Part shown: piece by piece, positions 1-64,000 of the stretch
Numbering within the stretch: the stretch's first letter is position 1
How the letters are laid out: the number at the start of each line of letters is the position of its first letter
From: a virus
Taxonomy: Duplodnaviria > Caudoviricetes
IMG/VR virus record: IMGVR_UViG_3300035512_000144
Location: 9,940-73,939 of that record
DNA: 64,000 nucleotides
Strand: one strand, 5' to 3'
Program-made: the position numbers and the translations under genes
Notes under the pieces: model-generated
Told to the model about the DNA's origin: nothing
Seen by the model: only the letters and a program-made list of their open reading frames with translations
The model's database searches: none

Positions 1-203
1 GCCGTTATCATCTCTCAATTCTGTGTACTGGCAGATGGTGTCTCCGTAAACCTTGTGTGAAGCAGCCATAACAGTTTCTTCGTTTTCGCCGCTTGACAAC
101 ATAGAAGTTACAATTCTGTATTCATCGTCTGAATAAAGCAAGCAACCTTCTGCCCATTCTCCGTTGTCAATCCGTTTACCACGGAATAATATTTCTCTGT
201 TCA

Positions 204-851
204 TCATTTCACCGCCTTTTTCATTTTCGCCAATGCCTGCTCTGCCTCTGATTTTGTGAGGAATACTGTTTTTCCAATTTCGTCAGTATCTACACCGTTA
301 ATATTGCGATATACAAAGCCATCAACAATTTCCCATTCCGCAAAAATCCCGAACAGTTCAATTCTGATTTCTTTTATCTTATAAGTGCTGATACTTTTTC
401 TGCTTGTAGGCTCATACAGCATATCTCCAACCTTGCAATGCAACCGCAGGAGTAACCCTTGTTCCTCTAATTCTCTATATCTTTGCAGTTCTTCAAGCAA
501 AATCATCAATTCTCCACTTGTGGTACAAATGGAGTATTTGGCAGAAACATCTCCATTTTCATCAAACTCTATCAATTCGCTTTTGTTCAAATCTTGTAGT
601 GCTTGCTTAATTGATACCATTCTTTTTACACCTCTTTCATACCGCTTGCGCTCAATCTCGGTTACTCTGTGCGAAAATCCGTTGTACATCTTTGCATAAT
701 CCATAGACTCTGATTTCTTTTCACAGAAACTCCCAAAGCATGGGATGTATGAGTAACCTTTCATATGGCAGTACCACATCTTTGATTTTTTATCTTGCGA
801 CACTTCATACATCATTCTTTTCATTTCCCAACAACTCCCAAAACTTATCAA
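204..851 (-). CDS. Phage hypothetical protein (real start probably a few codons downstream)
   Basis: Long ORF co-oriented with neighbours; no motif recognised. Confidence 0.55.
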   Translation of the reverse strand: MISFGSCWEMKRMMYEVSQDKKSKMWYCHMKGYSYIPCFGSFCEKKSESMDYAKMYNGFSHRVTEIERKRYERGVKRMVSIKQALQDLNKSELIEFDENGDVSAKYSICTTSGELMILLEELQRYRELEEQGLLLRLHCKVGDMLYEPTSRKSISTYKIKEIRIELFGIFAEWEIVDGFVYRNINGVDTDEIGKTVFLTKSEAEQALAKMKKAVK

Positions 852-1407
852 ACTGTTTCTGCGATACCTTGTTGTTGGCTTTTTCGGGTTTCAGCGACAC
901 TACAAGGTGCTTGTCGATTATGTCTGACAATTCCCGCGCAAGGTTTTTCCTGCCCTGCGCTATGCCGTCACGATATCCCCTACTCGCCTTTTGTTCACCA
1001 ATTTGACCGCTTGAACGATTTTCGCCTTGTCCTCCTAAACTGACATTACGTAGCTGATATCCTGCATCCGCATATTTTTTTATGTAAAATTTCTCTTTTT
1101 CGTCAAGCTGTTCTTTTGGGAAATTCAAAAACTCCAAGTGCCAACCGTAAGGATTTTTCTCGCTGTCATATAACCCATGCTTGCGAATTGATAAATCAAT
1201 GTGTTGCTGATATCCTGTCAAGTGGCTGCAACAACGCTGAATTATGTTGACTGCTTGCCCGATGTATCCGAAACGAAAACCGTTCTCATCTGTCCGCAAA
1301 AAGAAGTAGATACCGCTATTATCATTCAAAGCCGGATTTACCTTTAGAAGTCGCTCTTTGTTCTTCTTCTCAATCGCGTAAATCTGCCTATAATTAGGTT
1401 TCCCCAT
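805..1407 (-). CDS. GIY-YIG-like endonuclease
   Basis: SGIYFF...GYIGQAVNIIQR...LDEKEKFYIKKY...GYQLRN resembles GIY-YIG motifs; start trimmed to MGKPNY. Confidence 0.65.
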   Translation of the reverse strand: MGKPNYRQIYAIEKKNKERLLKVNPALNDNSGIYFFLRTDENGFRFGYIGQAVNIIQRCCSHLTGYQQHIDLSIRKHGLYDSEKNPYGWHLEFLNFPKEQLDEKEKFYIKKYADAGYQLRNVSLGGQGENRSSGQIGEQKASRGYRDGIAQGRKNLARELSDIIDKHLVVSLKPEKANNKVSQKQFDKFWELLGNEKNDV

Positions 1408-1582
1408 CTTCACACCCCTTTCCACTCTCCAACATTGCAATACAGCCCTCAATGGTACTTACCGCCGACACATATCCTGTCGCGTAATCAGAGTTTCTAA
1501 AATACTGCGCCCTGTTCTTCATGTCTTTAATTTCCATTTTCAGAATTTCAATCGCTGTGTCGTATAGCATATTAGTCACCAT
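1394..1582 (-). CDS. Small phage hypothetical protein
   Basis: ORF overlaps both neighbours in operon fashion. Confidence 0.55.
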   Translation of the reverse strand: MVTNMLYDTAIEILKMEIKDMKNRAQYFRNSDYATGYVSAVSTIEGCIAMLESGKGCEDGET

Positions 1583-2306
1583 CGCTTTCTCTGCTTTTGA
1601 TAAAATCGTAAATGTTCATTTGTGCCATTTCTGCATCCAAACGCTCTTTTGACAGATTGTAGTAATATTCATCAAGTTCAAACCCGACAAACTTGTGATT
1701 AGTCCTGTGACACGCTATGAGACTGCTTGCGCTACCTACATGAGTGTCAAGGATAATATCATTTTCTTTCGCATAACGAGATAAAATCCATTCATACAAA
1801 ACAACTGGTTTTTGCGTTGGGTGTATGCGTTTTTCGTTCAATGATTTATTTCCCTGTTGCACAGTGCCTTCAGAAATGGATTTCCCTTGAAACATTCCAC
1901 GCCACATATACCGAAAAATATCAACACGATTATTCAAACTGCAGTATGCAATCTCACAGTCTGATTGGTCGGAACCGTCATTACACTTGTCCCAAACAAT
2001 ACGACCGCCAACTAGGGGATAGTCAAAGTAATTGCATCCGAAAATTATCTGATTTTTTGAAACCCTCATAAGTTCATCAAAATATGATTTGTCTGCCGGC
2101 TTGTTATCCCAACCCCTATTTTGATACTCTCCGTCTTTCACAAAAATCTTTGTACCGTTTTTCTGTTTTACATATCCGCTACGCTTTTTGCCTCCATGCT
2201 CTTTTATGCCATATTCAGGGTCTACAATCGCAAGGTCAAAGTATTTGTCCGGAAATTGTTTCATTCCCTCCATGCAATCCATGTTGTAATATCCAAAATC
2301 TAACAA
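1572..2306 (-). CDS. Orphan DNA methyltransferase (N6-A/N4-C, beta class)
   Basis: DCMEGMK, DLAIVDPEY (DPPY-like), HPTQKPV, ILDTHVGSASS, FVGFELD. Confidence 0.85.
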   Translation of the reverse strand: MLDFGYYNMDCMEGMKQFPDKYFDLAIVDPEYGIKEHGGKKRSGYVKQKNGTKIFVKDGEYQNRGWDNKPADKSYFDELMRVSKNQIIFGCNYFDYPLVGGRIVWDKCNDGSDQSDCEIAYCSLNNRVDIFRYMWRGMFQGKSISEGTVQQGNKSLNEKRIHPTQKPVVLYEWILSRYAKENDIILDTHVGSASSLIACHRTNHKFVGFELDEYYYNLSKERLDAEMAQMNIYDFIKSRESDGD

Positions 2307-2353
2307 TGTGTCACTCTCCCAAATAATCGCTTAATTCCATCTGACCGTCTTTT

Positions 2354-2647
2354 TCATTCAAGTTTCCTTCCGCACATCGGGCAGAAGTTAATCTCAAACG
2401 CGCCAGCACCACTGTTATCTCCGCAATTTGAGAAAATAAGTAAGTTCTTGCCGATTATTTCTCTTATGGAAATATAAAAATCTGTTTCGATAAGCGGTAA
2501 TCCTGCTTTAATATTTTTGCAAAAGTCGCATTCTTTTGTATAAATGGCACAATTTTCACTTCCCATATTTACACAAGTTCCAATTCCGTAATTAAAAACT
2601 AAATTTTGGTGTTTACAATCTTTACATTCTTTATACTCTATATTCAT
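2354..2647 (-). CDS. Cys-rich Zn-ribbon phage protein
   Basis: CKDCKH, CDFCK, INFCPMCGRKL. Confidence 0.6.
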   Translation of the reverse strand: MNIEYKECKDCKHQNLVFNYGIGTCVNMGSENCAIYTKECDFCKNIKAGLPLIETDFYISIREIIGKNLLIFSNCGDNSGAGAFEINFCPMCGRKLE

Positions 2648-2658
2648 TCAAATTTACC

Positions 2659-3036
2659 TCACCAACTCATATACAAGCATTCCAGCGGTACGTCCTCTGC
2701 CTGCTCATATATGCAATCTCTCAAACTTTCCAGTACACTTATTGCTCCGTGCAAAGTTCCCCAACCGTTATCCGGCTCATACTGCTCATATGCCTTGCTG
2801 TTCGTCCGCAGCTCCTTTATTCCGTGTTCAATCTTCGGTAACACTTCATCGCACCGATAATAGAAGGTGTGATATTTTCCGTTTTCTTCTTTTACTGATT
2901 GGTAATAATCCCAATCCATGCAAGCACGGAACATATTGCTAAGGTTATATGTCGGATGGTCGATTTCCGGCGTTGCGATCACTGGATATTTGTCACACCC
3001 CTCTGCCTTGACGTGTATCTGTAAATCGTAACTCAT
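2659..3036 (-). CDS. Phage hypothetical protein
   Basis: ORF with RBS; TYNL...YEPDNGWG motif. Confidence 0.65.
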   Translation of the reverse strand: MSYDLQIHVKAEGCDKYPVIATPEIDHPTYNLSNMFRACMDWDYYQSVKEENGKYHTFYYRCDEVLPKIEHGIKELRTNSKAYEQYEPDNGWGTLHGAISVLESLRDCIYEQAEDVPLECLYMSW

Positions 3037-3040
3037 GTAA

Positions 3041-3238
3041 TCACTTCCTCTCTATTGGTGGCTTGTCAAAAACTGCTTTCCAAGGTTCTAAAAAATATTC
3101 ACAATCCTTTGCATCCTTATCAACAATGATTGAATGTTCAAATATTCCGTCTAATGGTGTGCAGAAAATGTTTGCACCTCTTGAAATTGCAGACTCCTTG
3201 AAAACGCATTTGTTACATTTTTCGTTGAGAATAATCAT
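3041..3238 (-). CDS. Small Cys-containing hypothetical protein
   Basis: ORF with GGAGG RBS. Confidence 0.5.
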   Translation of the reverse strand: MIILNEKCNKCVFKESAISRGANIFCTPLDGIFEHSIIVDKDAKDCEYFLEPWKAVFDKPPIERK

Positions 3239-3278
3239 GTTTTCACCTCCTAAAACGGTACTTCCGACAAATCAACTG

Positions 3279-3746
3279 TCAATCTTTTACGACAATCATA
3301 TTTTTAATCAGTTTGGCGGTATTATTTACAGCCCTGTTAAGAATATCTGCATCAATTTCCAAGTCTCTGATTTCTCCGCTCCTTGCCATGCCTGCGCATA
3401 CACAATCGGCAATCATTTCAAGTACATCAATCAAATTCACATCATCGGGGCAATGTGATAACAAATGATGTCTCTCCGCTCTGATATGCAACTGATACCA
3501 TTCGCCATTTACAAAATCAGTACCGTTGTTAATCGTAGACAAGAAATTGTTGTAGAACATTCTTTCCTGCGATTTCTTTGTGTAATCGTGATTTTCTCCT
3601 GTGCTATCAATCATTTTTGACAATTCCAACATTACATTCTTTACATCTGAAATGTGCATATCATTAGCCTTTTGAAATTGTTCAAACGAAACATCTTTCG
3701 GTGCTGTTCTTGTATCTCCGTTTGGATTTTTCTTTATTTCTATCAT
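3279..3746 (-). CDS. HD-like hypothetical protein
   Basis: HDYTK, HH, DVLEMIADCV motifs; strong RBS. Confidence 0.55.
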   Translation of the reverse strand: MIEIKKNPNGDTRTAPKDVSFEQFQKANDMHISDVKNVMLELSKMIDSTGENHDYTKKSQERMFYNNFLSTINNGTDFVNGEWYQLHIRAERHHLLSHCPDDVNLIDVLEMIADCVCAGMARSGEIRDLEIDADILNRAVNNTAKLIKNMIVVKD

Positions 3747-3759
3747 TTTGTTTTCCTCC

Positions 3760-4452
3760 TTAAAATGGAATTTCGCTCAAATCAACTGTCAGCCCTCGTT
3801 CTGCGACATACACATTTGCGTTTCCTACGACTTTTTTGACATCTGCTATACATTTACTAGGTATCGTTGTTTCTGCCCCTAAATGAACCAATATCACGTT
3901 CCTAGCACGTTTGGTTATGTTGTCGCTAAGAAACTGCTTGCAATAGTCTAGGCTTGAATGACCGCGCACTTTGTGTTCAAAGTTCGCCAAATCCTTGTCA
4001 ACCATTTCTTTCTGATAGTTGCATTCCACAATGAAATGATTGATTTCCAGTTTGGAAAAATTGTATCTGCAAAATTCATAGTCCGTCATGTATAAGATTT
4101 TCTGACCGTCAATCTGAATAAAAAAGCCATAATTCGTAGTGTTGTTATGTGGTAGTTCAAAACCTTTCACGTAGAATTTCCCAAACTTACCATCAATCAG
4201 CTTTCCATCTGTCAGATACGGTGCAAATATTTGTATTCCCATCTTCTGAAAGTCTGCTAAACTTTTTGAGTGGTCTAGGTGCTCATGAGTCACAAGCACC
4301 GCTTTCACCTTTGAGACATCAAAGTTCAATCCCTTTTTAATCTCCTTGATATGTATGCCGCAATCAAGTATTAGGGTTTCTGTGTCGCAGGATAGCAGAT
4401 AGCAGTTTCCGTTTGAACCACTGGAAAGTGTTTTTAATGTAAGCATTATCAC
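3760..4452 (-). CDS. Metallo-beta-lactamase-fold hydrolase
   Basis: SSGSNGNCY, ILDCG, THEHLDH, VECNY, GHSS, LVHL. Confidence 0.85.
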   Translation of the reverse strand: MIMLTLKTLSSGSNGNCYLLSCDTETLILDCGIHIKEIKKGLNFDVSKVKAVLVTHEHLDHSKSLADFQKMGIQIFAPYLTDGKLIDGKFGKFYVKGFELPHNNTTNYGFFIQIDGQKILYMTDYEFCRYNFSKLEINHFIVECNYQKEMVDKDLANFEHKVRGHSSLDYCKQFLSDNITKRARNVILVHLGAETTIPSKCIADVKKVVGNANVYVAERGLTVDLSEIPF

Positions 4453-4476
4453 ACCTCGTTTTCCACATTTCGCTTA

Positions 4477-4698
4477 TTATCCTTTATATAACCTTTTAAC
4501 CGCATCTCCATCAATCGGCGTAACCGCATTCACTAATCGTCCTTTGGTTTTTTCGTATTCTTCTCCCCAAATATCAATTCCAGAATTGGCGCACCAATTA
4601 TCAACCTCTATTTCTAATTTGCGTGCCTTCGATACCGATTCGTTTTGTTGCCTTATTTTATTTTGTATATATTGTGGTAGTTCCATATAGCACCTCAC
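4477..4698 (-). CDS. Hypothetical protein
   Basis: ORF in operon. Confidence 0.5.
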   Translation of the reverse strand: MRCYMELPQYIQNKIRQQNESVSKARKLEIEVDNWCANSGIDIWGEEYEKTKGRLVNAVTPIDGDAVKRLYKG

Positions 4699-5090
4699 TT
4701 TCCGAAAAATGTTTCTCTCACGTTTACTGGTCTTGCTTTCATAGCGTACTCGATATCAATTGGCGGTCGTTTTGACGGACAGCAGATAAAGTCGCTACAC
4801 ACTTTTGGCTTAATGCTATAGATGGTACATTTATGATTAGGCTTGCTATCGTCCAGAAACGGACAACACATATCCAAAACAGGCTGTGCAAGTGGTATTG
4901 CTACACCATGCTTGCACTCCTTGATATGGTGTAGCTTTATGTATTTGCGGATCGCGGTTATTTCCTCGTCTGTCAGCGGAATATATACGGAACAACAATT
5001 CCCACATTCCGTACACTTCCCATTGTCAGTCAAATCGTAAGTGCCGTTGTTAAAATCATTCAGCATTTCTGCTATGCTTGCAGTTTTCAT
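4695..5090 (-). CDS. YkgJ/CxxCxxCC Fe-S or Zn cluster protein
   Basis: CTECGNCC, CCPFLD, CTIY..KPKVC. Confidence 0.8.
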   Translation of the reverse strand: MKTASIAEMLNDFNNGTYDLTDNGKCTECGNCCSVYIPLTDEEITAIRKYIKLHHIKECKHGVAIPLAQPVLDMCCPFLDDSKPNHKCTIYSIKPKVCSDFICCPSKRPPIDIEYAMKARPVNVRETFFGK

Positions 5091-5093
5091 ACG

Positions 5094-5468
5094 CTACACC
5101 TCGATTTCTTCGTCCTGCGGAAACTGAAAGACAGAATTAAACTGCTCAACTTTTGATTGTTTCCCATCTGTAGCTACTGAAATAATTGCAGGCTCTCCGT
5201 TGTTAAAAAGTTTCTGAAGTTGCTCGTAAAAATCCTCTGAAACATCTACGTTGTTCATAATAACTTTTCCAACATAACATCTCCGCAGCATTTCCATAGC
5301 CTTGATTGCTTTTTCTTCGGTGGAATATTCAGCCAACGTCAAATAATCATCTCCAACTAACGTATCAAACACAATAATTTGATTATGATTTTTATACGAT
5401 ATTACTATATATGATTTTTCATAAGGAATATCATTTTTCCCATTTTGGCTTATCACCCTCATACTCAA
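5094..5468 (-). CDS. Phage hypothetical protein
   Basis: ORF in operon; LAEYSTEEKAIKAMEML. Confidence 0.6.
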   Translation of the reverse strand: MSMRVISQNGKNDIPYEKSYIVISYKNHNQIIVFDTLVGDDYLTLAEYSTEEKAIKAMEMLRRCYVGKVIMNNVDVSEDFYEQLQKLFNNGEPAIISVATDGKQSKVEQFNSVFQFPQDEEIEV

Positions 5469-6334
5469 TCCTCCCCAACATCTGCCACAACGAAATCTTC
5501 CTTGTTGGCGTTCTCAACAATTTCAGCTTCAACTGTTTCCTGCACATCAACTACATTGTCAACATATGTAGGTTCTCCGTTCTCATTGATAACCGCCATA
5601 TCGTTAGTCATAGCCGTCTGCAAGTCGATACTCATAATTCCCCACTTATTTATAAGCTGCCGGATAAGTGTCTTTTTAGCCATATCGTCAAAATTCTTAC
5701 TCCAAAATGTGTACTTTGTCTTATTTCTGACATCACTACGATATCCGCTAGAGAAAGTTGTTGCGTGTTTCTCCATCTTTTCTTTTGACCAGTACAATTC
5801 TTTACGGAAGCCATTTACAAGTTCAAACATTGCGTAGTAACCTAAGACTTGAAGTTTCTCTCTTTTCTCAAAATCCATGACAGGCTCCAAGATAAATTCT
5901 TCCGTGATTGGGTTATACGATTTAAGTTCGCCCTCTTTCACCTCTGATACCGCAATCTTGCGATACTGACCACTACGGATAGCCAACTGGATATATCCCT
6001 TATAGCCAATCTGAAACTGTGCGTCTTTGCCTTTTGTGTCCTTGTTGTTATAAGGAACCATGTAATATTGTCCTAACTGCGGACTAGGCGTAAGATTTAA
6101 CGCTTCACCAAGCAAAGCAGCGGATAAGATACTACCGTTTGAGCATTCTGCAAGTGTCGGATTAGTCTGTACCGCAGATACAACGCTTGAAATAAATCTC
6201 GTTGTATTCTTCTCACCAACAACATTTGCAATGTTTGTCTTTACAGCAGGATTTCCGAGATAACTTGCAATCCCGGTTTTCTGCTGTGTTTTAGTCACTG
6301 TTCCGCTTGTTTTTGTTGATACCTCATTTGCCAT
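5465..6334 (-). CDS. recT: RecT-family single-strand annealing recombinase
   Basis: SAALLGEALNL, YMVPY, AQFQIGYKGYIQLAIRSG, MAKKTLIRQL. Confidence 0.9.
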   Translation of the reverse strand: MANEVSTKTSGTVTKTQQKTGIASYLGNPAVKTNIANVVGEKNTTRFISSVVSAVQTNPTLAECSNGSILSAALLGEALNLTPSPQLGQYYMVPYNNKDTKGKDAQFQIGYKGYIQLAIRSGQYRKIAVSEVKEGELKSYNPITEEFILEPVMDFEKREKLQVLGYYAMFELVNGFRKELYWSKEKMEKHATTFSSGYRSDVRNKTKYTFWSKNFDDMAKKTLIRQLINKWGIMSIDLQTAMTNDMAVINENGEPTYVDNVVDVQETVEAEIVENANKEDFVVADVGED

Positions 6335-6361
6335 AAATCATTCCTCGCTTTCTTTATTTTT

Positions 6362-6574
6362 TTACAAAAGCCCTTTATTCAAATCTGAAAGACTCATCAT
6401 AATTCCGTCTGCTTTTCCATTTGCAAGATATTCTTCCTTGTCAATAAAGCACAGCTTTGAATTGTTAATGTCCTCTTTATTCACAGCAATTCCAAAAATC
6501 AATCCGTCATTTTGCATTTGCGACTTCATGAATCCGATTGTTGCTTGCAGCATAAATTTAGCATCGTCCGTCAT
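6362..6574 (-). CDS. Hypothetical protein
   Basis: ORF in operon. Confidence 0.55.
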   Translation of the reverse strand: MTDDAKFMLQATIGFMKSQMQNDGLIFGIAVNKEDINNSKLCFIDKEEYLANGKADGIMMSLSDLNKGLL

Positions 6575-7005
6575 GGTTCCACCTCACTTAAAAGCTGTTC
6601 TACAATCTGCTTGCATTGGTCTATGCAGAAATCCAATGTACGGACTGTATTTTCTGAATTTCCAAATTGGAAATAACCAGTTTTTTCTAGCGTCAAAATA
6701 GTTTTCATAGTTTCATCATCTTCCGCATACAGTTTCTTTGCAGTTTCAACATCATATCCGTCACAATAATGTGTGCAATCAAAACCTATCCACCATACGT
6801 CTTTATCAGTTTGACAGTGTAATTCTCTTTCGCTGTATGTAAGACCACAATGACAAGAAATAGGGATTTTATCATAAGACTTCCCGTAATACTTGTGGCT
6901 TTTTGGCAGCCCTACATATCCGCACCGATAACCCATGTACATGAACAATACAACACATGGAAATCCTTTGTATTCAAATTTTGTTTCCTGCACAGGATTA
7001 AACAT
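6571..7005 (-). CDS. Phage hypothetical protein
   Basis: RCGYVGLP, HCGLTY, WWIGFDC.H motif. Confidence 0.65.
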   Translation of the reverse strand: MFNPVQETKFEYKGFPCVVLFMYMGYRCGYVGLPKSHKYYGKSYDKIPISCHCGLTYSERELHCQTDKDVWWIGFDCTHYCDGYDVETAKKLYAEDDETMKTILTLEKTGYFQFGNSENTVRTLDFCIDQCKQIVEQLLSEVEP

Positions 7006-8928
7006 CTACTCCACCTCCTTAACAATCAATTCCTTGTCATTCGTCCTGCGAATCATTATCACCTGTCTGTCAGTTTCGGGTATCTTGTCCAAATCAATAC
7101 TTTCAGTGTCCTCAATAATGATTGGCAGATTCACGCCGTAAGCATTTTGGAAACCTAAGCAGATATCAATCTCCGCAAGAATGCGGTTGCCGTGATTCAG
7201 ATTTCTGTAATAACTCTCGCCGTCAATCTTAGGTTCACATACAAGGTTTGTGTTGCCATTGATAAGAGTCTCAAATAGGTCAAACTGTATGTACTGGAAA
7301 GCACCGTTAATATCCTGTTCAAGCAGCTTGTTTTTAGTCTTTTCAAATTCCGATAAGTAGTAAAGTATCTGCTCCTGGTCTGCAATCTCCTGCGCAATCT
7401 TGCGCTGTTCCGTTTGTAATTCCGCGATCCGTTCATCAATCGCCGTGTTGTTTTCAGATTTTGCAATCTGCTTTTCAACCGTACTTAACTGTTCGCGGAT
7501 AGATTCTTCCTCTGACTGCAATTTCTCTCGGATTTCAGAAAATGAATTGCTTTCCTGCAAAAACTTTTCTTTATCGGCAATCTGCCGATTCAGTTCCGCG
7601 ATATCTGCACGGTCTGAAAGGTCTACTGACTGCGGAAGTGCTGCTAATTGATTTTCAAGGTCTGCAATAGCTGTATTAAGCATTTCAAGGCTTTTCTTAT
7701 GTTCTGCAAGTTCCAGTTCAAGTGTTCTCGATTTTTCTTGTTCAACCTCAATCTCAGATTTCAGACGCTTTCCTTTTTCTTCAATGGTTTTCAATTCTTC
7801 TGCCTTGTGGCTTTCAAATTCTGCCCTTAATTCGTCTTGTTTCTCTTTTGGGTATTCTTGTCCACAATACGAACAAACAAGGCTGTTTTCGTCAAATTCA
7901 AGTCTCTGTGTCTCTTTGTACTTTCCACGTAAATTTGAAATGTTTACTCGGTAACTTTCAATTTTGAAAATTGAATTTGAAATGTCATTTTCCGTATCTG
8001 AAATTATGTCCTGCGTCTGTTGCAAAAGAAATTTCTTGTTACCAATTAAGCGTTCTATTTCCTGTCTTGCTTTGATATTTTCCTCATTCGCCTGTCGCAC
8101 CAAATCGTTGACCTTGAATTTCAGTTCCAGTATTCCGTCACTTGCCTTGTCGATTTCCGCAAGCTGCGCAGATAAATCGTCCTGCTTTGACTTGACCTCT
8201 GCAAGTTGTTCTTTCAGTGCGTTTCGCGCAAGTTCCAATTCTGCAACGTCAATTTCCTCGCGTTTTTCTTCGTTTTCTTTGATTGCTCCAACGATTTCAT
8301 TTAATCTTTGCTCATATCCGACAACGTTTCTTGTCTTACTGCCGTGAATTTTGTCATTACACGTTTGTTTTATCTGCGCAACTGTTCCAAATTCTAATTC
8401 TGACCTTATAGGCTCAAATTCTGGAAACATATCAACAATTTCAGCGTTCTTTCTATTTCCAAAAACCTTTTCAATCAAATCTCTGCGTTTGGCAGCATCT
8501 AATTTGAAAAACGTCTGCGGATTCACGCATGATTCATTTGGAAACATATTTTTTAAATGTTCCGCATATTCTTTTGGTTTTTGAACAATTCCATTGATAT
8601 AGCAGCTTGTGACATAACCCTGTGGCTCATTCTTTCGGTTGTATGCCATTCCGTAGGATTTCTTTAACATAACTCCGTTATCAAGTTCCAGTTCAACTTC
8701 TGTTGGCACGTTATCGTCAATAATGTCTTTTCCGTCCTTGTCATGCGGGCGTATGCCTGTGATTTCCTTGCCGTTCTCGTCTTTCAGATTAAAAATCCAG
8801 TAGATAGCACGCTTTATGGTGCTTTTACCTGTCTCGTTGTGTCCTGCGATTTCTGTCCTATCAAACAGGTCTGTTTCCAGTGACCGGTGCTTGCAGAAAT
8901 TTGTCAGCCTTATGTGTTTGATTTTCAT
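7006..8928 (-). CDS. SMC/Rad50-like coiled-coil ATPase
   Basis: N-terminal Walker A GHNETGKST, long coiled coil with CSYC hook, C-terminal LN.G...IIIED.ESID. Confidence 0.85.
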   Translation of the reverse strand: MKIKHIRLTNFCKHRSLETDLFDRTEIAGHNETGKSTIKRAIYWIFNLKDENGKEITGIRPHDKDGKDIIDDNVPTEVELELDNGVMLKKSYGMAYNRKNEPQGYVTSCYINGIVQKPKEYAEHLKNMFPNESCVNPQTFFKLDAAKRRDLIEKVFGNRKNAEIVDMFPEFEPIRSELEFGTVAQIKQTCNDKIHGSKTRNVVGYEQRLNEIVGAIKENEEKREEIDVAELELARNALKEQLAEVKSKQDDLSAQLAEIDKASDGILELKFKVNDLVRQANEENIKARQEIERLIGNKKFLLQQTQDIISDTENDISNSIFKIESYRVNISNLRGKYKETQRLEFDENSLVCSYCGQEYPKEKQDELRAEFESHKAEELKTIEEKGKRLKSEIEVEQEKSRTLELELAEHKKSLEMLNTAIADLENQLAALPQSVDLSDRADIAELNRQIADKEKFLQESNSFSEIREKLQSEEESIREQLSTVEKQIAKSENNTAIDERIAELQTEQRKIAQEIADQEQILYYLSEFEKTKNKLLEQDINGAFQYIQFDLFETLINGNTNLVCEPKIDGESYYRNLNHGNRILAEIDICLGFQNAYGVNLPIIIEDTESIDLDKIPETDRQVIMIRRTNDKELIVKEVE

Positions 8929-9177
8929 TGACTTTCTCCCTCCTTTTCAATCTCACTCCTAAACCGCGCATCTAACATAGAAAACAATAATGCGTGCGCT
9001 GTTTGGAACATCACATGATTCAGTTCCTTGTCCTGAATGGCGAACATCATGGTAGCCGCCTGTAAAAATAACGCGCTGTCACCCTTGTTGCGGTTCTGCT
9101 TTCTGTCCATCATATAAAGGTCATATATCGGACTGTCTTTGATTCTCTGTGCAAAATCTTCCATGTTTGTGTTCATT
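8925..9177 (-). CDS. Hypothetical protein
   Basis: ORF with RBS AAGGAG. Confidence 0.55.
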
Positions 9178-9224
9178 GACTTTTCTCCTTTCAACTTGGA
9201 CGGTCATTCGCCCCATAAAATCAT

Positions 9225-10322
9225 TTATTCAGTTTTCAACAGGTTTACAGCTCGTTTGATTTCCTCTTCCGTAATGAGTGCTGACTGGAAGCGTATAAGT
9301 TTCTGACCATCGTTTGACTTAAAAAGCCCATCTCCGTTTCCTCTAAGTGTTTCAGCCCCATTTGAGCCAAGAATCATCCGACTGTTAAGCTTATCTACCG
9401 TTGCAAATCCGGCGCGGCATTGGAAGTTGCTTTTCAGCATTCCAGATATCACTTCCGCTTCAGGTCTTTGCGTTGATAAGATAACGTGGATTCCGCTTGC
9501 CCTTGCCTTTGCCGTAAGTCTTGATACATCATCCACAACCTTGTCTCCCTCCGATAAAATAAGGTCTGCCATTTCCTCAATATAGACCACGATCCGCGGT
9601 AGCTTGCCTTTTACGCTTGCGTTATATGAAGCAATATCTCGGCACTTATTCTTTGCAAATAATTCATATCGCAAGTCCATTTCCTCACACAGAATTTCAA
9701 GCTTTTTCCGCGCCGTCTTACTTTCCGTGATAATACTGGAAACTTGCGGAACACCCTTATAAAATCCAAATTCAACCGTTTTCGGGTCTATCAGAATCAG
9801 CTTCAAATCTTCCTTTGAGTATTGAAGTAAAAGCGATAACACGATATTGTGTGCAAATACCGACTTTCCGCTACCAGTTTGACCACCGATAAGAAAATGT
9901 GGCATAGTCGCAAGGTCATATGTTATTCCGCTACCGTCTAATGCTTCTCCGATTGATATAAACAATCCTTCCTTGTAGTTTTCAATCTTATTTAATTCCT
10001 CAATACAATCTGCAAATCCGTATGTTCCGCGTTCATTGTTTGGGACTTCAATGCACACATACTTTCCGTCCTGCGCAATCCTGCAACCATTCGTATTAAA
10101 TATGGAATTAAACTCACGAACCTTTCCGAGAAGAAATTTGATATAGTGCGGTTTAACTTCCACGTCATATCTTGTTGCAGCCGTTCCGCAATAGATTCCT
10201 TTTACATCCGCGTCAATGAACAACTGACTTTGGAATATCCGTTCCAAATCTTCCTTGTTCATGACCGTTTCTTCATGCTTAACCGAATGATTAAAGCAAT
10301 CTAAAAATTTACTGTCTATCAT
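9225..10322 (-). CDS. FtsK/SpoIIIE-like ATPase (alpha/beta motor only; no TM anchor, no gamma domain)
   Basis: MPHFLIGGQTGSGKS, LILIDPK, RIVVYIEEMADL, ARASGIHVILSTQRP, GAETLRGNGDGL. Confidence 0.85.
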   Translation of the reverse strand: MIDSKFLDCFNHSVKHEETVMNKEDLERIFQSQLFIDADVKGIYCGTAATRYDVEVKPHYIKFLLGKVREFNSIFNTNGCRIAQDGKYVCIEVPNNERGTYGFADCIEELNKIENYKEGLFISIGEALDGSGITYDLATMPHFLIGGQTGSGKSVFAHNIVLSLLLQYSKEDLKLILIDPKTVEFGFYKGVPQVSSIITESKTARKKLEILCEEMDLRYELFAKNKCRDIASYNASVKGKLPRIVVYIEEMADLILSEGDKVVDDVSRLTAKARASGIHVILSTQRPEAEVISGMLKSNFQCRAGFATVDKLNSRMILGSNGAETLRGNGDGLFKSNDGQKLIRFQSALITEEEIKRAVNLLKTE

Positions 10323-10662
10323 TCTGATTTTCTCCTATCTGATATTTATTCATATCTAAATATGCTTCACGAGCATTTCTGTATAAGTCACCACGTTCCT
10401 GCTTAATGAATTGCAGAATCAACATATCCGATTCCCATACAGAATTATTGGGATTTTTGTTGTCACAATACTCCATCAACTTTTCATCCAATTTTGTTAT
10501 GTCTATTCTGACCGAACCGCTTATTCTGTATAAAGCCCCTGCATCATTTGCCAGTTCTGATATAACCTTTTTGGACAACTTATATCTGATTTCGCAATCA
10601 TCAAGTGTCGCAAATTTTACTATGCTATTGTCTTTTGGCTTAAATCTTCGTTTTGCTTTCAT
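10309..10662 (-). CDS. Small DNA-binding (excisionase/HTH-like) protein
   Basis: RYKLSKKVISELANDAGALYRISGSVRID resembles Xis-like wHTH; start moved to MKAKRR (RBS AAGGA) because the longer ORF runs through the repeat array. Confidence 0.55.
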   Translation of the reverse strand: MKAKRRFKPKDNSIVKFATLDDCEIRYKLSKKVISELANDAGALYRISGSVRIDITKLDEKLMEYCDNKNPNNSVWESDMLILQFIKQERGDLYRNAREAYLDMNKYQIGENQNDRQ

Positions 10663-10700
10663 GTCAAACATCCTTAATATTGGTGTGCTTGTGTCGGCGC

Positions 10701-10995
10701 TTTCGATTACCTTGATAATCCGTATGGGTATCGTACAATGGTGGAATGAAGATTGCAGACATTGTCGCTCGATATCCTTTATAAATCTTAATGGTCTCAT
10801 ACACACAGAAAAACCACTATGCACCTACTTCGATACCCTTATCATTTCGTATAGGTGTCTACCTCTGTATGGTATCTGGCACAATGCAAATACCGTTCGA
10901 TACCCTTGTGAAATCGTATGGGTCTCATCCACTTTTGTTTTGAACAATACAATATTCTAGTTCGATACCCTTGTGAAATCGTATGGGTCTCATCC
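10701..10995 (-). CRISPR. Degenerate CRISPR-like mini-array 1: five 36-bp repeats, four spacers
   Basis: Repeats at 10701, 10767, 10828, 10895, 10960. The last two are identical (GTTCGATACCCTTGTGAAATCGTATGGGTCTCATCC, + strand); the others are 26-27/36 identical. Spacers are 30, 25, 31 and 29 bp. Confidence 0.85.
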
Positions 10996-11135
10996 CTCAA
11001 GAAACATCTGTTCTGTTTTTATACCCTTACTTAACAAGGTATATGCGTAGACGGTTTCTATCAGCCATATAGACTAATCACTAGACGTTTTCCGCATAAG
11101 TTTTGAGTTTTACCTCTTAGGACAATCGTTTGCCC
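10996..11135 (-). ncRNA. Putative tracr/omega-like scaffold RNA, copy 1
   Basis: Non-coding, between effector stop and first repeat; blockwise homologous to 12736-12872; 5' hairpin GGGCAA-ACGA-TTGTCC; contains ATACCTTGT complementary to repeat ACAAGGGTAT. Confidence 0.65.
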
Positions 11136-11145
11136 TTCTTCAATT

Positions 11146-12525
11146 TTATTTCAGCGCAAGATACATCTCTCTTGCGTATCTCTGCCTATAATCATTTTCC
11201 GACCTGTCGATATCTTTTATTTTCAGCTTTACCACAGTACCGCTATCAGCAGATGCTAACTTTGTTTCTATCAGCGTTACCAACATAGCAGGAGCATTAT
11301 GACCGACTGAATATCCTGCTTTGCTTTTCTTTTCATTTTCATTCTCAGTCTCTTTCTTCCGCATTGCCGCCGCTTGAAAGGGATAATCGTTGACCATAAT
11401 CATATTTCCATGAGACAAAATCTCATTTGCGATCGCGATTCTTTCCAGTTTTCGATTTTCGGCTTGTACCCGGTGCAAATCTCGCAACTCTGCAACCGCC
11501 TTGTGATATCCGTTTGAAAAATTCCATTTCAGCCGATAACGATTACCGTCAAAATAAATGCCTTTCTTACAAGTGCCATCCTCGTTGAAATTTTCGGGAT
11601 TCATAGCGCGTCTTGAATTGTCAAGGTACTGTTGTAAGGCTTTTATTTTCGTGTCATAGTAAATGTCTGTATCTGTATCTTCAAGGCTTATATCCGTAAA
11701 GGTTTCACCGTCTGACGTGTAGACCACATGAGACGTATCAATATACATTCCAACCTTGCCTTTATTGATAGGATTCTTTTCGTTGCCGTCCTTGTCATAC
11801 TTGGTGACAGGTGCTTTATCAATCGTTATCTGAACGTACCATTTCAATGTTCCACGGACTTCTTTATTGATAATGCGCACCTGTTTATATGATTCCAAAT
11901 CAAGCATTTCCAGTTTGTAATAGTCTTTCGGGTCTAACTTCAACGGCATTTTGATTGTCTTGCCATGTGCCGTACTGTAAACGCAATACAGTTTCCTGCC
12001 GTTTGCGTTCCCTCTGACCTTTTCCCAATCATCATCAACAATGCGTATTCCGCTTTTACCCTGTGAAACCATGGAATACCATTCGCCTTTACGCTTAAAC
12101 TTTATCTGTCTGCCACTTCCGAAAAAGTAATCATCAAATGCCGCCCACATAGCAGGTGCAATCGTGTTTCCTGCGACCTCACTCGGAATATTCATATTGA
12201 AATGTTTATAGAAACTCGTTGTGTCTCCGACAAATCCCATCTTGGAAAATCTGTACTCTTTCATAAGGTCATTCTTCGTCTGACACGCCGCCTTGAAATC
12301 AGCGTCTTTCTTTCTCTCCGCAGGCTCCATGTTTTTGTACGCATTAGCGATAACTTCCTTCGCTTGCTTGTATTCGGGTCTACGTTCCATTTCCCTAAGT
12401 TTCTTCAACTCATATCCCAACATGGAATTGTAAATTTGTCGGCAAATCTCAAACCGCTTTACAAGTGCGTCTGACTGCCATTTCTCTGTTTTTAGTGGGA
12501 TTGTGACTACACTCATTGCTCCCAT
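11146..12525 (-). CDS. TnpB/Cas12f-like RNA-guided protein, probably nuclease-dead
   Basis: TnpB-like N-terminus (RQIYNSML), WED strand KWYVQITID, RuvC-I position VGMYIDT, bridge helix LDNSRRAMNP, RuvC-II position MVNDY, APAMLVTLIETKL; C-terminal Zn finger/RuvC-III absent. Confidence 0.8.
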   Translation of the reverse strand: MGAMSVVTIPLKTEKWQSDALVKRFEICRQIYNSMLGYELKKLREMERRPEYKQAKEVIANAYKNMEPAERKKDADFKAACQTKNDLMKEYRFSKMGFVGDTTSFYKHFNMNIPSEVAGNTIAPAMWAAFDDYFFGSGRQIKFKRKGEWYSMVSQGKSGIRIVDDDWEKVRGNANGRKLYCVYSTAHGKTIKMPLKLDPKDYYKLEMLDLESYKQVRIINKEVRGTLKWYVQITIDKAPVTKYDKDGNEKNPINKGKVGMYIDTSHVVYTSDGETFTDISLEDTDTDIYYDTKIKALQQYLDNSRRAMNPENFNEDGTCKKGIYFDGNRYRLKWNFSNGYHKAVAELRDLHRVQAENRKLERIAIANEILSHGNMIMVNDYPFQAAAMRKKETENENEKKSKAGYSVGHNAPAMLVTLIETKLASADSGTVVKLKIKDIDRSENDYRQRYAREMYLALK

Positions 12526-12567
12526 TGTTTTCTCCTTCTTTCATTTACTATCCGAGACGTGGATGTG

Positions 12568-12735
12568 GCTCGATATCCTTACAAAATAAGATACCTCTCG
12601 TACTCCGTCTACAAGCTTATAACATAACTGATAGTTCGATACCCTTGTCAAAAGATATCTTTCTCGTACAATGGTATGCCATAAATCCGAGTGATACCGG
12701 TTCGATACACTTGTGAAAATCTATACCTCTCGCAC
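12568..12735 (-). CRISPR. Degenerate CRISPR-like mini-array 2: three 36-bp repeats, two 30-bp spacers
   Basis: Repeats at 12568, 12634, 12700 (exact 66-bp period), 23-27/36 identical to the array-1 consensus, sharing the GTTCGATACCCTT end. Confidence 0.8.
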
Positions 12736-12872
12736 CTCAAAGCACGTCTGTTCGATTTCGAGATATCCAGTTTACAAGGTGCTAGGTAGACGGCTTCTTC
12801 CATGCGTATAGCATAGACACTGACCGTTTTCCCATTGCGTTTTGCATTTCTGCTTCGGTCAATCGTTTGACC
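12736..12872 (-). ncRNA. Putative tracr/omega-like scaffold RNA, copy 2
   Basis: Homologous to 10996-11135; 5' hairpin GGTCAA-ACGA-TTGACC; directly abuts the first repeat. Confidence 0.65.
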
Positions 12873-12880
12873 GCTATAAT

Positions 12881-13204
12881 CTATTTATCCTTAATCCTCT
12901 CCAACTGCCTGCGAACCTTGTAATCTTTCGCCTGCTCGACCATGTCCTCACAGTTCAAAAGTACTTTCATTTGCGCAAGCATGACCTCTACGTCTGCGAT
13001 TTCTTCAACCATGTTGTTGAAACAAGCACTCTTTTCAAACTCGTTGGTTTTCCGAATGCCGTAAAATTCAACGACTCCGCAACCTAATTCCTTTCTCCAA
13101 AACTTGTTGACAGCCTGCGTCAGCTCCGCCATTTCTTCAATGAGCTGTCTGCTCTGCGCGTCATAGCCGTAATGCCTTGCAATATGCTCAATTGCCTTAC
13201 TCAT
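12881..13204 (-). CDS. MazG-like nucleotide pyrophosphohydrolase
   Basis: LIEEMAELTQAV ... MVEEIADVEVML. Confidence 0.8.
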   Translation of the reverse strand: MSKAIEHIARHYGYDAQSRQLIEEMAELTQAVNKFWRKELGCGVVEFYGIRKTNEFEKSACFNNMVEEIADVEVMLAQMKVLLNCEDMVEQAKDYKVRRQLERIKDK

Positions 13205-13382
13205 TATTTTTGTCACCTCTCCTGCTCTTGATGTAGTCGCAAGTGTCAAATATGCTCATTACAAGCCAATACACACAGGCAAACGCCCATGCACACTTGG
13301 CTGTCGTGCCATCTAATACCGCCACATTCATAGCACTCAAAATCGCGATTGCATAACCGCCAATAATCTTCACTACTTCCAT
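13197..13382 (-). CDS. Small membrane protein
   Basis: Two hydrophobic segments. Confidence 0.55.
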   Translation of the reverse strand: MEVVKIIGGYAIAILSAMNVAVLDGTTAKCAWAFACVYWLVMSIFDTCDYIKSRRGDKNNE

Positions 13383-13990
13383 TACCCTGTTTCCTCCAAT
13401 TCTTCCAAAATTCCTACCGACATTTCATAAGCTGTTCGCGTTTCAGACACTCCGTTGTCCAGTGCTTTCAGATACTCCCTTGACTGCATTCTCCCAAATG
13501 TTGTCAGTTGATATCCCACTGGACATTCTGATATGTACCTCGCGTTCCTGCCCCATGCGATACACGGTATATAATCACTTCTGTTGTATTTCCTCCGCAC
13601 AGCTAACAGAAAATCGCAAATTTCTCTTCCGCTAGGGGATAGTCTGTATACTGGTTGAGTTACAATGCGACCGCGCAACATTGACTGGTTTTCCAAATAC
13701 AGAACATTTACCGTCTCAATACATTGTGCGAAAATGTAAACTTTCAAATGCCTGTCTGCATCTCTCCATGTGCGTATTTCCCCAGTAACAACTACATAAT
13801 CGCCGCGCGATGCTTGCGCTCTTAACCGCTCTGATACAATCACACAGACTGTGTCAATCGCTCCGCTGCTGCGCATTGATTCAACGTAAAAGCTGTAAAA
13901 ATTCTCGCCGCGGTTCGTGTCGTACAATTCCATGCCGGATATGGTTTCACCGCCAAACACTATATGGTTGTTATCGCTCATGCCCCTCAT
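13382..13990 (-). CDS. ssb: Single-stranded DNA-binding protein (tandem OB)
   Basis: VTGEIRT, LAVRRKYNRSDYIPCIAWGRNA, FGRMQSREY, RTAYEMSV. Confidence 0.85.
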   Translation of the reverse strand: MRGMSDNNHIVFGGETISGMELYDTNRGENFYSFYVESMRSSGAIDTVCVIVSERLRAQASRGDYVVVTGEIRTWRDADRHLKVYIFAQCIETVNVLYLENQSMLRGRIVTQPVYRLSPSGREICDFLLAVRRKYNRSDYIPCIAWGRNARYISECPVGYQLTTFGRMQSREYLKALDNGVSETRTAYEMSVGILEELEETG

Positions 13991-14421
13991 TCACCTCTCC
14001 AACGATTTTTCCATCGTTAATCTCAAATGACATTCCGAGATTGTAGTGAATAACCTCTAAATCCTCCAGTGACATCTTGTTAAAATCTGTAATAATCATT
14101 TCCTTTTCTCCCTCCTAAACTTGTCTAACATCTTGGTTTTTCCAGTTTATTTGTTGATAACTTTCAAATAAAACTCTGTTTCTTCAATCAGCATCCAGTC
14201 ATTAGCTTTCAGACTGTACGCTGATAAGCATTCTTTCTGACTCCTGGTCAGTCTCTTTGTCTGTTTCATCACTTCTTACCGCTTGAAATGATTATTGCAA
14301 TGATTACCAACACAACAACCAGTAACATCACAGCGAAAATCGCCGCGGCAAATCCCGCCCAAAACGCATTCACATACACATCAATCACCTTCCTCTCTCA
14401 CAATGTCCTTTACTCCGTCAA

Positions 14422-14853
14422 TCACCCTTTCGCGTCCACGTACTGCACAAAGCATCTGCCGCCTGTCAGTTTCATCCACTCGACACATTCCTCATATGTC
14501 GGAAAATATATGTCAATGCACTTGCCGGATTCGATACTCCCGATGCCGTCACCGTCAGCATCACCTCCAAATCCAGTATCAAGACATTCAAAAATCCCTA
14601 ACAGTTCGCCGATTTCTCCGTCATTATTCGCATAGACAAGTGCCGTCATGCCTAGCTTGTCCTGTGCCACCGCGCATATGCCTTTTCTGACCGCTGTGCC
14701 TGTTGCCGTAGTCGTTCCTTGGCAATAGGCTATCGTGTGCATCTTGATTACTTCCGGCTCCTGTTCCTCCGCATATGATGTGCTGGTGCATATAATAAGA
14801 AGAAACAAGACTAATGCTCCGGCGATTTTACAAGTTAATCTATGCGTTTTCAT
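14422..14853 (-). CDS. Secreted/membrane 3D-domain (MltA-like) protein
   Basis: Signal-like N-terminus, IAYC..TTTATG, ECLDTG, CIDIY. Confidence 0.7.
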   Translation of the reverse strand: MKTHRLTCKIAGALVLFLLIICTSTSYAEEQEPEVIKMHTIAYCQGTTTATGTAVRKGICAVAQDKLGMTALVYANNDGEIGELLGIFECLDTGFGGDADGDGIGSIESGKCIDIYFPTYEECVEWMKLTGGRCFVQYVDAKG

Positions 14854-15566
14854 GTCTCGCTCCTTTGCAACAGCTTCCTAATTCCATCAACGCCCTTTTG
14901 GTAGACAAGCGTTTTAATGCTGATACATTCCTCGCCGTTCCTCTGATAGTGCTGTTCGATTACGTTAAACCAACCATTGTCAACGTACTTCTGATACGGC
15001 TGATTCCTTGTGTCAAGCACCTTGGCATTTCGCAGGAACTCAAACAAGTGGTTGCGACCATATCCTTTTATACCCAGTGCCTTTGCGACTTCCTGCATGG
15101 AAATTGCGTCCTTACTTCCGGCTACTGCGTCAAAAAATTCTGCCTTTGGATGCATTTCCTTGTTTTCAAGTGTCAGTCTTTCATTGTCCTCTACCGTTAC
15201 AAGAAGTTGTTGCAGTGCCTCCTTGTATGTCTGTGGCAAGTGGTAGCCGCCTATCTTGCGGATAGACGGTAGAACTTCGCTTGTTACCCAATGCTTAAAC
15301 TTCTTTGCATTCGGCAATTTGCTACCGAGAACCAATCCATATAGCCCCGATTCGTTTATCAGCAACGTGTTTCTGTTTTGCGTTCCGTCAAACAATGGAA
15401 CAATACGCCTGTCCTCTTCATCGGTATGCCGTTCAATATCTCGACTACCGTTTTGGTACTCCAGCTTTTCTGTTATGTCTTTGCCAATAAACCAAACGTC
15501 ATTGTCAATCGTTACTGTTCGTATTTCTCCAAACTCTTCATTACTGAATATCTGTAATTCGTGCAT
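14850..15566 (-). CDS. BRO-N / KilA-C phage antirepressor
   Basis: FSNEEFGEIRT, INESGLY, AKKFKHWVTSEVLPSIRK, PKAEFFD, TLVYQKG. Confidence 0.9.
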   Translation of the reverse strand: MHELQIFSNEEFGEIRTVTIDNDVWFIGKDITEKLEYQNGSRDIERHTDEEDRRIVPLFDGTQNRNTLLINESGLYGLVLGSKLPNAKKFKHWVTSEVLPSIRKIGGYHLPQTYKEALQQLLVTVEDNERLTLENKEMHPKAEFFDAVAGSKDAISMQEVAKALGIKGYGRNHLFEFLRNAKVLDTRNQPYQKYVDNGWFNVIEQHYQRNGEECISIKTLVYQKGVDGIRKLLQRSET

Positions 15567-15629
15567 GACCTATCTCCTTCTAAAAAATGTGATATAATCT
15601 CCATATCAAAAATGATAGGAGGTGATTTT

Positions 15630-15812
15630 TTGGCAAAATGCCCTTTAAACAATTTCAAAGAATGCTTTGGAAGTGAATGCGAATTGTATGTTACTCGTAC
15701 TGGATGCTGTTCTTTTACACTGACCGCCAAATCGTGTGAAAATCTTGAGAACATTAGCCTATGTCTCGAACATCTAAAATGTTCGCATACGCATTCGACA
15801 AATGGCACATAG
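15630..15812 (+). CDS. Small Cys-rich protein on the opposite strand
   Basis: AGGAGG RBS, TTG start, KCPL...C..SEC. Confidence 0.5.
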   Translation: MAKCPLNNFKECFGSECELYVTRTGCCSFTLTAKSCENLENISLCLEHLKCSHTHSTNGT

Positions 15813-16188
15813 TTTCGGAATATTCAGTCAAGCCGGATTTCCAACCATTACCGTTATCTTTGGCATTCCTGCTTTCCTCTGCCAATAGCTGAATCTGTTG
15901 GTAGAGGATTTTCAAAACGCTGTCTGTTTGATTCTCTTTGCTACAATCTGTGCAAACTGGTTTCTCTTCTTCTACATCATCTAACAAATCAGATTTTTTT
16001 ATTTTGAAGTAATCAGCCAGTCTCTGCATTCTCCAAACACTAGGAATACTGTTGCCGTTGCACCACATATTCAATGTTGTTTTCTCAATGCCTAAATCTC
16101 GCGCAACATCAATCTGACGCTTGCCGTTAAGCGACATATATTTGTTAAGGTTCTTTGCAAAAATCTGTTTCTGTTTATCGCCGTCCAT
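15754..16188 (-). CDS. XRE-family HTH regulator
   Basis: RQIDVARDLGIEKTTLNMWCNGNSIP. Confidence 0.85.
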   Translation of the reverse strand: MDGDKQKQIFAKNLNKYMSLNGKRQIDVARDLGIEKTTLNMWCNGNSIPSVWRMQRLADYFKIKKSDLLDDVEEEKPVCTDCSKENQTDSVLKILYQQIQLLAEESRNAKDNGNGWKSGLTEYSETMCHLSNAYANILDVRDIG

Positions 16189-16212
16189 GTTTTCACATCT
16201 CCTTTCTGCTAA

Positions 16213-16392
16213 TCAATTTAGATAAGATAATAGATAATGCACAAAGGCTACTATTTTATCTAAATACGCTAATACATTGATAAAAAATGCGACTACGGCA
16301 AGAACTAATGCCAAATTTGAAAGCCTGTTCGCCTCGTCAAGATTACGCTTGATTTGCTCGTCAACAGAAAGGTTATTGTTTTGGTTTTTCAT
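16213..16392 (-). CDS. Small single-TM protein (not in ORF track)
   Basis: MKNQNNNLSVDEQIKRNLDEANRLSNLALVLAVVAFFINVLAYLDKIVAFVHYLLSYLN. Confidence 0.5.
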   Translation of the reverse strand: MKNQNNNLSVDEQIKRNLDEANRLSNLALVLAVVAFFINVLAYLDKIVAFVHYLLSYLN

Positions 16393-16407
16393 GTCCAGTT
16401 CCTTTCT

Positions 16408-16629
16408 CTACTCAATGAAGTCTGTCACAGGTACGCCGAACACGTCAGCAATCATTCTTAACTTTTCCAGTTTCAAGTCATATTCGCCGTTCTTCCACTG
16501 TGATAATACTGCTGTCGAAATCTTACCTTCCGATTTAATTGATACTTGATAAGGGGTCATGTTGCGCTCTGCGCACAACTTTTTGAACTTTAGATAAGCA
16601 AAAGACGAATTTTCCTTAATTTCTGCCAT
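16408..16629 (-). CDS. Cro-like HTH repressor
   Basis: Short XRE HTH divergent from the CI-like gene. Confidence 0.8.
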   Translation of the reverse strand: MAEIKENSSFAYLKFKKLCAERNMTPYQVSIKSEGKISTAVLSQWKNGEYDLKLEKLRMIADVFGVPVTDFIE

Positions 16630-16648
16630 TTTTCTCCTTTCAGAAGTA

Positions 16649-16788
16649 TTGACATTAACTAAGTTTACTTATATAATCAGAGTTACCACACACCGAAAAT
16701 ATATTGACTAAGTTATGTTTCTTAATACTTCAATTTCAACTAAGATTTGTTACTCCCAAATAGTAACATACATTTCTTAGCACGTCAA
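16649..16788. promoter_or_regulatory. Lysis/lysogeny switch: convergent sigma70-type promoters with ACTAAG operator repeats
   Basis: + strand TTGACA-17-TATAAT at 16649-16677; - strand TTGACG-17-TACTAT at 16788-16760; ACTAAG recurs several times. Confidence 0.7.
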
Positions 16789-16832
16789 TACTTTTTCGCT
16801 AACTTTTGTTTGTTATTTTTGAGGGGATCTCA

Positions 16833-17189
16833 ATGGATGATATTTATGAAAGGTTTGAAGAACTGCTAAAAATGCGCGGTGTGACCACTTATCAAGTATC
16901 ACAGGCTACTGGAATAGCGACATCAACTTTTAGTAATTGGAAGAAAGGCAAGTATACGCCAAAACGACCAAAATTAAAACTAATAGCCGATTTTTTTGGG
17001 ATAAGCGTTGATTATTTTATAATGGGTCGGGAAGTTGAGGACGATTTCAAAGAAGGAAACGACCATTTAATCGCTCAAATACGGTGTGACGTAGAATTGT
17101 CTAGGGTTTTACCGAAATATTTTGAATTGTCCGAAAATAAGAAAAAACACATTATAGAATTGATTGATTATCTAAGTGAGGATTTATAA
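16833..17189 (+). CDS. CI-like XRE repressor
   Basis: TTYQVSQATGIATSTFSNWKKGKYTP; RBS GAGGGG. Confidence 0.85.
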   Translation: MDDIYERFEELLKMRGVTTYQVSQATGIATSTFSNWKKGKYTPKRPKLKLIADFFGISVDYFIMGREVEDDFKEGNDHLIAQIRCDVELSRVLPKYFELSENKKKHIIELIDYLSEDL

Positions 17190-17513
17190 ATGGTTTCTGA
17201 AAAAGATGTTCTATTTGCAATGAGTAAAAACAGAGACGAAAACAACATAGTTGATAGAATAGCTATTGAGAAAAAATTAAAATTGGATGATATGTCTCTC
17301 ATTCCGTTCTTGAAAGAATTGAACAAAAAAGGATATATCACCCAAACATTAGAAAATATAGAAATAACAGAACTAGGTCTTTCTGCGTGTAAAAAGCCTT
17401 CTCTTTTTCATAGACTTTTTAATAATTTTTCCAAATTTATGTTGAATATCATTGTCGATATTGTCGTTGCATTGATTATTGCTTTCCTCATTTATCATTT
17501 CGGATGGCAGTAA
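17190..17513 (+). CDS. wHTH-like protein with C-terminal TM helix
   Basis: Co-transcribed with the repressor; hydrophobic C-terminus. Confidence 0.6.
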   Translation: MVSEKDVLFAMSKNRDENNIVDRIAIEKKLKLDDMSLIPFLKELNKKGYITQTLENIEITELGLSACKKPSLFHRLFNNFSKFMLNIIVDIVVALIIAFLIYHFGWQ

Positions 17514-17681
17514 ACCTAATACTTTTAATACCATTATAATATTAAACACAGGAATATCTTTTCTGTTATCTCCAATAAGAAGAAGATTCAAGTCGCACAA
17601 GTCTTTATACTGCTTGTCTGTAAGGTTTATACCTACATATTTAAAGCCATTTATACTTGTATCAACGTTGTATGTTTTCAA
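17373..17681 (-). CDS. Hypothetical protein overlapping the previous gene tail-to-tail
   Basis: RBS AAGGAG and TTG start; only the N-terminal part is convincing. Confidence 0.35.
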   Translation of the reverse strand: MKTYNVDTSINGFKYVGINLTDKQYKDLCDLNLLLIGDNRKDIPVFNIIMVLKVLGLLPSEMINEESNNQCNDNIDNDIQHKFGKIIKKSMKKRRLFTRRKT

Positions 17682-18049
17682 TATCTTCTCTCCTTTATGA
17701 TGTCGCTGATTATATTATATATATATCGCAAAATCGCTTGATTGTCTATTTTTTTCACCATTTTGACAATTCCGTCACGGTAAAACTCCTTTTCTTTCAT
17801 TCCCCTTTATCTCCTTGCATCATCATAATTGAATCGGTCGTATTGGTAGCAATATTCCTCATAATCATTATAATCAAAATCGTTCATTGTCAATTCTCCT
17901 TTTCCGCGTTATAATTGAGTTCGTAGGTTTTGGGGAGCATAAGCATGAATCTGTGTGTGTGGCTTGTCGCTCCCCATCGCCGGAACTTGAATTACCGATA
18001 CTTGTAAATCGGTAATTTTATTTTATAAGGGGAAAGTGACAAAAGAAAT

Positions 18050-18835
18050 ATGATAGACAGAGAAAAACTAAACAGATTATCGAAAAATTTGGTTTCCGAC
18101 AGACAAGATTATATGTCTGCGTTCCGTAAGAATATTGATATGTACCTTGCGGAAAAGGATATCACGATCAAGAGTCTGTCAGAAGAGGCTGACATTCCGT
18201 TTGAAACACTGAAAAATTTCCTTTATGGGAATCCACAGGATTGCAAGTTGTCAACTGCCGTGAAACTGGCAAGGGCGTTGAACATAAGTGTTGATGAACT
18301 AATCGGCGCGGAAACGCTGCGGTTTGATTTCAAGAATAACTCTGCAATATGCCGTAATCTGCCGGAATCCTCAATGTACCTCGTGAATTGGCTTGTACGC
18401 CACCAAGAGGCACTATACGCAAACGTTCCAAAGAATGAGCGGATAATCAGCGTCATGCACCTAATCGAGACATACGGCGGCAATATGATGGCTAATGGCG
18501 AGTTTGACCGCATGAACATTTCACATCTGTATGACGATTTGAAAGCCAAGGTATTTGTCGGCATGAACTTTGACACTGAAAGGTATATGCCTGTATACAG
18601 TCCGTATAATATCTTGCTGATTGCCAATGACCGCTTGCCATTCCGCAACGAACACTGCATCATTATTCACGGTGGACATTTCTTTATCGCCAAGCGGATT
18701 GCGGACAGTGATAACGTCCAGTATCGGTCTGTGAATGGAAATAGGCTGATTGCCAACGAGTCAGATATTGATGAATTGGTGGGATATATCGCCCATGTGA
18801 TAAGTGATATGGACTCTGTGAATTTCAGATTGTAG
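18050..18835 (+). CDS. XRE-family HTH regulator with C-terminal domain
   Basis: TIKSLSEEADIPFETLKNFLYG...LARALNISVDELIG. Confidence 0.8.
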   Translation: MIDREKLNRLSKNLVSDRQDYMSAFRKNIDMYLAEKDITIKSLSEEADIPFETLKNFLYGNPQDCKLSTAVKLARALNISVDELIGAETLRFDFKNNSAICRNLPESSMYLVNWLVRHQEALYANVPKNERIISVMHLIETYGGNMMANGEFDRMNISHLYDDLKAKVFVGMNFDTERYMPVYSPYNILLIANDRLPFRNEHCIIIHGGHFFIAKRIADSDNVQYRSVNGNRLIANESDIDELVGYIAHVISDMDSVNFRL

Positions 18836-18840
18836 AATAC

Positions 18841-18868
18841 AGCCCCTCCGTGAATAAGAGGGGCTTTT
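18841..18868. terminator. Bidirectional intrinsic terminator
   Basis: AGCCCCTC...GAGGGGCT hairpin plus T-run between convergent genes. Confidence 0.7.
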
Positions 18869-18873
18869 AATTG

Positions 18874-19299
18874 TTATTGGAAAGATTTCACAGCTGTGAC
18901 CTTTCCATTGTTGTTACGCGCCCAGTATCGCGTTGTCCGGCTGTCAATATGGACAAATGTGTTGTACTGGATAATTCCGTTTATGCCAAGTTCCTGCGCA
19001 TACTGTGCAACTTCTGACGGTGTATGACCCTTTACAACAATGTCATATGCCTGCCCCTTTACGTGGTAGCTGTTGGTCGCGCCGCCCACTTTTTTGTTAT
19101 ACGAAACTGTACGGTATGCGCTATTGATCGTGACCGGAACACCAAAATGGTCTCTGATTTTCTGCAAATATTTCTGTACAAAAAGCACATCTGTTATGAT
19201 GATGTCTGTGCCGTCCTTGCACTTAAATTCCTTGACCTCGAAATTCTTGCTGACGGATTTTTCTCCGTCACTTATTAGTGAATATTGTGTTGTACTCAT
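18874..19299 (-). CDS. Peptidase M15A (Zn D-Ala-D-Ala-like) cell-wall hydrolase
   Basis: INSAYR...N..VGG...SYHVKGQAYD...FVHIDSR. Confidence 0.9.
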   Translation of the reverse strand: MSTTQYSLISDGEKSVSKNFEVKEFKCKDGTDIIITDVLFVQKYLQKIRDHFGVPVTINSAYRTVSYNKKVGGATNSYHVKGQAYDIVVKGHTPSEVAQYAQELGINGIIQYNTFVHIDSRTTRYWARNNNGKVTAVKSFQ

Positions 19300-19336
19300 A
19301 AATACCTCCTTAATCGCCGTCCATTGTACTTTCCTC

Positions 19337-20053
19337 CTATCTCACGTAAATCATTCCGCTTTTGCCTACCGCGCATATGTAGCCGGAAGGAATTTTCATC
19401 CAAATCGCATCTCCGGCAATCTCTGTACCTTTGCAAGTAACTACTGTACCTTTTTTGAGTATGCCGTATCCTTCTTCATCTTCCGTGGAATGTGACTTCG
19501 CGTTAGTTGTAAGTTTAAGATACTTCTTCTTGTTACCATCCGGCGTTTCGCGGATATACATATTATCATGCAATGTGTAACACTTTCCTACAACATAGGT
19601 TGATGTGTTTCCATTTGCAGTTTTCACGGTTTCACCAACAGGAGTCAAAAACAGCTTTTGTTCTTCCTGCCTGCGCCGGAGAAGTCCTGCAAGGATTTTA
19701 CCGCCGGATTTGCAGTACAAGAGCATTTTCTCCGCGATAACCTCACGGCTGCGTGTGCCACTTGCAGTCAGTTCCTTGATATTTCCAACGTTAAATGCAA
19801 AGCTGACAAGTGCGTCAAACTCATTCTGATTCCAATGATATGTGCTGTCATATTTTGCGACTTTGTTTTCTTTTATGATAATATCTGACACAAAATAAGC
19901 GTCTGCCTGCGCCTTTGTGATAGTCATTCCTTTGGTAACGCCTTCCGTGTGTCCGTAACCGATAGTCCATACGCCCTTAGAGTCTTGATACGATTCCAGT
20001 TCGCAATTTTCAAAACTCTTTATTAAGTTCAGCCCATTTTGACTTGTTTTCAT
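19337..20053 (-). CDS. Endolysin, GH24 lysozyme with C-terminal SH3-like domain
   Basis: IKSFE, YQDSKGVWTIGYGHT, FDALVSFAFNVG, GLLRRRQEE. Confidence 0.9.
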   Translation of the reverse strand: MKTSQNGLNLIKSFENCELESYQDSKGVWTIGYGHTEGVTKGMTITKAQADAYFVSDIIIKENKVAKYDSTYHWNQNEFDALVSFAFNVGNIKELTASGTRSREVIAEKMLLYCKSGGKILAGLLRRRQEEQKLFLTPVGETVKTANGNTSTYVVGKCYTLHDNMYIRETPDGNKKKYLKLTTNAKSHSTEDEEGYGILKKGTVVTCKGTEIAGDAIWMKIPSGYICAVGKSGMIYVR

Positions 20054-20373
20054 TCTGATGTACTCCCATGCTTAATCTCGTTGACAATGCCCTCTACAAT
20101 CGTGTCCAGTTCGTCATATGACAGGTTGATTTTCAGTTTGGAATTGATGATGTTCATGACATAGTCCATGACATACTCTTTCTTTTCCTGCCACTGTTCT
20201 GTTGTGTAAATCTGCTCCGCGCACCGCACAGCCACCGACACATAGGTAGTCACCTTGTCCAGTTCAATCTCCCCGATTTTGGATTTCAGATATGGAATGA
20301 CATACGCAGACACAAACGCTCCGATAATCGTGATAAGTGCCATGCACACCTTTACAAATAATTCACCGCTCAT
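20050..20373 (-). CDS. Holin (LL-H-like)
   Basis: N-terminal TM helix, AVRCAEQ, KKEYV, IVEGIV; next to the lysin. Confidence 0.8.
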   Translation of the reverse strand: MSGELFVKVCMALITIIGAFVSAYVIPYLKSKIGEIELDKVTTYVSVAVRCAEQIYTTEQWQEKKEYVMDYVMNIINSKLKINLSYDELDTIVEGIVNEIKHGSTSE

Positions 20374-20636
20374 ACTTCGCCCTCACTTTCGTCTATGTTC
20401 TTTCCAAATTTTGATATGTTCTCGTTTTTGGCTTTCCAGATGATAAACCCTGTGTGTATTCCCAACTCCGCAAATGCCACGGGAATGCCTGCGTTTATGA
20501 CTGACAAGTCCTCGATGCCAAGGTAATTGCTAACCGCATTCAACGCAAAGCACGCCCATGTAAAAATCCACACCATACGGAAATTGAAATAATACAGTTT
20601 ATCAGAAAAGCCACGATTAGACAGTAATTTCTTCAT
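20370..20636 (-). CDS. Two-TM membrane protein (holin-like)
   Basis: Two TM segments within the lysis module. Confidence 0.6.
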   Translation of the reverse strand: MKKLLSNRGFSDKLYYFNFRMVWIFTWACFALNAVSNYLGIEDLSVINAGIPVAFAELGIHTGFIIWKAKNENISKFGKNIDESEGEV

Positions 20637-20639
20637 GTA

Positions 20640-20798
20640 TTACTCTCCTGTTTCTGTTTCCAACGCCTCACCTGTGATTTCCTCATATTCCTCCGCCGTA
20701 ATCGCACCAAGAGAAGCATACCTTTTCAGTTGCTCCTTCGTGCAGTAATTCTTCTCGTACCGCGTTTTCAACTTCTCATACATTTTGTTGTGTTCCAT
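20640..20798 (-). CDS. XkdX-like small protein (not in ORF track)
   Basis: MEHNKMYEKLKTRYEKNYCTKEQLKRYASLGAITAEEYEEITG; GGAGG RBS. Confidence 0.75.
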   Translation of the reverse strand: MEHNKMYEKLKTRYEKNYCTKEQLKRYASLGAITAEEYEEITGEALETETGE

Positions 20799-20814
20799 TT
20801 CTCATTTTCCTCCT

Positions 20815-21171
20815 TTATGCGTTCATTTCCAGTTCCATAATCCGAAGGTCAAGTTCTGTGATTGTCTGCTCTGCCTCCATGATAGCGATATCCTGTGCTG
20901 TGATTTCCTGCTCCGTGGCTACAATGCCCGGCGTGAATCTATCCTCATACCGGCTGTGATGGTCAATCACATACCAGTCATAGCATCTGCCGTCTGCGCC
21001 TTCCTCTGACCGATATTTTTCCAAAACGTCAAAGTTGTCCGTTATGTGACTGTCTGCATACTTCCTTGTGATTGACACGCCTCCTGTTAGGTTTGAATGT
21101 TCCTCCCCAACGGTTTTCAAGTTTTCCATCCTCACGCCATTACGCCGCACTGTCCCGAAGATGTAATCCAT
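20815..21171 (-). CDS. Hypothetical protein with C-terminal coiled coil (XkdW-like position)
   Basis: QEITAQDIAIMEAEQTITELDLRIMELE precedes XkdX. Confidence 0.6.
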   Translation of the reverse strand: MDYIFGTVRRNGVRMENLKTVGEEHSNLTGGVSITRKYADSHITDNFDVLEKYRSEEGADGRCYDWYVIDHHSRYEDRFTPGIVATEQEITAQDIAIMEAEQTITELDLRIMELEMNA

Positions 21172-22232
21172 TTTTTAATCGCCTCCTTGTAATAGTCGCG
21201 CACGATCTTCTTTAGCTGCCTTTGCGTATGTTTCTTCACAAAGTTTGCATAAAGATGTACGCTGTTGCAATGTTTCAACGCACCAAGCCTTGATAACAGA
21301 CCTTGTGCGAATTTCACTGGTACGAGTCTGCCACATTCTCTCATGCGGTAGTACCGTTTCAGATGTTGTTTCAACCGCAGAAGTGTTTTCTTTCTCAGGA
21401 GTGTATACCCTTTGCCAAATCTATATCCGAGCGCATTCGGCATTCTCTTTGATGTCCTGAATTTCTGCCAGTTCCCTTTCAACTCCAGTTCATGTTCTCC
21501 GAGCCATGCGCTAACAAGGGCAATGATTTTGCCTGCTGTTCTCTTGCGGTTTGTGAAAACAGTAAAGTTGTCCATATACCTTATATAATGTGTCGCGCCG
21601 TTTTCTCTGATAAGCTGGTCAAGCGGCTGCAAGACTGTGTTTGCAAACCACTGTGAGCAATATGCGCCTATCATAATCCCGTCCTTGATGATACGTTCAA
21701 TCAAATCCAAGGTTCTGAAATCCTTGATAAGCTGTTTCATGCGTTTCATAACTATTTCCGGTTTCAGACTATCGTAGAAATGGCGTATGTCCATCTCAAT
21801 GCAATATTTCATGCCTTTTCCGCGTTTCATCCACTTCTTGATGCCATTAGCGCCGTAAATCGTGCCGCGTTTCTTGATGCTCCCGCAACACCACTTGTCC
21901 ATGCCTCGCATAAATATTGGTTCTAACACTTGTATCAGTGCATGATGAACACATTGGTCGGGAAACATTTTAGGTTCGCATATCTCCCGCCACTTTTCAG
22001 CGTTCATGTCATACCTTTTCTTTTTGATGACAGGGGACGGCTCAAATCCATTCACCAACAATTCGTATAATTCATGTACTCTTTCGTCCATGGTATTTTC
22101 CAACCATATGACGGTCTTATTCGGTTTGTCGGGAAAATGAACCCATCTGTGCGAATTGCATACCGTCTGTATCGCTTTCCTTAGATTTTCTTCTGAAATT
22201 ATCTTTGTAAATAAATGATTAGCACGTTTCAT
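21132..22232 (-). CDS. DGR reverse transcriptase
   Basis: K.REI..P, DQCVHHA, MDIRHFYDS, GIMIGAYCSQWFAN, YIRYMDNF, LGY; adjacent TR/VR pair. Confidence 0.92.
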   Translation of the reverse strand: MKRANHLFTKIISEENLRKAIQTVCNSHRWVHFPDKPNKTVIWLENTMDERVHELYELLVNGFEPSPVIKKKRYDMNAEKWREICEPKMFPDQCVHHALIQVLEPIFMRGMDKWCCGSIKKRGTIYGANGIKKWMKRGKGMKYCIEMDIRHFYDSLKPEIVMKRMKQLIKDFRTLDLIERIIKDGIMIGAYCSQWFANTVLQPLDQLIRENGATHYIRYMDNFTVFTNRKRTAGKIIALVSAWLGEHELELKGNWQKFRTSKRMPNALGYRFGKGYTLLRKKTLLRLKQHLKRYYRMRECGRLVPVKFAQGLLSRLGALKHCNSVHLYANFVKKHTQRQLKKIVRDYYKEAIKKWITSSGQCGVMA

Positions 22233-22414
22233 TGATATGCCATCTCCTTTTGACCTAACGACCTTTCCCACGCCATTTCTGGGGTACTAAGCCGTTCCAT
22301 ATCGGCACTATCTTCACCGTGTGGTGTGCGGTTTCTGCACCTATATAAAAACGCTTCAGATGTAAGCGTAATTACTGAAATAATTGGATGTGCAATCCGA
22401 TTTTAAAAGGGGTT

Positions 22415-22549
22415 GGGAGCCGATGAAGCCGTTCGAGTTCGAGGCGGCGTTGTTGCCGTTCAAGTAGAACAACCCGTAGTCCTGGTCCTGGCTGTAGTAG
22501 CCGCCCACGCGCAACACAACCCCAGAAGTGTTGTAGTTGCAGTAGTCGC
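22415..22549 (-). repeat. DGR template repeat (TR)
   Basis: 135 bp, AAC-rich; differs from VR at 13 adenines plus one C near the 3' end. Confidence 0.95.
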
Positions 22550-22623
22550 CAAAGAGCCAAGAGCATCGGCCACTGGTGCAGAAACCCCATAAATATTTGC
22601 TGTATCTAATTTTTTAATTAGGT

Positions 22624-22658
22624 GGGGATATGAGATATCCCCCTCTTGCCGTTGGCAA
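22624..22658. promoter_or_regulatory. DGR target-recognition hairpins downstream of VR
   Basis: GGGGATAT-GAG-ATATCCCC (22624-22642) and TTGCC-GTT-GGCAA (22646-22658). Confidence 0.65.
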
Positions 22659-22668
22659 TTCACCCCCT

Positions 22669-24726
22669 CTATGGCAATTCGAGGAGACGGGAACCGACGA
22701 AGCCGTACGAGCCCGAGGCGGCGCTGCCGCCGTCCAAGTAGAACAACCCGTAGTCCTGGCCCCGGCTGTAGTAGCCGCCCACGCGCAACACAACCCCAGA
22801 AGCGTTGCAGTCGCAGTAGTCGCATACATATGTTGACTTGCTTCCAGATACCGCCGATACGTACCAAAACTTATAATTCGAACTTATACTCATAATGTCG
22901 TAAGCAGATATATACCCGGATGATGTTGGTCTTTCGCCTACCAGTGTTCCATTGGATGAATCTGAGAATTTTGACGGGTTAATGATGTAATATATATTTG
23001 CACCGCTGAAATAGATGCCATCACACCAATCAAACACATTGCCCCACAAATCCTCGATGTAGCGGTACTGTGTAGCACCGTAAATAGTTCTGCTCGTCCT
23101 GTCTGTTCCGGTGTGATACGGCATGGAATCTGTCGCACCTGTGGAGTAAATTGATCCACTTGGAGAACAGCCGTACCCTATCTTTTCTTGTGAGTTCCAG
23201 TTAGCGAACTCCACTAGATAGAGCATTCGTATTGTTACAAGGGTGGCGTAATCCCATTGCCAGATGTTTGCACCCAAATTGTGGATATAGGTTCTGAAAT
23301 TCGCTCTCGTTACATTCCCTTTTGGAGTAACACCAGTTTCAGATTTATAATTCGAGGAACAGTGATATCTTCCAACGTATATTACATCCCTTTCGCCTGT
23401 TCCATCGCCCCTGTCCATGTGGGCGGGCGAAACAAAATACCCTTCCGATTTCGCATATGCAGAATATTCCTTCGGAACAATTTGCAACTTCATCTTTGTT
23501 CCGCTTTTGGTCAGCTTGTAGTAATACTTCGGGATAGACACCATGACACCGCCCGTCCTCGTACTTTTCTGCATTCCTGCCCACGGCTGAATGCCATCAA
23601 ATGGGCTTCCCGGCGTGGTCGTCATTCCGCTATAATACGGATTCGGGTCGGTAAAACCCTCTGCATCGTCTGTCCGGCTCCAGGATGTTGTGCTTGTCCC
23701 ATCCCATTCTACGCCGTAAACCGCTGCAAACGATGCTGTGACGGATATTGTCTTGCTTGTGGAGTTATGGTTATCATCCGATGCTACCGAAACCGTAATG
23801 GTGGCTGTTCCTGACGCACCACTTGGGCTTGTGATTGTAATTACACCGTCACTTGCCAACGTGGTCGGCGAAACTGTCGCAATGCTCGTATTTGACGATT
23901 TAACCGTGACTGTTCCTGTGGCTCCCGAAACATTGACCGTTGCTGACTCATTACTGCTGTCCAGCGTTACAGAGGTTTTTGACAGTGTGACATTGCCGGA
24001 TGCTTTGTTGATGCTCCAGGCGATTTCTATCCCGTCTGTCGTTCCATCTGACCACATATAGTCAATCGTAGGCGTAAATATAGCGGAATAAGAGCCGGCG
24101 TTAATGCCAGATACTTCACCGCTCACATCGCAGCTACCGTCTACATAGCCGGACCATGTCGGTGTCTGTTCCTCTCCTGTATATGTAAGAGTGTTCCCCT
24201 GCGTTGGTGTTTGCAATACAATTCTCTCCGGTGCCGCAGATATACTTGTGCCGTCTGTGTATTTCTTGCCGTCAGTGTACGGAAAGAATCTGTAATAGTA
24301 AACCTTTCCATTTTCAAGTCCACTATCTGTGTATGGAGTAGATGCGTAAGCATTCCGCTCCTTGCTGTCAACTACAACGTCACCGTCTGTCTTGCTTGTT
24401 GGTGCTGAACCTTCCTTTCTCACTAGAAGCGTTCCTCCCCATGCCGCCAACGTCACGCCGGATAATACAACATCCTCCGGGTCTGTCCATGTGAGCGAAA
24501 CGGAACGAGATGATGCAGTCGCGGATGCACCGATTACATCTCCAATGCCAACACCACCGCCGCCTCCGCCCTCAATCGTACATGAGTCTAGCGTTTTATC
24601 ACCGGACTTTAGCTGAAATACGCCGGACAAGGAATTATAATCCAAGTTATCCGCCTTTCCATCCAACTCGATTTTCACTAAATCCAATATTTCTTTTATG
24701 TTTTCCTTGCCCAAAAATTTCTTCAT
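22669..24726 (-). CDS. DGR target: tail fibre/receptor-binding protein with FN3/Ig-like repeats and C-terminal CLec-like domain
   Basis: VSLTWTDP...YYYRFFPY (FN3), Thr/Ser-rich Ig-like repeats, YRYIEDLWGNV, VLRVGGYY; VR at the C-terminus. Confidence 0.85.
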   Translation of the reverse strand: MKKFLGKENIKEILDLVKIELDGKADNLDYNSLSGVFQLKSGDKTLDSCTIEGGGGGGVGIGDVIGASATASSRSVSLTWTDPEDVVLSGVTLAAWGGTLLVRKEGSAPTSKTDGDVVVDSKERNAYASTPYTDSGLENGKVYYYRFFPYTDGKKYTDGTSISAAPERIVLQTPTQGNTLTYTGEEQTPTWSGYVDGSCDVSGEVSGINAGSYSAIFTPTIDYMWSDGTTDGIEIAWSINKASGNVTLSKTSVTLDSSNESATVNVSGATGTVTVKSSNTSIATVSPTTLASDGVITITSPSGASGTATITVSVASDDNHNSTSKTISVTASFAAVYGVEWDGTSTTSWSRTDDAEGFTDPNPYYSGMTTTPGSPFDGIQPWAGMQKSTRTGGVMVSIPKYYYKLTKSGTKMKLQIVPKEYSAYAKSEGYFVSPAHMDRGDGTGERDVIYVGRYHCSSNYKSETGVTPKGNVTRANFRTYIHNLGANIWQWDYATLVTIRMLYLVEFANWNSQEKIGYGCSPSGSIYSTGATDSMPYHTGTDRTSRTIYGATQYRYIEDLWGNVFDWCDGIYFSGANIYYIINPSKFSDSSNGTLVGERPTSSGYISAYDIMSISSNYKFWYVSAVSGSKSTYVCDYCDCNASGVVLRVGGYYSRGQDYGLFYLDGGSAASGSYGFVGSRLLELP
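22689..22823 (-). repeat. DGR variable repeat (VR)
   Basis: 3' end of the 685-aa gene; aligns without gaps to TR. Confidence 0.95.
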
Positions 24727-24744
24727 GTCATGTCCTCGCTCAAA

Positions 24745-25215
24745 TTATGATGTAAATACAGAGTCCCACACTGCCTTGACTTCGTCTGTGGATAGTTCTT
24801 CTACATCATCCTCTTTCAGATACCCAGACAGGTCAACCGCCGTAGTTCCGAAAAGTTCATAGCTGTCGCCGTTCCAGAAATATTCATCCATGACATTCGG
24901 TGCTGTGCCGCTGTTTGGAACAAGATAGATAACACCGCCTACGCCTGTCTCCGGCAGTCCTGCAAAAGTGTCATACTTTTCAAAACTAAGCCCTGTGACA
25001 TCTCCAAGCGCGTCATTGATTGCCTGTGTCATTTCCTCTGTTGTGGAATACTTTGACAGGTCAATGCCATCCAGTTTTGTCTTCAAATCATCCGTGAAGT
25101 CATTTGCGGATAAATCCTTTCCCTCTACTGCCTTGACGTACTTTGCAAACTCTGTGCTTAAAAGCTGCACGATGTAGAGTAAATCTGATTTTCCTAAATA
25201 TTCTGTCTTTGCCAT
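24745..25215 (-). CDS. Tail-associated protein
   Basis: GKDLSANDFTDD, LPETGVGGVIYLV, DEYFW, VDLSGY. Confidence 0.65.
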   Translation of the reverse strand: MAKTEYLGKSDLLYIVQLLSTEFAKYVKAVEGKDLSANDFTDDLKTKLDGIDLSKYSTTEEMTQAINDALGDVTGLSFEKYDTFAGLPETGVGGVIYLVPNSGTAPNVMDEYFWNGDSYELFGTTAVDLSGYLKEDDVEELSTDEVKAVWDSVFTS

Positions 25216-25251
25216 GATTAAAAATCCTCGCTTTCTGTTTGGTTAAATTAT

Positions 25252-26670
25252 TTATGAGTTAAATGTTGCATCCCATATACTCTTGATATCCGCGTAGGAC
25301 ATTTCGCTGTCCTCGCCCAGTGCTCCTATTTCTTCCGCGGTATATGTTGGCTTGTTCTCCTGTTTCGCCCAATCTGGCACTGTCGGGTCTTGTTCTTCTG
25401 TTAGATAACCTTTTCTGTTAAGTTCCTCTTGTGTGACGTATTTTGATAATTTTTCAACAAGTAAAAGTCCGTTCGCTTCATCACCATATTTTACTGTAAA
25501 TTTATCATCAGAAATGTAGTAAATAGCATTTTCTATGCTTTCTGTCACATCATCCAGTTTTACAAGCTGGTTAAATGTCTTCCCATCTTTCGTGGAGAAC
25601 AAATATGAGCCATCATTACTGATGTACGCCTCAAAATAGAACATCCCATTTACAAATACAATGTTGCTGACATAGTTTGCATCTGAATTAAATACTGTAG
25701 AATCCCAAGTGACAGCATCATTGGATGTGTAACAATTACCACTGGAAACCGTAAGAAATATATCATTTCCATTTGCAATATACCAGTTGCTAAAGTAAGC
25801 ATTTGATTTTGTGAACGTCTGCAAATCAGTAGAATAATATACACCACCGTTTGAAACTCTTACAACAAGCGTATTTCCGTCATAACACATTCCCGTTGCA
25901 AATCCAAATCTGCTTATGCTGACAACACTGAATACAGAGTCACCCTTTTCTTTGATATACAGAGCGGTAGTTGATACGCCAACTCCTCCATTTGCAAAGA
26001 ACACCTTATTATTTCCATATGAAAATGCATATGCTTGTTCAATCGCAATATCAGATGTGCCGTCATTATATTTTTCCTGCGTCCATGCCACGCCATCCTT
26101 AGATGACACAAGACATCCATTTGTTCCTGGCAACGTTATGTACAATGTTTCGTATGCTTGATGCAACATTGCACTGGAATAATAATTATGATAATTTGAA
26201 ACATCATCACTTAAATTTTTCAACAAATCAGATGGGAAGTAAAACTCTCCATTTGTTTTCCAATCATCAAAATCTGTTGTCTTGCACATAAACCAATGTT
26301 TTATATAACTGTTTTCTTTTTCAAATCCGTGGAAAAGAATGTAATACACCCCATTGAAATATTCAACTCCAAGGATTTTGTATAAAATCATTGTTGTACT
26401 GTCTACATCAACATAGGAATCCATCGCGCCATTAGTCGTATTTTCAACGCTATATAAAAATTCAGAATCATTTTCCAGCGCGTCAACACGTGCCGACACA
26501 TTCTCCATGCTGTCGCCCAGTTTTGAGATGTTGATTGAGTTGGCATAAATCCCAGCCTCTATGATATCCATAGCCTCAGCTGTTACAGGCGTTTCTTGGG
26601 ATGGTAATTCTTCCCAATTTTCCTTGCTGTATATTTTCTGTATTGCTTTTTCGTATATGTCTTTTGCCAT
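25252..26670 (-). CDS. Tail-associated beta-propeller (BNR-like) protein
   Basis: Repeated S.DG..W motifs; EQDPTVPDWAK C-terminus. Confidence 0.6.
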   Translation of the reverse strand: MAKDIYEKAIQKIYSKENWEELPSQETPVTAEAMDIIEAGIYANSINISKLGDSMENVSARVDALENDSEFLYSVENTTNGAMDSYVDVDSTTMILYKILGVEYFNGVYYILFHGFEKENSYIKHWFMCKTTDFDDWKTNGEFYFPSDLLKNLSDDVSNYHNYYSSAMLHQAYETLYITLPGTNGCLVSSKDGVAWTQEKYNDGTSDIAIEQAYAFSYGNNKVFFANGGVGVSTTALYIKEKGDSVFSVVSISRFGFATGMCYDGNTLVVRVSNGGVYYSTDLQTFTKSNAYFSNWYIANGNDIFLTVSSGNCYTSNDAVTWDSTVFNSDANYVSNIVFVNGMFYFEAYISNDGSYLFSTKDGKTFNQLVKLDDVTESIENAIYYISDDKFTVKYGDEANGLLLVEKLSKYVTQEELNRKGYLTEEQDPTVPDWAKQENKPTYTAEEIGALGEDSEMSYADIKSIWDATFNS

Positions 26671-26708
26671 GTATTCCTCATTTCTGCACTATTTGTGCGG
26701 TAGAACAT

Positions 26709-27860
26709 TTATGTGTTATTTGCAATTTCTTTGTCGTAATCGAAATATATCCCAGTAGATATTTGGGCATCATCAATCAAAGTCTCATAAGAATCAGACT
26801 GGAAATTATCGAATCTAATTAGGCTCCATTTGTCGGTATCATTATCATATTTTGCGTAGTAAATATAATCATCTGTAGCTATGCAAAAATTTCTTGTTAC
26901 AGAACTTGAATCATCTGTAAGGTCTATATTGCAATCTATCAGTTCTATATTTGAACCATCTTCGCTTATGGAAACCACGAATTTAGCTTTCCTGTGATCT
27001 ATGCTGTAAAATTTCTTTTTAAAAAAAATAAGTTTATTCGACATGTGTGCCACAAGATAGTTGTTCGTTCCCTTTTTTTTCCATGTAATTCCATCGCTAG
27101 AAATATATACATAAGATGCTGTGTCATAATCGCTAGAACTGTTCAACAAATAAACACTTCCGCAAAAAATGAAATAATTTTCATTTGCTGCAAGTGAATA
27201 AGCTGAATTTCCATTATCATTTCCACCAGTCGTTTTAACAACTTTGGAGTCTTGAATTGTTATAAGCTGTATTTTTTGCCCATCTGACCGATACGCATGA
27301 ACTACTACAGTCGTACCGTTTTTTTCCACGCAATGACATATATTGAGTGCATTTGTCAAATAACTTTCCACATCAAATGTATGTATTATGTTTGAAGTAT
27401 TACTGTTTAAATCATATAAAAAAATATGTTTTTTTGTATATATAAGCAGTTTCTCATTGTGGGTTCCAATGCTCACTATTCCTTCCCCATTGTATAAATT
27501 GGAATCTAAGACTTTCCATGAGAACCAGTTTTCAGAGTACAATATTTTGTTATTGCCATCAGAAAAAAGTGTATTTCCTACTTTATATAAATGACATGCT
27601 CCAAAATTTCCGTGAATATAGCCCAAGTTATCAAACTTATCTCCAGTAACGGACTCATAAACATACTGCGCATTACTATCTCCTGTTTTTCCAATCAACA
27701 TGAAGTTAGGCGGCAATTTTTTCCATATAAGTTTCGAACCCTTATATAATTCATGGTGCATCATAAGAACGTCATTGTTATGTTCTTCAAGTTTTGCAGG
27801 GAAATACAGATTTTTGTGGTCTTCCCCTTTATACATAAGTCTTGCTGTCTGTCTGCCCAT
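26709..27860 (-). CDS. Tail-associated beta-propeller-like protein (AT-rich)
   Basis: SSDGITWK, SEDGS motifs. Confidence 0.55.
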   Translation of the reverse strand: MGRQTARLMYKGEDHKNLYFPAKLEEHNNDVLMMHHELYKGSKLIWKKLPPNFMLIGKTGDSNAQYVYESVTGDKFDNLGYIHGNFGACHLYKVGNTLFSDGNNKILYSENWFSWKVLDSNLYNGEGIVSIGTHNEKLLIYTKKHIFLYDLNSNTSNIIHTFDVESYLTNALNICHCVEKNGTTVVVHAYRSDGQKIQLITIQDSKVVKTTGGNDNGNSAYSLAANENYFIFCGSVYLLNSSSDYDTASYVYISSDGITWKKKGTNNYLVAHMSNKLIFFKKKFYSIDHRKAKFVVSISEDGSNIELIDCNIDLTDDSSSVTRNFCIATDDYIYYAKYDNDTDKWSLIRFDNFQSDSYETLIDDAQISTGIYFDYDKEIANNT

Positions 27861-29257
27861 TATTCAATCACTATCAATCCTTGTACTGCATATACTGTGT
27901 TTTCATCAAATGTTGTTGGAACTTCTGTAACAGAAACAAAATTCACTCCACTCCCTGTTCCACTGCCATCAAAATCAGCAAACATATCATCTATCTCATC
28001 TTTACTGTACGCATAATCGGAGACGATTTTCTGCGCATCCTGACTGGTGTTTTTCTTTATGGTGTCAATCTGCGTCTGTAAGTCCGTAATAAACTCCGTC
28101 TGGTATTCTTCTCCATTGGCTGTGTAGGAGTCATTCAACGCTTGTATGCCTGTCAGTTCCCGACTCAAGATATAGAACGGCTCCTGTGTGTACACGATAT
28201 CCGCGTTCGGGTCTTCCTCCTGCGCCTTGTAGGTGGATTCGTAATCAATCATGGTGTACGATACAGCGTCTACGCCGCATTCCAGGAACGGCAAGCCGTT
28301 GTTTTGCGATGTGAACGGATGATAAGAAAAACCTTTCACGTTCTCGTAGATATTTTCTGCCACTTCCAATAAAACACTGTTGGACAGTCCATATGTGAAC
28401 ATGTTTCCTTGAATGATGTAGTTGTTCGTACCGTCACCATAGGTGACTCCCTCATCGTCCTCGCTCTGCCGTATGGTCAGCTTGTCCACTGGCTTGACAA
28501 TAAATTCCTCATAGTCAACGGACTTATAAAATCCAAACGCCTCGGCTTGTATCTCTCCGCCTGCCGCCTTGTTGACGCCAAGATGAAACGGAAGAAACAA
28601 GGGCAGATAAGCACCTCCTGATGCGATATTCTGCGACAAAATCCTATATTCAAACTCTCCGTCACGGTTGATAATTCCAAATGCACCGTTTATCTGACAG
28701 ATAGCCTTTATCACGTTCAAGGACTGCAAAGTGTTTGGGTCATACTGCCGACTGATTTCCAAATCATCATTCGGAAGGTCTGTCTCTACCTGTGTCAGCC
28801 CGATATACCGAAACAGGCTGTCTCGGAAATCCCGAAGAGTAATCGGAAACGACAAGGATTTATACCATGACGCAACCTCCACGCTCCCCTTGGTGTACAG
28901 TTCATCATAGGCTGTTATCTGCTTGATACGTTTATTACTCTGCTTTACCGCGCTGTCCACAATTCCGTTAAACAGCGTGATAGGTTCGTCTGCGGTATCG
29001 TCCGTGTATATCTGCACTTCCAACCGCTGATTTTTTAATTCCTCAAATACCGCACTGACCTTGACCGAAAATGACGATGCGATACAGCCAACAAACTCAA
29101 TAGAGTTATTCTCCAAAATGGACTCTTTCAGTTTCATGGACTCTTGATAAATCTGCTTGTGCGGCACCGTCAAATCCAAATCGGGGAAATACAGCACAAG
29201 GTTCTTATGCACACTGTTTAGCTTGTATTCACTTTTGACTGTATCTGAAACTTGCAT
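27860..29257 (-). CDS. Minor tail/baseplate hub (Tal-like) protein
   Basis: Position after Dit; FVGCIAS, ITAYD, ICQINGAFG. Confidence 0.65.
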   Translation of the reverse strand: MQVSDTVKSEYKLNSVHKNLVLYFPDLDLTVPHKQIYQESMKLKESILENNSIEFVGCIASSFSVKVSAVFEELKNQRLEVQIYTDDTADEPITLFNGIVDSAVKQSNKRIKQITAYDELYTKGSVEVASWYKSLSFPITLRDFRDSLFRYIGLTQVETDLPNDDLEISRQYDPNTLQSLNVIKAICQINGAFGIINRDGEFEYRILSQNIASGGAYLPLFLPFHLGVNKAAGGEIQAEAFGFYKSVDYEEFIVKPVDKLTIRQSEDDEGVTYGDGTNNYIIQGNMFTYGLSNSVLLEVAENIYENVKGFSYHPFTSQNNGLPFLECGVDAVSYTMIDYESTYKAQEEDPNADIVYTQEPFYILSRELTGIQALNDSYTANGEEYQTEFITDLQTQIDTIKKNTSQDAQKIVSDYAYSKDEIDDMFADFDGSGTGSGVNFVSVTEVPTTFDENTVYAVQGLIVIE

Positions 29258-29274
29258 ATCTCCCGCCCCTAGTC

Positions 29275-29670
29275 CTAGTATTCAACAAATTTGAAATGTG
29301 TTTCCTTGTAAAACTTAACGCCGTCAACCACGGAATAAAGCCCGAATTTCAAGTTTGAGTCAATGTAGAAATGCCCTGTCTTTAATTTCCCTGTTTCCGG
29401 GTCATAGTAGGTACACTGTGCGTCTCTCTCGTTGTAATTGATATAACTGCCAGTAATAGCGTCCATGAGTTTCCGCATCTGCGGTTCTCTCAACATCTTC
29501 ACATCAAATTCAACCGTAGTTGCCGTGTGACTAAGTGCCGTCCTTTGCAACACGCCGTCCGCATCTCGGTAGCTGTCCAAATCCTGCCTTGCATTTGGCG
29601 TTATGTCATAACTCTCCGCACGTATCAAATATGTAAAATCTGCATTCCCAAACCTGAAAACATTTTCCAT
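29275..29670 (-). CDS. Distal tail (Dit-like) protein
   Basis: DLDSYRDADGVLQR; first tail gene downstream of the tape measure beyond the morons. Confidence 0.65.
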   Translation of the reverse strand: MENVFRFGNADFTYLIRAESYDITPNARQDLDSYRDADGVLQRTALSHTATTVEFDVKMLREPQMRKLMDAITGSYINYNERDAQCTYYDPETGKLKTGHFYIDSNLKFGLYSVVDGVKFYKETHFKFVEY

Positions 29671-29768
29671 CTATGCTTTCTCCCTGTTTTTGCGCACAAA
29701 AAAGACACCTACCATTGGTAGATGCCTATATGTCCTCATATATGAAAAGAGAGTGCCGAAACACTCTC

Positions 29769-31745
29769 TTATTTTATCCATTCTTCAACTAACTGTTCAA
29801 ATTCTTCTGCCGTCATAAGTATCTTTCGCGGCTTTGTTCCTTCTTCTTCTCCAACAACACCAAAATCACAAAGCTGGTCTAAAATGCGTGCTGCCCTGTT
29901 AAAGCCTATCTTGAAAACTCTCTGTAACATTCCTATGTAGGCTTTATCACGCTCTATTACATATCTTCCTGCGTCTACAAACAATGGGTCAAATTCCGAA
30001 TCAAAATTTCCTCCGGAGCCGATATCCATTTTTTTAATCTGTTCCTCTACATCATCGCTGTAAACATTTCCTATTGATTGATTTATCAAAAAATCAACAA
30101 CGTCTGCCACTTCTCTTTCAGAAATAAACGCACCCTGCGCACGAATTGGTTTCGGATAGAGCCACGGATAAAGCATTAAATCGCCTTTCCCGAAAAGATG
30201 TTCTGCTCCATATTCACCTATAACATTTCTCGAATCTCTAGCTGTTGGCAGTTTGAAAACCATTTTGCTCGGAATGTCACGTTTGATATTATTCGTAAGA
30301 ATATTGGAATTAGTTGACCGTGTGGAAACAATCAAATGTATTCCTGCCGACCTTCCCATTTGTGCCAATTTGCAAATATTTTCTTCGATTTCTGCCGGAT
30401 AAGTGAGCATTAAATCAGTCAACTCATTTACAATTATCAAAATCTCCGGCAATTTCCTTTGTGTTTCTGGGTCGCCTGTTTCCCTCATGCTCTCCACTTT
30501 TTTGTTATATCCTTTTAAGTCTCGCACGTAGAAATATCCAAACTTCTTGTAACGGTCAGTCATCTCCGCCACACCCCAGTGCAATGCAGAAACAGCCTTC
30601 TTAGGGTCTGTCACAACCGGAATCAAGAGATGCGGAATCCCATTGTAAATATTCAAGTTGACAATTTTAGGGTCTATCAGAATCATTTTCACATTATCCG
30701 GATGCGCTTTGTACAAAATGCTCATAATAATTGTATCAATGCAAACAGATTTTCCGGAGCCTGTCTCTCCCGCAATCAGAAGATGTGGCATTTTGGAAAT
30801 GTCAGTCAATACAATCTGACCGCTGACATCTTTACCAACGGCAAACGCAAGATTGGATGGAAACTCTTTAAATTCTTTTGACTCTACTAAATCGCGGAAA
30901 CAAACCACCGCATTCTCTTTGTTTGGAATATCAATTCCAACTGCCGCTTTTCCCGGAATAGGAGCCTCAATACGAATGTCCGTAGCTGCAAGATTCAACT
31001 TAATATCATTTGCAAGTCCAACAATCTTACTGACCCTAACGCCCTGTTGCGGTTGCATCTCATATCTTGTAAAAGATGAACCTTGGTCGATATCTGTTAT
31101 AGTGACTCTTACTCCAAAATTTTCTAAAGTCTGTTGTAAAAGTGCCGCCGTCTCGCGTAGTTCCTTTTCTGTTGTTCCTCCGACTCTGCACTTTCCCTTT
31201 GCCAACAAACTGACTGGTGGGAATTTGTATTCTTTTTTAACTTCACGTTCTTTTTGGTTTTCCTCTTTGTGTTCTTCTTTTTCGCCTATGTTTTCTTCAT
31301 GGATTTCCTCTTTTGTTTCTTCTTGTGTTTCGTTGCTTTCTATTTTTTCATTTACGTCTTTTTCTTCTACCGGAGAATCACACTTCGCCTCATTTTCAAT
31401 TTGAGGTTCCGGCACCGGATTATCTTCCGAAATATTTATGTTATGTTCTTCTATATCTTCATCAATAGCATTTGGAGTGGTATTTTCAACACACTCTAAA
31501 TATGCAGACACGGCATTTTCTGTATATGTGCCACGTTGCGTATGTGGTTTTGATACATTCTCTTTTTTATTCGCAAAATGTTTTCTTCTCCTAGCGGAAT
31601 TTGGAATAGATAATACTACTTTATATAGAAGATACACAACAAAAATCAAAACAGCATAAGGCAAAACGGCTTTTACAGCATTGAAAATCCATTCAACCGC
31701 ATAAATAAGCATTCCGAGTAAGAATAAATCAAATAGAAATTCCAT
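29769..31745 (-). CDS. FtsK/SpoIIIE-like DNA translocase (moron) with altered Walker B
   Basis: N-terminal TMs, RIEAPIPGK, MPHLLIAGETGSGKS, IIVNEL, gamma domain LQRVFKIGFNRAARILDQL. Confidence 0.85.
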   Translation of the reverse strand: MEFLFDLFLLGMLIYAVEWIFNAVKAVLPYAVLIFVVYLLYKVVLSIPNSARRRKHFANKKENVSKPHTQRGTYTENAVSAYLECVENTTPNAIDEDIEEHNINISEDNPVPEPQIENEAKCDSPVEEKDVNEKIESNETQEETKEEIHEENIGEKEEHKEENQKEREVKKEYKFPPVSLLAKGKCRVGGTTEKELRETAALLQQTLENFGVRVTITDIDQGSSFTRYEMQPQQGVRVSKIVGLANDIKLNLAATDIRIEAPIPGKAAVGIDIPNKENAVVCFRDLVESKEFKEFPSNLAFAVGKDVSGQIVLTDISKMPHLLIAGETGSGKSVCIDTIIMSILYKAHPDNVKMILIDPKIVNLNIYNGIPHLLIPVVTDPKKAVSALHWGVAEMTDRYKKFGYFYVRDLKGYNKKVESMRETGDPETQRKLPEILIIVNELTDLMLTYPAEIEENICKLAQMGRSAGIHLIVSTRSTNSNILTNNIKRDIPSKMVFKLPTARDSRNVIGEYGAEHLFGKGDLMLYPWLYPKPIRAQGAFISEREVADVVDFLINQSIGNVYSDDVEEQIKKMDIGSGGNFDSEFDPLFVDAGRYVIERDKAYIGMLQRVFKIGFNRAARILDQLCDFGVVGEEEGTKPRKILMTAEEFEQLVEEWIK

Positions 31746-31776
31746 AATTTAGCCCCTTTTCTTTTGTAAGGTAAAA

Positions 31777-32697
31777 TTATTGCAATACTATGACTACTCT
31801 TTCATCGCTCCATGAATTAGTCTCATACTCTAATTCTATGCTCTGTGCGTCTTTAGGAACTTCAAAATAAACCTTAAAGCTGACGTTCCTGCCGCTTGAC
31901 AAGTTCGTGTTCATAAAGTCGTTATCGTCAAGCCCGTATGTTTGGTCGCAAGTGGCGTTATCTGCGTAACAATCAAAATCATATAGACTGACATATTTGT
32001 CAGAATCAGAATTATTCTCAAATGTAACTGATACCATAATGTACTTGTCACCGCTGTTAGGCGTGTGCCAACCATATGTATCATCATAGTCTGTAAAGTC
32101 CAAATCCGCACTGTTAATAGTGACTTTTAAACCGTTATGTTCAAATGAATCTCCAACGTATACAACATCTTTTCCTGTTGTACTTTGACTGACTTCCTCT
32201 GTTTCTTCTTCCTCCGTTTCCTCAACCGCTGTATATGTTGTTTCATCAACTGTGCTTTCTTCTATCTTGCTCTCCGGCACATTGTTTCTTTCTGCCGTTG
32301 TATCTTGCTCACTTATGACTTGCTGTGAGGTGCTTGTCTGCGTGGTACTGGTTGTGCTATCAACGCTACTTCCTATCTTTATTAGCAGCACCAATAAAAG
32401 CATCACGATCGACACACCTATCGCAATTTTGGAACACGTTTTCTTTGTATCATCATCTTTTCTAAGGTCTATAATCGCCAAAACAAGACCTATAATTGCA
32501 AACTTCCCAAGAAACGAAAATACCAACGCCACAATTCCTAGAATTGACATTTTCGGTTCTTCTGGAATATAAGGCTTTATTTCCTGCGTGTTTGTGGCTT
32601 GAAAGCTGCTCGACATTATAGGGCAACCGCAGTTAGGACACGCATTAGCCAAATCACTTATTTCTTTACCACATTCCGGACATTTAATCATTGACAT
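31777..32697 (-). CDS. Zn-ribbon / TM / DUF4352-like membrane protein (moron, possible superinfection immunity)
   Basis: CPECGKEISDLANACPNCG, two TMs, Thr-rich linker, Ig-like C-domain. Confidence 0.7.
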   Translation of the reverse strand: MSMIKCPECGKEISDLANACPNCGCPIMSSSFQATNTQEIKPYIPEEPKMSILGIVALVFSFLGKFAIIGLVLAIIDLRKDDDTKKTCSKIAIGVSIVMLLLVLLIKIGSSVDSTTSTTQTSTSQQVISEQDTTAERNNVPESKIEESTVDETTYTAVEETEEEETEEVSQSTTGKDVVYVGDSFEHNGLKVTINSADLDFTDYDDTYGWHTPNSGDKYIMVSVTFENNSDSDKYVSLYDFDCYADNATCDQTYGLDDNDFMNTNLSSGRNVSFKVYFEVPKDAQSIELEYETNSWSDERVVIVLQ

Positions 32698-32731
32698 AAC
32701 ATTTTCCCCCATGAAAGTAAGTTTTCTTACA

Positions 32732-32761
32732 ATTATACTACTTACATGGGGGAATTGTCAA
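32732..32761 (-). promoter_or_regulatory. Moron promoter
   Basis: TTGACA-18-TATAAT upstream of the membrane-protein gene. Confidence 0.7.
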
Positions 32762-32789
32762 AAATCATAATATATTGGAGCGAAATATT

Positions 32790-35700
32790 CTAATGTTGAA
32801 ACATTCCACGCCCAGTCCGTTTGTAATACTCTCCGTCCTGTTTGGAAAGAGTCTTTCCTAACTGTGTGCCGTCCATCTCAATTACTTTTCCGTCCTGCAC
32901 AGCAGAAATCAACTGTTTCAGCAGATTATTTGTTTCTGCGCTGTCGTTCACGTAAGAATTATCAACGTAAGAATTAGAACTATAATTCGGCACTCCTGCC
33001 AGTGCAACATCATAAGTGCTATACATGGTGTTTGCAAGCTGCATTTGCGGTTTCTGAATGTCAAGGCTAAACTGTTGTAAAGAGTTCTCAACGTCACCGT
33101 AAAGACCCTCCAAACCTATTTTATATCCCTCCATTGTGTAATCTCCAAGAGACTCAAACACTTTTGAAGGACTGTGTATCTGCAAAACGGATTTGAACTT
33201 ATTCGTAATGTTGCTTGCAATATTGCTTACTGTATTTAATACCGTTTGTGCGCCCGAACTGATACCGCTTAACAGACCGGACATAAGGTTTGTTCCTATG
33301 GTCTTGAAATTGCTCACAATAGATGTAAACTTTGATGTCATATTGCTTGCAAATGACTGTACCAAATTTCCAATTTCAGAGAACTTCTCCTTAAATCCTT
33401 CTAGTACACCAAGTAAGATGTTTTGTCCATATGGCATCATATTTTTTGAAGGCGAGTGCATATCAAAAACACTACTGATTGAATTGCATAACCTTGTGAA
33501 GAATCCCTCTGATGCGCCGTCCGTATCAGCATTCTCCATACCCTTTGTAATGCCATAAGCGATATTATCGCTCATAATCTCCAACCCTTGATTGGTGTTC
33601 TCTGCCTCTGTATCTATGTCTTTCAGCTTTTGGATATATGAATCCATGCCATCAATTGTAGCTTGACTAAAAAACTGCTGCGCCTCATCTGTCATGCCTG
33701 CCAAAACATCTTTTGATAATTTACCGTTGGTTTCAATTTCTGAAAATCCATTAGCAATATCTCTCAATGTCTGCGGTGTAGCGTCATACAGTCCAAACGT
33801 ATCTGCCATTTCGCCCAATAGCGGATTAGTGTCAAGTGTTGTCTGACGCAACATTTCCATATCATCATTGGTTAGGCTAAATCGTTCTCTAAGCTGCTCA
33901 AACTGTTCATCTGTGTATATCGCGCCGTCTGAGATGTTTGACATTGCCTTTTCAAGTGCAACGCCCTGTCCTGTCACAGTATCAGCGGCAAATCCATATC
34001 CCTCCAATCCGTTTTTAGCACTTGTTATGAGGTCTTTAAATGCTTGAAAATCTCCCGAAAGTCCCTCATATCTATCTGACATAAGTTCTGTTTGCGTTGA
34101 ATTGTAATTCAATGCGTCTGCCAAATCGTAAATCTTATCTTTCAAAAATTCCAATTCGACATATCCTGCCGCCGCAGCAATTAGACCAGTGATCGCAGTT
34201 GAAAGCAAACTGCAAGATGCCGCCGTAGTTTCCATACCTCCTGCCGATGCCGCCGCTCCACCACTAGCACCAAAAAATGACAAAAATGCTTTTATAGTAG
34301 TCAATACACCAGTTACAGCACTTATAGCACTATAACCAAGTAATGCTACTTTTAATCCAATCAGTGCTCCTACTATAAGTTCTAAGGCATTAGCAACATC
34401 TTCTGCATCAACGCTATCCATCCAATCTTCAATAGCTTTTAAAAAGTTGTCAAATGCCTCACTATTTACAAAATCAGCAAGTGCATCTGAAACTCTATCA
34501 ATAAATATGATAAGACCCTCTCCGACTGTTTCTGCAAAAGGCTCTAGGTGTTGCCAAAACTCTGACAAACTTTCTCTAAGTGCAGACCAGTCAACCTTTT
34601 CGTTGAAGTCAATGAATACTTGCAATAAATCCGGCAGGCCTTTTTCTAATACCCACTTTCCTAACGGAAGTAATACTTCTGTATAAAAATCCGTTATAAC
34701 TCCGCTTAAAGCATCAAATACTGGAATGAGTGAGCGTGTCCATTCTTCTATCTTTGTAAGTAATGGACTAAAATCAATATTTTTCGACCACTCAACCGTA
34801 GCCTCTACCGCCTCATGGATATTATGAATTACAACAGCTATGATATCTCGAATATTCTCCAAGATATGCAGCCCTGTTTTGTTTTCTTCCCATGCAAGTC
34901 TGAAATTGTGTGCAAGATTTCCAACAATCTGCCCTATATCTCCTATGATATGTAGGATTTCTTCAAACATTTTCACTGTTGCGTCTTGATTCCAAACAGT
35001 CAGAAAATCTTTTCCGATAGATTTTATTAAATCCCATACTTCTTTAAGGGCATATTTCCAGGAATCCATGACATACTTTCCTACTTTGTTCCATGCCTTT
35101 TTAAGAGGCGCGAATAAATCAGAAAGAATATCTTTTATTTTATCAGCAATATCAAGCCACTTGCTGTCAATCGGAACTTCCTCGAACATATCTGCCGCGC
35201 TTGTGCCGGAAGAATCCTGCGTGGTGAGATTGTTCAGTGCATCAAAAGGCTGTAATGCTCCCTTTGCCGTTTTTGCTGCACTTGCGATACTGTCTCTGTA
35301 ATCGTCTGTAAGTTCCTTTGCTCTTGTCCATGTGGTTTTTCCAGTCAGCGCAGACAACAACTGGTTTACAGCATTTGCCGCCTTTATGCACAACTGGATA
35401 ATGTAATTCAGTGCAGGGGCAAAAGCATTCAGCAACGGTGATACAGCCGCCGCAAATGAGTTTTTCAACTGGTTCAGAGAGTTCATCAAAAGTGACATAC
35501 TTGCGTTCACGCTGTCACTGTACTGCGCAAGGTTCTGAAAGCCTGTCTTAACGCCGTCAATAATGCCTCTCAATGCCATGCGGACAACCATCAATTTGAG
35601 CATCTTTGTGGTCTTGAAAAGGCTCTTAGTAAGACTCTCGCTTGTGCCGGACAAACCGCTTAACGCTTTCCGCGCAAGTCTAGCCGGAGAAACGATTGAC

Positions 35701-36872
35701 AGTATCTTTTTCCCAAATGCAGCTATCTTACTACCGACTTTTGAAAGAGTAGATTGCAAAGACCTAAGATTGCTTTCCAGTGACTTAACAGCGTCCGAAC
35801 CGCCAATATTCCACTGTGTAGCACCGCCGGACAATTCCAGTTTGTCCTGCTCATTGTATAAATCCTTAAGCTTTTGAGTAGTCTGCTCAATGTCATACTG
35901 CATTTTGCGGTATGTAGTGGTACTTTCAAACTTTGCGTTGGTCGCTCGTCCACGTGCTAACTGTGCGTTCAATGTAGCAAGTGTCTTTTCCGTCTTTGTA
36001 ATCTGATTCTGTAATTCTACATATTCCTGTGTGTAGGATTTCAGACCGCTTTGTACAAATGTATTTTCTAATCTTCCTTTTAACTCTAAAAAACGTTCTT
36101 GTATGCTATATCCGACTTCTTTCAATTTTCCAAGTGAATCAGAAAATCTACTTGATTCTGCTGTTGGTTCTGTGAATGCCTGTGTTGCCGTCTGTGAAAA
36201 ATTAGCAAGAGTCATGTCTATCTCTTGAATAGGCACTTTTACTTGCTCAAAACTTTCTTCGACTGCTGGAATTTCTTCTTCAACCTTATGCAAATTTGCG
36301 TACCAAACGTCAAATTCTTCTTGACTGCTCCACTGTGGCACAAATTCTTTCGTCTTTGATACCTGTGATTGCACCGCCTCAATCATATTAGAGTATTTCT
36401 GAATATCTCTAATAGCATCTTCATACGCTTGACTATCAACCTTACCGCCAGTCTCTAACGCCTGCTTTTTGAGTTTGGCATTTTCTAGTGCATTAGAATA
36501 CTTCTCAATCTGTTTCTGCGCTGCGTCAGACGTTCCGTGAAACTGAAAATCCTTGCCTAAATCCTTGTATTTTTCCGAGAAAATCTTTGACAATTCCTCG
36601 GCACTCTTTTTGACTTTCTCAATCGGGGCTTTTGCCTGCTCCATAGATTTACCGATAGAACTAGACGCAGATTTCGCCTGCGCAGATACATCTTTCATGC
36701 TTTCAGATGCCTGCTGTGATGCCGCAGATATCTCTTTTAAGCCCTCTGCCCCGAAAGCATTTTGAAGTGCGTCTGATACAACTTTGAGTTTTCTCGAAAG
36801 GTCATTTAACGCCTTTTCAGCGTCATCTGCCTCTGCTTTAATCTTGATACTTAAATCCGGCATATCAAACAC
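32790..36872 (-). CDS. Tail tape measure protein
   Basis: 1360 aa, Ala/Ser-rich helical, W/F periodicity, position after the chaperones. Confidence 0.9.
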   Translation of the reverse strand: MFDMPDLSIKIKAEADDAEKALNDLSRKLKVVSDALQNAFGAEGLKEISAASQQASESMKDVSAQAKSASSSIGKSMEQAKAPIEKVKKSAEELSKIFSEKYKDLGKDFQFHGTSDAAQKQIEKYSNALENAKLKKQALETGGKVDSQAYEDAIRDIQKYSNMIEAVQSQVSKTKEFVPQWSSQEEFDVWYANLHKVEEEIPAVEESFEQVKVPIQEIDMTLANFSQTATQAFTEPTAESSRFSDSLGKLKEVGYSIQERFLELKGRLENTFVQSGLKSYTQEYVELQNQITKTEKTLATLNAQLARGRATNAKFESTTTYRKMQYDIEQTTQKLKDLYNEQDKLELSGGATQWNIGGSDAVKSLESNLRSLQSTLSKVGSKIAAFGKKILSIVSPARLARKALSGLSGTSESLTKSLFKTTKMLKLMVVRMALRGIIDGVKTGFQNLAQYSDSVNASMSLLMNSLNQLKNSFAAAVSPLLNAFAPALNYIIQLCIKAANAVNQLLSALTGKTTWTRAKELTDDYRDSIASAAKTAKGALQPFDALNNLTTQDSSGTSAADMFEEVPIDSKWLDIADKIKDILSDLFAPLKKAWNKVGKYVMDSWKYALKEVWDLIKSIGKDFLTVWNQDATVKMFEEILHIIGDIGQIVGNLAHNFRLAWEENKTGLHILENIRDIIAVVIHNIHEAVEATVEWSKNIDFSPLLTKIEEWTRSLIPVFDALSGVITDFYTEVLLPLGKWVLEKGLPDLLQVFIDFNEKVDWSALRESLSEFWQHLEPFAETVGEGLIIFIDRVSDALADFVNSEAFDNFLKAIEDWMDSVDAEDVANALELIVGALIGLKVALLGYSAISAVTGVLTTIKAFLSFFGASGGAAASAGGMETTAASCSLLSTAITGLIAAAAGYVELEFLKDKIYDLADALNYNSTQTELMSDRYEGLSGDFQAFKDLITSAKNGLEGYGFAADTVTGQGVALEKAMSNISDGAIYTDEQFEQLRERFSLTNDDMEMLRQTTLDTNPLLGEMADTFGLYDATPQTLRDIANGFSEIETNGKLSKDVLAGMTDEAQQFFSQATIDGMDSYIQKLKDIDTEAENTNQGLEIMSDNIAYGITKGMENADTDGASEGFFTRLCNSISSVFDMHSPSKNMMPYGQNILLGVLEGFKEKFSEIGNLVQSFASNMTSKFTSIVSNFKTIGTNLMSGLLSGISSGAQTVLNTVSNIASNITNKFKSVLQIHSPSKVFESLGDYTMEGYKIGLEGLYGDVENSLQQFSLDIQKPQMQLANTMYSTYDVALAGVPNYSSNSYVDNSYVNDSAETNNLLKQLISAVQDGKVIEMDGTQLGKTLSKQDGEYYKRTGRGMFQH

Positions 36873-37002
36873 ACCTCACATTCCGTGTATAGAAAAATAG
36901 CAGAAATACCAAGTAAGTCTACTCCGCGTCACCTCTGCGCTTTTCGGCTTGTAGATTTTGGTATTTCCGCTAATGAAATAGGTGACAGGCTGTGACACGC
37001 TA

Positions 37003-37380
37003 TCACCCTTGCTTTTGACCTGCTTTGAAGTTCGCCTCCATGCGTGTTAACTTCGCCGCAAATCTCTCCCGTTGTTTCTCAATTTCTTCTTCTGTAAGTT
37101 CGCCATTACTCTTTTGTTCGTCTAAATCATATGGGGATTCGGGATATTGATACGGTTTCTGACCGCGCCTCTTGAACATATTTCCTACTGTTGCCATGAG
37201 CGCGTCCATGAAATACCGCCCTTGCAGATACGCGACACAGTTCTCAATCTGCATATCGTCTTTTTTCTTCTCGGCATATCCGTCCGCAATCGCCTGTATG
37301 ATTCTCGGATTCATGTGCCAAAAATCTTCCCAAGAAATCCCCAGCTTGTATGCGTTTTTAAACCATTCTTTTTCAAACAT
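37003..37380 (-). CDS. Tail assembly chaperone T part (reached by -1 frameshift)
   Basis: GISWEDFWHMNP; frame open back to the T7 run in the G gene. Confidence 0.75.
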   Translation of the reverse strand: MFEKEWFKNAYKLGISWEDFWHMNPRIIQAIADGYAEKKKDDMQIENCVAYLQGRYFMDALMATVGNMFKRRGQKPYQYPESPYDLDEQKSNGELTEEEIEKQRERFAAKLTRMEANFKAGQKQG

Positions 37381-37400
37381 GTCTTTTGCAGATGTGTAGG

Positions 37401-37742
37401 TTACTCTTCCTTTGTTTTCCTGCCCTTCTTCTCCGGCTCTGCCGTATCTTCCTCCGTCTTGTTCTTGGAGAGAGCGAGAAAAAAACCGGACTCTTCCATC
37501 TCTTTCGACATCGCCTGAATGATTTCATCAAACTTGCCGCCGCCGATGATGTGTTCCTCAATCTCTTTTCCTGCTTTTTCCCTTGACTTGTTGGAACACA
37601 GGCTGAAATATGCTCTAACCATGCTCATAGGCTTGTCCTGCATCTTCTCCATAGAGACACCGCAGTCCTCCAAATCAGCAATCATGTTGAAGTCAAAAGG
37701 CTTTGCCGTGTATACTGTTCCATTCACCGTGAATCTGTTCAT
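37401..37742 (-). CDS. Tail assembly chaperone G
   Basis: Position; ESGFF slippery site near the C-terminus. Confidence 0.8.
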   Translation of the reverse strand: MNRFTVNGTVYTAKPFDFNMIADLEDCGVSMEKMQDKPMSMVRAYFSLCSNKSREKAGKEIEEHIIGGGKFDEIIQAMSKEMEESGFFLALSKNKTEEDTAEPEKKGRKTKEE

Positions 37743-37780
37743 TTTGTATCACCTTTCCCTTTCTCGATGTATAGGGGAAA

Positions 37781-37802
37781 GGGGCAGCCCGAAAGCCGCC
37801 CC
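37781..37802 (-). terminator. GC hairpin after the major tail gene
   Basis: GGGGCGGC-TTTCG-GGCTGCCCC followed by TTT. Confidence 0.55.
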
Positions 37803-37904
37803 AAACCTATCATGTTAAATCTTCCTCATCAGACTTTGCGTCTGATTTCTTTGTGGCTGTATCATCATCGCCGCTCGTCACAGCCGTACTTTCAACCGAG
37901 TGGC

Positions 37905-38360
37905 TCACGCTTTTCCCACGTCAACTGCCGTGTCCCAACCGATGAAGTTATTCGTGGTGCAGTTCATAACGAATGTCAAAAGACCGTTCTGGTCAAGTGA
38001 ACTTGCCGGAATCTTAGTGGGAACTTCCGCGATAACAAAGTTCTGCTTTGTCTTTCCCGGTACTTTTGTAAGGAAACATACCTTCTTGCCAAGTAATGCC
38101 TCCCACTCTGTCATGGTCTCGTCTGTGTCATTGACCGTGATCGCGTAAGAATCAGTTACGGTACTTCTGCCGGCAATGTTCTTTGTCTCGTAATCTTCAA
38201 GTGCTGACGCATCAATAGCCTCCGGCTCAACCGTAATCTCGCCAATCTGATTGATACGTGTCAACTGTGTGTAGCTGTCTGCATCGGTGATTTTCTCGCC
38301 GTTCTCGCTGACTGCCGCCCACAGCGTAATGCCAAGTGTAGATAATCCTACTTCTGCCAT
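37905..38360 (-). CDS. Major tail protein
   Basis: LSTLGI, EPEAIDASALED, IAGR; position. Confidence 0.8.
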   Translation of the reverse strand: MAEVGLSTLGITLWAAVSENGEKITDADSYTQLTRINQIGEITVEPEAIDASALEDYETKNIAGRSTVTDSYAITVNDTDETMTEWEALLGKKVCFLTKVPGKTKQNFVIAEVPTKIPASSLDQNGLLTFVMNCTTNNFIGWDTAVDVGKA

Positions 38361-38425
38361 TTCTGTTTACCTCTCTTTCTAAAATTGCGCATAAAAATAA
38401 GAGGGATAAACCCTCTTTCCTTTAG

Positions 38426-38833
38426 TTACCATGTGACAACATTACTTGCCCCAATCACCCATGCCACCTTTAGCGTGTATCTGTATTCCGATACATCTGA
38501 ATATGTCGGTATGGGATTTTGGATAATCCTCATGTTACCACTCAAAATCTCTGCGATGTATTCAGCTATCGTCTCACAAGTGCTTTCATGGTCGTTGCTG
38601 AACACATCTATTGTATAAGTTTGGTCTACTGCACTTACGCCGCCGTCAAATGTCTGCCCCATCTGCCTATCGTCTGACTTATAAAACCTCACATATGGAA
38701 ACGCTGGCGTTGTTTTCCTAAGATATTCCGTTCCGCAGTTAATTGACGGATAAGTGTCTGAAAACTTCTCCAAGACCTTCTTATTGACAAAAGCGTATAT
38801 GTTACTTTTTAAAGTTCTGCCGTACCATGCCAT
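38426..38833 (-). CDS. Tail terminator protein
   Basis: FPYV, TIDVFSN; position. Confidence 0.7.
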   Translation of the reverse strand: MAWYGRTLKSNIYAFVNKKVLEKFSDTYPSINCGTEYLRKTTPAFPYVRFYKSDDRQMGQTFDGGVSAVDQTYTIDVFSNDHESTCETIAEYIAEILSGNMRIIQNPIPTYSDVSEYRYTLKVAWVIGASNVVTW

Positions 38834-38841
38834 GACCTCAC

Positions 38842-39390
38842 CTACCCGAATATCTTTTCAGCCGTTTTGATAATCTCCGACTCCATCTGTGTGTATGCTT
38901 TGTATACTGGCTGTTTCGGCTCTATGCCGTATGAATGATGCCATACACCGTCCAAATCCTGCCAATACCAACCGTTAGGGTCAAATGCGTGCGTCTGACC
39001 AGGGAACGTACCGCGCCCTACACCCTCAACGCCCATTTCCTCCGGCACCTCGGCTTTCATACCGCTGCCAAATTCCACCATAAGCAGCGGTGACACATCA
39101 GCCGATTTCACGCCGTCTTTTGTTTGCCACTGACTGACAATGTGACCTGTCTCTGTCGCATACAGAATGGCACTGCAACCGCTCTTAATAGGCTCAATTT
39201 CCATCGAAAATGTGATGTATTTACCAAACCCTCCAACGTTCTGTTGCGCTGTCTGTATGCCGCTTTCAGCAAGTTCCTTGACCAGTTTTTCACACTTGTC
39301 CGCCAAATCTCTTTTGTAATTATCAATCTCTTTCCGCAGTTGCTTGATTGAATCAGAATCGAGAATGTTACACGTAAGAATTTTACCCAT
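38842..39390 (-). CDS. Neck/tail completion protein (HK97 gp10-like)
   Basis: MVEFGSG, GW, HSYG.P; position. Confidence 0.65.
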   Translation of the reverse strand: MGKILTCNILDSDSIKQLRKEIDNYKRDLADKCEKLVKELAESGIQTAQQNVGGFGKYITFSMEIEPIKSGCSAILYATETGHIVSQWQTKDGVKSADVSPLLMVEFGSGMKAEVPEEMGVEGVGRGTFPGQTHAFDPNGWYWQDLDGVWHHSYGIEPKQPVYKAYTQMESEIIKTAEKIFG

Positions 39391-39557
39391 TATGAACCAA
39401 CTTTTTCCCCATCAATATACATAATGTATTTGCCACCGCATTCGCATTTTTGATTGCGGTCATACACATTCCAGTTCTTGTTTGATTCTTGTTCATTTTT
39501 AGGCTGTAATTTTCCGCAATTTTCACACTTAAATTCCATTTTAGGATATTTTGCCAT
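39390..39557 (-). CDS. 55-aa Zn-ribbon protein (not in ORF track)
   Basis: MAKYPKMEFKCENCGK...KCECGGKY; RBS GGAGG. Confidence 0.65.
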   Translation of the reverse strand: MAKYPKMEFKCENCGKLQPKNEQESNKNWNVYDRNQKCECGGKYIMYIDGEKVGS

Positions 39558-39567
39558 TTTAGCCCTC

Positions 39568-39909
39568 CTACAAAATTTCTAACTCTTGGAACACTTTGAA
39601 AATCTTTGGAGATTGAATTGAAAGCCAATCAATCAATTCCTCATTCTCTGCATAGTCACTTTGACTTCTCAATCCGCTTTCTCCAAAAAACGCATGAAAA
39701 ATCTCATGTCTTAAGACTTTTTTCTCATACTCCTCAAATTTTTCCACACACATAACATCATTTCTCGCGTCTGCAAAATCATTTATTACAATTTCTTTTG
39801 AATACTGCTCACATAACCCATTGCATTCTTTTAATTTAGGGTTATCATTTTCAGATTGAGTTTTAATTTCATATTCAGTTCCAAGAATATTTACTGTTCT
39901 GTTCTCCAT
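39568..39909 (-). CDS. HExxH metallopeptidase-like protein
   Basis: LRHEIFHAF, NEELIDW. Confidence 0.65.
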   Translation of the reverse strand: MENRTVNILGTEYEIKTQSENDNPKLKECNGLCEQYSKEIVINDFADARNDVMCVEKFEEYEKKVLRHEIFHAFFGESGLRSQSDYAENEELIDWLSIQSPKIFKVFQELEIL

Positions 39910-39916
39910 GTCGCAC

Positions 39917-40351
39917 CTACTTCACCAACGCTTTCAGCACATACTGCGTAAAATTTTTGCTATCAAGTGGTTTTATTACCATGTAGTCTGCGCTCGTTGG
40001 CTCTGGTATTGTTTTTTCTGCGTCCTTATAGACTATTTCAGACTTATCCCATATAAGTGCGCCCTCCGCAATCGGATAAGCGTTTTTAGGGCATACACAT
40101 GTTGCGTTGTAATCGGTAACCGACAATCCATATCCCTTCGCCTCTGCGTCTCCGCCGCCCATAGCAACTCCAGAACTAAACTCAACAGGCTTTGTGTACA
40201 ATATCTCTTTCTCTCCAGTAGGCACCGGAACCTGTTCACCGTCTACCGTGATAGTTCTGATATTGCCGTCAGAATCACGCTCGTAAACGTCAACCTCACC
40301 ACTCTGCAAAGAATAATATAATTTTTGCTGATTTATCCTTATCGTCCGCAA
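39917..40351 (-). CDS. Head-tail adaptor (stopper)
   Basis: Position in the neck module. Confidence 0.6.
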   Translation of the reverse strand: MRTIRINQQKLYYSLQSGEVDVYERDSDGNIRTITVDGEQVPVPTGEKEILYTKPVEFSSGVAMGGGDAEAKGYGLSVTDYNATCVCPKNAYPIAEGALIWDKSEIVYKDAEKTIPEPTSADYMVIKPLDSKNFTQYVLKALVK

Positions 40352-40354
40352 AAC

Positions 40355-40660
40355 TTAATCGTCCTTTCCGTCCAAGCGAATAGTTATTTCATCAAGCCGC
40401 TTGTGTGCCTGTTTCACGCTTTCCTCGACCTTTATCAGTCTGTCATTGTGGGATTGAATATCATTCCTCATGGACGCTATCTCATTCTTCACGTCCTGCA
40501 TTGTGGAAACAATATTGTCTAGTTTCGTGTTGATGATCGTGTCTGTTTTGACTCTTTCCTCAATCTCTTTCGTGTCAGAACGTTTATTGTTCTTCATTCC
40601 GAAGAAAATAGAAAATGCCACTGAAACAATGGAAATCAACAAAGCTAATTCTACCTGCAT
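40355..40660 (-). CDS. TM plus coiled-coil protein
   Basis: MQVELALLISIVSVAFSIFFG; LIKVEESVKQAHKRLD. Confidence 0.65.
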   Translation of the reverse strand: MQVELALLISIVSVAFSIFFGMKNNKRSDTKEIEERVKTDTIINTKLDNIVSTMQDVKNEIASMRNDIQSHNDRLIKVEESVKQAHKRLDEITIRLDGKDD

Positions 40661-40771
40661 AACCAACTCCCCTTTACTGCAAAAAATTCCATTGCCCAAC
40701 CACCACCTAATATGGAATACCCTTACAGCGTCCTGCCGTGTTTCCACAAACAGAACGCCGCGCACAACTGC

Positions 40772-41134
40772 TTAAATCTTTGCAAACGGCACAACGCCGC
40801 AAAATAACTTGTTCCTGTCCGTGTAACTCCGCGAAATAGAGTTCTCGTTGTGGCTACTCTCAAAATCTGCACCGATGGTGTTGTAATCGTAGAGTGCCAA
40901 ATTGCGGACATTTGAATAATACTCATACATATCCGCATTTATCATCTCGTCCGTGTAACTCTCCGGATAACTTCTCGCTCGTTTCACTTCCCGCAAAGCA
41001 TTATGGATTTTGGAGAGCAGAAGAACCTCATTGAAATTTTTATCCGTCAATGACAATTCAGCCTGCAAGTCTGCAAATATTTCCTGCTCCAGCGTCAATG
41101 TCATTCCGGTATCAATGCTGTTTGTTTCTTCCAT
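40772..41134 (-). CDS. Head-tail connector
   Basis: GADFESSHNENSISRSY; position. Confidence 0.7.
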   Translation of the reverse strand: MEETNSIDTGMTLTLEQEIFADLQAELSLTDKNFNEVLLLSKIHNALREVKRARSYPESYTDEMINADMYEYYSNVRNLALYDYNTIGADFESSHNENSISRSYTDRNKLFCGVVPFAKI

Positions 41135-41152
41135 ACTCTCACTTCCTTGCTC

Positions 41153-41521
41153 TTACAGATTGAAATGTTCAATCAGTTCCTTTTTCAGTTCACCGCCGCT
41201 CTTGCTCTCCACGTCTGAAAGATTCTCCTTTGTCGCAAGTTCTTTCAGTTCCGCCGTGCTTAAACGGTTGATATCTGTCTTTGTATAGGTTTTATCCGTG
41301 TCTGCGGTTTCCTCAACTGGCGGATTCATGTACTTGGAGAAATCGTCCTTTCCGTTATCCGGCTTGATTAGCGGTTTCCCTTGCTTATTGTTTTTGCTTG
41401 CAAGCTCCGCAATTCTCTCATTGCTTACTGTCATGCCGTCCCGGGGGAATTTATCCCCCGGATTGTACGGATAACCTAAGTCCTGCAAATCTGTAAAAAA
41501 TGAAATTACTTTGTAACTCAT
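41153..41521 (-). CDS. Capsid-associated protein with Rho-N-like C-terminus
   Basis: YNPGDKFPR, RIAEL, LSTAELKELA. Confidence 0.65.
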   Translation of the reverse strand: MSYKVISFFTDLQDLGYPYNPGDKFPRDGMTVSNERIAELASKNNKQGKPLIKPDNGKDDFSKYMNPPVEETADTDKTYTKTDINRLSTAELKELATKENLSDVESKSGGELKKELIEHFNL

Positions 41522-41533
41522 TCAATCACTCCC

Positions 41534-42526
41534 TTACGCGCCTGTTCCTACCATCTGTACCTTACGAACAATGTCTGTAGGAATTTCCGTGGAAAGACCT
41601 GTGATTTTTCCTGCGTACCATTCCGGACCGTGGTCTAAGCCCATCTGACCAAAAATCTGTTTCTTTGTTCCTGCGCCTGTTTTTGCAAGTTCCTCAATGA
41701 AGAAATTGCCCTTGCCCGGAACCATCTGCTCAACAGGTGCCATAACGGTCGGGTCAAATGCCGTTACTGTTCCTGCCGGAAGATATTTCAGTGTACGAAT
41801 ACCGATTGCTCCAAGTGGAGTAAGCACCGTATCAATGTTAATGCCGTTGATTGTTCTGCCACTTTCCACAATGGTTAAACCGTTTACTGCCGCATCTGCG
41901 TTAAGCTGTAATCTGCTGGTGCTGTCCACGCCAAGTACAAGGCTGTCAATCGCGCCGTTGGAATCATCAATCAGTTTCATAAGTTCGCACACAAGCAGGA
42001 ATGTCAGTTTCTTGCCATCTGCCGCAATAATGTTAGATGTAATTGCGTTCAAAAGACCTCTTGACTTATTGGCTACTGCGTCACCTGTGGATTTCTGAAA
42101 CTCACCGTTGATAAAGGTGTACTCAATATCCTGCGCAATTTTCGCCATCTTTGCTGCCACCTGGAAATCCTCTTCGTTGATAGGATTAGCAGTCTGACCT
42201 GCGATATTGATACCGCTTAAGGAACCCATGTTTGACATCTTGCCGTAGGAAATACCTACAGATTCCTGATAAATCTGCGTTACATTGGTTTTCTGCTCCC
42301 TTGTAACTACACTTGCGTCCGGTGCTGTCAAAGACTGGCTCTCGGAAATCTCCGGCTGTGTGCCTGTTGCTGTCTCATATTCCTGCCCGGTCACAAATTC
42401 TGTGCTGTTCGTGTACTTTCTCTTTGCCCCGATAAGTGTGGAAAACGGTGTCTTTACGTTGCCCTTATTGAAGAGCATACCGCTGTAGTTCAAGACTGAA
42501 CCACTTGTTGCATACTGTTCTGCCAT
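41534..42526 (-). CDS. Major capsid protein
   Basis: TPFSTLIG, NVTQIYQESV, QIFGQMGLDHGPE; follows the scaffold gene. Confidence 0.85.
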   Translation of the reverse strand: MAEQYATSGSVLNYSGMLFNKGNVKTPFSTLIGAKRKYTNSTEFVTGQEYETATGTQPEISESQSLTAPDASVVTREQKTNVTQIYQESVGISYGKMSNMGSLSGINIAGQTANPINEEDFQVAAKMAKIAQDIEYTFINGEFQKSTGDAVANKSRGLLNAITSNIIAADGKKLTFLLVCELMKLIDDSNGAIDSLVLGVDSTSRLQLNADAAVNGLTIVESGRTINGINIDTVLTPLGAIGIRTLKYLPAGTVTAFDPTVMAPVEQMVPGKGNFFIEELAKTGAGTKKQIFGQMGLDHGPEWYAGKITGLSTEIPTDIVRKVQMVGTGA

Positions 42527-42568
42527 TTCTCATTACCTCTTTCTTTCTGTTGTTTGTATTGTTTATAG

Positions 42569-43144
42569 TTAGCTGTTCGCCTCGTTCTGCTGACGAATAA
42601 GTGATGCCATAGCAACCATATCTCCATTTGCCTGTGCCTCTGCTATCTGTGCAGAAAGGTCAACTTTACCTGTTCCGTTTCCAGCCGGAGGGTTCATGTT
42701 GTATTCTTTTTCCCAAGATGAACGGAGTGCTGCCGCCTGCTTGTCGGAAAAAATCTTCTCATTTGACAAGACAGTTGCGCTGTCACCATTGAGAAGTGCT
42801 GTTGCTGTCTCGATAGCAAAATCTTTGTCAAACCCTCTCTCTTTGTACTGGTCTGCGATATCCCTAATCTGGTCTTTCTTCTTCAACTCATTGTTTTCCG
42901 CAATCAAAGAATCCCACTGTGACTGCTGATCTGCTTTCTGCCGTTCCTCTTCTGACATACGCTCACGCTCTTTACGCTTGTTCTCAGCAACCTGTGAAGA
43001 AAGCGTATCTACCTTGTTCTGTAAAACGTTGCTTTCCTTTTCGTGGTCTGCCCGCGTCATGTAAAGTTCATGGAACTTTGCCATTGCCTCATCTTCTGTC
43101 ATGCCGTCCACATAGGAACTGCCAAGTAAAGTTTTCCAATCCAT
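42569..43144 (-). CDS. Capsid scaffolding protein
   Basis: Charged coiled coil upstream of MCP; start at MDWKTLLG. Confidence 0.75.
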   Translation of the reverse strand: MDWKTLLGSSYVDGMTEDEAMAKFHELYMTRADHEKESNVLQNKVDTLSSQVAENKRKERERMSEEERQKADQQSQWDSLIAENNELKKKDQIRDIADQYKERGFDKDFAIETATALLNGDSATVLSNEKIFSDKQAAALRSSWEKEYNMNPPAGNGTGKVDLSAQIAEAQANGDMVAMASLIRQQNEANS

Positions 43145-43285
43145 AATGTTTACCTCTTCTTTCTGTTTTCTTTTCTTTTCTTGAAATTTGCTCGTTACCG
43201 TCTTTCTCTGACGTTTGCGAAATTTGTATTGCGCTGTCTCTAGCGCATATAAAAAGACGCTGGATTTCTCCAACGTCTGATTAAC

Positions 43286-43885
43286 TTAAAGATATAAAAT
43301 TGAACATCTGCAATTTGCTGTCTGCGATATATCGCCATTGACAGTGTCATGCGGATATAGCATATAGCTACTTCCGACTTTGAAATATTCCCTGATTGGA
43401 ATTGTTGTGCCTCCAACCAGTAAATGGCTTTTGCGTTCTCTGTTGTCTTTTAAATCAAGCCAACGTTTCCGCGTCTTGCCTTGTTTGATTGCCTTAAAAT
43501 AATCACTTGCGTTATATACTTCTGTTGCCTCATTCTCTGCAATCAATACCGCCCTGTCATTGGATAAATAATATTCATCATCAATGCGGTTTTTTGTTGT
43601 CTCTAATGTGTTTTTAGCAAATAACGGTATATATTTCTCAATCCAATCTTCAGAAACTCCAACATTTGATATTGTTCTTTTGTATCTCTGCTTAAAGTTC
43701 TGTATGATTGTTTCAAAATCATTTTCTATGTCAGATATGGCTATCAAATCAAACAAAAAGAAAATATCTTCCTCTATCTCTTCCGCAAGTTTTATTCTCT
43801 CTTCTTTCTGCTCTTTTGTTATGTCCATGCTGTTAAAATACTGCCGGAAGTGAAGTACATTTAACTGGTCGATTGATTCTGGCAT
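43286..43885 (-). CDS. Minor head protein (Mu gpF-like)
   Basis: KRW...D.RERKSH, YP.D, NCRC. Confidence 0.8.
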   Translation of the reverse strand: MPESIDQLNVLHFRQYFNSMDITKEQKEERIKLAEEIEEDIFFLFDLIAISDIENDFETIIQNFKQRYKRTISNVGVSEDWIEKYIPLFAKNTLETTKNRIDDEYYLSNDRAVLIAENEATEVYNASDYFKAIKQGKTRKRWLDLKDNRERKSHLLVGGTTIPIREYFKVGSSYMLYPHDTVNGDISQTANCRCSILYL

Positions 43886-43886
43886 A

Positions 43887-45437
43887 TCAATTTATCTCTC
43901 CATAAGGACTGCGCTGCGGCTGATCGCTTGCGTCCTGCATGATTTTGGAAGAATCAGGGCTTGTCTGCTGCTCATTTGTTGCAGGCGTTGTTTTATCTCC
44001 GCGAATCTTCTCCACCATCTCTTTACTGTCAACCGTAAATTGCTGTGGGTCTGTGGCAAATCCGGCTATTGTAGTGGCATGAAGTAAATCCGCTCCACGG
44101 TCAACCATTGTAGCCCACGCATTTACCTTTGTCGCAAGGTCATATGTCTTATTCCGTGAATGCTTAATACCAACATCTGACGCTCTAAGACTTCCGATAT
44201 CAGCATCGTCCTTGTCCTTATCGTGTCTCGCAATCGCAAGCATTACCTTTATAGACCTCATTTCCGACTGGTCAAATTCTTGCTCACTTGTCTGCGCCCT
44301 TGTATCAGCCTCGGAATATCCGTTACTCATACTTGTGGCACTTCCAGTTGAACCACCTGTTGAAATGCCAAACATAGGTACGCCGCTGATTTCCTGGCTT
44401 TCTTCTTTCAGATAATCAACATATGACTGGATTTCCGACTGATTCAAAGTCTGTGTCAGATATGTGATTTTCGCGTCTCTTCCATCTCCTGTTGATTTTG
44501 TAACAATCAGTCCGTTTCCATCAACAAGTTTCTGTTTTCCCTCATCGTCAATATCGCAGTTATGGAACCATAACAAAGACTGAACAAACTGTGCTATATC
44601 GTTTGCCCTGTCTGAATTTACTACATTTAACTCATCAAGTATGGAGATAACGCTTTCAAAGCAAGCAAAACTTCTTCCCTGAATATTTCTTTCGTTTGCA
44701 TATTCAACAACCGGAATCTCGCCATATACCCACGGAGTCATTTTAAAATTTGGCTCACTGTGCGAATTTAACCCAACTCCACGTGTGATTTCAAAATAGT
44801 TTCTCCTGCTCCACGCGCCAATCTTAATCGTTCCGTTTTTCAGAATGCTATATGTAACGCCCAACATAGGCTCCCTAAATGCGTCATTTTTGTAAACAAC
44901 AAATGCCATTGTCGGGTTAAGCGTTGTGATCTTAAACAGTGACAGTTCATTCTCATTGTCATTTGGCAATATAAGTCTGTAGCCTAATCCGCAAGATTTA
45001 AAACTGTCAGCAAGCAACACATCTTTGGATGATTTGCTCTGCTCCCTTAACATTTCATTTAATGCCGTTATGCGGTAATCGTCCTTAATACTTTCATCTT
45101 TCTTGAAAATCTTGTTGATTATTTTTGCAAGTTTTCCTTTAAGTGCCTGAACCTCTCCGGCTTGTATGTACGTGATAGGACTGCTGTATTCATATCCGAC
45201 TTTAAAATTCTTAATCCGGCTTGCAAGATTTAAAACAACCTTTTCATTGATTTCAGGTCTTACTTCCTTTTCCCTGTCTCTAATAGGCTGTATTCCGGCA
45301 AGATAATCAAACAGAAAGATTTCTTCACTGACATTCTCCATGTGTATCGGAAATGCCGTGTCGATAATGTCAAGGATATTCTCTTTTGTCACCTCGTCAT
45401 AATCGGTGAATATCATTCTTCTGCCTGCTGTTATCAT
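43887..45437 (-). CDS. Portal protein (SPP1-like)
   Basis: 516 aa; IPVVEY.NE, E.VISILDE, SDRANDI. Confidence 0.85.
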   Translation of the reverse strand: MITAGRRMIFTDYDEVTKENILDIIDTAFPIHMENVSEEIFLFDYLAGIQPIRDREKEVRPEINEKVVLNLASRIKNFKVGYEYSSPITYIQAGEVQALKGKLAKIINKIFKKDESIKDDYRITALNEMLREQSKSSKDVLLADSFKSCGLGYRLILPNDNENELSLFKITTLNPTMAFVVYKNDAFREPMLGVTYSILKNGTIKIGAWSRRNYFEITRGVGLNSHSEPNFKMTPWVYGEIPVVEYANERNIQGRSFACFESVISILDELNVVNSDRANDIAQFVQSLLWFHNCDIDDEGKQKLVDGNGLIVTKSTGDGRDAKITYLTQTLNQSEIQSYVDYLKEESQEISGVPMFGISTGGSTGSATSMSNGYSEADTRAQTSEQEFDQSEMRSIKVMLAIARHDKDKDDADIGSLRASDVGIKHSRNKTYDLATKVNAWATMVDRGADLLHATTIAGFATDPQQFTVDSKEMVEKIRGDKTTPATNEQQTSPDSSKIMQDASDQPQRSPYGEIN

Positions 45438-45448
45438 TTCCTACACCT

Positions 45449-45640
45449 CTAGTAAAACGTCATTCCGCTTGCCGTTGTCCGCAGCGGATAGTCACTAATC
45501 CTCAATTCTTCTGTCTTTGGTTCGTATGTGATCAACTTCCTGCATTTCCTGCATATCGCTGAAATCCTTGTTGACCGCCTGCCGTCATAATGGATAACCG
45601 CCCTGTTGCATATGGGGCAGTATATTGTTTTCTTTTCCAT
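45449..45640 (-). CDS. Small Zn-finger protein (Mu Com-like)
   Basis: CPICNR...ICRKCRK. Confidence 0.65.
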   Translation of the reverse strand: MEKKTIYCPICNRAVIHYDGRRSTRISAICRKCRKLITYEPKTEELRISDYPLRTTASGMTFY

Positions 45641-45812
45641 TCTGTCCTCATTTCTGAAATGCAAAAAGCACCGCCATTTCTGACGATGCCTTTTGGTTGA
45701 AGGAGATTTGTCAATGTATTATTGTATGTCCATTTTGCTGAATTTATCATAACTGAAAATGTATTATGCGTAAATATGAAAAACTATGCAATATTATGCA
45801 AAAATGTGCAAA

Positions 45813-46247
45813 CTACTGCACACTTTCAAGATATTCGCTCCCATACAGCCTTTCAAACTCCTGTAAAGCCTGTCCATGAATCATAAATACCTTTCGCAGA
45901 CTCCAGTTTGTGCTTTTTGCAATTTCTTCAAACGTTTTCTCACCAATGTACCGCAAAGAAAGCACATTGTAAAAATCATTGTCCTCCATAGAGTCTATCT
46001 GCCAGATTATACATTTTCTGATATCCAAAAAATCATTGACTAAGATGTCTGTCTCTTCCTCTAAATCAACAATTTTTGCAACTGTACTACCCAGCCTGTC
46101 CTTGTCAGAAGAAGTCTGCACCCTGTCACTTTCATTAGATACAGTCACGCTGCAAGCCATTGTCTTTAACTTGTATATTTCAGATAATTTGTTTTGAATC
46201 ATATTCTCTAATCGTGCCACTTGCTGTAAATATGTTTTTGTTGTCAT
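45813..46247 (-). CDS. Late transcription activator (ArpU/RinA-like)
   Basis: YLQQ, VLSLRYI, FEEIA, HGQAL. Confidence 0.75.
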   Translation of the reverse strand: MTTKTYLQQVARLENMIQNKLSEIYKLKTMACSVTVSNESDRVQTSSDKDRLGSTVAKIVDLEEETDILVNDFLDIRKCIIWQIDSMEDNDFYNVLSLRYIGEKTFEEIAKSTNWSLRKVFMIHGQALQEFERLYGSEYLESVQ

Positions 46248-46259
46248 AACAACCCTCCG

Positions 46260-47981
46260 CTAAAAAAACCTTGACATTACTTTTACTTCTGCAACTTTAT
46301 TTTTCTTTGTCACTCGTACCGCAAAGTTTGAGAATACGTCCGGCACATCATCAAGCTGTTTTCCCGCTGATACTGAATATCCCAAAAGCAGAGACATCAT
46401 AACGCCGTACTGCTCTTTTGGACTGTATAGCGACTGGTCTTTGAAAATAACGTGCTGCAATATCCAGTTTGAACACTGGTATATCCTTGCTTCTTTGTTT
46501 GTCTCTGTCGGCGTGTCAGTTATATTGCATATGTGACCTTTTTCTTCAACACGTTTGTTTACTTCCATTGCAACCCTGTCACCTCCTGCATTCCGCTCAA
46601 AATCGCATTCCTGCATTTCGTGATGGACTATAAGGTTTGCAGAGTTCTCATACTGCTGTTCGTAGTCTGCCGTGTTGTCGCAAACACAATCAACACAATA
46701 ATAATCGTCTCCATACTGATACAAGCAAGGCAAAACAAAGTAGTCTGTTCCTTTTCCCTTTGTATCGCATTGTCCAGTTATGAGGTCTGGTTTCTCACTT
46801 GGCAAATTAAGATACCGTCTGATTTTATCTTCCGGAAACAATAAACCTTCTCGCTCTATTGGTTCCTGCTTGTAAAGACATTTGTATGAAACATCGTCCA
46901 TGAGATGAGCCTGATCCATGAAAAATGACACTGTAAAACCGCCAAACTCATAGTCAAAATTGCTCTCTCCTGTCTGTGGATCTATATCCGGCATTGAAAT
47001 GACCTTAACTCTTGGACTGTTCCCATACATCTTTATCACTCGCCCAATCGTATCTAACGTACTCCACCGCGTTGCATTTAATATTTCCTTGCAAGGCTTA
47101 CCATCACTATCCATTGTCTTTCTTTGCCTTGCGTCTACGGTATATGCGCCCCATAGTTTTTCAAGATAATTCTTGTTCAATGCCTCTTCCAGTTTTCCAA
47201 TCATATCGTCAATGAGTAAGAATTTTGATGCCCTTACCTTTCCGGCATTCTCCGAACCGACTGACGCTGTCTGCAACGATGGAAATGGTTTGTACTTTGA
47301 GATATTAAATTGCTGCATCTTCGCGTTGGTAGATGTTACTTTTAAATCCGGGAAAATATCACTCCAACAATATTCCTGCTCATCGGTCACCATCTGATAT
47401 ACGCCGTCATAATACATTCTTGTAATATCTCCGCTATGCGAATAAAACAAATTGTAATCATTTGGATACCAGCCTATTACCGCAGAATTGAAGAATTTTA
47501 AAAGTGTCGTTTTCCCGGATCCCGGAATCATTGAAACGCAGATTATGTCATATATATCATCAATTGCCCCTTGGTACGCCTCAATAAGCCCAAATTTCGC
47601 AAATTGCTTTCTTTTTGGAGCATAGAATCTTTCACGTGGTTCTCTTTTCTTCTCCAAATACAAGAGATAACTGTCCAGCACCTTGTTTTGTGCCTCCAGC
47701 TTTAAGATGCTGTAATTTGTGTCAAGTATTCCGTACCACGTCTTGTTAGCAAAGGCGTACTTTTCCAAATCCCACAAAGTACCTCCGGTCTGATTTATCA
47801 CAAACTGTTCAATCAGATTTTTCGCCCTTGCCGACACTTTCAGCGCATATTCGATATCTCCCTCTGCGAATGCCACCTGTGTCGCTTGACTGTATGCGTT
47901 CACAGCCTCTTCCACGATACCGTTTTTTTCTATGTAATTTTCATAATCTTTTATGGTGTTTTTCAGCTCGATTGATGCCAT
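46260..47981 (-). CDS. terL: Terminase large subunit
   Basis: SMIPGSGKT, LLIDD, ATRW, YKQEP, CDTKGKGTDY, DDVPD. Confidence 0.9.
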   Translation of the reverse strand: MASIELKNTIKDYENYIEKNGIVEEAVNAYSQATQVAFAEGDIEYALKVSARAKNLIEQFVINQTGGTLWDLEKYAFANKTWYGILDTNYSILKLEAQNKVLDSYLLYLEKKREPRERFYAPKRKQFAKFGLIEAYQGAIDDIYDIICVSMIPGSGKTTLLKFFNSAVIGWYPNDYNLFYSHSGDITRMYYDGVYQMVTDEQEYCWSDIFPDLKVTSTNAKMQQFNISKYKPFPSLQTASVGSENAGKVRASKFLLIDDMIGKLEEALNKNYLEKLWGAYTVDARQRKTMDSDGKPCKEILNATRWSTLDTIGRVIKMYGNSPRVKVISMPDIDPQTGESNFDYEFGGFTVSFFMDQAHLMDDVSYKCLYKQEPIEREGLLFPEDKIRRYLNLPSEKPDLITGQCDTKGKGTDYFVLPCLYQYGDDYYCVDCVCDNTADYEQQYENSANLIVHHEMQECDFERNAGGDRVAMEVNKRVEEKGHICNITDTPTETNKEARIYQCSNWILQHVIFKDQSLYSPKEQYGVMMSLLLGYSVSAGKQLDDVPDVFSNFAVRVTKKNKVAEVKVMSRFF

Positions 47982-48063
47982 AAAGAAAGCAGACGCCCCT
48001 TTCGTAATAAAAAAGAACGCCTGCTTGCGTGTCGCGCATACCTACTTGTATGTGCCGTAGAAT

Positions 48064-48294
48064 TTATAATAATTTCAAAGTTTGATTTACGATTTCACCA
48101 TCTTTAAAAACTGGTCGATATCTATCGTCTAATATATTTTGAGTCAAAGTACAAGAAACTCTGTTTGGTTCATCTTCAAACACATCATGCCGGAAATGAA
48201 AGTCAACCATTGTTCCTGCTTTAACTTTTTCGCCGTTTATGTAAACCTCAGTAACGTTTCCGTCACTCTCTATTCTTACTTTTGGATTTTCCAT
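48064..48294 (-). CDS. Hypothetical protein
   Basis: ORF with RBS. Confidence 0.55.
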   Translation of the reverse strand: MENPKVRIESDGNVTEVYINGEKVKAGTMVDFHFRHDVFEDEPNRVSCTLTQNILDDRYRPVFKDGEIVNQTLKLL

Positions 48295-48314
48295 AAACTA
48301 CCTCACGTTATCTG

Positions 48315-49508
48315 CTATTCACTAGCCTTAAAATTATAAATAGGCTTGATGATTTTTTGAATTTCAACTGTGTCTTTTATGTTCTCCACAATTTCATCAA
48401 TAGGCTTGTACGCCATAGGACTTTCATCAATCGTAGATTGGTTCACAGAGGTTGTGTAAATACCACTCATTGACTTCTCAAATTCTTCAAGCGATATATT
48501 CTCTTGTGCTTTTCTTCTGCTCATTATCCGTCCTGCTCCGTGTGGTGCTGAACAGTTCCAATCCTCGTTACCTTTTCCGACTCCAATAATGCAACCATCT
48601 CGCATATTCATAGGGATTAAAAGTCTTTCTCCCGATCTTGCCGATATTGCACCTTTGCGAACCATATTAGTGTTATGCTCAATGTAGTTATGAATTGTTT
48701 CAAAGTAGGTTACATTCTCCCAATCCATTTTTCTACAAATTGTAGCTGCCATTATTCGCCTGTTCTCAACCGCAAACTCTTGACATATTTTCATATCGTG
48801 CAAATAATCTTCTCTATCACTTCCAGTAAGATAGCACAACTCTTTAGGGATTTTAGGAGTTTCAGCTTTAAACCTCTCTCGCAATTCCTTGATAGCTTTT
48901 GAAATTTCCTTTTGCTTTCCGTTTGCTTTATATTCTGCTATCAGTTTGCTTTCTTCATCATGTATCTTCTTACTTCCTTGCATATTACTAATAGCAAGGT
49001 TTTGATAATATTCGGCTACTTGCTTTCCTAAGTTTCTGCTGCCACTGTGAATTATGAGATACTTGCAGCCGTCCTCGTCAATATCAACCTCTATGAAGTG
49101 GTTTCCCCCGCCTAAAGTGCCTAAGCTGTTCTCTAGCCAAGAAATATTTTTCAATTCATTGTAGCATTTCAACTCTTTCAGCTTTGGAAATTCCTGCACG
49201 CAAGATGTATTCACATTTCTACCGCTAGGAATGTATGCCCTTATCACCTTGTCAAGCACGTCTAAATCTATATCGATATATCCCAACTCAGTTGTGAGCA
49301 TTCCGCAGCCTATGTCAACTCCGACAATGTTAGGTATAACCTTTTCGCCTAAATCTGCCGTAAAGCCAATAACGCAACCTGACCCAGCGTGAACGTCAGG
49401 CATAATTCTTATTTTGCAATCTTTGAATGCCTGCTGTTCAATCAGCGTGTTTATTTGTTCTAACGCTTGTGGTTCTATGTTTTCTGTAAAAATTTTCAAA
49501 TCACTCAT
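48315..49508 (-). CDS. rtcB: RtcB RNA 2',3'-cyclic phosphate/3'-P ligase
   Basis: MPDVHAG.GCVIG, GTLGGGNHFIE, IHSGSR, HNY, SAPHGAGR. Confidence 0.95.
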   Translation of the reverse strand: MSDLKIFTENIEPQALEQINTLIEQQAFKDCKIRIMPDVHAGSGCVIGFTADLGEKVIPNIVGVDIGCGMLTTELGYIDIDLDVLDKVIRAYIPSGRNVNTSCVQEFPKLKELKCYNELKNISWLENSLGTLGGGNHFIEVDIDEDGCKYLIIHSGSRNLGKQVAEYYQNLAISNMQGSKKIHDEESKLIAEYKANGKQKEISKAIKELRERFKAETPKIPKELCYLTGSDREDYLHDMKICQEFAVENRRIMAATICRKMDWENVTYFETIHNYIEHNTNMVRKGAISARSGERLLIPMNMRDGCIIGVGKGNEDWNCSAPHGAGRIMSRRKAQENISLEEFEKSMSGIYTTSVNQSTIDESPMAYKPIDEIVENIKDTVEIQKIIKPIYNFKASE

Positions 49509-49518
49509 TGTCTATCCC

Positions 49519-49662
49519 TCACGCCAACTTTTTCTTCGACACTTCCTTGACAGCAATTCCGTTGGAAGTTTTAACAATCTCTACGTCTTTTCCTTTTGCA
49601 ATCGCGTTACCGATTTTCTCCGCATTGTCGATTATCAAAAGTTTAATTTCTCGGTTGGTCAT
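49519..49662 (-). CDS. Small hypothetical protein
   Basis: MTNREIK..., RBS. Confidence 0.5.
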   Translation of the reverse strand: MTNREIKLLIIDNAEKIGNAIAKGKDVEIVKTSNGIAVKEVSKKKLA

Positions 49663-49928
49663 TCTTCTCTCCCTTTGCACAGACAATTTTTGGAGCAATA
49701 ATGATTTGTTCCAAAACAATTTATTTCCGTAAAATGATGTTTGCACCCTGCGCACCAAACACCCGGATTGTATAATTCTTGACGAGTCATTGAGTCTATC
49801 TTTTCTTTTAACTGTTCAATTCTTTTTTCAAAAAATTTTTTATCATGTTCATAATGTTCAACATCAATTTCATATGACCTAATCAGTTCTTCCAGTTCCT
49901 TTATTTTCTTCCATGGTCTCAAAATCAT
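49659..49928 (-). CDS. Hypothetical protein (coiled coil plus Cys)
   Basis: ORF in operon. Confidence 0.5.
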   Translation of the reverse strand: MILRPWKKIKELEELIRSYEIDVEHYEHDKKFFEKRIEQLKEKIDSMTRQELYNPGVWCAGCKHHFTEINCFGTNHYCSKNCLCKGREE

Positions 49929-50245
49929 AATCCGTGTATCTCCTTAAGTTTCGCATATCTGTCCACAAGCGTGTCAATCGCCACCAAAAGCTGATTGATT
50001 CTGATACAATCCGACTGGTATCTGTCATTCAGCTTTTCAACCTTTTTCTCCAACTCCTCGCATTTCGCCGCAAGTTCCTCAAATGTGTAGTCCTCGGAGA
50101 AATCTTCTTCCGACTGGTGGAAATCTGTCACCGATTCATCAGTCTTGCACAATCCGTTCTTGATTTTCAGTAAATTGTCCTTTACGGCAAGTTCGGAGTT
50201 CAGTTCATAAATTGTTTTTTCAAGTAATTTTATCTTATCTTTCAA
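49925..50245 (-). CDS. Coiled-coil hypothetical protein
   Basis: ORF in operon. Confidence 0.55.
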   Translation of the reverse strand: MKDKIKLLEKTIYELNSELAVKDNLLKIKNGLCKTDESVTDFHQSEEDFSEDYTFEELAAKCEELEKKVEKLNDRYQSDCIRINQLLVAIDTLVDRYAKLKEIHGL

Positions 50246-50352
50246 CGCTTCATTATGGCAACGATAACTTTCATTTTCCTCTTTCAGTTCACCGATACGT
50301 TTGTCAAGTTTTTTTTATAGTCTCTTCAAAATAATCTTCTTTTTTCATTGTT

Positions 50353-50580
50353 TCACTCGCATAACCTTTCACCGCACATTGGGCAATACTCAATTTCTAT
50401 GTAACCGCAAGCCAGATTATATTTATAAAACATAATAGCCGGCTCATCATTCGCATTGACATGAATCTGTGCTCCTGTCGGAGTGCAAATCATACGTCCG
50501 TTTCCAGCTGGATTGACTAGAATAATACGACCTGCTCTTGAACCGTCATTTAAATGATACTTGTTGCAAAAATCACACAT
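50353..50580 (-). CDS. Zn-ribbon protein
   Basis: MCDFC...IEYCPMCGERL. Confidence 0.6.
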   Translation of the reverse strand: MCDFCNKYHLNDGSRAGRIILVNPAGNGRMICTPTGAQIHVNANDEPAIMFYKYNLACGYIEIEYCPMCGERLCE

Positions 50581-50803
50581 CTTTATTCTCCCGAATGAAG
50601 TATAATCCCTCTAAGCTGTTCCCATTGTTCCATACTTCCGCAAACCACTTTCTGAATGTCGGCGTTGATACGCCCAACTTCTTCGCCGCCTGAGTGACTG
50701 ACAACTCACATTTTAAAACCGCGTTATATGCGTCTATGAAATCGTCAATTCCTACTCTCTTGCCCTTGTAATAATTTGGATGCCCTTTTCCGTTCGCTTT
50801 CAT
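50573..50803 (-). CDS. HTH DNA-binding protein
   Basis: SVTQAAKKLGVSTPTFRKW. Confidence 0.7.
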   Translation of the reverse strand: MKANGKGHPNYYKGKRVGIDDFIDAYNAVLKCELSVTQAAKKLGVSTPTFRKWFAEVWNNGNSLEGLYFIRENKDV

Positions 50804-51011
50804 TTGTCATGTCCTCTTCAATTTTCTTGCATATATCATTTATATCAAGAATCCAGTTTGTGAATTTCACAGCAACATACGAAAAAATAATAGTGTTAAA
50901 TATATCACTTACAATCTTACTGTCTAAGGCATTAACAACACAATTAGCAATATTCATCACTAAAAATATTAGAAAAAATACAATCATATGTTTTGCATAA
51001 TACTTTTTCAT
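50745..51011 (-). CDS. Two-TM membrane protein
   Basis: Hydrophobic segments. Confidence 0.5.
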   Translation of the reverse strand: MKKYYAKHMIVFFLIFLVMNIANCVVNALDSKIVSDIFNTIIFSYVAVKFTNWILDINDICKKIEEDMTNESERKRASKLLQGQESRN

Positions 51012-51784
51012 TACTCTCTCCCTGTTATCAGTTCCGAATATGGCAAAGTTTCAATCCATGCACAGAACGTTTTCCACTCGTCAAGTCTGTGGTTCTTCCT
51101 GCTGTTATACATGTTCGCCAACACCTCATAATTCAGCATGACGGTTGACTTTTGGTTGTAGCTTGACGGCAAAAGCTGTATTATCTGCCACCAGTATTTT
51201 TTGTCTTTGGTTTTTAGATATTCTTCTCGGCACGCATTTAAAGATGGTATAATCCATTCTGTAAGAATATCTTTTGGTGAATACAATTTATATCCATCAC
51301 TATCCGGTATAGATATCTCATCTACTTTGAATAAATCCGGATTTTCTATCAAATGCTCATAGCTGAAATCATCAGGCGTAAATTCATTCTCGGTTATGCT
51401 GTGCATTGTGCTACATGAGTTTCTGACAGTGCCAACCTTGTAAGTATCTGCTTCTTTCCACCAATACATAGGTGCTGTTATATCCGCATACACAACTATC
51501 ATGCGCATAAACTTTCTCTCGTCCGAACCTGCCTTGCACAGTTTCTTCATAAGGTCTAAATCATTCTTTCCAACTATGAAATTTGACATATGCAAATCAT
51601 ACTTATTGCACTCCGCATATTCACTATTTTCTCCGTCCACTGTAAAATAAGGGCATAACCCCTTTTGGCAATCATCATCATCGCACTCAAAACTATCTGA
51701 TTTTTCCCAACTGTTCCATGAATTTCTCATGCCTCTTATTGCGTGTTCCCAACCTACAACATCGACTTTCTCAATCTTAATCAT
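51011..51784 (-). CDS. ThyX-like phage protein
   Basis: AIRGMRN.WNSW..SDS, KFMR, APMYWWKE.DTY, NSCSTMH, LLPSSY, R.NHRLDEW. Confidence 0.6.
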   Translation of the reverse strand: MIKIEKVDVVGWEHAIRGMRNSWNSWEKSDSFECDDDDCQKGLCPYFTVDGENSEYAECNKYDLHMSNFIVGKNDLDLMKKLCKAGSDERKFMRMIVVYADITAPMYWWKEADTYKVGTVRNSCSTMHSITENEFTPDDFSYEHLIENPDLFKVDEISIPDSDGYKLYSPKDILTEWIIPSLNACREEYLKTKDKKYWWQIIQLLPSSYNQKSTVMLNYEVLANMYNSRKNHRLDEWKTFCAWIETLPYSELITGRE

Positions 51785-51943
51785 TCAACATATCTCCTTA
51801 TGCGGTTTCCAACAGGAAAGTTTTTTAAATAGCACTTATTATCCGTAACCATCTCGACCTCACGTAACCATGTTGACATTATTTTGTTTTCGACAGGCAA
51901 GTGACCGTTATTGTCCTGTCTAGTCGGTAATGAACCGACCTCA

Positions 51944-52033
51944 TGGAGAAAGGTGGAATCGAACCACCATTGTTTACCGCTTGGGAACAGATTTACAGTC
52001 TGCCGCAACACAACCAGTAGTTGCCTTTTCTCC
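51944..52033 (-). tRNA. tRNA-Tyr (GTA)
   Basis: GGAGAAA acceptor, GCAGA-CTGTAAA-TCTGT anticodon arm, long variable arm, GGTGG-TTCGATT-CCACC T arm. Confidence 0.85.
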
Positions 52034-52488
52034 GTATTAAACCGCCTTTCACGGTCTGCGCTCCGAAAAGTCGCAGGGCTGGGTTCCACACCGTGACTGT
52101 GATTTACTAATTGACCGCACGAACAAATACCATTGTCAGTTACTTTGGGCTTAACTTCCTTGCTCCATACGTGTCAAAAATTTTCGCGCCATGTAAACTA
52201 CCCAGGTACAGACAAGTTCCATGTGACTTGCCGCCTTTAACTTCCGGCGCGTTATCCGGCAATAACCGATTACCAAAATCTCTGATATCCCGAATAAAGT
52301 TTTCTCCCACATCTGCCTTGTGGTAGCCTATGTGGGCTTTCGTTAGGTAGGTAAATAAGGCACCTTCACGCCATGCCAAGCGGATTTTAACGTCTTTTCT
52401 GACAATTCTTATTGGCTTTCATATAGCCATCTGCCGAAATTATCCAGCTAGTATTCACCCCGCGTATGTCGGTGTGGGACAATCTCGA

Positions 52489-52567
52489 TTGACAGTCTGC
52501 GGAATCGAACCGCAATCCTCCGGCACCACTGCCAAAATGCCGTTATGCTCCGTACACCAACTGTCAA
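52489..52567 (-). pseudogene. tRNA-like element with enlarged anticodon loop
   Basis: TTGACAGT/ACTGTCAA acceptor, Gln-like D arm, TGCGG-TTCGATT-CCGCA T arm, CGGCA/TGCCG stem with 12-nt loop. Confidence 0.55.
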
Positions 52568-52600
52568 CAGGAGGTTAAAAGGTGGGAAAGAATCCCAAAC

Positions 52601-52656
52601 AGCCATAGACGGAATCGAACCATCTCACAGGTATTACCACTGTGCCTTGTATGGCT
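52601..52656 (-). pseudogene. D-armless tRNA-like element
   Basis: AGCCATA/TATGGCT acceptor, CACAG/CTGTG stem with 9-nt loop, GATGG-TTCGATT-CCGTC T arm. Confidence 0.5.
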
Positions 52657-52659
52657 AAA

Positions 52660-52851
52660 TTATTCAGCATGTCCTCCTAGATACACATCACAATCACTAT
52701 TCATCTGTATCTCATCTATAAAAACATTTTTATATTTGCAATTATTTTTCCTACGCATAGCAAGCGGTTCACTGTCATATATTCCCAAACAATAAATCTC
52801 TGCTCCATCATCTTGTTCGTATTCGTCCGCAGTAACTATGTACAATTTCAT
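52660..52851 (-). CDS. Hypothetical protein
   Basis: ORF with RBS. Confidence 0.55.
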   Translation of the reverse strand: MKLYIVTADEYEQDDGAEIYCLGIYDSEPLAMRRKNNCKYKNVFIDEIQMNSDCDVYLGGHAE

Positions 52852-52854
52852 GAC

Positions 52855-53046
52855 CTATTCCCCTGTTATCTCGTTATCTGTTTCTGTCTGATTTTCATTT
52901 TCAGAAGGTTCTTTTTCCGAGACATTGTTGTCCGTCTGCTCTGTGTCTATATCTGTTCCGTTTTCCTGCTCCGATGCAAGAACTACAACCAACTCTGTGC
53001 GTGTAAAAGACGGCTGCACATAATAGCTGTCTATCTCTTTGTCCAT
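52855..53046 (-). CDS. Acidic hypothetical protein
   Basis: ORF in operon. Confidence 0.45.
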   Translation of the reverse strand: MDKEIDSYYVQPSFTRTELVVVLASEQENGTDIDTEQTDNNVSEKEPSENENQTETDNEITGE

Positions 53047-53225
53047 TATTTCGCTCCATGATGACTATGTTTTATGAAATAGCAATTATCATCCTGCTCA
53101 ATCGTGTACATCGTTTCGCATTGGCAATCTGCTATTACCAGTTTCCCGGCTCTTGCCAACAGTTCTATTTCATCTGGTGATAAAATATGTTTTCTTCCGC
53201 AGTACGGACATTCAACGGTTATCAT
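53046..53225 (-). CDS. Small Zn-ribbon protein (not in ORF track)
   Basis: MITVECPYCGRKH...DCQCE; GGAGG RBS. Confidence 0.55.
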   Translation of the reverse strand: MITVECPYCGRKHILSPDEIELLARAGKLVIADCQCETMYTIEQDDNCYFIKHSHHGAK

Positions 53226-53230
53226 GTGTT

Positions 53231-53746
53231 CTACCTCCGAAACTCTCTCGCCAATATCTCAAACTGCACAGAATCATGCAGTTTACCATCAATCAGTTTT
53301 GCCACCTGTCTATAATGTCCGCATTCTACACCGCCATGTTTCTTGATAAAGTTTCTATACCCTTTGATTGCAGGATTGTCCATGTAACAACACCATTGCA
53401 TTCTGTTCATGTGGTATTTCTCGAAAATATCGCAAATTGCTTGATACAGATCCTTTGCAAACATTACATTTCCTTTGTCAAAGCTTATCGCTCCAAACCT
53501 ATCCGCTGACATTGCAGACCAATCAACCGCGTATGATATGTAGCCAATAATGTTATCGTTTCCGTCTATAGACACAAAGCAATGCTTTTCGTAGTTGTTG
53601 TCAGGAAGATTGATATCACAATCTCCTGTGCCGCCGTTCCAGTACATATATTCCGTCTTGTACCATGTCTTTGCATTTTCTTCCTGCAATTTTTCGCTGT
53701 ATAACTGCGCTGGTCTTAACATCTCTACCTCCAGTACATCGGTCAT
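53231..53746 (-). CDS. GNAT (RimJ-like) N-acetyltransferase
   Basis: IIGYISY, DNPAIKGY..F..KHGG..G, FEILAREF. Confidence 0.7.
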   Translation of the reverse strand: MTDVLEVEMLRPAQLYSEKLQEENAKTWYKTEYMYWNGGTGDCDINLPDNNYEKHCFVSIDGNDNIIGYISYAVDWSAMSADRFGAISFDKGNVMFAKDLYQAICDIFEKYHMNRMQWCCYMDNPAIKGYRNFIKKHGGVECGHYRQVAKLIDGKLHDSVQFEILAREFRR

Positions 53747-53782
53747 TCTATATAACCATCAGATATTCCCGCATTAGATTGT

Positions 53783-54043
53783 TTATGCGCGTATGCCTCT
53801 TAGGTCTACTCCCTCCATGACTGCCCTTGCCTCCAAAACTGCCATGTATTTTAACATAGCGTCTAACTGCAGCATGTAGGTACTTCTAGGACATGTAGGT
53901 GTGAAACTTAACGTTCCGTTATCCCATTCAATCACCATGTTTTGCAATTTCTTGTACCGTATCTCCAACTGCGCATATTCAGCCTTGAATCTTTGCTTGT
54001 AGTCTGTACTTGTCATCATCGTTGCTGTGTCTTTTAATTCCAT
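53783..54043 (-). CDS. crAss001_48-like small phage protein
   Basis: DYKQRFKAEY.QL..RY.KL...TCP...L..Q...M..Y..VLEARA. Confidence 0.65.
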   Translation of the reverse strand: MELKDTATMMTSTDYKQRFKAEYAQLEIRYKKLQNMVIEWDNGTLSFTPTCPRSTYMLQLDAMLKYMAVLEARAVMEGVDLRGIRA

Positions 54044-54046
54044 TTC

Positions 54047-54220
54047 TTATAATCTCCTTTTTTGTTTTTTCGTTTCCATATCCCTGATAATCAGATTGCG
54101 TAAATATTCAGACATTGAAATTCCTTTCCGTTTTGCTGATTTCTCCAAATATTCCCGCATATCATCATTCATTCGCAACTTTACGGTTGTCTCTTTTGGG
54201 TCATTTGAGTATCTAGGCAT
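54047..54220 (-). CDS. Ribbon-helix-helix protein (not in ORF track)
   Basis: TVKLRMNDDMREYLEKSAKRKGISMSEYLRNLI. Confidence 0.7.
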   Translation of the reverse strand: MPRYSNDPKETTVKLRMNDDMREYLEKSAKRKGISMSEYLRNLIIRDMETKKQKRRL

Positions 54221-54234
54221 ATTATTTTCTCCGT

Positions 54235-54972
54235 TTAATCCTGCATCTGCATCAAAAGCCGGAATGTGTTCTTACCCTTGACTGTCACATATGTCCTCAC
54301 TCCGCTAAATCCGCTGTATGGATTCTTAAAATCTTTCAAAGCAAACAATTCCTGCTTTCTGTACTTCTCGTATGGCTTTATAATCCCATTGCTGTCCTTG
54401 TAGATATATCCCTTTGTCGCAAGCCACCCGACAAATTCATTCTGACTATATCCAAGTTCTTTTGCCGCGTCCCGAAAGTTCGTTAATAGGTTGCTGTCAA
54501 CCAATGAATCAAAATACTCTACTTTTGGCGTGTCGTTCTTGACTTTTTCCTCAAGCCGTATCTTTTCCTCCTGTTCCTCAATCCATCTCTTAGCACGCTC
54601 AACAGGGTCTTCTATCATGTATGAATCCTGTTTCCGCTGTATCTCGTATGAACCAGTCTTGCGCAACGCCGGAAGAACTTCTGACGTAACCCAACGTTTG
54701 AATTTCTTCGCTGTCTTTAACCTACTTCCAAAAATCAAAGAGTATATTCCGGACTCATTTACAATTACCATCTGCTGTGTGTGATTATTTGCATCGGAGA
54801 TACCCGTTAAAGCGGTGTCCTCCTTGTCAACGTTTGTTCTGACTGCCTCATTTACTTTGGAATACCCCAACGCTTTCGCTACATCGTTCCCGACAAACCA
54901 CGGCTCCCCGTCAATAGTCACCGTCCTAATCTCGCCAAACTCTTTGCTGTTGAATATCATTACCTCGTTCAT
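54235..54972 (-). CDS. Second BRO-N / KilA-C antirepressor
   Basis: FNSKEFGEIRT, VNESGIYSLIF, FKRWVTSEVLP, PKVEYFD, VTVKG. Confidence 0.9.
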   Translation of the reverse strand: MNEVMIFNSKEFGEIRTVTIDGEPWFVGNDVAKALGYSKVNEAVRTNVDKEDTALTGISDANNHTQQMVIVNESGIYSLIFGSRLKTAKKFKRWVTSEVLPALRKTGSYEIQRKQDSYMIEDPVERAKRWIEEQEEKIRLEEKVKNDTPKVEYFDSLVDSNLLTNFRDAAKELGYSQNEFVGWLATKGYIYKDSNGIIKPYEKYRKQELFALKDFKNPYSGFSGVRTYVTVKGKNTFRLLMQMQD

Positions 54973-55008
54973 GTCTTGTCCTCCATTTCTCTGAACTTCT
55001 CACATTTG

Positions 55009-55167
55009 CTATTTTCCCATTTCCGCCTGTATCAGACTTCGCATGATGTCCGATACACTCCGTTTCTCCTTAACAGATTTCTCAAACAACCATACCTTCA
55101 TGCCCTCCGTGAGCCTAAGCCTTATGCTTTCTCCTCTTACGTGTAATTCTTCCCTATCTCCGTCCAT
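55009..55167 (-). CDS. Ribbon-helix-helix protein (not in ORF track)
   Basis: SIRLRLTEGMK...RSVSDIMRSLI. Confidence 0.6.
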   Translation of the reverse strand: MDGDREELHVRGESIRLRLTEGMKVWLFEKSVKEKRSVSDIMRSLIQAEMGK

Positions 55168-55389
55168 TTCATTGACCCCTTTTTTATTTTTTAAAATTTT
55201 TTGAATAACCCTCTGTTTACTTATTTGTGGTACAAATAAATATTTTTGTAAATACTTGAGGGACTAAGTTGGGCGTTCCCGGTGATCGTGAAAAACCCCT
55301 CCACCCTGTCCTCTGATCTGCCGCCTTTCTGCCGTTTCAACTATTCGCGAAACAATCGTTTTCCGAATAGTTCTCGAAAAATGCCGTAT

Positions 55390-56064
55390 TTACAGGCTTT
55401 TTGGGCTTTCATAGTCATTCACGCACTCTATTTCTTTGTGCAAATTGACGGAAGAACCATCATTTTGACTCAATCTAGGCAACTGCGACACACTCAAAGC
55501 TGCTTTATTCCCCGGCTCCTTAGATACACCCGGCAGGTTATAGCCATAATGCTTATTTAGCAGGATCGCGATCGCGGTTGGATGCTTCATGGTGGTGAGC
55601 TTTGCGACAAGGCTCTCTTCACGGTAGATATGAAGTTTTTGCCAAATGATAAAACCCGTGCGACTTAATTTCCTTTCATCTCTCCCCCATGAATTTATAG
55701 CGTCCTGCGTTATTCCCGTAAGTAAAGTAAATCCATTAACAGAAACCTCTTTGTCATTTGTCATACAAAGATATATATAATAATCCACCAAATTATTTAC
55801 TTTATCCAAATCATAACTATTACATGTACTTTGGTTTAAATATTTATTATTATTTACATAACCATCTAAAGGTTTATGTAATTTTAATTTATCTGTGCCT
55901 TTAAAAACGTGTTTGTTTATATACATCAGGGCGGCATTCCAGCGACTTTGTGAGTCTTTGGAGAAGTCCTCGATTCCGTACTCTTCGCAGAATTGGGAGA
56001 GGTAAAGCTCTATGTCATTCTCAAATACTTCGACTGTCTGTAAATCTCCTTGTACTCTCTCCAT
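55390..56064 (-). CDS. Putative terminase small subunit
   Basis: SVNGFTLLTGI...INSW, AIAILLNKHYGY; type and position by inference. Confidence 0.55.
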   Translation of the reverse strand: MERVQGDLQTVEVFENDIELYLSQFCEEYGIEDFSKDSQSRWNAALMYINKHVFKGTDKLKLHKPLDGYVNNNKYLNQSTCNSYDLDKVNNLVDYYIYLCMTNDKEVSVNGFTLLTGITQDAINSWGRDERKLSRTGFIIWQKLHIYREESLVAKLTTMKHPTAIAILLNKHYGYNLPGVSKEPGNKAALSVSQLPRLSQNDGSSVNLHKEIECVNDYESPKSL

Positions 56065-56617
56065 GATCTGATCTCACCACCTTTAAAATTTTCCGTAAAA
56101 ACAAAAAACACCCCAACAAAAACAACAGCTATAGTTATAGCCATACGTTTCGTTTGAGGTGTATATACCCTTTTCTTAAATCCTTAGTAAGTAAATCGTA
56201 ATTGTAAAATCTTTGTAAATTCGTTGTTTAAAAATCTTTACTTGGAGAATATCACAGAGCACTATATCTTGTCAACCATAAATTTTTAATCTACATGTTG
56301 TAGCCCTATATATATTATATCCGCGTGCGTGTGCGGATATATAGTAAATCATAAACGTAAATTTTTAGAAAGAGTATATCTCTAAAAAAATATTTAAAAT
56401 ATTTACTTACATGGTACACGATAGTGTACATATATTCTTTACATTATTGTTTTGGTTCCGCTGGTGTGTCCGTTACTGTGTCCGTTTGTGTCCCATTCAT
56501 ACATTGGAAATCCAGTAGATACAAGGCTTTGCGCTGTCCCATTTTCGGAACATCTTTGTACCACATTGCGTTTCACGGCGCAGAAAAAGCCGCGCTTGGC
56601 GGCTCTTCTTGGAAATT

Positions 56618-57076
56618 TTAAAACATATATTCAGCAACGATTTCTGCACCATTTAACAACTCGTCCATGGGCAATCCATCTTCCCACGGATTAACATTTA
56701 CAATGTCGATCTCCTCTAAAAAATCGCTCGCTTCGGCAGACGTTGGATTTGTCGGAAAGCTGTCATCTGCTGTATGGTATTTGACGTCACCGTCATTGTT
56801 GTAAACAATTAAATCATAGCCATTTGTGTGTAGATAGAATAGACCTTCCCATCCGGCTAAATACAACGCTGTAAACTCTTCCTGCAACTGCTCCACTGTG
56901 TAAGGACCGTGTGCGTCTTTTTTGTATGTGCTGCCGTATGTGTAGTACAATCCCTCTTCTTCTACCTCATAAACATCGAGCGGACTTGTCGTTTCTGCAA
57001 AACGCTCTGCAAGCCCTGTTAATTTACGCACCTCAAATTCTCCGTTCTCTTTTTCGCTAATTGTAAATGTTCTCAT
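56618..57076 (-). CDS. Acidic hypothetical protein (own promoter)
   Basis: ORF; TTGACA-17-TATAAT upstream; terminator-like hairpin downstream. Confidence 0.65.
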   Translation of the reverse strand: MRTFTISEKENGEFEVRKLTGLAERFAETTSPLDVYEVEEEGLYYTYGSTYKKDAHGPYTVEQLQEEFTALYLAGWEGLFYLHTNGYDLIVYNNDGDVKYHTADDSFPTNPTSAEASDFLEEIDIVNVNPWEDGLPMDELLNGAEIVAEYMF

Positions 57077-57168
57077 ATATTTTCCCTCCTAAATTCCCCG
57101 CCTTGCGGTGCCTTTCTTTATTTGATACACTTATTATATTCTAATATTAGAATAATGTCAATATGTTT

Positions 57169-57396
57169 TTAATAATATTTTATTTTTTCTTGATCTGTCG
57201 GAATCACTTCCACGATGTCGCCAGGCTGCAATTTGCACATTATACAAATTTTGTTCAGCGTTTCTAGCGTGATACTCTTTCCAGCTTTTATATTTTGCGC
57301 TGTTTGTGCTGGAAGTAATTTCTCCCTTTGTATGCGTGTCTGATTATATCCATGCTTTTTTAATTCCTCAAATACATCTATTTTATATCGGATCAT
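57169..57396 (-). CDS. Cro/C1-type HTH regulator
   Basis: ITLETLNKICIMCKLQPGDIVE. Confidence 0.85.
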   Translation of the reverse strand: MIRYKIDVFEELKKHGYNQTRIQREKLLPAQTAQNIKAGKSITLETLNKICIMCKLQPGDIVEVIPTDQEKIKYY

Positions 57397-57567
57397 TTCT
57401 GGACTCCTTTCCTTCTATATTTAGATACAATTTTACTATTTATATTCTAAAAAGTCAATCGAAAAAATATTCTAATTTTAGAAAATAATTGCTTGACATT
57501 ATTCTAATTTTAGATTATTATAATATCAACAAATAAATAAACCACTTAACCACACGGAGGTAGAAAG

Positions 57568-57738
57568 ATGAGATTTAAAATTGAAAAGATAGCTAATATG
57601 ATATTTATCACAAGCGAATGCGGTATCATATTTAAGGCGTGGAATGAAGAAGATTTTACGGAACGCAAATTAAAAAATGCGATGAAAAAAATTAGCGGTG
57701 GATACAATGAATTAGTATCATTTTCAAGGACATTTTAG
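57568..57738 (+). CDS. Small protein (not in ORF track)
   Basis: MRFKIEKIANM..., GGAGG RBS. Confidence 0.6.
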   Translation: MRFKIEKIANMIFITSECGIIFKAWNEEDFTERKLKNAMKKISGGYNELVSFSRTF

Positions 57739-57777
57739 GAAAAACGAATATAGATTTTAAAAAAGGAGGTAGAGCAA

Positions 57778-57903
57778 ATGAGAACATACGTATTATTGGA
57801 GATTGCAACTGGAAAAATTTTAGAAATTAAATCCGACAGATTGACCGCCGGACAAATGAAAGAAATTTCCAGAGATGGATTTAAAATCATGGCGATTAAA
57901 TAA
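57778..57903 (+). CDS. 41-aa protein (not in ORF track)
   Basis: MRTYVLLEIATGKILEIK..., GGAGG RBS. Confidence 0.55.
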   Translation: MRTYVLLEIATGKILEIKSDRLTAGQMKEISRDGFKIMAIK

Positions 57904-57904
57904 A

Positions 57905-57970
57905 TAGCCGAAACGGTCATTCGTGACCGTCAGCCGAGGGATAGCCGCCCGGCTCTGATGATGGCAGGCT
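57905..57970 (+). ncRNA. Type II hammerhead ribozyme
   Basis: GCC-GAAAC-GGTCA ttcg TGACC-GTC / AGCCG..CGGCT-CTGATGA-TGGC: all core motifs and three stems present. Confidence 0.8.
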
Positions 57971-57989
57971 GAAAATGGAGGTAAAAAGA

Positions 57990-58190
57990 ATGTATAAAAC
58001 TTTTGAAGATGCAAAGAATGCCGCTCTTGACGTTATTGCTAAAAATTACGGCGGCAGAAAAATGGGTTGCGTAGTCACGGAACATTTACCAGTAAATGGT
58101 GAACGGTCTTTTAATTTTCATTTTTACGATGTATCTCATGGATATATCAAAAATTTAGATGGTTCGATTGACAGGCAAACTCTCATTTAA
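57990..58190 (+). CDS. Small hypothetical protein
   Basis: GGAGG RBS just downstream of the ribozyme. Confidence 0.6.
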   Translation: MYKTFEDAKNAALDVIAKNYGGRKMGCVVTEHLPVNGERSFNFHFYDVSHGYIKNLDGSIDRQTLI

Positions 58191-58857
58191 TTACTTTTCA
58201 CCCTCTGCCCGCGTTCCGGCGGTATGACTCGAAATCAGCGGAGGGATTTTAGCAATATCTCATGCCGTGCGCCGCTCCGGCGGCTGTATAATTTCGCATT
58301 TATTTTATATTTTTTTCGCGCGATCATGGGAGAAAATACCGCTTGCGGTTTATTGCTACGCTAATGGCAACGGCGCGCCGTTTGCCCTTCTACCGACTGG
58401 AAGTAGTACAGCCGGACAGGCTCAAGATCGGGATGCCTTTATAATTGCCCGGCATAGTGGGAGCTTGTGCATCTCCCGCAAAAACAGATTGCACACCGTC
58501 ACGCGGAGGAGCCGCGAAAAAATTAAAGTAAGGGCGGATTATATCAATGAAAAAGGAAGAATTGGCACACGTAAAAAATAGCATGACAAAAATTTACAGG
58601 CATACAAAAAGCAAGTCATGGACTATGATACATGGATATGATATGATTGCACAAATAAGCCCAAATACAAGCATTCATGTAGCGCAAAAAATAATTGAAA
58701 AATTCATCCGGGAAATGGATGAATAAATGGCAGTTATACGCCCTTTTGCACCTTGACAATTAAAAATCGCGTGCTATGCTTATGGTGTACGCGCTATCAA
58801 AGCGCCGATATGGTCCGGTCAGGCAGCCGGGGATGGTTCCCGCCGAGGGTGTCAGAA

Positions 58858-59068
58858 ATTTTTTTCGCGCCACATTTTTACCCCTAAAAATTTTTCGTGC
58901 ATTTTTTCCGGGAATTTTCAAAAATCGAAAAAATTTTAGTACGCGAAAATTCCTAGTACGCGATTTTTTTCACGGCACATTTTAGGGGCGACATCTTTTT
59001 GGTGCATTTTTTCTGAAAATTTTGAAATTTTGAAAAATAATTTAGTACGCGACTTTTTTAGTACGCGG
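58858..59068. repeat. Imperfect ~106-bp tandem duplication with four TAGTACGCG boxes and A/T tracts
   Basis: TAGTACGCG at 58937, 58954, 59043, 59059. Confidence 0.7.
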
Positions 59069-59092
59069 GTTTCTGCAAGAAAGGATAACAAA

Positions 59093-59407
59093 ATGTTTAT
59101 ATACAGACCACACAGAGGCGGATTACAAGAATCCATAGCTGAATCTAAAGAATTTGAGACAGAAGAAGAAATGAAAGACTTTATTTTCAATTATCACAAA
59201 GAATACTTTTTTTCTCTTGGATATAAACAGCCTCCGTTTGATATTGATGATATTGTAATTAACAAGGAACGTAAGGCAAATGATGAAAGATGCGGATGGC
59301 ATGACACAATGTATGTATGTGTAAAAAGATACGGAAATAAAAATTATATTGAAAAATACGGCTGTCCTCAGTGTATCGGAATGTGCGCTACAGATTATGA
59401 GCGTTAG
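59093..59407 (+). CDS. Phage hypothetical protein
   Basis: YRPHRGGL.ES.., D.RCGW. Confidence 0.65.
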   Translation: MFIYRPHRGGLQESIAESKEFETEEEMKDFIFNYHKEYFFSLGYKQPPFDIDDIVINKERKANDERCGWHDTMYVCVKRYGNKNYIEKYGCPQCIGMCATDYER

Positions 59408-59494
59408 AAAACACAATTTCTAAAAATCTCTCACACTCTTCTAGCATTTCAAGCGCAAGTTCTTCCTGCTCTTCTTTTATGGACTTGTCTTTAT

Positions 59495-59815
59495 TCATGC
59501 CGTCATTCTCCTTAATCTGTAAAACATATCGTCCGCAATCCCTATGATTTCTCTTCCGAACCGCGACAGGATATCGCATACAATTTCCTCCTGCTCCACG
59601 GACAGATTTACTCCGTATGCAAACATGGCACTGTGACAAATCTCATGTATTAAGCATTTTCGGAATTGTTCTTCTGACAGATTATCCGCGATATAGATTG
59701 TCTGACCGGAATTGCAACATACTCCTATCGTCCTGCTCCCGTTACTACGCCTTAATATGTCGCTGTTGCTGTCCACAAGCCTTATTTTGAATTGTTTTCC
59801 ATTTATCCGATACAT
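59495..59815 (-). CDS. HExxH metallopeptidase-like protein
   Basis: CLIHEICHS, QEEIVCD. Confidence 0.7.
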   Translation of the reverse strand: MYRINGKQFKIRLVDSNSDILRRSNGSRTIGVCCNSGQTIYIADNLSEEQFRKCLIHEICHSAMFAYGVNLSVEQEEIVCDILSRFGREIIGIADDMFYRLRRMTA

Positions 59816-59910
59816 TTACCATCACGCCCCTAAATGCCTTAAATGACAAAATAAAAACTACTAACCGATTATTGGCTAGTAGCTTTGTGATTTTGTAATT
59901 ATGCTTTTCC

Positions 59911-60222
59911 TCATACATTTGGCACAACTGCATAAATTTCCGCTTGTTCATCCCATTTATATGCGTTGTAAATCGTGCTTTCGATTCCCTGTTTTTTTAA
60001 TTCACGTTGATACAACACCGCTGAATGAAAATCATAAAATTCTTTTCTCATATTTTCTACCTTATCTTTTCTAACTTTAAATTCAAGCATTTCCAAAACA
60101 TATTCCGGACATTCCCTGTCTCCACGCTCCCAGTGCCTTAATGTTGGAGGTGGTATATGATATTTCTCACAAAATTTTGATTGTGATAGTCCAGTTAGCT
60201 TTCTGATTTTTTTAATTGTCAT
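59911..60222 (-). CDS. HTH regulator
   Basis: IRKLTGLSQSKFCEKYHIPPPTLRHWERGDRECP. Confidence 0.8.
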   Translation of the reverse strand: MTIKKIRKLTGLSQSKFCEKYHIPPPTLRHWERGDRECPEYVLEMLEFKVRKDKVENMRKEFYDFHSAVLYQRELKKQGIESTIYNAYKWDEQAEIYAVVPNV

Positions 60223-60244
60223 AAAACCTCTTCTATAATTGTCG

Positions 60245-60637
60245 TCACTCAATTCTTATATCCGTGACATTTCCGTGCAATTCACTATATAACTGTTCCG
60301 CAATGTCATATAAATCATCAAAAGAATAGTCGAACAACTCACAGTGAAATCCATCTTCTGAATCATAGATATAATAAGTGTTATCTAAATCAGTATCAAT
60401 AGTAATAACAATACTATCGAATCCTCTATTTTTCGCATCCTGATAACTAGACTCAATCTCCTCTATAAAATCATCCAATTCCATTTGTTCATCGAGAAAT
60501 TCGTACCCAGACGACATATTATTATAAGCATAATCATCTGCAAACTTCTCTAAATCTTCTTCTGTTTTAACCCAATCAGGAACATTTACAATAGAGTCGT
60601 TACAAAGTTCCACCCAAATTTTTATTTTTTTTACCAT
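60245..60637 (-). CDS. Acidic hypothetical protein
   Basis: ORF downstream of a consensus promoter. Confidence 0.6.
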   Translation of the reverse strand: MVKKIKIWVELCNDSIVNVPDWVKTEEDLEKFADDYAYNNMSSGYEFLDEQMELDDFIEEIESSYQDAKNRGFDSIVITIDTDLDNTYYIYDSEDGFHCELFDYSFDDLYDIAEQLYSELHGNVTDIRIE

Positions 60638-60920
60638 ATGAGACTCCTTTATTTAAACAGTTTATCTATAAAAACATTATAATCCATTGGATTATAATGT
60701 GTCAAGAGGAACCTTAAAAACTTCTAGCCAATATTCAGTTATCAATGTCCAAATATTCCAAATCAGAATAAATATATTCCGCATAGAATAAAATACAGTA
60801 TTCCCATATCAATGATTTTGTGTTAAACTACATTTGTTCGTGTGAGAGCAAGCAAGCATAAATTACTGTTTAGTAGTTGTCTTAGAGGGTGGCAGTTTGA
60901 AACTGTACACCCTCTTTGAT

Positions 60921-61400
60921 TTACGCCATCTTTTGATTCAGAGAACTAATCCGCGCCCGCATAACGGTTTTTTCCGCGTTGTCAAGTGTTCCCCATAACT
61001 CCGTGAGTTCTGTCATAAGTTCCTTTGTGAAATGGTCAAAATTCTCCTGCGTCTTTTCCTCATGGTACTTCTGACGCGCTTTCTCGGTTTTGCTCATTTC
61101 ACGCTCATGCTCCATAGGCTCTGTGTAGTATCTTACATCTTTGCTTTTGACATCCATGTCACGGTAATACTCCGCAGAATGCTCCTTGAACATCTCCGGT
61201 GTCATGCGGTACTCGCCGCCCTCTTTCATTTCCTTGATGATTTTGTAGTAATACTCGCACTTGATAGCTTTTTCCGCTACTGTCATACAGTCCTTGAAAT
61301 CGTCCCAGTCCTGCGATGTAAGGCAGTCATATCCCTTTTCGCAGGCTTTATCCATTGCCCATTTTGCCAATTCCATTGATTTCTTGTGCATTTTCTTCAC
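60921..61400 (-). CDS. Conserved cluster protein (helical, charged)
   Basis: ORF with RBS. Confidence 0.65.
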   Translation of the reverse strand: MKKMHKKSMELAKWAMDKACEKGYDCLTSQDWDDFKDCMTVAEKAIKCEYYYKIIKEMKEGGEYRMTPEMFKEHSAEYYRDMDVKSKDVRYYTEPMEHEREMSKTEKARQKYHEEKTQENFDHFTKELMTELTELWGTLDNAEKTVMRARISSLNQKMA

Positions 61401-61403
61401 CTC

Positions 61404-61814
61404 CTAAACTGTTGTAATCGCAGCAGACGTTGTTGCCGGCGCTGTTCCGTTGATTGCACGTAAATTGTTGTTTTGGCAATTACATACATTGCCTAAAAGT
61501 TTAAACGTACCGCCAGTTGGCGTAGTCTCAACCCTTGTTGCGTATCTTGTACGGCTTTTTACGTTGCAAGCTACTGCCTGTGTGCAGTCGCATTTGTTCA
61601 GCGGGTAAAGTGCTGTTCCTGTTCCAACTGTAACATAAACTAATGCATTGATAGTTGCGGTAGAAGGTATACTCTGCGCAATAACAATGCACACTTTTTC
61701 TTCGTCCTCATAACTTCCTGCCGGAATATTGATTATGAGATTACCGCCAGTAAAAGTTACAGACTGTGAAATAATCAAATTCGGACAAAGTTTACAAATA
61801 TTCTTACAAGCCAT
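61404..61814 (-). CDS. Conserved cluster protein (Cys-rich beta)
   Basis: MACKNICKLC..., RTRYATRV. Confidence 0.7.
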   Translation of the reverse strand: MACKNICKLCPNLIISQSVTFTGGNLIINIPAGSYEDEEKVCIVIAQSIPSTATINALVYVTVGTGTALYPLNKCDCTQAVACNVKSRTRYATRVETTPTGGTFKLLGNVCNCQNNNLRAINGTAPATTSAAITTV

Positions 61815-61893
61815 AATTTTTTTACTCCTTTTCTGTTTTATATTTATCTCTTTTTCGCAAAAAAGGGATAGGCTTTACACCTACCCCAATTTA

Positions 61894-62112
61894 TCAGCCG
61901 ATAGGCGAATTAGATTTTTCTAAAATTTTCAGTATTTTGTTTTGGTTTTCCAGTATCTTTTCAAGATATGCCTTATCTTGCCTCCGCAATTCCATCATAA
62001 TGTCGTCATTATTGCTTTGCTGCTGATTCTCTTGAAAATTTATCACCTGCATGGCAAAACTTACCATTGCAAGAATGTCAAGGAAATCCAAATTGTTACT
62101 GTTGTTGCTCAT
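61894..62112 (-). CDS. Conserved cluster small protein
   Basis: LDFLDILAMVSFAMQ...YLEKILENQ. Confidence 0.55.
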   Translation of the reverse strand: MSNNSNNLDFLDILAMVSFAMQVINFQENQQQSNNDDIMMELRRQDKAYLEKILENQNKILKILEKSNSPIG

Positions 62113-62723
62113 TACGCACAACCGCAACTGCCGCTGTTGAAATACGGGTTATAGCCTGCGGTATATGTCGTTGCGCTCGGATAGCGGATTACACCGCAAA
62201 GCGCACTCTGTAACTGCAACTGGTTAATCTGATTCTGCATATCTGCCATGCGATTGCCTGTGATCGCGTCCAGAATCTTCTGTGTGTTGCAATTCTGAGA
62301 CTGGATAATCTCGCAAGTTTCCTGTGCAGAATTAAATCTGCTCTGCATAATCTCTTTCTGAGTCTCGCAGCAGCACTGCTGTGCCTGTGCAGCAGCCGCA
62401 TTGGTAGCAGCTACGCCATTAGCAAAGCCTGTACATAAATCTCTCTGCAAAGCGTTCATCTGACCTAACTGGTCATAACCAAGACTGGAAATGCCGTCAC
62501 CGAGTCTGTCCAGCTTGCCAATTACAGTCTGATTGTTAAATCCAGCCTGCATCTCCTGCTGTGTCAGCGCGTTTCCGTTGGCATTGTTGCCAAATCCACC
62601 GCCGCCAAAAGCAAAGAAGAGAACGAAAATTATGATCCACCATGCGCCCATGTTTCCCATACCGTCATTGTCCCTTGTTACGGCAGCTACGTCTGAGAGT
62701 GAAAAATTTTCTCCACCAAACAT
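62112..62723 (-). CDS. Conserved cluster protein with TM helix and QQCCCE motif
   Basis: WWIIIFVLFFAFGGGGFG, AQQCCCETQ, GCGCA. Confidence 0.75.
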   Translation of the reverse strand: MFGGENFSLSDVAAVTRDNDGMGNMGAWWIIIFVLFFAFGGGGFGNNANGNALTQQEMQAGFNNQTVIGKLDRLGDGISSLGYDQLGQMNALQRDLCTGFANGVAATNAAAAQAQQCCCETQKEIMQSRFNSAQETCEIIQSQNCNTQKILDAITGNRMADMQNQINQLQLQSALCGVIRYPSATTYTAGYNPYFNSGSCGCA

Positions 62724-62779
62724 AAGTTTTTACCTCGTTTCTTTAAAATTTTTATATACCCACTTGCAAGTTTAAGTAT

Positions 62780-62986
62780 CTATTTCATGCCAAATTGCGA
62801 CTTGAATTTTAAAAACTCCGCGTCAAAATCCACTCCACGGCTTTGCGCTATGTTGCGTCCAAATTGTTCTACACCGCTTATGTCTCCCCGGTTTATCATG
62901 TCAAGTACATTGTTTGCCTGCGGAGAGTTTGACTGTTTCAGTCTATTCATCATCTGTTGGTACATCATTTGCATTGGATTTGCCAT
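62780..62986 (-). CDS. Conserved cluster Met/Gln-rich small protein
   Basis: MANPMQMMYQQMM. Confidence 0.65.
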   Translation of the reverse strand: MANPMQMMYQQMMNRLKQSNSPQANNVLDMINRGDISGVEQFGRNIAQSRGVDFDAEFLKFKSQFGMK

Positions 62987-63458
62987 TTTTAACCGCCTTT
63001 CTTCCGTTGAAGGATTTTTCTATTGTTTCCAGTTTGTTCATTACCTCGTCAAACCTAGCTGTAAATGCGTCTGATAGGTCGGATTTCAACTTTTCTTCAC
63101 TTGTCGATAAAATATCAGTGTTTTCGTTTTTCTCGTCTAAAATTTCCTTATACGATTTCACTTTAATCAGACCATCGTTTCCCCAAAATCTTTTCTGTAT
63201 TTCCAAACCGTCTGATTTTATAAAAATTGCTCCAACATTATCCATCGGTACATCATTAGCAGTAATGTTTTCAAAGCTATCAACAATACGCCCTGCTAAA
63301 GACATTTGCATTACAGACTGACTTCCAGACATTGGTGTCTGGGACATACCGAATTGCGGGTACTGCTGTTCCATCTGCGCAAGCCTTTGTTGCGCATTCA
63401 TCATAGGGTTATACTGATTCTGATACATTGCCTGTTGCGGATAATAAGGATTGTACAT
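62943..63458 (-). CDS. Conserved cluster protein, Gln/Pro/Tyr-rich N-terminus
   Basis: MYNPYYPQQAMY. Confidence 0.7.
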   Translation of the reverse strand: MYNPYYPQQAMYQNQYNPMMNAQQRLAQMEQQYPQFGMSQTPMSGSQSVMQMSLAGRIVDSFENITANDVPMDNVGAIFIKSDGLEIQKRFWGNDGLIKVKSYKEILDEKNENTDILSTSEEKLKSDLSDAFTARFDEVMNKLETIEKSFNGRKAVKNGKSNANDVPTDDE

Positions 63459-63620
63459 TTGCGTTTCTGTCCTCCTTTACGATTTGACCTAACACATCAT
63501 CAAAAACGTGTACGGCTGTTGCCTGCGTTCCGACTGGTATCTTGTGAATATCTGGATGCAGGAATATTTTTTCCAAAACATCATCATTCAACATTTCAAT
63601 CACTTCCTTGTGCTTAAATC
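63409..63620 (-). CDS. Small hypothetical protein
   Basis: ORF heading the cluster. Confidence 0.5.
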
Positions 63621-63636
63621 TTCGCACAAAAAAAGA

Positions 63637-63977
63637 ACGTGAAAATATCACGTTCTTATCACATTCATATCAATAGGCTTTTTCGTTTCTTTTGTTTTGT
63701 TTTTAAGTTCCTTTTACTACACGATTACTACACACTTACTACACGATTTTCGCATTAAATTATAAAATCATACGTGAAACTATGTGAATAGTAAAATCGC
63801 TGAATACCTTGTAAATACGGGCTTTTGTGGCATTTCGTGACAGTATGTGAAATTGCATAAAATAATTCAAAATGTAATACCCGTTATTTTATTATATGCT
63901 TTACAAACTCAAAATTTCCCATATTTACGGCATTTTTGACATTATGCATATTTTTTTACTACACACTTACTACACGA
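63637..63977. repeat. att-arm-like direct repeats
   Basis: TACTACAC x5 at 11-bp spacing in two groups; 22-bp duplicate at 63725 and 63956; YGTGA repeats between. Confidence 0.6.
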
Positions 63978-64000
63978 ATTTCGGCAAATTATACAACTTT

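Follow-up and report, generated by a model that had tools for sequence, protein, structure and literature searches.

The locus described here lies among the early genes of a temperate phage (genome 73.9 kb, CheckV 100% complete), within the window, the 64,000-nt stretch of DNA that was analysed. A repeat search locates eight copies of a 36-nt repeat on both sides of a minus-strand ORF, with a period of 61-67 nt overall; read along the minus strand, the order is scaffold 2, three repeats, the effector gene, scaffold 1 and five repeats. The features are:

12771-12872, minus strand: scaffold 2, upstream-type, tracr-like, with the 5' hairpin GGTCAA..TTGACC and the 3' end CACCTTGTAAA
12736-12770, minus strand: linker 2, by sequence reading a pseudo-repeat end (..ATCGAAC) and then a conserved stretch of about 15 nt, AGACGTGCTTTGAGG
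12568-12735, minus strand: array 2, three 36-nt repeats and two 30-nt spacers (start-to-start 66 and 66 nt)
11146-12525, minus strand: effector gene (P0001), encoding a TnpB-like protein of 459 aa, predicted to be RuvC-dead
11031-11135, minus strand: scaffold 1, downstream-type, tracr-like, beginning 10 nt past the effector stop codon
10996-11030, minus strand: linker 1, the degenerate 3' half of a repeat (AAGGGTATAAAAAC) and then ..GAAC and AGATGTTTCTTGAGG
10701-10995, minus strand: array 1, five 36-nt repeats and four spacers of 25-31 nt (start-to-start 66, 61, 67 and 65 nt)
9110-9213, minus strand: probable remnant of a third scaffold (R1 31.8 bits, E = 4e-4), the recognisable part of which is only the 5' hairpin GGGCGAATGACCGTCC

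The repeats are 64-100% identical to the reference copy; in array 1, repeats 1 and 2 are identical to each other and the distal copies are 72-75% identical. Several of the phage's own repeats are degenerate copies (64-75%). A further 30-nt stretch after array 2 (12538-12567) reaches the ribosome-binding site of the effector gene. The conserved motif of linker 2 recurs 3' of scaffold 1 and of the scaffolds of two related loci, L228 and L001. The remnant of the third scaffold is followed by a small ORF and sits where L001 (3822-4060) and L002 (2590-2966) have full third cassettes.

The neighbouring genes are phage early genes, encoding a Cro-like regulator, Ant, an SSB-like and a MazG-like protein upstream, and HTH, FtsK-like, SbcC-like and RecT proteins downstream. 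In the whole genome, Cas1, Cas4, Y1 TnpA and serine-recombinase TnpA are absent, and Cas2 is represented by one 13.4-bit fragment, under the cut-off. For the genes next to the effector, in this phage and in six relatives, PHROG and Pfam assignments reveal neither a TnsB, TnsC, TniQ or ECF sigma factor gene nor a protein partner conserved across the loci. The HTH and FtsK genes are unsupported as partners because the neighbours differ among relatives. An earlier note on this DNA, made from the sequence alone, had described 36-bp repeats with a period of about 61-67 bp, spacers without repetition, a duplicated scaffold and scaffold-plus-mini-array cassettes embedded in a phage operon, with no cas1, cas2, cas4 or tnpA in the window; all of this is borne out, the last point now for the complete genome.

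The effector protein and its relatives

The effector matches phrog_506 (E = 4.9e-20) and the guided_TnpB profile NF040570 (E = 1.4e-9; 37.8 bits, under the 100-bit cut-off, the match stopping at 332/389), and is 31% identical to the IS605 OrfB of Geobacillus virus E3. A sequence search of the PDB, started with the single protein or with a profile, yields no match. An AF2 model (pLDDT 86.6) aligns best in VIA-align with ISDra2 TnpB (Z 22.7, rmsd 3.3 A, 323/341 residues), followed by ISFba1 TnpB (Z 19.8) and by Cas12f, dCas12f, LaTranC and Cas12m2 (Z 15-18); the top Foldseek match of the model is Cas12m2 (E = 3.6e-13). As modelled, the effector is a TnpB/Cas12-fold protein of the TnpB (IS200/IS605 OrfB) superfamily with the WED-REC-RuvC arrangement, in line with the TnpB/Cas12-like assignment of the earlier note.

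All three RuvC catalytic positions are lost, with Y, N, and Q or a gap vs D, E and D in intact relatives. The RuvC-intact relatives contain the motifs GIDIG, VExM and QRDLYSAF; the corresponding motifs of the dead clade are G-x-[YHF]-I-D-T and V-N-D-Y-P-F, with a variable third site (Q/K/E/D). The segment that precedes RuvC-III in the relatives is deleted in the dead clade, and some 20-45 C-terminal residues are gone. The degenerate RuvC motifs noticed earlier are therefore confirmed against intact homologs and, with its catalytic triad absent, the effector is predicted to be nuclease-dead. The gene is under purifying selection (dN/dS 0.055-0.074).

About 20 related loci, carried by phage- and plasmid-like contigs, combine the gene with the scaffold and a mini-array, in many cases with arrays on both sides of the gene. 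Dead-clade genes flanked by mini-arrays with a period of about 65 nt are found in L001, L002, L125, L127, L129/L038 (an array of 14 repeats), L130-L133, L223-L225 and L228, and a second dead group with flanking mini-arrays consists of L136, L190 and L061. The number of spacers per array ranges from 2 to 14 across the family. L228, the protein of which is 88% identical, has the same layout and none of the same spacers; in general, spacers are not conserved among relatives with proteins 83-88% identical. Orthologues keep the flanking repeats and, because gene and arrays are linked in them, the objection that the earlier note had raised against its own proposal, an array and a gene that are unlinked, fails.

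In phylogenetic trees, the dead proteins form one clade (support 0.995-1.0) of at least 79 clusters at 90% identity, the sister of which comprises two RuvC-intact (DED), array-bearing, TranC-like clades and an array-less IS605 TnpB clade. About 75 of the approximately 130 full-length clusters at 50% identity are without one or more catalytic residues, most of these without two or three. This topology supports a placement of the family between transposon TnpB and CRISPR, as the earlier note had surmised when it called the system a TnpB-to-CRISPR intermediate, and indicates that the effector comes from a Firmicutes IS605 TnpB branch, independently of Cas12m.

Scaffold RNAs and spacers

Strong scaffold matches (nhmmer and covariance model, E about 1e-18 to 1e-19) are detected only at 11028-11135 and 12768-12872. 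Scaffold 2 is recovered by nhmmer with E = 7e-26 and by covariance model R1 with 96.1 bits (12768-12872), and scaffold 1 scores 101.5 bits with the same model. Scaffold 2 is 80-81% identical to its orthologues in L001 and L228, and scaffold 1 and the downstream scaffolds of these loci have 87-89% identity, where the adjoining gene has a pS (the fraction of synonymous sites differing) of 0.62-0.66; overall, orthologous scaffolds are 87-92% identical vs a gene pS of about 0.62-0.66. The fold consists of three helices, with 88% of cells paired vs 56% in shuffled controls and about 40% after sliding of the partners, and compensatory changes are present in 17 of the 18 pairs. This covariation indicates that the scaffold is a structured RNA. 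All 24 covariance-model matches (24/24) lie on the same strand as the gene.

The 3' anti-repeat of the scaffold, CCTTGTAA, is complementary to TTACAAGG in the 3' handle of the repeat (..TTTACAAGGGTATCGAAC), with a duplex of 7-10 bp, a complementarity that resembles that of tracrRNA. A cognate ('orthogonal') pairing of each scaffold with its own array was considered and dropped: the RNAduplex energy matrix of scaffolds and repeats has no cognate preference. No Rfam family matches the scaffolds, and a scan for sigma-70 promoters and terminators finds nothing beyond the shuffled expectation. By eye, scaffold motifs are also discernible upstream of true CRISPR arrays in RuvC-intact relatives. Relatives with an intact RuvC and an array have other repeats and scaffolds than the dead clade, in which these elements co-evolve with the dead proteins.

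The targets of the spacers, for which the earlier note had proposed a search of Lachnospiraceae genomes and gut phages, were not found. In 401 Lachnospiraceae genomes, each array yields just chance-level matches of 20-25 nt, two of which coincide on spacer A1S4 and fall in unrelated genes. There is no target in GenBank phages for either array, in IMG/VR for exact 20-22-mers of the six spacers, or in PLSDB plasmids or the complete 58-kb relative of L001 for array 1. In the phage's own genome, the spacers have no second copy, just chance matches of 11-12 nt, and neither any spacer nor either of the 15-mers of the linkers has a second match of at least 13 nt. Arrays of the relatives, compared with the phage genome and all related loci collected here, give repeat-to-repeat matches only. 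GenBank phages contain no target of the 14-spacer array of L038, which has none in its own MAG either, or of the 6-spacer array of L224. The repression of host defence or regulatory genes that the earlier note had proposed thus finds no support from a spacer target in the sequence sets searched.

Predicted function and alternatives

The anatomy of the locus, the homology and catalytic loss of the effector, purifying selection, RNA covariation, linkage and spacer turnover are all observed here. From these we infer that crRNAs are processed, that DNA is bound, that targets are silenced and what kind of target is involved, and consider it rather likely that the locus encodes an RNA-guided, non-cutting DNA-binding complex that silences its targets, which are probably rival mobile elements. 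An IS605-type TnpB ancestor would have given rise to a lineage whose RuvC-intact members adjoin CRISPR arrays (TranC-like), and the effector lineage would then have lost the RuvC catalytic triad and a C-terminal insertion. The gene is flanked by two paralogous cassettes, in each of which a short linker joins a structured scaffold RNA of about 105 nt to a mini CRISPR array. The crRNAs would be cut from the early-operon transcript, and their repeat handles would pair with the scaffold anti-repeat; scaffold, crRNA and protein together may bind spacer-complementary DNA beside a TAM. Because such a complex would have no ability to cleave, it would block transcription or replication of the target. 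Given the fast spacer turnover and the phage- and plasmid-like carriers, the complex would most likely be aimed at competing mobile elements or at defence loci of the host rather than at a single, constant host promoter.

A nuclease-dead system in the early operon of a phage could also be an anti-defence decoy, in which the protein and the scaffolds or repeats titrate the crRNA or tracrRNA that belongs to a TranC- or Cas12-type system of the host, as a dominant-negative or an RNA anti-CRISPR to which the spacers are irrelevant; a RuvC-inactivated phage Cas9 with a phage tracrRNA, proposed to sequester host crRNAs, is a precedent (PMC11656645). This appears unlikely, given that the repeats and scaffolds differ from those of the RuvC-intact array-bearing relatives while co-evolving with the dead proteins, that unique, rapidly changing spacers are kept, and that the system is also present on bacterial and plasmid-like contigs with up to 14 spacers. 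To about the same degree, we doubt that the effector is a TldR-type, fixed-target transcription factor whose guides regulate particular host or phage genes, e.g., in a lysis-lysogeny or early-late switch. TldRs are dead TnpBs, some of them prophage-encoded, that repress host fliC (10.1101/2023.11.30.569447), and all cassettes of the close phages keep a stretch of about 15 nt after the pseudo-repeat that could serve as a fixed guide; however, in the 74-kb genome neither the spacers nor the two 15-mers have a second match that reaches 13 nt, spacers change between relatives with proteins 83-88% identical, and no recurrent neighbouring gene is seen.

It is somewhat less probable still that the effector is not dead, and cuts via substitute acidic residues (the conserved D263 and D380) or recruits a nuclease in trans. 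The Asp of G-x-Y-I-D-T, two residues past the lost RuvC-I Asp, and the Asp after the Asn are indeed nearly invariant in the clade, but the third catalytic position varies freely (Q/K/E/D), the clade has lost the segment before RuvC-III, more than 70 clusters at 50% identity have many different triad substitutions, and a conserved neighbouring nuclease is absent. The location among replication and recombination genes might suggest that the repeats act as DNA, i.e., as replication-origin iterons or protein-binding sites of a replication module. This is highly improbable in view of the RNA-type compensatory changes in the adjoining scaffold, the fixed orientation to the gene (24/24), the hypervariable spacers, and the scaffold motifs that, by eye, are in common with those upstream of the CRISPR arrays of RuvC-intact relatives.

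Comparison with known systems and implications

As to type V CRISPR-Cas in general, the effector fold and array adjacency are present, conserved in about 20 loci, and crRNA use is predicted. The closest counterparts of the locus are TranCs, described in citing papers as transposon-CRISPR intermediates with TnpB beside an array and no adaptation genes (Jin et al. 2025, cited in 10.64898/2026.03.27.714800), with 3-20 repeats of 32-38 bp, a split into tracr-like scaffold and crRNA, and Clostridia or Caudoviricetes hosts (10.64898/2026.03.27.714800, PMC13565253); structures of LaTranC are available (PDB 9jfo/9jfq). The phage locus likewise has a TnpB-sized, IS605-derived protein that adjoins a short CRISPR array without cas1/cas2, a layout that the RuvC-intact relatives of the effector have exactly. 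A comparable split of the guide into tracrRNA and crRNA is predicted from the structured scaffold with its 7-10-nt 3' anti-repeat; the duplex-energy matrix is not cognate-specific. In contrast, TranCs are described in these papers as DNA-cleaving and the effector is, by sequence, devoid of the catalytic triad; it has no sequence-level match to LaTranC (structural Z 16.4), and the phage has a duplicated cassette, with one copy on either side of the gene, which sets it apart from TranC as the citing papers describe it.

TldRs are TnpB-like nuclease-dead repressors (Wiegand et al., 10.1101/2023.11.30.569447), and likewise TnpB derivatives with an inactivated RuvC and a C-terminal truncation, partly prophage-borne; RNA-guided DNA binding is presumed for the phage protein. 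They differ by description in having one adjacent guide RNA, a conserved guide that addresses one invariable promoter (fliC, oppA) and linked fliC or oppF, whereas the phage locus has multi-spacer arrays, a separate scaffold, hypervariable spacers and phage early neighbours; the TldR paper names CRISPR arrays in its introduction only (10.1101/2023.11.30.569447). Cas12m (V-M) and Cas12c are binding-only type V effectors (PMC11013384, PMC11656645, 10.64898/2026.03.26.714355), array-guided non-cleaving binders, as the phage effector is predicted to be, that are enriched on plasmids and some prophages and are implicated in mobile-element conflicts; the DED triad is missing in some Cas12m. However, Cas12m is 580-650 aa long and uses crRNA alone, with no tracrRNA, unlike the phage locus with its scaffold RNA. 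Searched against the PDB with phmmer or a profile, the effector matches no Cas12m chain; the Cas12 models of PADLOC do not rise above noise, and in VIA-align Cas12m (Z 15.7 vs 22.7 for TnpB) ranks below TnpB and Cas12f.

Cas12k in CASTs needs linked TnsB/TnsC/TniQ. Both Cas12k and dCas12f-sigmaE are small type V proteins that are nuclease-dead by nature and whose guide RNAs serve a purpose other than cleavage, as is predicted for the effector, but they need a linked partner (TnsB/TnsC/TniQ or an ECF sigma factor), none of which adjoins the effector or its counterparts in six relatives. The dCas12f-sigmaE system performs RNA-guided transcription (Hoffmann et al. 2026, PMC13472631). Virus-borne CRISPR mini-arrays, with one to a few spacers, are thought to serve inter-virus competition (PMC11656645); they are also short arrays within a viral genome, but borrow host Cas proteins and copy host repeats, whereas the phage locus brings its own effector and scaffold.

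The locus is a further variant beside TldR, Cas12m and TranC, not a categorically new system. The architecture, which the earlier note did not recognise from described subtypes, is in part familiar, given that TnpB beside an array is already named TranC and RuvC-intact relatives carry arrays; a dead, tracr-dependent, multi-cassette phage form was not found described in the literature, where TranC is known through citing papers. Tentatively, with nearly even chances, we suggest that the dead clade might represent a so far unclassified type V-like subtype that only binds and that arose from TranC-type systems: a compact (about 460 aa), tracr-dependent natural CRISPRi with one to three cassettes on phages and plasmids, which would silence rival mobile elements and be quickly reprogrammed, perhaps with Cas1-Cas2 supplied in trans by the host.

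If this is true, nuclease loss came after array capture at least once in the evolution of TnpB, and natural RNA-guided silencing would have arisen in a third way, next to TldR and Cas12m/Cas12c, this one in phages and with several guides together. A natural predicted DNA binder of 459 aa with a scaffold of about 105 nt would be of practical interest for compact CRISPRi. Together, the pseudo-repeats at the scaffold ends and the RuvC-intact array-bearing relatives would unite within a single gene family the TnpB of transposons, an array-guided nuclease that is active and an array-guided binder that is dead, so that the split of omega-RNA into tracr plus crRNA and the significance of arrays without cas1/cas2 would become directly testable.

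Locus layout and the effector protein

The phage is a temperate siphovirus that has a divergent cI-like gene, and the locus belongs to its early module, among genes for Cro-like, Ant, SSB-like, MazG-like, HTH, FtsK-like, SbcC-like and RecT proteins. The virus record (73,939 bp) is rated 100% complete by CheckV, and identical copies of the phage, arrays included, are present in two other samples. Two cassettes, each comprising a tracr-like scaffold, a linker and a mini CRISPR array, flank a gene for a TnpB-like protein (the effector); the minus-strand order proposed in the earlier note (scaffold 2, three repeats, effector, scaffold 1, five repeats) agrees with the coordinates 12872-10701.

Features of the locus in transcription order (all on the minus strand)
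13249-12881, minus: MazG-like gene, first in order
12872-12771, minus: scaffold 2, then a 35-nt linker
12735-12568, minus: array 2, three 36-nt repeats and two 30-nt spacers
12525-11146, minus: 459-aa effector ORF, with a ribosome-binding site before the start
11135-11031, minus: scaffold 1, then a 35-nt linker
10995-10701, minus: array 1, five repeats and four spacers
after array 1, minus: HTH gene

As the note had described, 36-bp repeats recur with a period of 61-67 nt in both arrays, and no spacer has a second copy in the 73,939-bp genome. In array 1, the two repeats nearest the scaffold are identical, and identity drops to 72-75% in the distal repeats; decay toward the distal end is the usual polarity of CRISPR arrays. 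The reported lack of cas1, cas4 and tnpA extends to the whole phage genome, where no Cas1, Cas4, Y1 TnpA or resolvase-type TnpA is detected; for cas2, the search yields at most a 13-bit fragment, under the cut-off. The early operon contains two MazG-like NTP pyrophosphohydrolase genes (12881-13249 and 6571-7005, both minus). FtsK/SpoIIIE-like genes (phrog_1358) also number two; the early module has one (9225-10322, minus) and the other sits amid structural genes (29769-31745, minus). A reverse transcriptase gene (phrog_1423, E 2e-76; 21132-22271, minus) adjoins a tail protein gene (22669-24726, minus), and this is probably a diversity-generating retroelement that targets the tail fibre.

The effector is barely recognised by curated libraries: Pfam yields a weak HTH_OrfB_IS605 match alone, NCBIfam guided_TnpB scores 37.8 bits (cut-off 100), PADLOC returns nothing significant, and PHROG 506, 'transposase', is hit at E 4.9e-20. 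A confident AlphaFold2 model built with 40 homologues as input (pLDDT 86.6, pTM 0.76) agrees in structure with all TnpB and small Cas12 proteins. The best VIA-align match is ISDra2 TnpB (Z 22.7, rmsd 3.3 A, 323 residues), followed by ISFba1 TnpB (Z 19.8), Cas12f, Fanzor2 and dCas12f (Z ~17), LaTranC (Z 16.4) and Cas12m2 (Z 15.7), with 9-14% sequence identity throughout; the TnpB/Cas12-like assignment is supported. Relatives 29-38% identical to the effector keep the RuvC motifs GIDIG, VE-x-M and QRDLYSAF; Geobacillus virus E3 encodes one of them, an IS605 OrfB with an IS200 TnpA beside it. In the query clade, RuvC-I reads G-x-[Y/H/F]-I-D-T and RuvC-II V-N-D-Y-P-F, the RuvC-III position varies freely (Q, K, E or D), the segment ahead of it has been lost, and so has the C-terminal tail. 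With all three motifs altered relative to the intact relatives, the protein is predicted to be nuclease-dead, as had been proposed. Despite the motif loss, purifying selection on the gene is strong: three phage orthologues give dN/dS values of 0.055-0.074, with dS >1.2.

Scaffold RNAs and their linkage to the gene

The two scaffolds, each ~105 nt long, are paralogues with 72% identity, and the duplication described in the note is real. L001 and L228, two related phages, carry orthologues of both. Orthologous scaffolds share 87-92% (downstream type) or 74-81% (upstream type) identity; given that each type is conserved across phages whose adjoining gene has a pS (fraction of synonymous sites that differ) of 0.62-0.66, the duplication is old and both copies have been kept. 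RNAalifold predicts three helices from ten scaffolds, and a covariance-model search identifies 24 copies, all on the strand of the gene. In the alignment, 88% of cells pair, compared with 56% in shuffles and ~40% with partners slid, and 17 of 18 pairs show compensatory changes; the alignment was fitted to the covariance model, which favours structure, but the slide control is still clearly separate. No Rfam family resembles the scaffold.

Every scaffold ends in C-C-T-T-G-T-A/T-A and every repeat in (T)TACAAGG-N-N-A/G-TC-G/A-AAC, followed by the spacer. The predicted anti-repeat:repeat duplex of 7-10 bp, then ~9 unpaired nt and the guide, reproduces the layout of Cas12f, Cas12n and TranC guides (10.64898/2026.03.27.714800). 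The 5' half of the repeat differs between cassettes and in most cases includes a palindrome of 3-4 bp whose sequence changes (GGU/ACC, CCU/AGG, CCC/GGG, GCCC/GGGU); these weak hairpins are no more than a hint. The linkers (10996-11030 and 12736-12770, minus) contain a pseudo-repeat end, CGAAC, and a conserved ~15-nt stretch, AGA[CT]GT..TTTGAGG; both elements also occur in L228 and L001 between each scaffold and the first repeat. This stretch has no other match in the phage genome and may be a fixed guide, a leader or a processing site. Separately, a weak covariance-model match (9110-9213, minus; 31.8 bits), in which the scaffold 5' hairpin alone survives, directly follows the FtsK-like gene, with a small unannotated ORF (8925-9176, minus) after it; L001 (3822-4060) and L002 (2590-2966) carry a full third cassette at this place.

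The linkage of gene and cassettes is conserved across relatives. In many loci the orthologous gene is flanked by mini-arrays with a ~65-nt period, most of which follow a scaffold; a lack of flanking repeats in orthologues was one of the refuting observations that the earlier note had named.

Arrays and scaffolds at relative loci
L001: 5 repeats upstream, 1 downstream, and a third cassette
L002: 4 repeats downstream and a third cassette with 4
L228: 3 repeats upstream, 3 downstream
L125: 3-repeat array upstream, scaffold match downstream
L127: three cassettes
L129/L038: 14 repeats
L130, L131, L132, L133: arrays and/or scaffold matches flank the gene (L132, L133 downstream only)
L223: 3 repeats
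L224: 6 repeats upstream, 3 downstream
L225: 2 repeats upstream, 2 downstream
L122 (B. fibrisolvens): two tandem scaffolds
L136, L190, L061 (second dead group): arrays

The contexts are phage-like or plasmid/ICE-like, with neighbours that include Mob_Pre, ParM-like ALP_N, integrases, RecG, ThyA and RNase H; no recurrent protein partner is seen across these loci. Of two dead-clade loci (L224 8200-9762, L223 8166-9701), one encodes a second protein, Cas12f1-like_TNB and 520 aa long, just downstream, and the other has a complete IS605 (Y1_Tnp + OrfB) next door.

Phylogeny and size of the family

A FastTree phylogeny built on 173 ORFs of the fetched loci groups the dead proteins in a single clade (13 core leaves, support 0.995; 16 leaves, support 1.0, with L136, L190 and L061). 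Under the midpoint root, which makes the rooting provisional, the sister of this clade includes two clades with intact RuvC (58 and 13 leaves) and an array-less 85-leaf clade with IS605 elements. Nearly all leaves of the two intact clades, which come from Oscillospiraceae, Ruminococcus, Christensenellales and related groups, have arrays of 3-16 repeats ~200 nt downstream of the gene, and are probably TranC-type nucleases. Their arrays are downstream in all cases except L054, and, L054 aside, upstream cassettes are seen in the dead clade only. By eye, the motifs GGGAAAA-N-N-GTCAG-Y-G and GAA-N-N-C-N-R-TCTACC are common to intact-relative and dead-clade scaffolds. Intact relatives such as L004, L015, L030, L031, L144 and ~55 more are 500-540 aa long, with 33-38% identity and arrays downstream; no adaptation gene was noticed in them, the search among relatives having covered Cas1 in the MAG of L038. 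The dead-effector family is not small: of the 120 clusters listed at 90% identity, 79 or more carry the dead motif, and ~75 of the best ~130 full-length matches (50%-identity representatives) are missing one or more catalytic residues, in most cases two or three, and the substitutions are varied. The tree also contains further independent RuvC losses (L027; L188/L197; L195/L198), some with short arrays: V/K inside an intact array-bearing clade, and Y/Q and D/V inside the array-less clade.

Relation to known systems and predicted function

The locus is a variation on known kinds rather than a wholly new one. TldR proteins are dead and use a single guide against a fixed target (10.1101/2023.11.30.569447), whereas the phage locus has multi-spacer arrays with hypervariable spacers; TranC is active and array-guided (10.64898/2026.03.27.714800). 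Type V effectors without cleavage include Cas12c and Cas12m (PMC11013384, PMC11656645) and Cas12k, and dCas12f with sigma-E is a further related kind (PMC13472631). A review from September 2026 includes no dead, array-guided TnpB, and a 2026 survey of TranC-like systems explicitly filtered out proteins lacking the DED triad of catalytic residues; the dead clade may be one of the 'putative' clades of the original TranC paper. The earlier reading is largely right on anatomy and ancestry, the TnpB-to-CRISPR position agreeing with a tree that places the clade near array-bearing and IS605 clades, and the architecture is less new than the note held; the functional side of the reading is a proposal from sequence.

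The spacer search that the note had suggested for targets and a TAM/PAM identifies no target in the phage's own genome, GenBank phages, PLSDB (array 1) or IMG/VR (exact 20-22-mers, six spacers), and none above chance in 401 Lachnospiraceae genomes. In the MAG with the 14-spacer locus (L038), the sole relative searched for Cas1, this gene lies on a separate contig, which is compatible with spacer acquisition in trans and proves nothing. The loss of the triad, the strong selection on the protein and the conserved, co-oriented guide cassettes argue for an RNA-guided binder that would not cut. No spacers are shared between phages with 83-88% identical proteins. This hypervariability, together with life on mobile elements, speaks against a fixed promoter as the target, as in TldR, and favours a role in conflict that the system would serve, by analogy with Cas12m on plasmids (PMC11013384, PMC11656645).

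Follow-up and report, generated by a model that had tools for sequence, protein, structure and literature searches.

Nuclease-dead TnpB or Cas12 proteins that carry guide scaffolds are already known, among them TldR and dCas12f. According to Wiegand et al. (bioRxiv 10.1101/2023.11.30.569447), TldRs, which are linked to fliC or oppF, seem to use mainly one gRNA. In the array-associated dCas12f cluster, covariation pointed to putative gRNA scaffolds in the intergenic stretch upstream of the arrays (Hoffmann et al., Nature 2026, PMC13472631, Extended Data Fig. 1). Among type V effectors with arrays, inactivated ones are likewise known from types V-M and V-C and predicted for V-O and V-P. Cas12m, the type V-M effector, uses a crRNA alone and is not known to have a long scaffold. 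Borne by plasmids or prophages, it binds DNA and blocks transcription, leaving the DNA uncut (PMC11656645). About 50 independent transitions from TnpB to type V, with their V-U variants, have been catalogued (PMC10691335, PMC12669027). One variant, V-U24, has a non-canonical RuvC-I motif and an HTH neighbour (PMC10691335). In TranC, the reRNA has been shown to be split into a tracrRNA and a crRNA (as cited in bioRxiv 10.64898/2026.03.27.714800).

Here, we analyse a phage locus that combines features of several of these systems. The window, that is, the whole stretch of 64,000 nucleotides that was analysed, belongs to a virus record of 73,939 bp (a phage of ~74 kb), and the minus strand is the coding strand for all genes around the cassettes described below. 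On this strand, the order is block 2, three repeats, a 459-aa open reading frame, block 1 and five repeats. We put at roughly three in four the probability that the blocks are genes of structured guide-RNA scaffolds that derive from the omegaRNA (reRNA) of the effector's own TnpB lineage, and that the unit of helix P6 plus its tail was multiplied into an array. The structural core of the finding is solid. The features are as follows:

9153–9216, minus strand: degenerate third scaffold copy, just past the FtsK-like gene (covariance model R1, 23 bits, E 7e-4; alignment A9)
10309–10662, minus strand: DUF6462 gene, after array A (Pfam PF20063, 6e-10)
10701–10995, minus strand: mini-array A, five 36-nt repeats and four spacers of 25–31 nt
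10960–10995, 10895–10930, 10828–10863, 10767–10802 and 10701–10736, minus strand: repeats of array A
10996–11138, minus strand: scaffold copy 1, with core P1–P5 at 11034–11138 and a 3' extension at 10996–11033 (R1, 104 bits)
11146–12525, minus strand: TnpB/Cas12-like effector P0001, 459 aa, predicted nuclease-dead
12568–12735, minus strand: mini-array B, three 36-nt repeats and two 30-nt spacers
12700–12735, 12634–12669 and 12568–12603, minus strand: repeats of array B
12736–12875, minus strand: scaffold copy 2, paralogue of copy 1, with core at 12774–12875 and extension at 12736–12773 (R1, 99 bits)

The locus is bounded by SSB and MazG-like genes on one side and by DUF6462, FtsK-like and SbcC-like genes on the other, and close relatives keep the DUF6462 gene beside the cassette. 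Neither transposon ends nor TnpA are present at the window locus, and the genes examined in the loci include no cas1 or cas2. Block 1 begins 11 nt past the stop of the 459-aa gene, while mini-array B lies directly upstream of the effector's ribosome-binding site. The first-pass annotation had described two paralogous blocks at 10996–11135 and 12736–12872, each fused directly to the first repeat, and both halves of this description stand. The blocks lie at these positions and align over their full length (128 of 204 columns identical in an end-to-end alignment that includes the first repeat and short flanks). Each of them abuts a 36-nt repeat, with the spacer following the repeat on the minus strand, and the terminator scan detected no terminator-like site between scaffold and repeat 1. 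Such an arrangement of paralogous blocks, each abutting a mini-array, is far beyond chance.

Repeat conservation is highest next to each block and decays with distance from it; in array A, the two repeats beside block 1 match exactly and the far ones are degenerate. The third copy is truncated, with P1, P2 and the start of P3 left, and two related loci (L001 and L002) hold an intact third scaffold plus array at its position. Throughout the family, scaffold blocks stand before arrays, and the two-block architecture is seen again in relatives at 70–88% protein identity. Copy 2 falls in an 'upstream-type' lineage common to loci L001, L187, L188 and L191 (alignment A6).

The proposed structure was derived by hand on copy 1, from stems that differ between the copies and loops that are kept. 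It has five helices: P1 (GGGCAA/UUGUCC) and P2 (GAG/CUC) are hairpins, and the long-range P3 (UAUGCG/CGCAUA) encloses P4 (ACG(G)/(C)CGU) and P5 (AUUAGUC/GGCUGAU). Conserved single-stranded words lie between the helices (AAAAC, GGAAA, AGUG, AGAA and (C/G)UAC). It replaced an RNAalifold prediction on a MAFFT alignment of mixed subfamilies, which found P1 alone because the alignment put the remaining helices out of register. A pseudoknot that would join GGAAA to the pre-guide tail was also considered and dropped; it fits one relative (L071) and not the others. Within the 3' extension of copy 1 (10996–11033) lie the anti-repeat ACCUUGU, a conserved junction of ~15 nt and a local hairpin whose 3' strand is repeat-like.

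Evidence for this structure comes from two alignments of different independence. Alignment A6, made with MAFFT from sequence only, comprises 13 window-like copies, drawn from the window and six contigs; here, 88.7% of cells pair, against 27–43% when the partners are slid by 1–3 columns, compensatory changes occur in 21 of 26 pairs, and none of 500 shuffles matched the observed score. A covariance model, R1, was built from the window-like copies and run over 55 loci, where it found 71 copies, 63 of them distinct. Among these 63, in an alignment fitted to the model, 90.6% of cells pair (34–42% when slid) and all 26 pairs are compensated. The compensatory change that had first been noticed in the 5' hairpin, GGGCAA/UUGUCC versus GGUCAA/UUGACC, with G.U in one copy and U-A in the other at one pair, is as described, and the view of the blocks as scaffold RNAs with compensatory changes is supported. 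The first-pass annotation had called for a homologue covariance model and a comparison with Rfam, and had named a lack of covariation among homologues as what would speak against it; the helices covary in both alignments. Rfam holds no matching family: a search of the whole window at gathering thresholds gave no match, and neither did one of 9100–13000 at E <= 1.

Folding of single sequences agrees with this picture. Minimum-free-energy folds recover P1–P5 on the minus strand (z -2.9 for copy 1 and -2.95 for copy 2), and the plus strand of copy 1 folds unremarkably (z -0.6). Many G.U pairs are compatible with the minus strand only, including the P1 pair that differs between the copies. Because such pairs are common, the RNA strand would be the minus strand. 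We infer the strand, ends and processing of the transcript from sequence in this way. Judged by the maintained pairing, the blocks are predicted to encode a structured five-helix RNA and not mere leader DNA.

The effector between the two cassettes resembles TnpB weakly in sequence and also in predicted fold. P0001 matches NCBIfam guided_TnpB at 1.4e-9, a weak match below the cut-off, and phrog_506 at 5e-20; the protein has no sequence match to any solved chain, and the family profile, searched against PDB sequences, gave nothing below E 0.1. Its AlphaFold (AF2) model (pLDDT 84.8) was compared with known structures by Foldseek, which returned Cas12m2, Cas12f, ISDra2/ISFba1 TnpB, dCas12f and LaTranC at fold level. 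The top match was Cas12m 8hhl (E 9.5e-13), and identity in the fold alignments was 10–12%. On this model, the effector has a TnpB/Cas12 fold.

About 90 full-length homologues of ~460 aa, at 35–88% identity, form one clade, drawn from rumen and gut metagenomes, Butyrivibrio and viral contigs. In this ~460-aa clade, the RuvC-II glutamate is replaced by asparagine (N379, invariant, in the motif VNDYPF; alignments A2/A3), the C-terminus precedes the region that bears RuvC-III, and there is no zinc finger. The truncation and the residue losses were judged against relatives of 500–548 aa; more distant relatives, of 490–550 aa, retain GIDIG, V-E-E/D (VEE/VED) and RDLYSA. The status of the RuvC-I aspartate is ambiguous: its column holds tyrosine in the clade, and a conserved aspartate (D263) stands two residues on, at the end of the same strand. 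Altogether, the effector has probably lost its nuclease activity. The gene is tied to its arrays, which begin 105–150 nt past the stop in nearly all loci of the clade.

The origin of the scaffold is indicated by relatives outside the ~460-aa clade. R1 matches were found in 16 of 21 such loci, mostly nuclease-intact TnpB relatives, with best-match E values of 1e-8 to 2e-3, and all five helices are retained in them. Beside nuclease-intact relatives, the matches lie on the same strand, 28–47 nt past the stop. One nuclease-intact element occurs in five copies in one genome and a sixth on a viral contig. Across the aligned stretch, conservation of all six runs to 32 nt beyond P3', and the sequences are unrelated after it; the viral copy has two single-base differences. 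The point at which conservation ends would therefore be the transposon end, with the guide outside the element. Since R1 matches lie downstream of nuclease-intact, multi-copy TnpB relatives, the scaffold is probably derived from an omegaRNA. The earlier proposal that copy 1 sits where a TnpB omegaRNA would be agrees both with its place just past the effector stop and with R1 matching at the omegaRNA position of these relatives.

The comparison also suggests where the repeat came from. In the nuclease-intact element, the core is followed on its 3' side by AAC, a hairpin (P6), an 8-nt tail and the variable guide. The ~460-aa clade has a 36-nt repeat in place of this P6-plus-tail module. At four loci (L109, L113, L067 and L192), repeat 1 starts 2–3 nt after P3', and the repeats examined there hold a hairpin of their own. 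The window's subfamily, together with loci L114, L121–124 and L194, carries after P3' a word (ACCUUGU or (C)CCUUG) that is complementary to ACAAGG(G) of the repeat. In the repeat, ACAAGG(G) is followed by the 8-nt tail UAUCGAAC and then the spacer, and the tail has the same length as in the active element. From position and length, we infer that the duplex of anti-repeat and repeat corresponds to a split P6.

The anti-repeat itself was claimed early on, as the word ACCTTGT in both blocks that is complementary to ACAAGG of the repeats, and this claim stands in part. The word and its complementarity are there; the complementarity extends over 6–11 nt and reaches all repeats of an array, not just the first, and across eight proposed pairs in alignment A5, 93% of cells pair (32–60% when slid). 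The anti-repeat columns of A5 hardly vary, and there is one compensatory cell. Duplex energies, computed for 24 nt around the model end against the cognate repeat, are -11.7 kcal/mol for copy 1 (z -2.4) and -7.0 for copy 2 (z -0.7), so the feature is weak in copy 2. The z values run from -2 to -4.6 in subfamilies with the anti-repeat word and are about 0 in those without it, and several other subfamilies have no anti-repeat. The complementarity therefore appears real and conserved, and the pairing itself is putative. Covariation of each of the two anti-repeats with its own array, as once supposed, was not borne out. The weak anti-repeat in copy 2 and its absence from several subfamilies count against the preferred reading, in which the second and later spacers would be loaded through this pairing.

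Copy-1-type scaffolds offer the anti-repeat a second, local partner, a repeat-like word in the extension. The window has AUACCUU/AAGGGUAU as this local pair and L187 has ACACCUU/AGGGUGU, a compensatory difference. The repeat-like word is followed by GAAC, an ending as in the repeat, and then by the conserved stretch of ~15 nt before repeat 1. One locus (L132) was considered as an active TnpB with a cis hairpin of anti-repeat and repeat words; it was rejected, as it has an array of its own and altered RuvC motifs.

How closely scaffold and array belong together can be judged from their spacing. Across loci of the ~460-aa clade, the first repeat starts between -5 and +44 nt from the model end, a range that leaves out two larger values caused by mis-called first repeats. 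This spacing holds for upstream, downstream and tandemly duplicated cassettes, and some of the duplications take in the last codons of the gene. Moreover, a scaffold followed by one repeat and one unique downstream segment, without an array, occurs at L108, in the upstream copies of L109 and L112, and downstream at L001. At two Butyrivibrio chromosomal loci (L028 and L115), a lone scaffold lies on the opposite strand. This continuum from single guide to mini-array supports scaffold, repeat 1 and spacer 1 as a candidate functional unit.

Three other explanations have to be weighed against an omegaRNA-derived scaffold that acts as part of a guide. The blocks could be CRISPR leaders, that is, promoter or integration signals at the DNA level that were duplicated with the arrays and have no function as RNA. 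Their position at the leader end of the arrays, beside the best-conserved repeats, fits this, as does the AT-rich, TATA-like sequence just upstream of P1 in most copies. But what is conserved is base pairing, with 26 pairs maintained across 63 copies through G.U and compensatory changes; in the promoter and terminator scans, promoter-like sites are as frequent as expected by chance; R1 matches the omegaRNA of TnpB elements that have no array; and there is no cas1 or cas2 among the genes examined in the loci. We regard a pure leader as barely credible. A second possibility accepts the RNA and denies that its contiguity with the array has any functional meaning: the scaffold would be a conventional tracrRNA, cut from the array or separately transcribed, that acts in trans with processed crRNAs. 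Related compact type V and TranC systems encode the tracrRNA between effector and array (bioRxiv 10.64898/2026.03.27.714800), and an anti-repeat that is complementary to every repeat of its array is what such a tracrRNA would have. On the other hand, no terminator or promoter signal separates scaffold from repeat 1, the relatives with a scaffold, a single repeat and a guide resemble fused guides, and several subfamilies lack any anti-repeat. Overall, this makes a purely dual-RNA arrangement unlikely.

Lastly, the effector and its cassettes could be decaying remnants of a dead TnpB or type V element without present function. The degenerate distal repeats and the stump of a third copy point this way, and so does the outcome of the spacer searches, in which no target was found. 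That is, no significant second match of 13 nt or more was detected in the 73.9-kb phage, no protospacer in GenBank phages, a best match of 27/30 in 401 Lachnospiraceae genomes that is not significant after multiple testing, and no exact 22-mer in IMG/VR for three spacers; spacers of related loci matched in duplicate contigs only. Decay is nevertheless hard to reconcile with an intact reading frame that has ~90 full-length homologues at 35–88% identity and invariant non-catalytic residues, with scaffold helices kept by compensation in two paralogous lineages, or with the conserved position of the cassette among phages. We consider a relic very improbable.

Under the preferred reading, an omegaRNA-derived scaffold gene with a multiplied P6-plus-tail unit, the system might work as follows. 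The repeat would be the unit that replaced P6 (as a hairpin or half-hairpin) plus the tail, and it would have been multiplied together with the guide into a CRISPR-like array. The scaffold of the window's subfamily would have kept the 5' strand of P6 as the anti-repeat ACCUUGU, which would pair with ACAAGG(G) of the repeat. Scaffold and array would be co-transcribed; the effector mRNA would have copy 2 and array B as its 5' UTR and copy 1 and array A as its 3' UTR. The scaffold with repeat 1 and spacer 1 would then be a natural single guide, while later repeat-spacer units might be released and pair in trans with scaffold molecules. Guided in this way, the dead effector would bind DNA without cutting it, leading to repression or exclusion of the target.

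By analogy with TldR, dCas12f, Cas12m and Cas12c, RNA-guided DNA binding without cleavage, or repression, is the likely activity of the effector. The target may be the host or a rival phage, or the system may act in regulation of the phage itself. A more specific idea, which we put forward tentatively and at somewhat under even odds, is that the locus is a living intermediate in the split of an omegaRNA into tracrRNA and crRNA, in which an intact omegaRNA core would still be covalently linked to a CRISPR array, the first spacer would be used in cis and later ones in trans through the retained half-helix, and which would serve as a multiplexed phage repressor with a dead effector.

The significance of the locus lies in its well-supported scaffold RNA family (63 distinct copies, absent from Rfam), which ties a transposon nuclease's guide RNA to a CRISPR array in one protein lineage. 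This lineage spans mobile nuclease-intact elements with a single guide and, on the apparently dead side, single-guide, scaffold-plus-one-repeat and multi-cassette mini-array forms. Because one lineage spans these guide forms, an origin of the repeat and the tracrRNA from the omegaRNA becomes testable by comparing natural relatives. It also points to a compact (459 aa), phage-borne, putative RNA-guided DNA-binding system with built-in multiplexing. In the literature searched, we found no description of the scaffold RNA family, of its homology to the omegaRNA of still-mobile relatives, of its contiguity with each array or of two to three cassettes per phage locus. The effector could belong to a V-U group that is already catalogued but unnamed; for such an assignment, the neighbouring DUF6462 gene is no more than suggestive.

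Compared with the omegaRNA/reRNA of IS200/IS605-type TnpB, the phage scaffold has the same core fold and lies just past the effector stop on the same strand. In contrast to it, the window's scaffold runs into a repeat-spacer array, where the omegaRNA has a single guide at the transposon end, the locus holds two to three copies, one of them upstream of the gene, and neither TnpA nor mobility is seen. Cas12m differs in size, with solved chains of ~570–600 residues versus 459 aa here.

TranC and compact type V systems (Cas12f and Cas12n) share a TnpB-sized effector, 36-nt repeats in arrays of ~3–5, the lack of adaptation genes, a scaffold between effector and array, and a repeat that replaces the 3' module of the reRNA. 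Unlike in those systems, the phage effector is predicted to be nuclease-dead, the scaffold remains contiguous with the array, and each array has a scaffold of its own. The LaTranC structure 9jfo matches the phage effector at fold level only, and the same is true of the dCas12f structure 9n9c. The dCas12f cluster likewise has nuclease-dead, C-terminally truncated effectors beside CRISPR arrays (PMC13472631), but it is derived from Cas12f and its mapped example is from Chitinophagaceae, whereas the present family belongs to Clostridia/Butyrivibrio phages and to a zinc-finger-less TnpB branch.

As for TldR, a search of the phage effector family against solved TnpB or TldR-like chains gave no sequence match at E < 0.1. 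The likeness is one of design: a TnpB-sized protein, borne by phages or prophages, in which RuvC residues are lost (here Glu to Asn) and a C-terminal truncation has removed the zinc finger and RuvC-III, together with a scaffold of ~100 nt fused to the guide. What sets the phage family apart from TldR is its CRISPR-like mini-arrays and its several cassettes.

Duplication in relatives bears on how the cassettes, each a scaffold RNA joined to a mini-array of CRISPR-like 36-nt repeats, came to be several. Three loci from other genomes or contigs (L113, L114 and L120; e.g. L113:4200-4420) hold the whole scaffold-plus-array cassette in tandem copies, and the duplicated unit takes in the effector gene's final codons. 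This pattern suggests that cassettes multiply through local duplication. The window itself retains the remnant of a third scaffold:

9153-9216, minus strand: stump of a third scaffold, of which helices P1 and P2 and the start of P3 are left

This stump directly follows an FtsK-like gene; where the remainder of the scaffold would lie there is now different sequence, part of it a small ORF. At the equivalent position, two related loci have an intact third scaffold with its array (L001:3819-3920 and L002:2587-2690).

Two kinds of short site in the window concern the sequence before repeat 1 (the scaffold-proximal repeat) and possible promoters:

10996-11012 and 12736-12752, minus strand: conserved stretch of ~15 nt immediately 5' of repeat 1
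10712-10739 and 12645-12672, plus strand: best promoter-like hexamer pairs (10/12 matches)

The TTTGAC/TTGAGG word of the conserved stretch occurs in about 90% of all cassettes, and in some subfamilies the stretch forms the 3' strand of P3. The best hexamer pairs fall within degenerate distal repeats, antisense to the arrays, and the overall number of promoter-like sites is at chance level.

Elsewhere in the window, two stretches match RNA families in Rfam:

22244-22326, minus strand: RT-18 RNA (75.8 bits)
57906-57973, plus strand: type II hammerhead ribozyme (51.6 bits)

The RT-18 match overlaps an ORF of 379 aa (21132-22271, minus strand) at the ORF's 5' end and may represent an RNA associated with a reverse transcriptase.

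Further loci place homologues of the effector, all predicted to be nuclease-dead (the dead clade), beside lone scaffolds or a transposase gene:

L028:4428-4523, minus strand: scaffold without array just beyond the dead effector's stop, in a Butyrivibrio-type chromosomal locus
L115:3923-4023, minus strand: the same arrangement, also in a Butyrivibrio-type chromosomal locus
L192:117-497: Y1 transposase gene (PF01797), ~600 nt upstream of a dead-clade member's scaffold-array-effector locus

Relative to the dead effector gene, both array-less scaffolds are on the other strand, and each resembles a solitary guide RNA in convergent orientation. At L132 (L132:4318-4640) the effector's relative is longer, at 640 aa, and its RuvC motifs are altered; it comes with a scaffold of its own, an anti-repeat (ACCTTGTG) and an array of 36-nt repeats, and represents a second, larger branch of the effector's lineage that is associated with arrays.

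Follow-up and report, generated by a model that had tools for sequence, protein, structure and literature searches.

The window analysed here is a 64,000-nt stretch of a Caudoviricetes phage record, which comprises 73,939 bp in total and was estimated by CheckV to be 100% complete. At 11146-12525 on the minus strand, on which all features of the locus lie, an intact open reading frame encodes a 459-aa protein (the effector hereafter) of TnpB/Cas12 fold from which the D-E-D triad is absent. A Shine-Dalgarno box, AGGAG, is located at 12532-12536, 6 nt 5′ of the ATG, as expected from the first-pass annotation, which had described an intact frame with a strong ribosome-binding site. The surrounding early replication/recombination block (window 1572-8928 and 13382-15566) contains genes for a DNA methylase, a metallo-beta-lactamase-fold protein, RecT, an AAA ATPase, SSB and a Bro-N/KilAC antirepressor.

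On either side of the effector gene lies a set of 36-nt direct repeats that recur every 61-67 nt, three upstream and five downstream, and each array is led on the gene strand by a ~145-nt scaffold. The two scaffolds are paralogues with 66% identity. The upstream one (12736-12876) is tracr/omega-like with an anti-repeat, scores 172.9 bits with model R1 over 12700-12876, and leads a mini-array at 12568-12735 with repeats at 12700-12735, 12634-12669 and 12568-12603 and 30-nt spacers at 12670-12699 and 12604-12633. The downstream scaffold (10996-11139; model R1, 176.8 bits over 10960-11139) begins just past the stop codon and leads an array at 10701-10995 with repeats at 10960-10995, 10895-10930, 10828-10863, 10767-10802 and 10701-10736. 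Repeats 1 and 2 of this downstream array have the same sequence and the distal repeats are degenerate; its spacers are 25-31 nt long. As the repeats of the window are degenerate (64-100% identity), some of the units may be fossil. Directly past the downstream array lies a DUF6462 gene (10309-10662), which occupies the same place in the four close phage loci, and its stop is overlapped by the gene of a soluble FtsK/SpoIIIE-type ATPase (9225-10322). A scan for promoters and terminators gave signals at shuffle level only.

Each array ends in a repeat that directly adjoins the ribosome-binding site of the gene behind it, the effector gene in one case (12538-12603) and DUF6462 in the other (10671-10736), and so binding of the effector to this repeat in the transcript could, speculatively, affect translation. 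Another observation concerns the spacers at 12670-12699 and 10864-10894, which belong to different arrays. Both start with GGTAT and have ATACCAT ~14 nt on, an internal inverted repeat similar to the repeat core.

Family identity and the RuvC columns

Library searches point to the effector being a distant TnpB. It matched NCBIfam guided_TnpB with an E of 1.4e-9 (profile 5-332 of 389; 37.8 bits, under the 100-bit cut-off) and PHROG 506 "transposase" with an E of 4.9e-20, HTH_OrfB_IS605 was the sole Pfam match and sub-threshold, and phmmer of the effector against the PDB returned nothing meaningful. Relatives were collected by a word-indexed search, which gave 161, and by a full HMMER scan, which gave 1179 cluster representatives. 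In an alignment of 234 full-length relatives, the three RuvC columns read D-E-D in 81. One of these, at locus L020, shares 36% identity with the effector (pairwise BLASTP, E 1e-61) and lies directly 3′ of an IS200-like Y1 TnpA (E 1.2e-37), and is therefore a true IS605 TnpB; this alignment to a TnpA-adjacent relative provides the homology of the effector to bona fide TnpB. The AlphaFold2 model, based on an alignment of 141 sequences, has a mean pLDDT of 94.7, and its 46 best rows in Foldseek were TnpB, Cas12 and Fanzor chains only, with Cas12m2 at the top (E 3.8e-12). The bilobed WED-REC-RuvC arrangement is present in the predicted model, according to which the complete TnpB fold has been retained.

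It had been claimed at the outset that all three RuvC catalytic positions are lost. To place the columns, three comparisons were used, namely the alignment with the 81 D-E-D relatives, BLASTP against the L020 TnpB and a family profile compared with the solved RdCas12n (9j09). All of them agree with the claim. In the multiple alignment, a check that the first-pass annotation had proposed, Y261, N379 and Q448 occupy the columns that hold D-E-D in the 81 relatives. In the BLASTP alignment Y261 faces the Asp and N379 the Glu of the L020 protein, and in the profile comparison (E 3.6e-5) the three columns fall on the RuvC-I, II and III motifs of RdCas12n; the family profile is also alignable to ISDra2 TnpB. 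The stretch VGMYIDT, taken earlier as the altered RuvC-I motif, comprises codons 258-264 (11754-11734), with Y261 (codon at 11743-11745) in the Asp column and D263 (11737-11739) two residues downstream. The proposed RuvC-II stretch MVNDY was found at 11397-11383, where the Glu column is N379 (11389-11391), and the RuvC-III Asp, correctly reported as missing, is replaced by Q448 (11182-11184). The effector thus lacks the D-E-D triad of the TnpB/Cas12 superfamily.

Two details of the original description of the C-terminus need revision. The protein ends 36 aa past the APAMLVTLIETKL (APAML) stretch and not ~45 aa after it. A CxxC zinc finger is indeed missing, but its absence is no sign of loss: two CxxC motifs occur in none of the 81 active relatives, so the absence is ancestral rather than diagnostic and this branch never had the finger.

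Clade-wide loss of the triad and selection

In a FastTree phylogeny of the 234 sequences, the effector falls in a 124-member clade (support 0.996) without a single D-E-D member, and within it in a sub-clade of 99 members (support 0.984). Position 261 is Tyr in 86 and Phe in 13 of the 99, and position 379 is Asn in every one, while position 448 is variable. Given this uniformity at positions 261 and 379, the loss of the triad is not a matter of chance. The dead clade also differs from the active relatives in a segment shorter by ~23 aa between the last RuvC strand and RuvC-III (median 14 versus 37) and in a C-terminal tail shorter by ~48 aa (11 versus 59).

The comparison of dN/dS across orthologues, which had been suggested as a further check, gave 0.055-0.075 for orthologues at 83-88% identity (0.055 at 88% and 0.066 at 83%, with dS >1.2). 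These values show that strong purifying selection acts on the effector, which is thus not in decay. A functionless, decaying transposon TnpB could be imagined from the absence of the triad and of part of the C-terminus, and yet the chance of it is negligible in view of the dN/dS values, the length of ~460 aa that is constant over 99 cluster representatives, the invariant N379 and the confident fold model; the selection data rule this reading out. That the gene is selected for something other than canonical cutting, close to what the first-pass annotation had in mind, is well supported by dN/dS, the all-dead clade, the fold and the co-evolving scaffold and arrays (see below).

The caveat that the downstream Asp may substitute for the lost one was a fair one, since 87% of the sub-clade have an acidic residue at position 263. 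D263, D380 (85%) and D440 (89%) form an acidic trio beside the lost positions; the corresponding figures in active relatives are 0%, 27% and 11%, and all three residues occur together in 72 of the 99 members. From such clade-specific co-occurrence and the invariance of N379, it might be argued that the active site is rearranged and that D263, D380 and D440, perhaps with N379, still cut DNA or process pre-crRNA; rearranged RuvC sites have been described in other TnpB clades (PMC10691335). Nevertheless, the trio sites are W, D and L in the sister lineage, which belongs to the same 124-member clade without D-E-D members, and position 440 is Q in the closest orthologue, so that a conserved rearranged catalytic site appears unlikely from the residues. 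Position 380 is K or N in one sub-lineage, the aromatic Y/F261 at the RuvC-I position is incapable of binding metal, and the shortening of ~23 aa lies just ahead of RuvC-III. Moreover, two Asp are retained in Cas12m, which nonetheless leaves dsDNA uncut (PMC10442227). Taken together, cutting or processing by such a trio is a doubtful prospect.

Scaffolds, arrays and spacers across the clade

The consensus structure of eight scaffolds, from the window and close homologue loci, contains 36 base pairs, of which 20 show compensatory changes. RNAalifold predicts that anti-repeat columns 109-117 of the scaffold pair with repeat columns 190-198, which are the conserved 3′ half of the first repeat. 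With a covariance model built from this eight-scaffold alignment, the scaffold was found at every dead-clade locus examined, including the chromosomal Butyrivibrio loci L001 and L003, and third copies were detected in L016 and L017. Arrays are present at about nine further loci (L004-L007, L016, L017, L053-L056). Those with a 65-66-nt period adjoin homologues at 85%, 83%, 88%, 73% and 50% identity, and arrays also occur in the more distant members L053, L054 and L055 and, within the sister dead lineage, at L056. By a simple detector no arrays were found at L018-L051, which are mostly 24-36% identical relatives with the triad checked in L020 only.

Scaffolds of orthologous loci share 78-84% identity, while their spacers resemble one another no more than random sequences do (median 33%). 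Arrays also vary in their number of units, L016 having five identical repeats. Conserved scaffolds with unrelated spacers indicate a CRISPR array with replaced spacers and not a fixed guide. The structured scaffold with its CRISPR-like arrays co-evolves with the effector gene. At L055 (5647-6741), an AcrVA2-like gene lies ~1.2 kb downstream of a dead-clade effector with an array of ~7 repeats.

Protospacers were sought in several sequence sets. None was found in the phage itself at up to 7 mismatches, in GenBank phages and plasmids or in the related phage records G402 and G403, and the cross-matching of 24 spacers against all loci examined revealed no target. In 401 Lachnospiraceae genomes the matches were at noise level, and the recurrent matches of spacer D4 in these genomes were rejected, being located in unrelated genes. 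In 88 Butyrivibrio genomes, with three candidates scored per genome, a single match was obtained, inside a homologue of the effector gene. The candidate guide at the Butyrivibrio locus L003 had no convincing match in its own genome.

These searches also bear on a possible anti-CRISPR decoy, in which the dead effector would sequester crRNA or tracrRNA belonging to a type V system of the host. Such a role has been proposed for a Cas9 that is encoded by a phage and whose RuvC domain is dead (PMC11656645), and the AcrVA2-like gene near the L055 homologue would fit with it. The phage, however, has its own scaffolds and arrays with unique spacers, arrays with these repeats were not found in the 401 sampled Lachnospiraceae genomes, where all matches were at noise level, and the one match among the Butyrivibrio genomes lies within the gene. 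A decoy function is thus very improbable.

The genes past the downstream array raise the possibility of a partner. The DUF6462 and FtsK-like pair stands 3′ of this array in the window and in L006, L016 and L017. In L016 (2371-3988) and L017 (1137-2762) the pair is followed by a third scaffold cassette, in L017 with its own array at ~2727-2958; as the cassette comes after the ATPase, the pair lies inside the guide-RNA locus there. A targeting module may be envisaged from this arrangement, in which the guided dead effector recruits DUF6462 and the soluble FtsK-type ATPase as Cas12k does with Tn7 proteins. It is an unlikely one: in the distant dead-clade loci L001, L003, L004, L053, L054 and L055 the pair is not adjacent although scaffolds and arrays are kept, and in the window the third cassette is cut to one stem-loop. 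Past the FtsK-like stop, at 8925-9226, the first stem-loop of a scaffold stands alone (model R1, E 0.35) and an 89-aa ORF replaces the rest, which looks like a remnant of the third cassette of L016 and L017.

Proposed function and relation to known systems

We propose, with a probability of about 0.6, that the effector is a TnpB-derived, Cas12-like protein without canonical RuvC catalysis, that it is the protein part of an effector-only, type V-like CRISPR locus of the phage and that it binds DNA without cutting it. Transcription of each cassette on the gene strand would yield an RNA in which the structured scaffold precedes the repeat-spacer units, and the anti-repeat of the scaffold would pair with the conserved 3′ half of the repeats. 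We infer that the effector binds this scaffold-array RNA and is guided by it to complementary DNA, where it would form an R-loop and remain bound without cleavage. Since the protein would be able to find DNA but not to cut it, silencing by occupancy is the outcome to be expected, with transcription or replication of the target blocked in a CRISPRi-like manner. Competing mobile elements or host genes would be the likely targets because the spacers turn over between related phages. Silencing by occupancy has been demonstrated experimentally for Cas12m, Cas12c and TldR (PMC10442227, PMC11013384, bioRxiv 10.1101/2023.11.30.569447).

The locus shares with type V CRISPR-Cas a Cas12-type effector beside an array with unique spacers and a predicted tracrRNA-like RNA with an anti-repeat. 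The adaptation module is lacking, as no Cas1 was found in the phage and the one Cas2 match, sub-threshold at 13 bits, is not credible. Many V-U, V-M and V-K loci are also devoid of this module. Y1 TnpA, TniQ, an rve transposase and a sigma factor (Sigma70_r2) were likewise not found in the phage, and the gene is without an IS200/IS605 or IS607 transposon context. The 2025 CRISPR classification reports ~50 independent TnpB-to-type-V transitions with repeated RuvC inactivation (PMC12669027).

The effector would work most like TldR and Cas12m and is a member of neither. TldRs are TnpB-like nuclease-dead repressors (bioRxiv 10.1101/2023.11.30.569447, 10.64898/2026.09.22.753285). In common with them the effector is TnpB-derived, has lost the RuvC residues and part of the C-terminus and has kept the fold; the guide RNA is encoded beside the gene, and carriage by phages is seen in some TldR clades. 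TldR, however, is directed at a conserved host promoter by a single fixed guide and is partnered with fliC or oppF, whereas here two scaffold-led multi-spacer arrays are present, with spacers differing between related phages, and the neighbours are DUF6462, FtsK-like and SSB genes. Cas12m (V-M) is likewise array-associated, borne by mobile elements and often without an adaptation module, and it binds dsDNA without cutting, which is what we propose for the effector (PMC10442227, PMC11013384). The similarity to Cas12m is at fold level only: the effector has a tracr-like scaffold and is without the TNB domain of Cas12m, and Cas12m chains, though present in the PDB, were not retrieved by phmmer or two family profiles at E ≤ 1 to 10.

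Other nuclease-dead relatives are further removed. The dCas12f or sigma-factor-associated dead TnpB proteins are partnered with an ECF sigma factor and have lost the CRISPR array (PMC13472631, PMC10691335), whereas the phage has arrays and no sigma-factor gene, adjacent or elsewhere. Cas12k of type V-K CAST, too, is a pseudonuclease by nature and has a tracrRNA and short arrays, but its Tn7-like partner genes tniQ and tnsB were not found in the phage. Among active proteins, the Cas12r of Thermus Lalka phages offers a parallel: it is a phage-encoded TnpB-derived effector with a short, degenerate-repeat array among replication genes and is reported without an adaptation module (bioRxiv 10.64898/2026.04.20.719267). 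Cas12r differs in having 564 aa, an active RuvC in which D238 is required, and crRNA only (bioRxiv 10.64898/2026.04.20.719267). The early replication/recombination setting of the present locus resembles the one reported for Cas12r in the Thermus phages.

From TnpB of IS200/IS605 elements, such as ISDra2 TnpB (8exa) and the L020 relative, the effector is distinguished by the absence of D-E-D, and its phage by the absence of TnpA or a transposon context; arrays stand here in place of one omega RNA. At L005 (117-497), and likewise L004 (1-384), an IS200-like Y1 transposase gene is located ~900 nt upstream of the dead-clade effector, with arrays on both sides. This gene may be a vestige of the transposon origin, or its position may be coincidental.

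Most likely, we are dealing with a new lineage of a kind of system already known from TldR, Cas12m and Cas12k. No description of this lineage was found in the literature searched, and it may correspond to an unnamed V-U or inactivated branch of published TnpB trees. Tentatively, and at less than even odds, an undescribed effector-only type V-like lineage of at least 124 cluster representatives may exist in phages and mobile elements of Lachnospiraceae, with a naturally dead 460-aa Cas12, at most three scaffold-led arrays at a locus, and spacers that turn over without adaptation genes of its own. If so, an unknown route of spacer gain and RNA-guided silencing as a phage weapon would be implied, and in one sub-lineage possibly a coupling to the DUF6462 protein and an FtsK-type DNA pump.

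The natural dead proteins TldR, Cas12m, Cas12k and dCas12f indicate that guidance without cutting has evolved repeatedly. The lineage described here is a compact, 459-aa case between two routes, having the IS605 TnpB descent of the TldR-like one and the multi-spacer arrays and tracr-like scaffold of the CRISPR-like one. Complete phages without adaptation genes and with differing spacers raise the questions of how the spacers are replaced and what the phage silences. A natural dCas12 of such small size, and with its scaffold defined, could in addition serve as a CRISPRi chassis.

Two RNA elements were observed elsewhere in the window. An RT-18 RNA (Rfam, 75.8 bits) at 21132-22326 overlaps the start of a reverse-transcriptase gene (RVT_1), and the two probably form a diversity-generating retroelement. 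A type II hammerhead ribozyme (Rfam, 51.6 bits) is found at 57906-57973 on the plus strand, in a phage whose genes are almost all on the minus strand.
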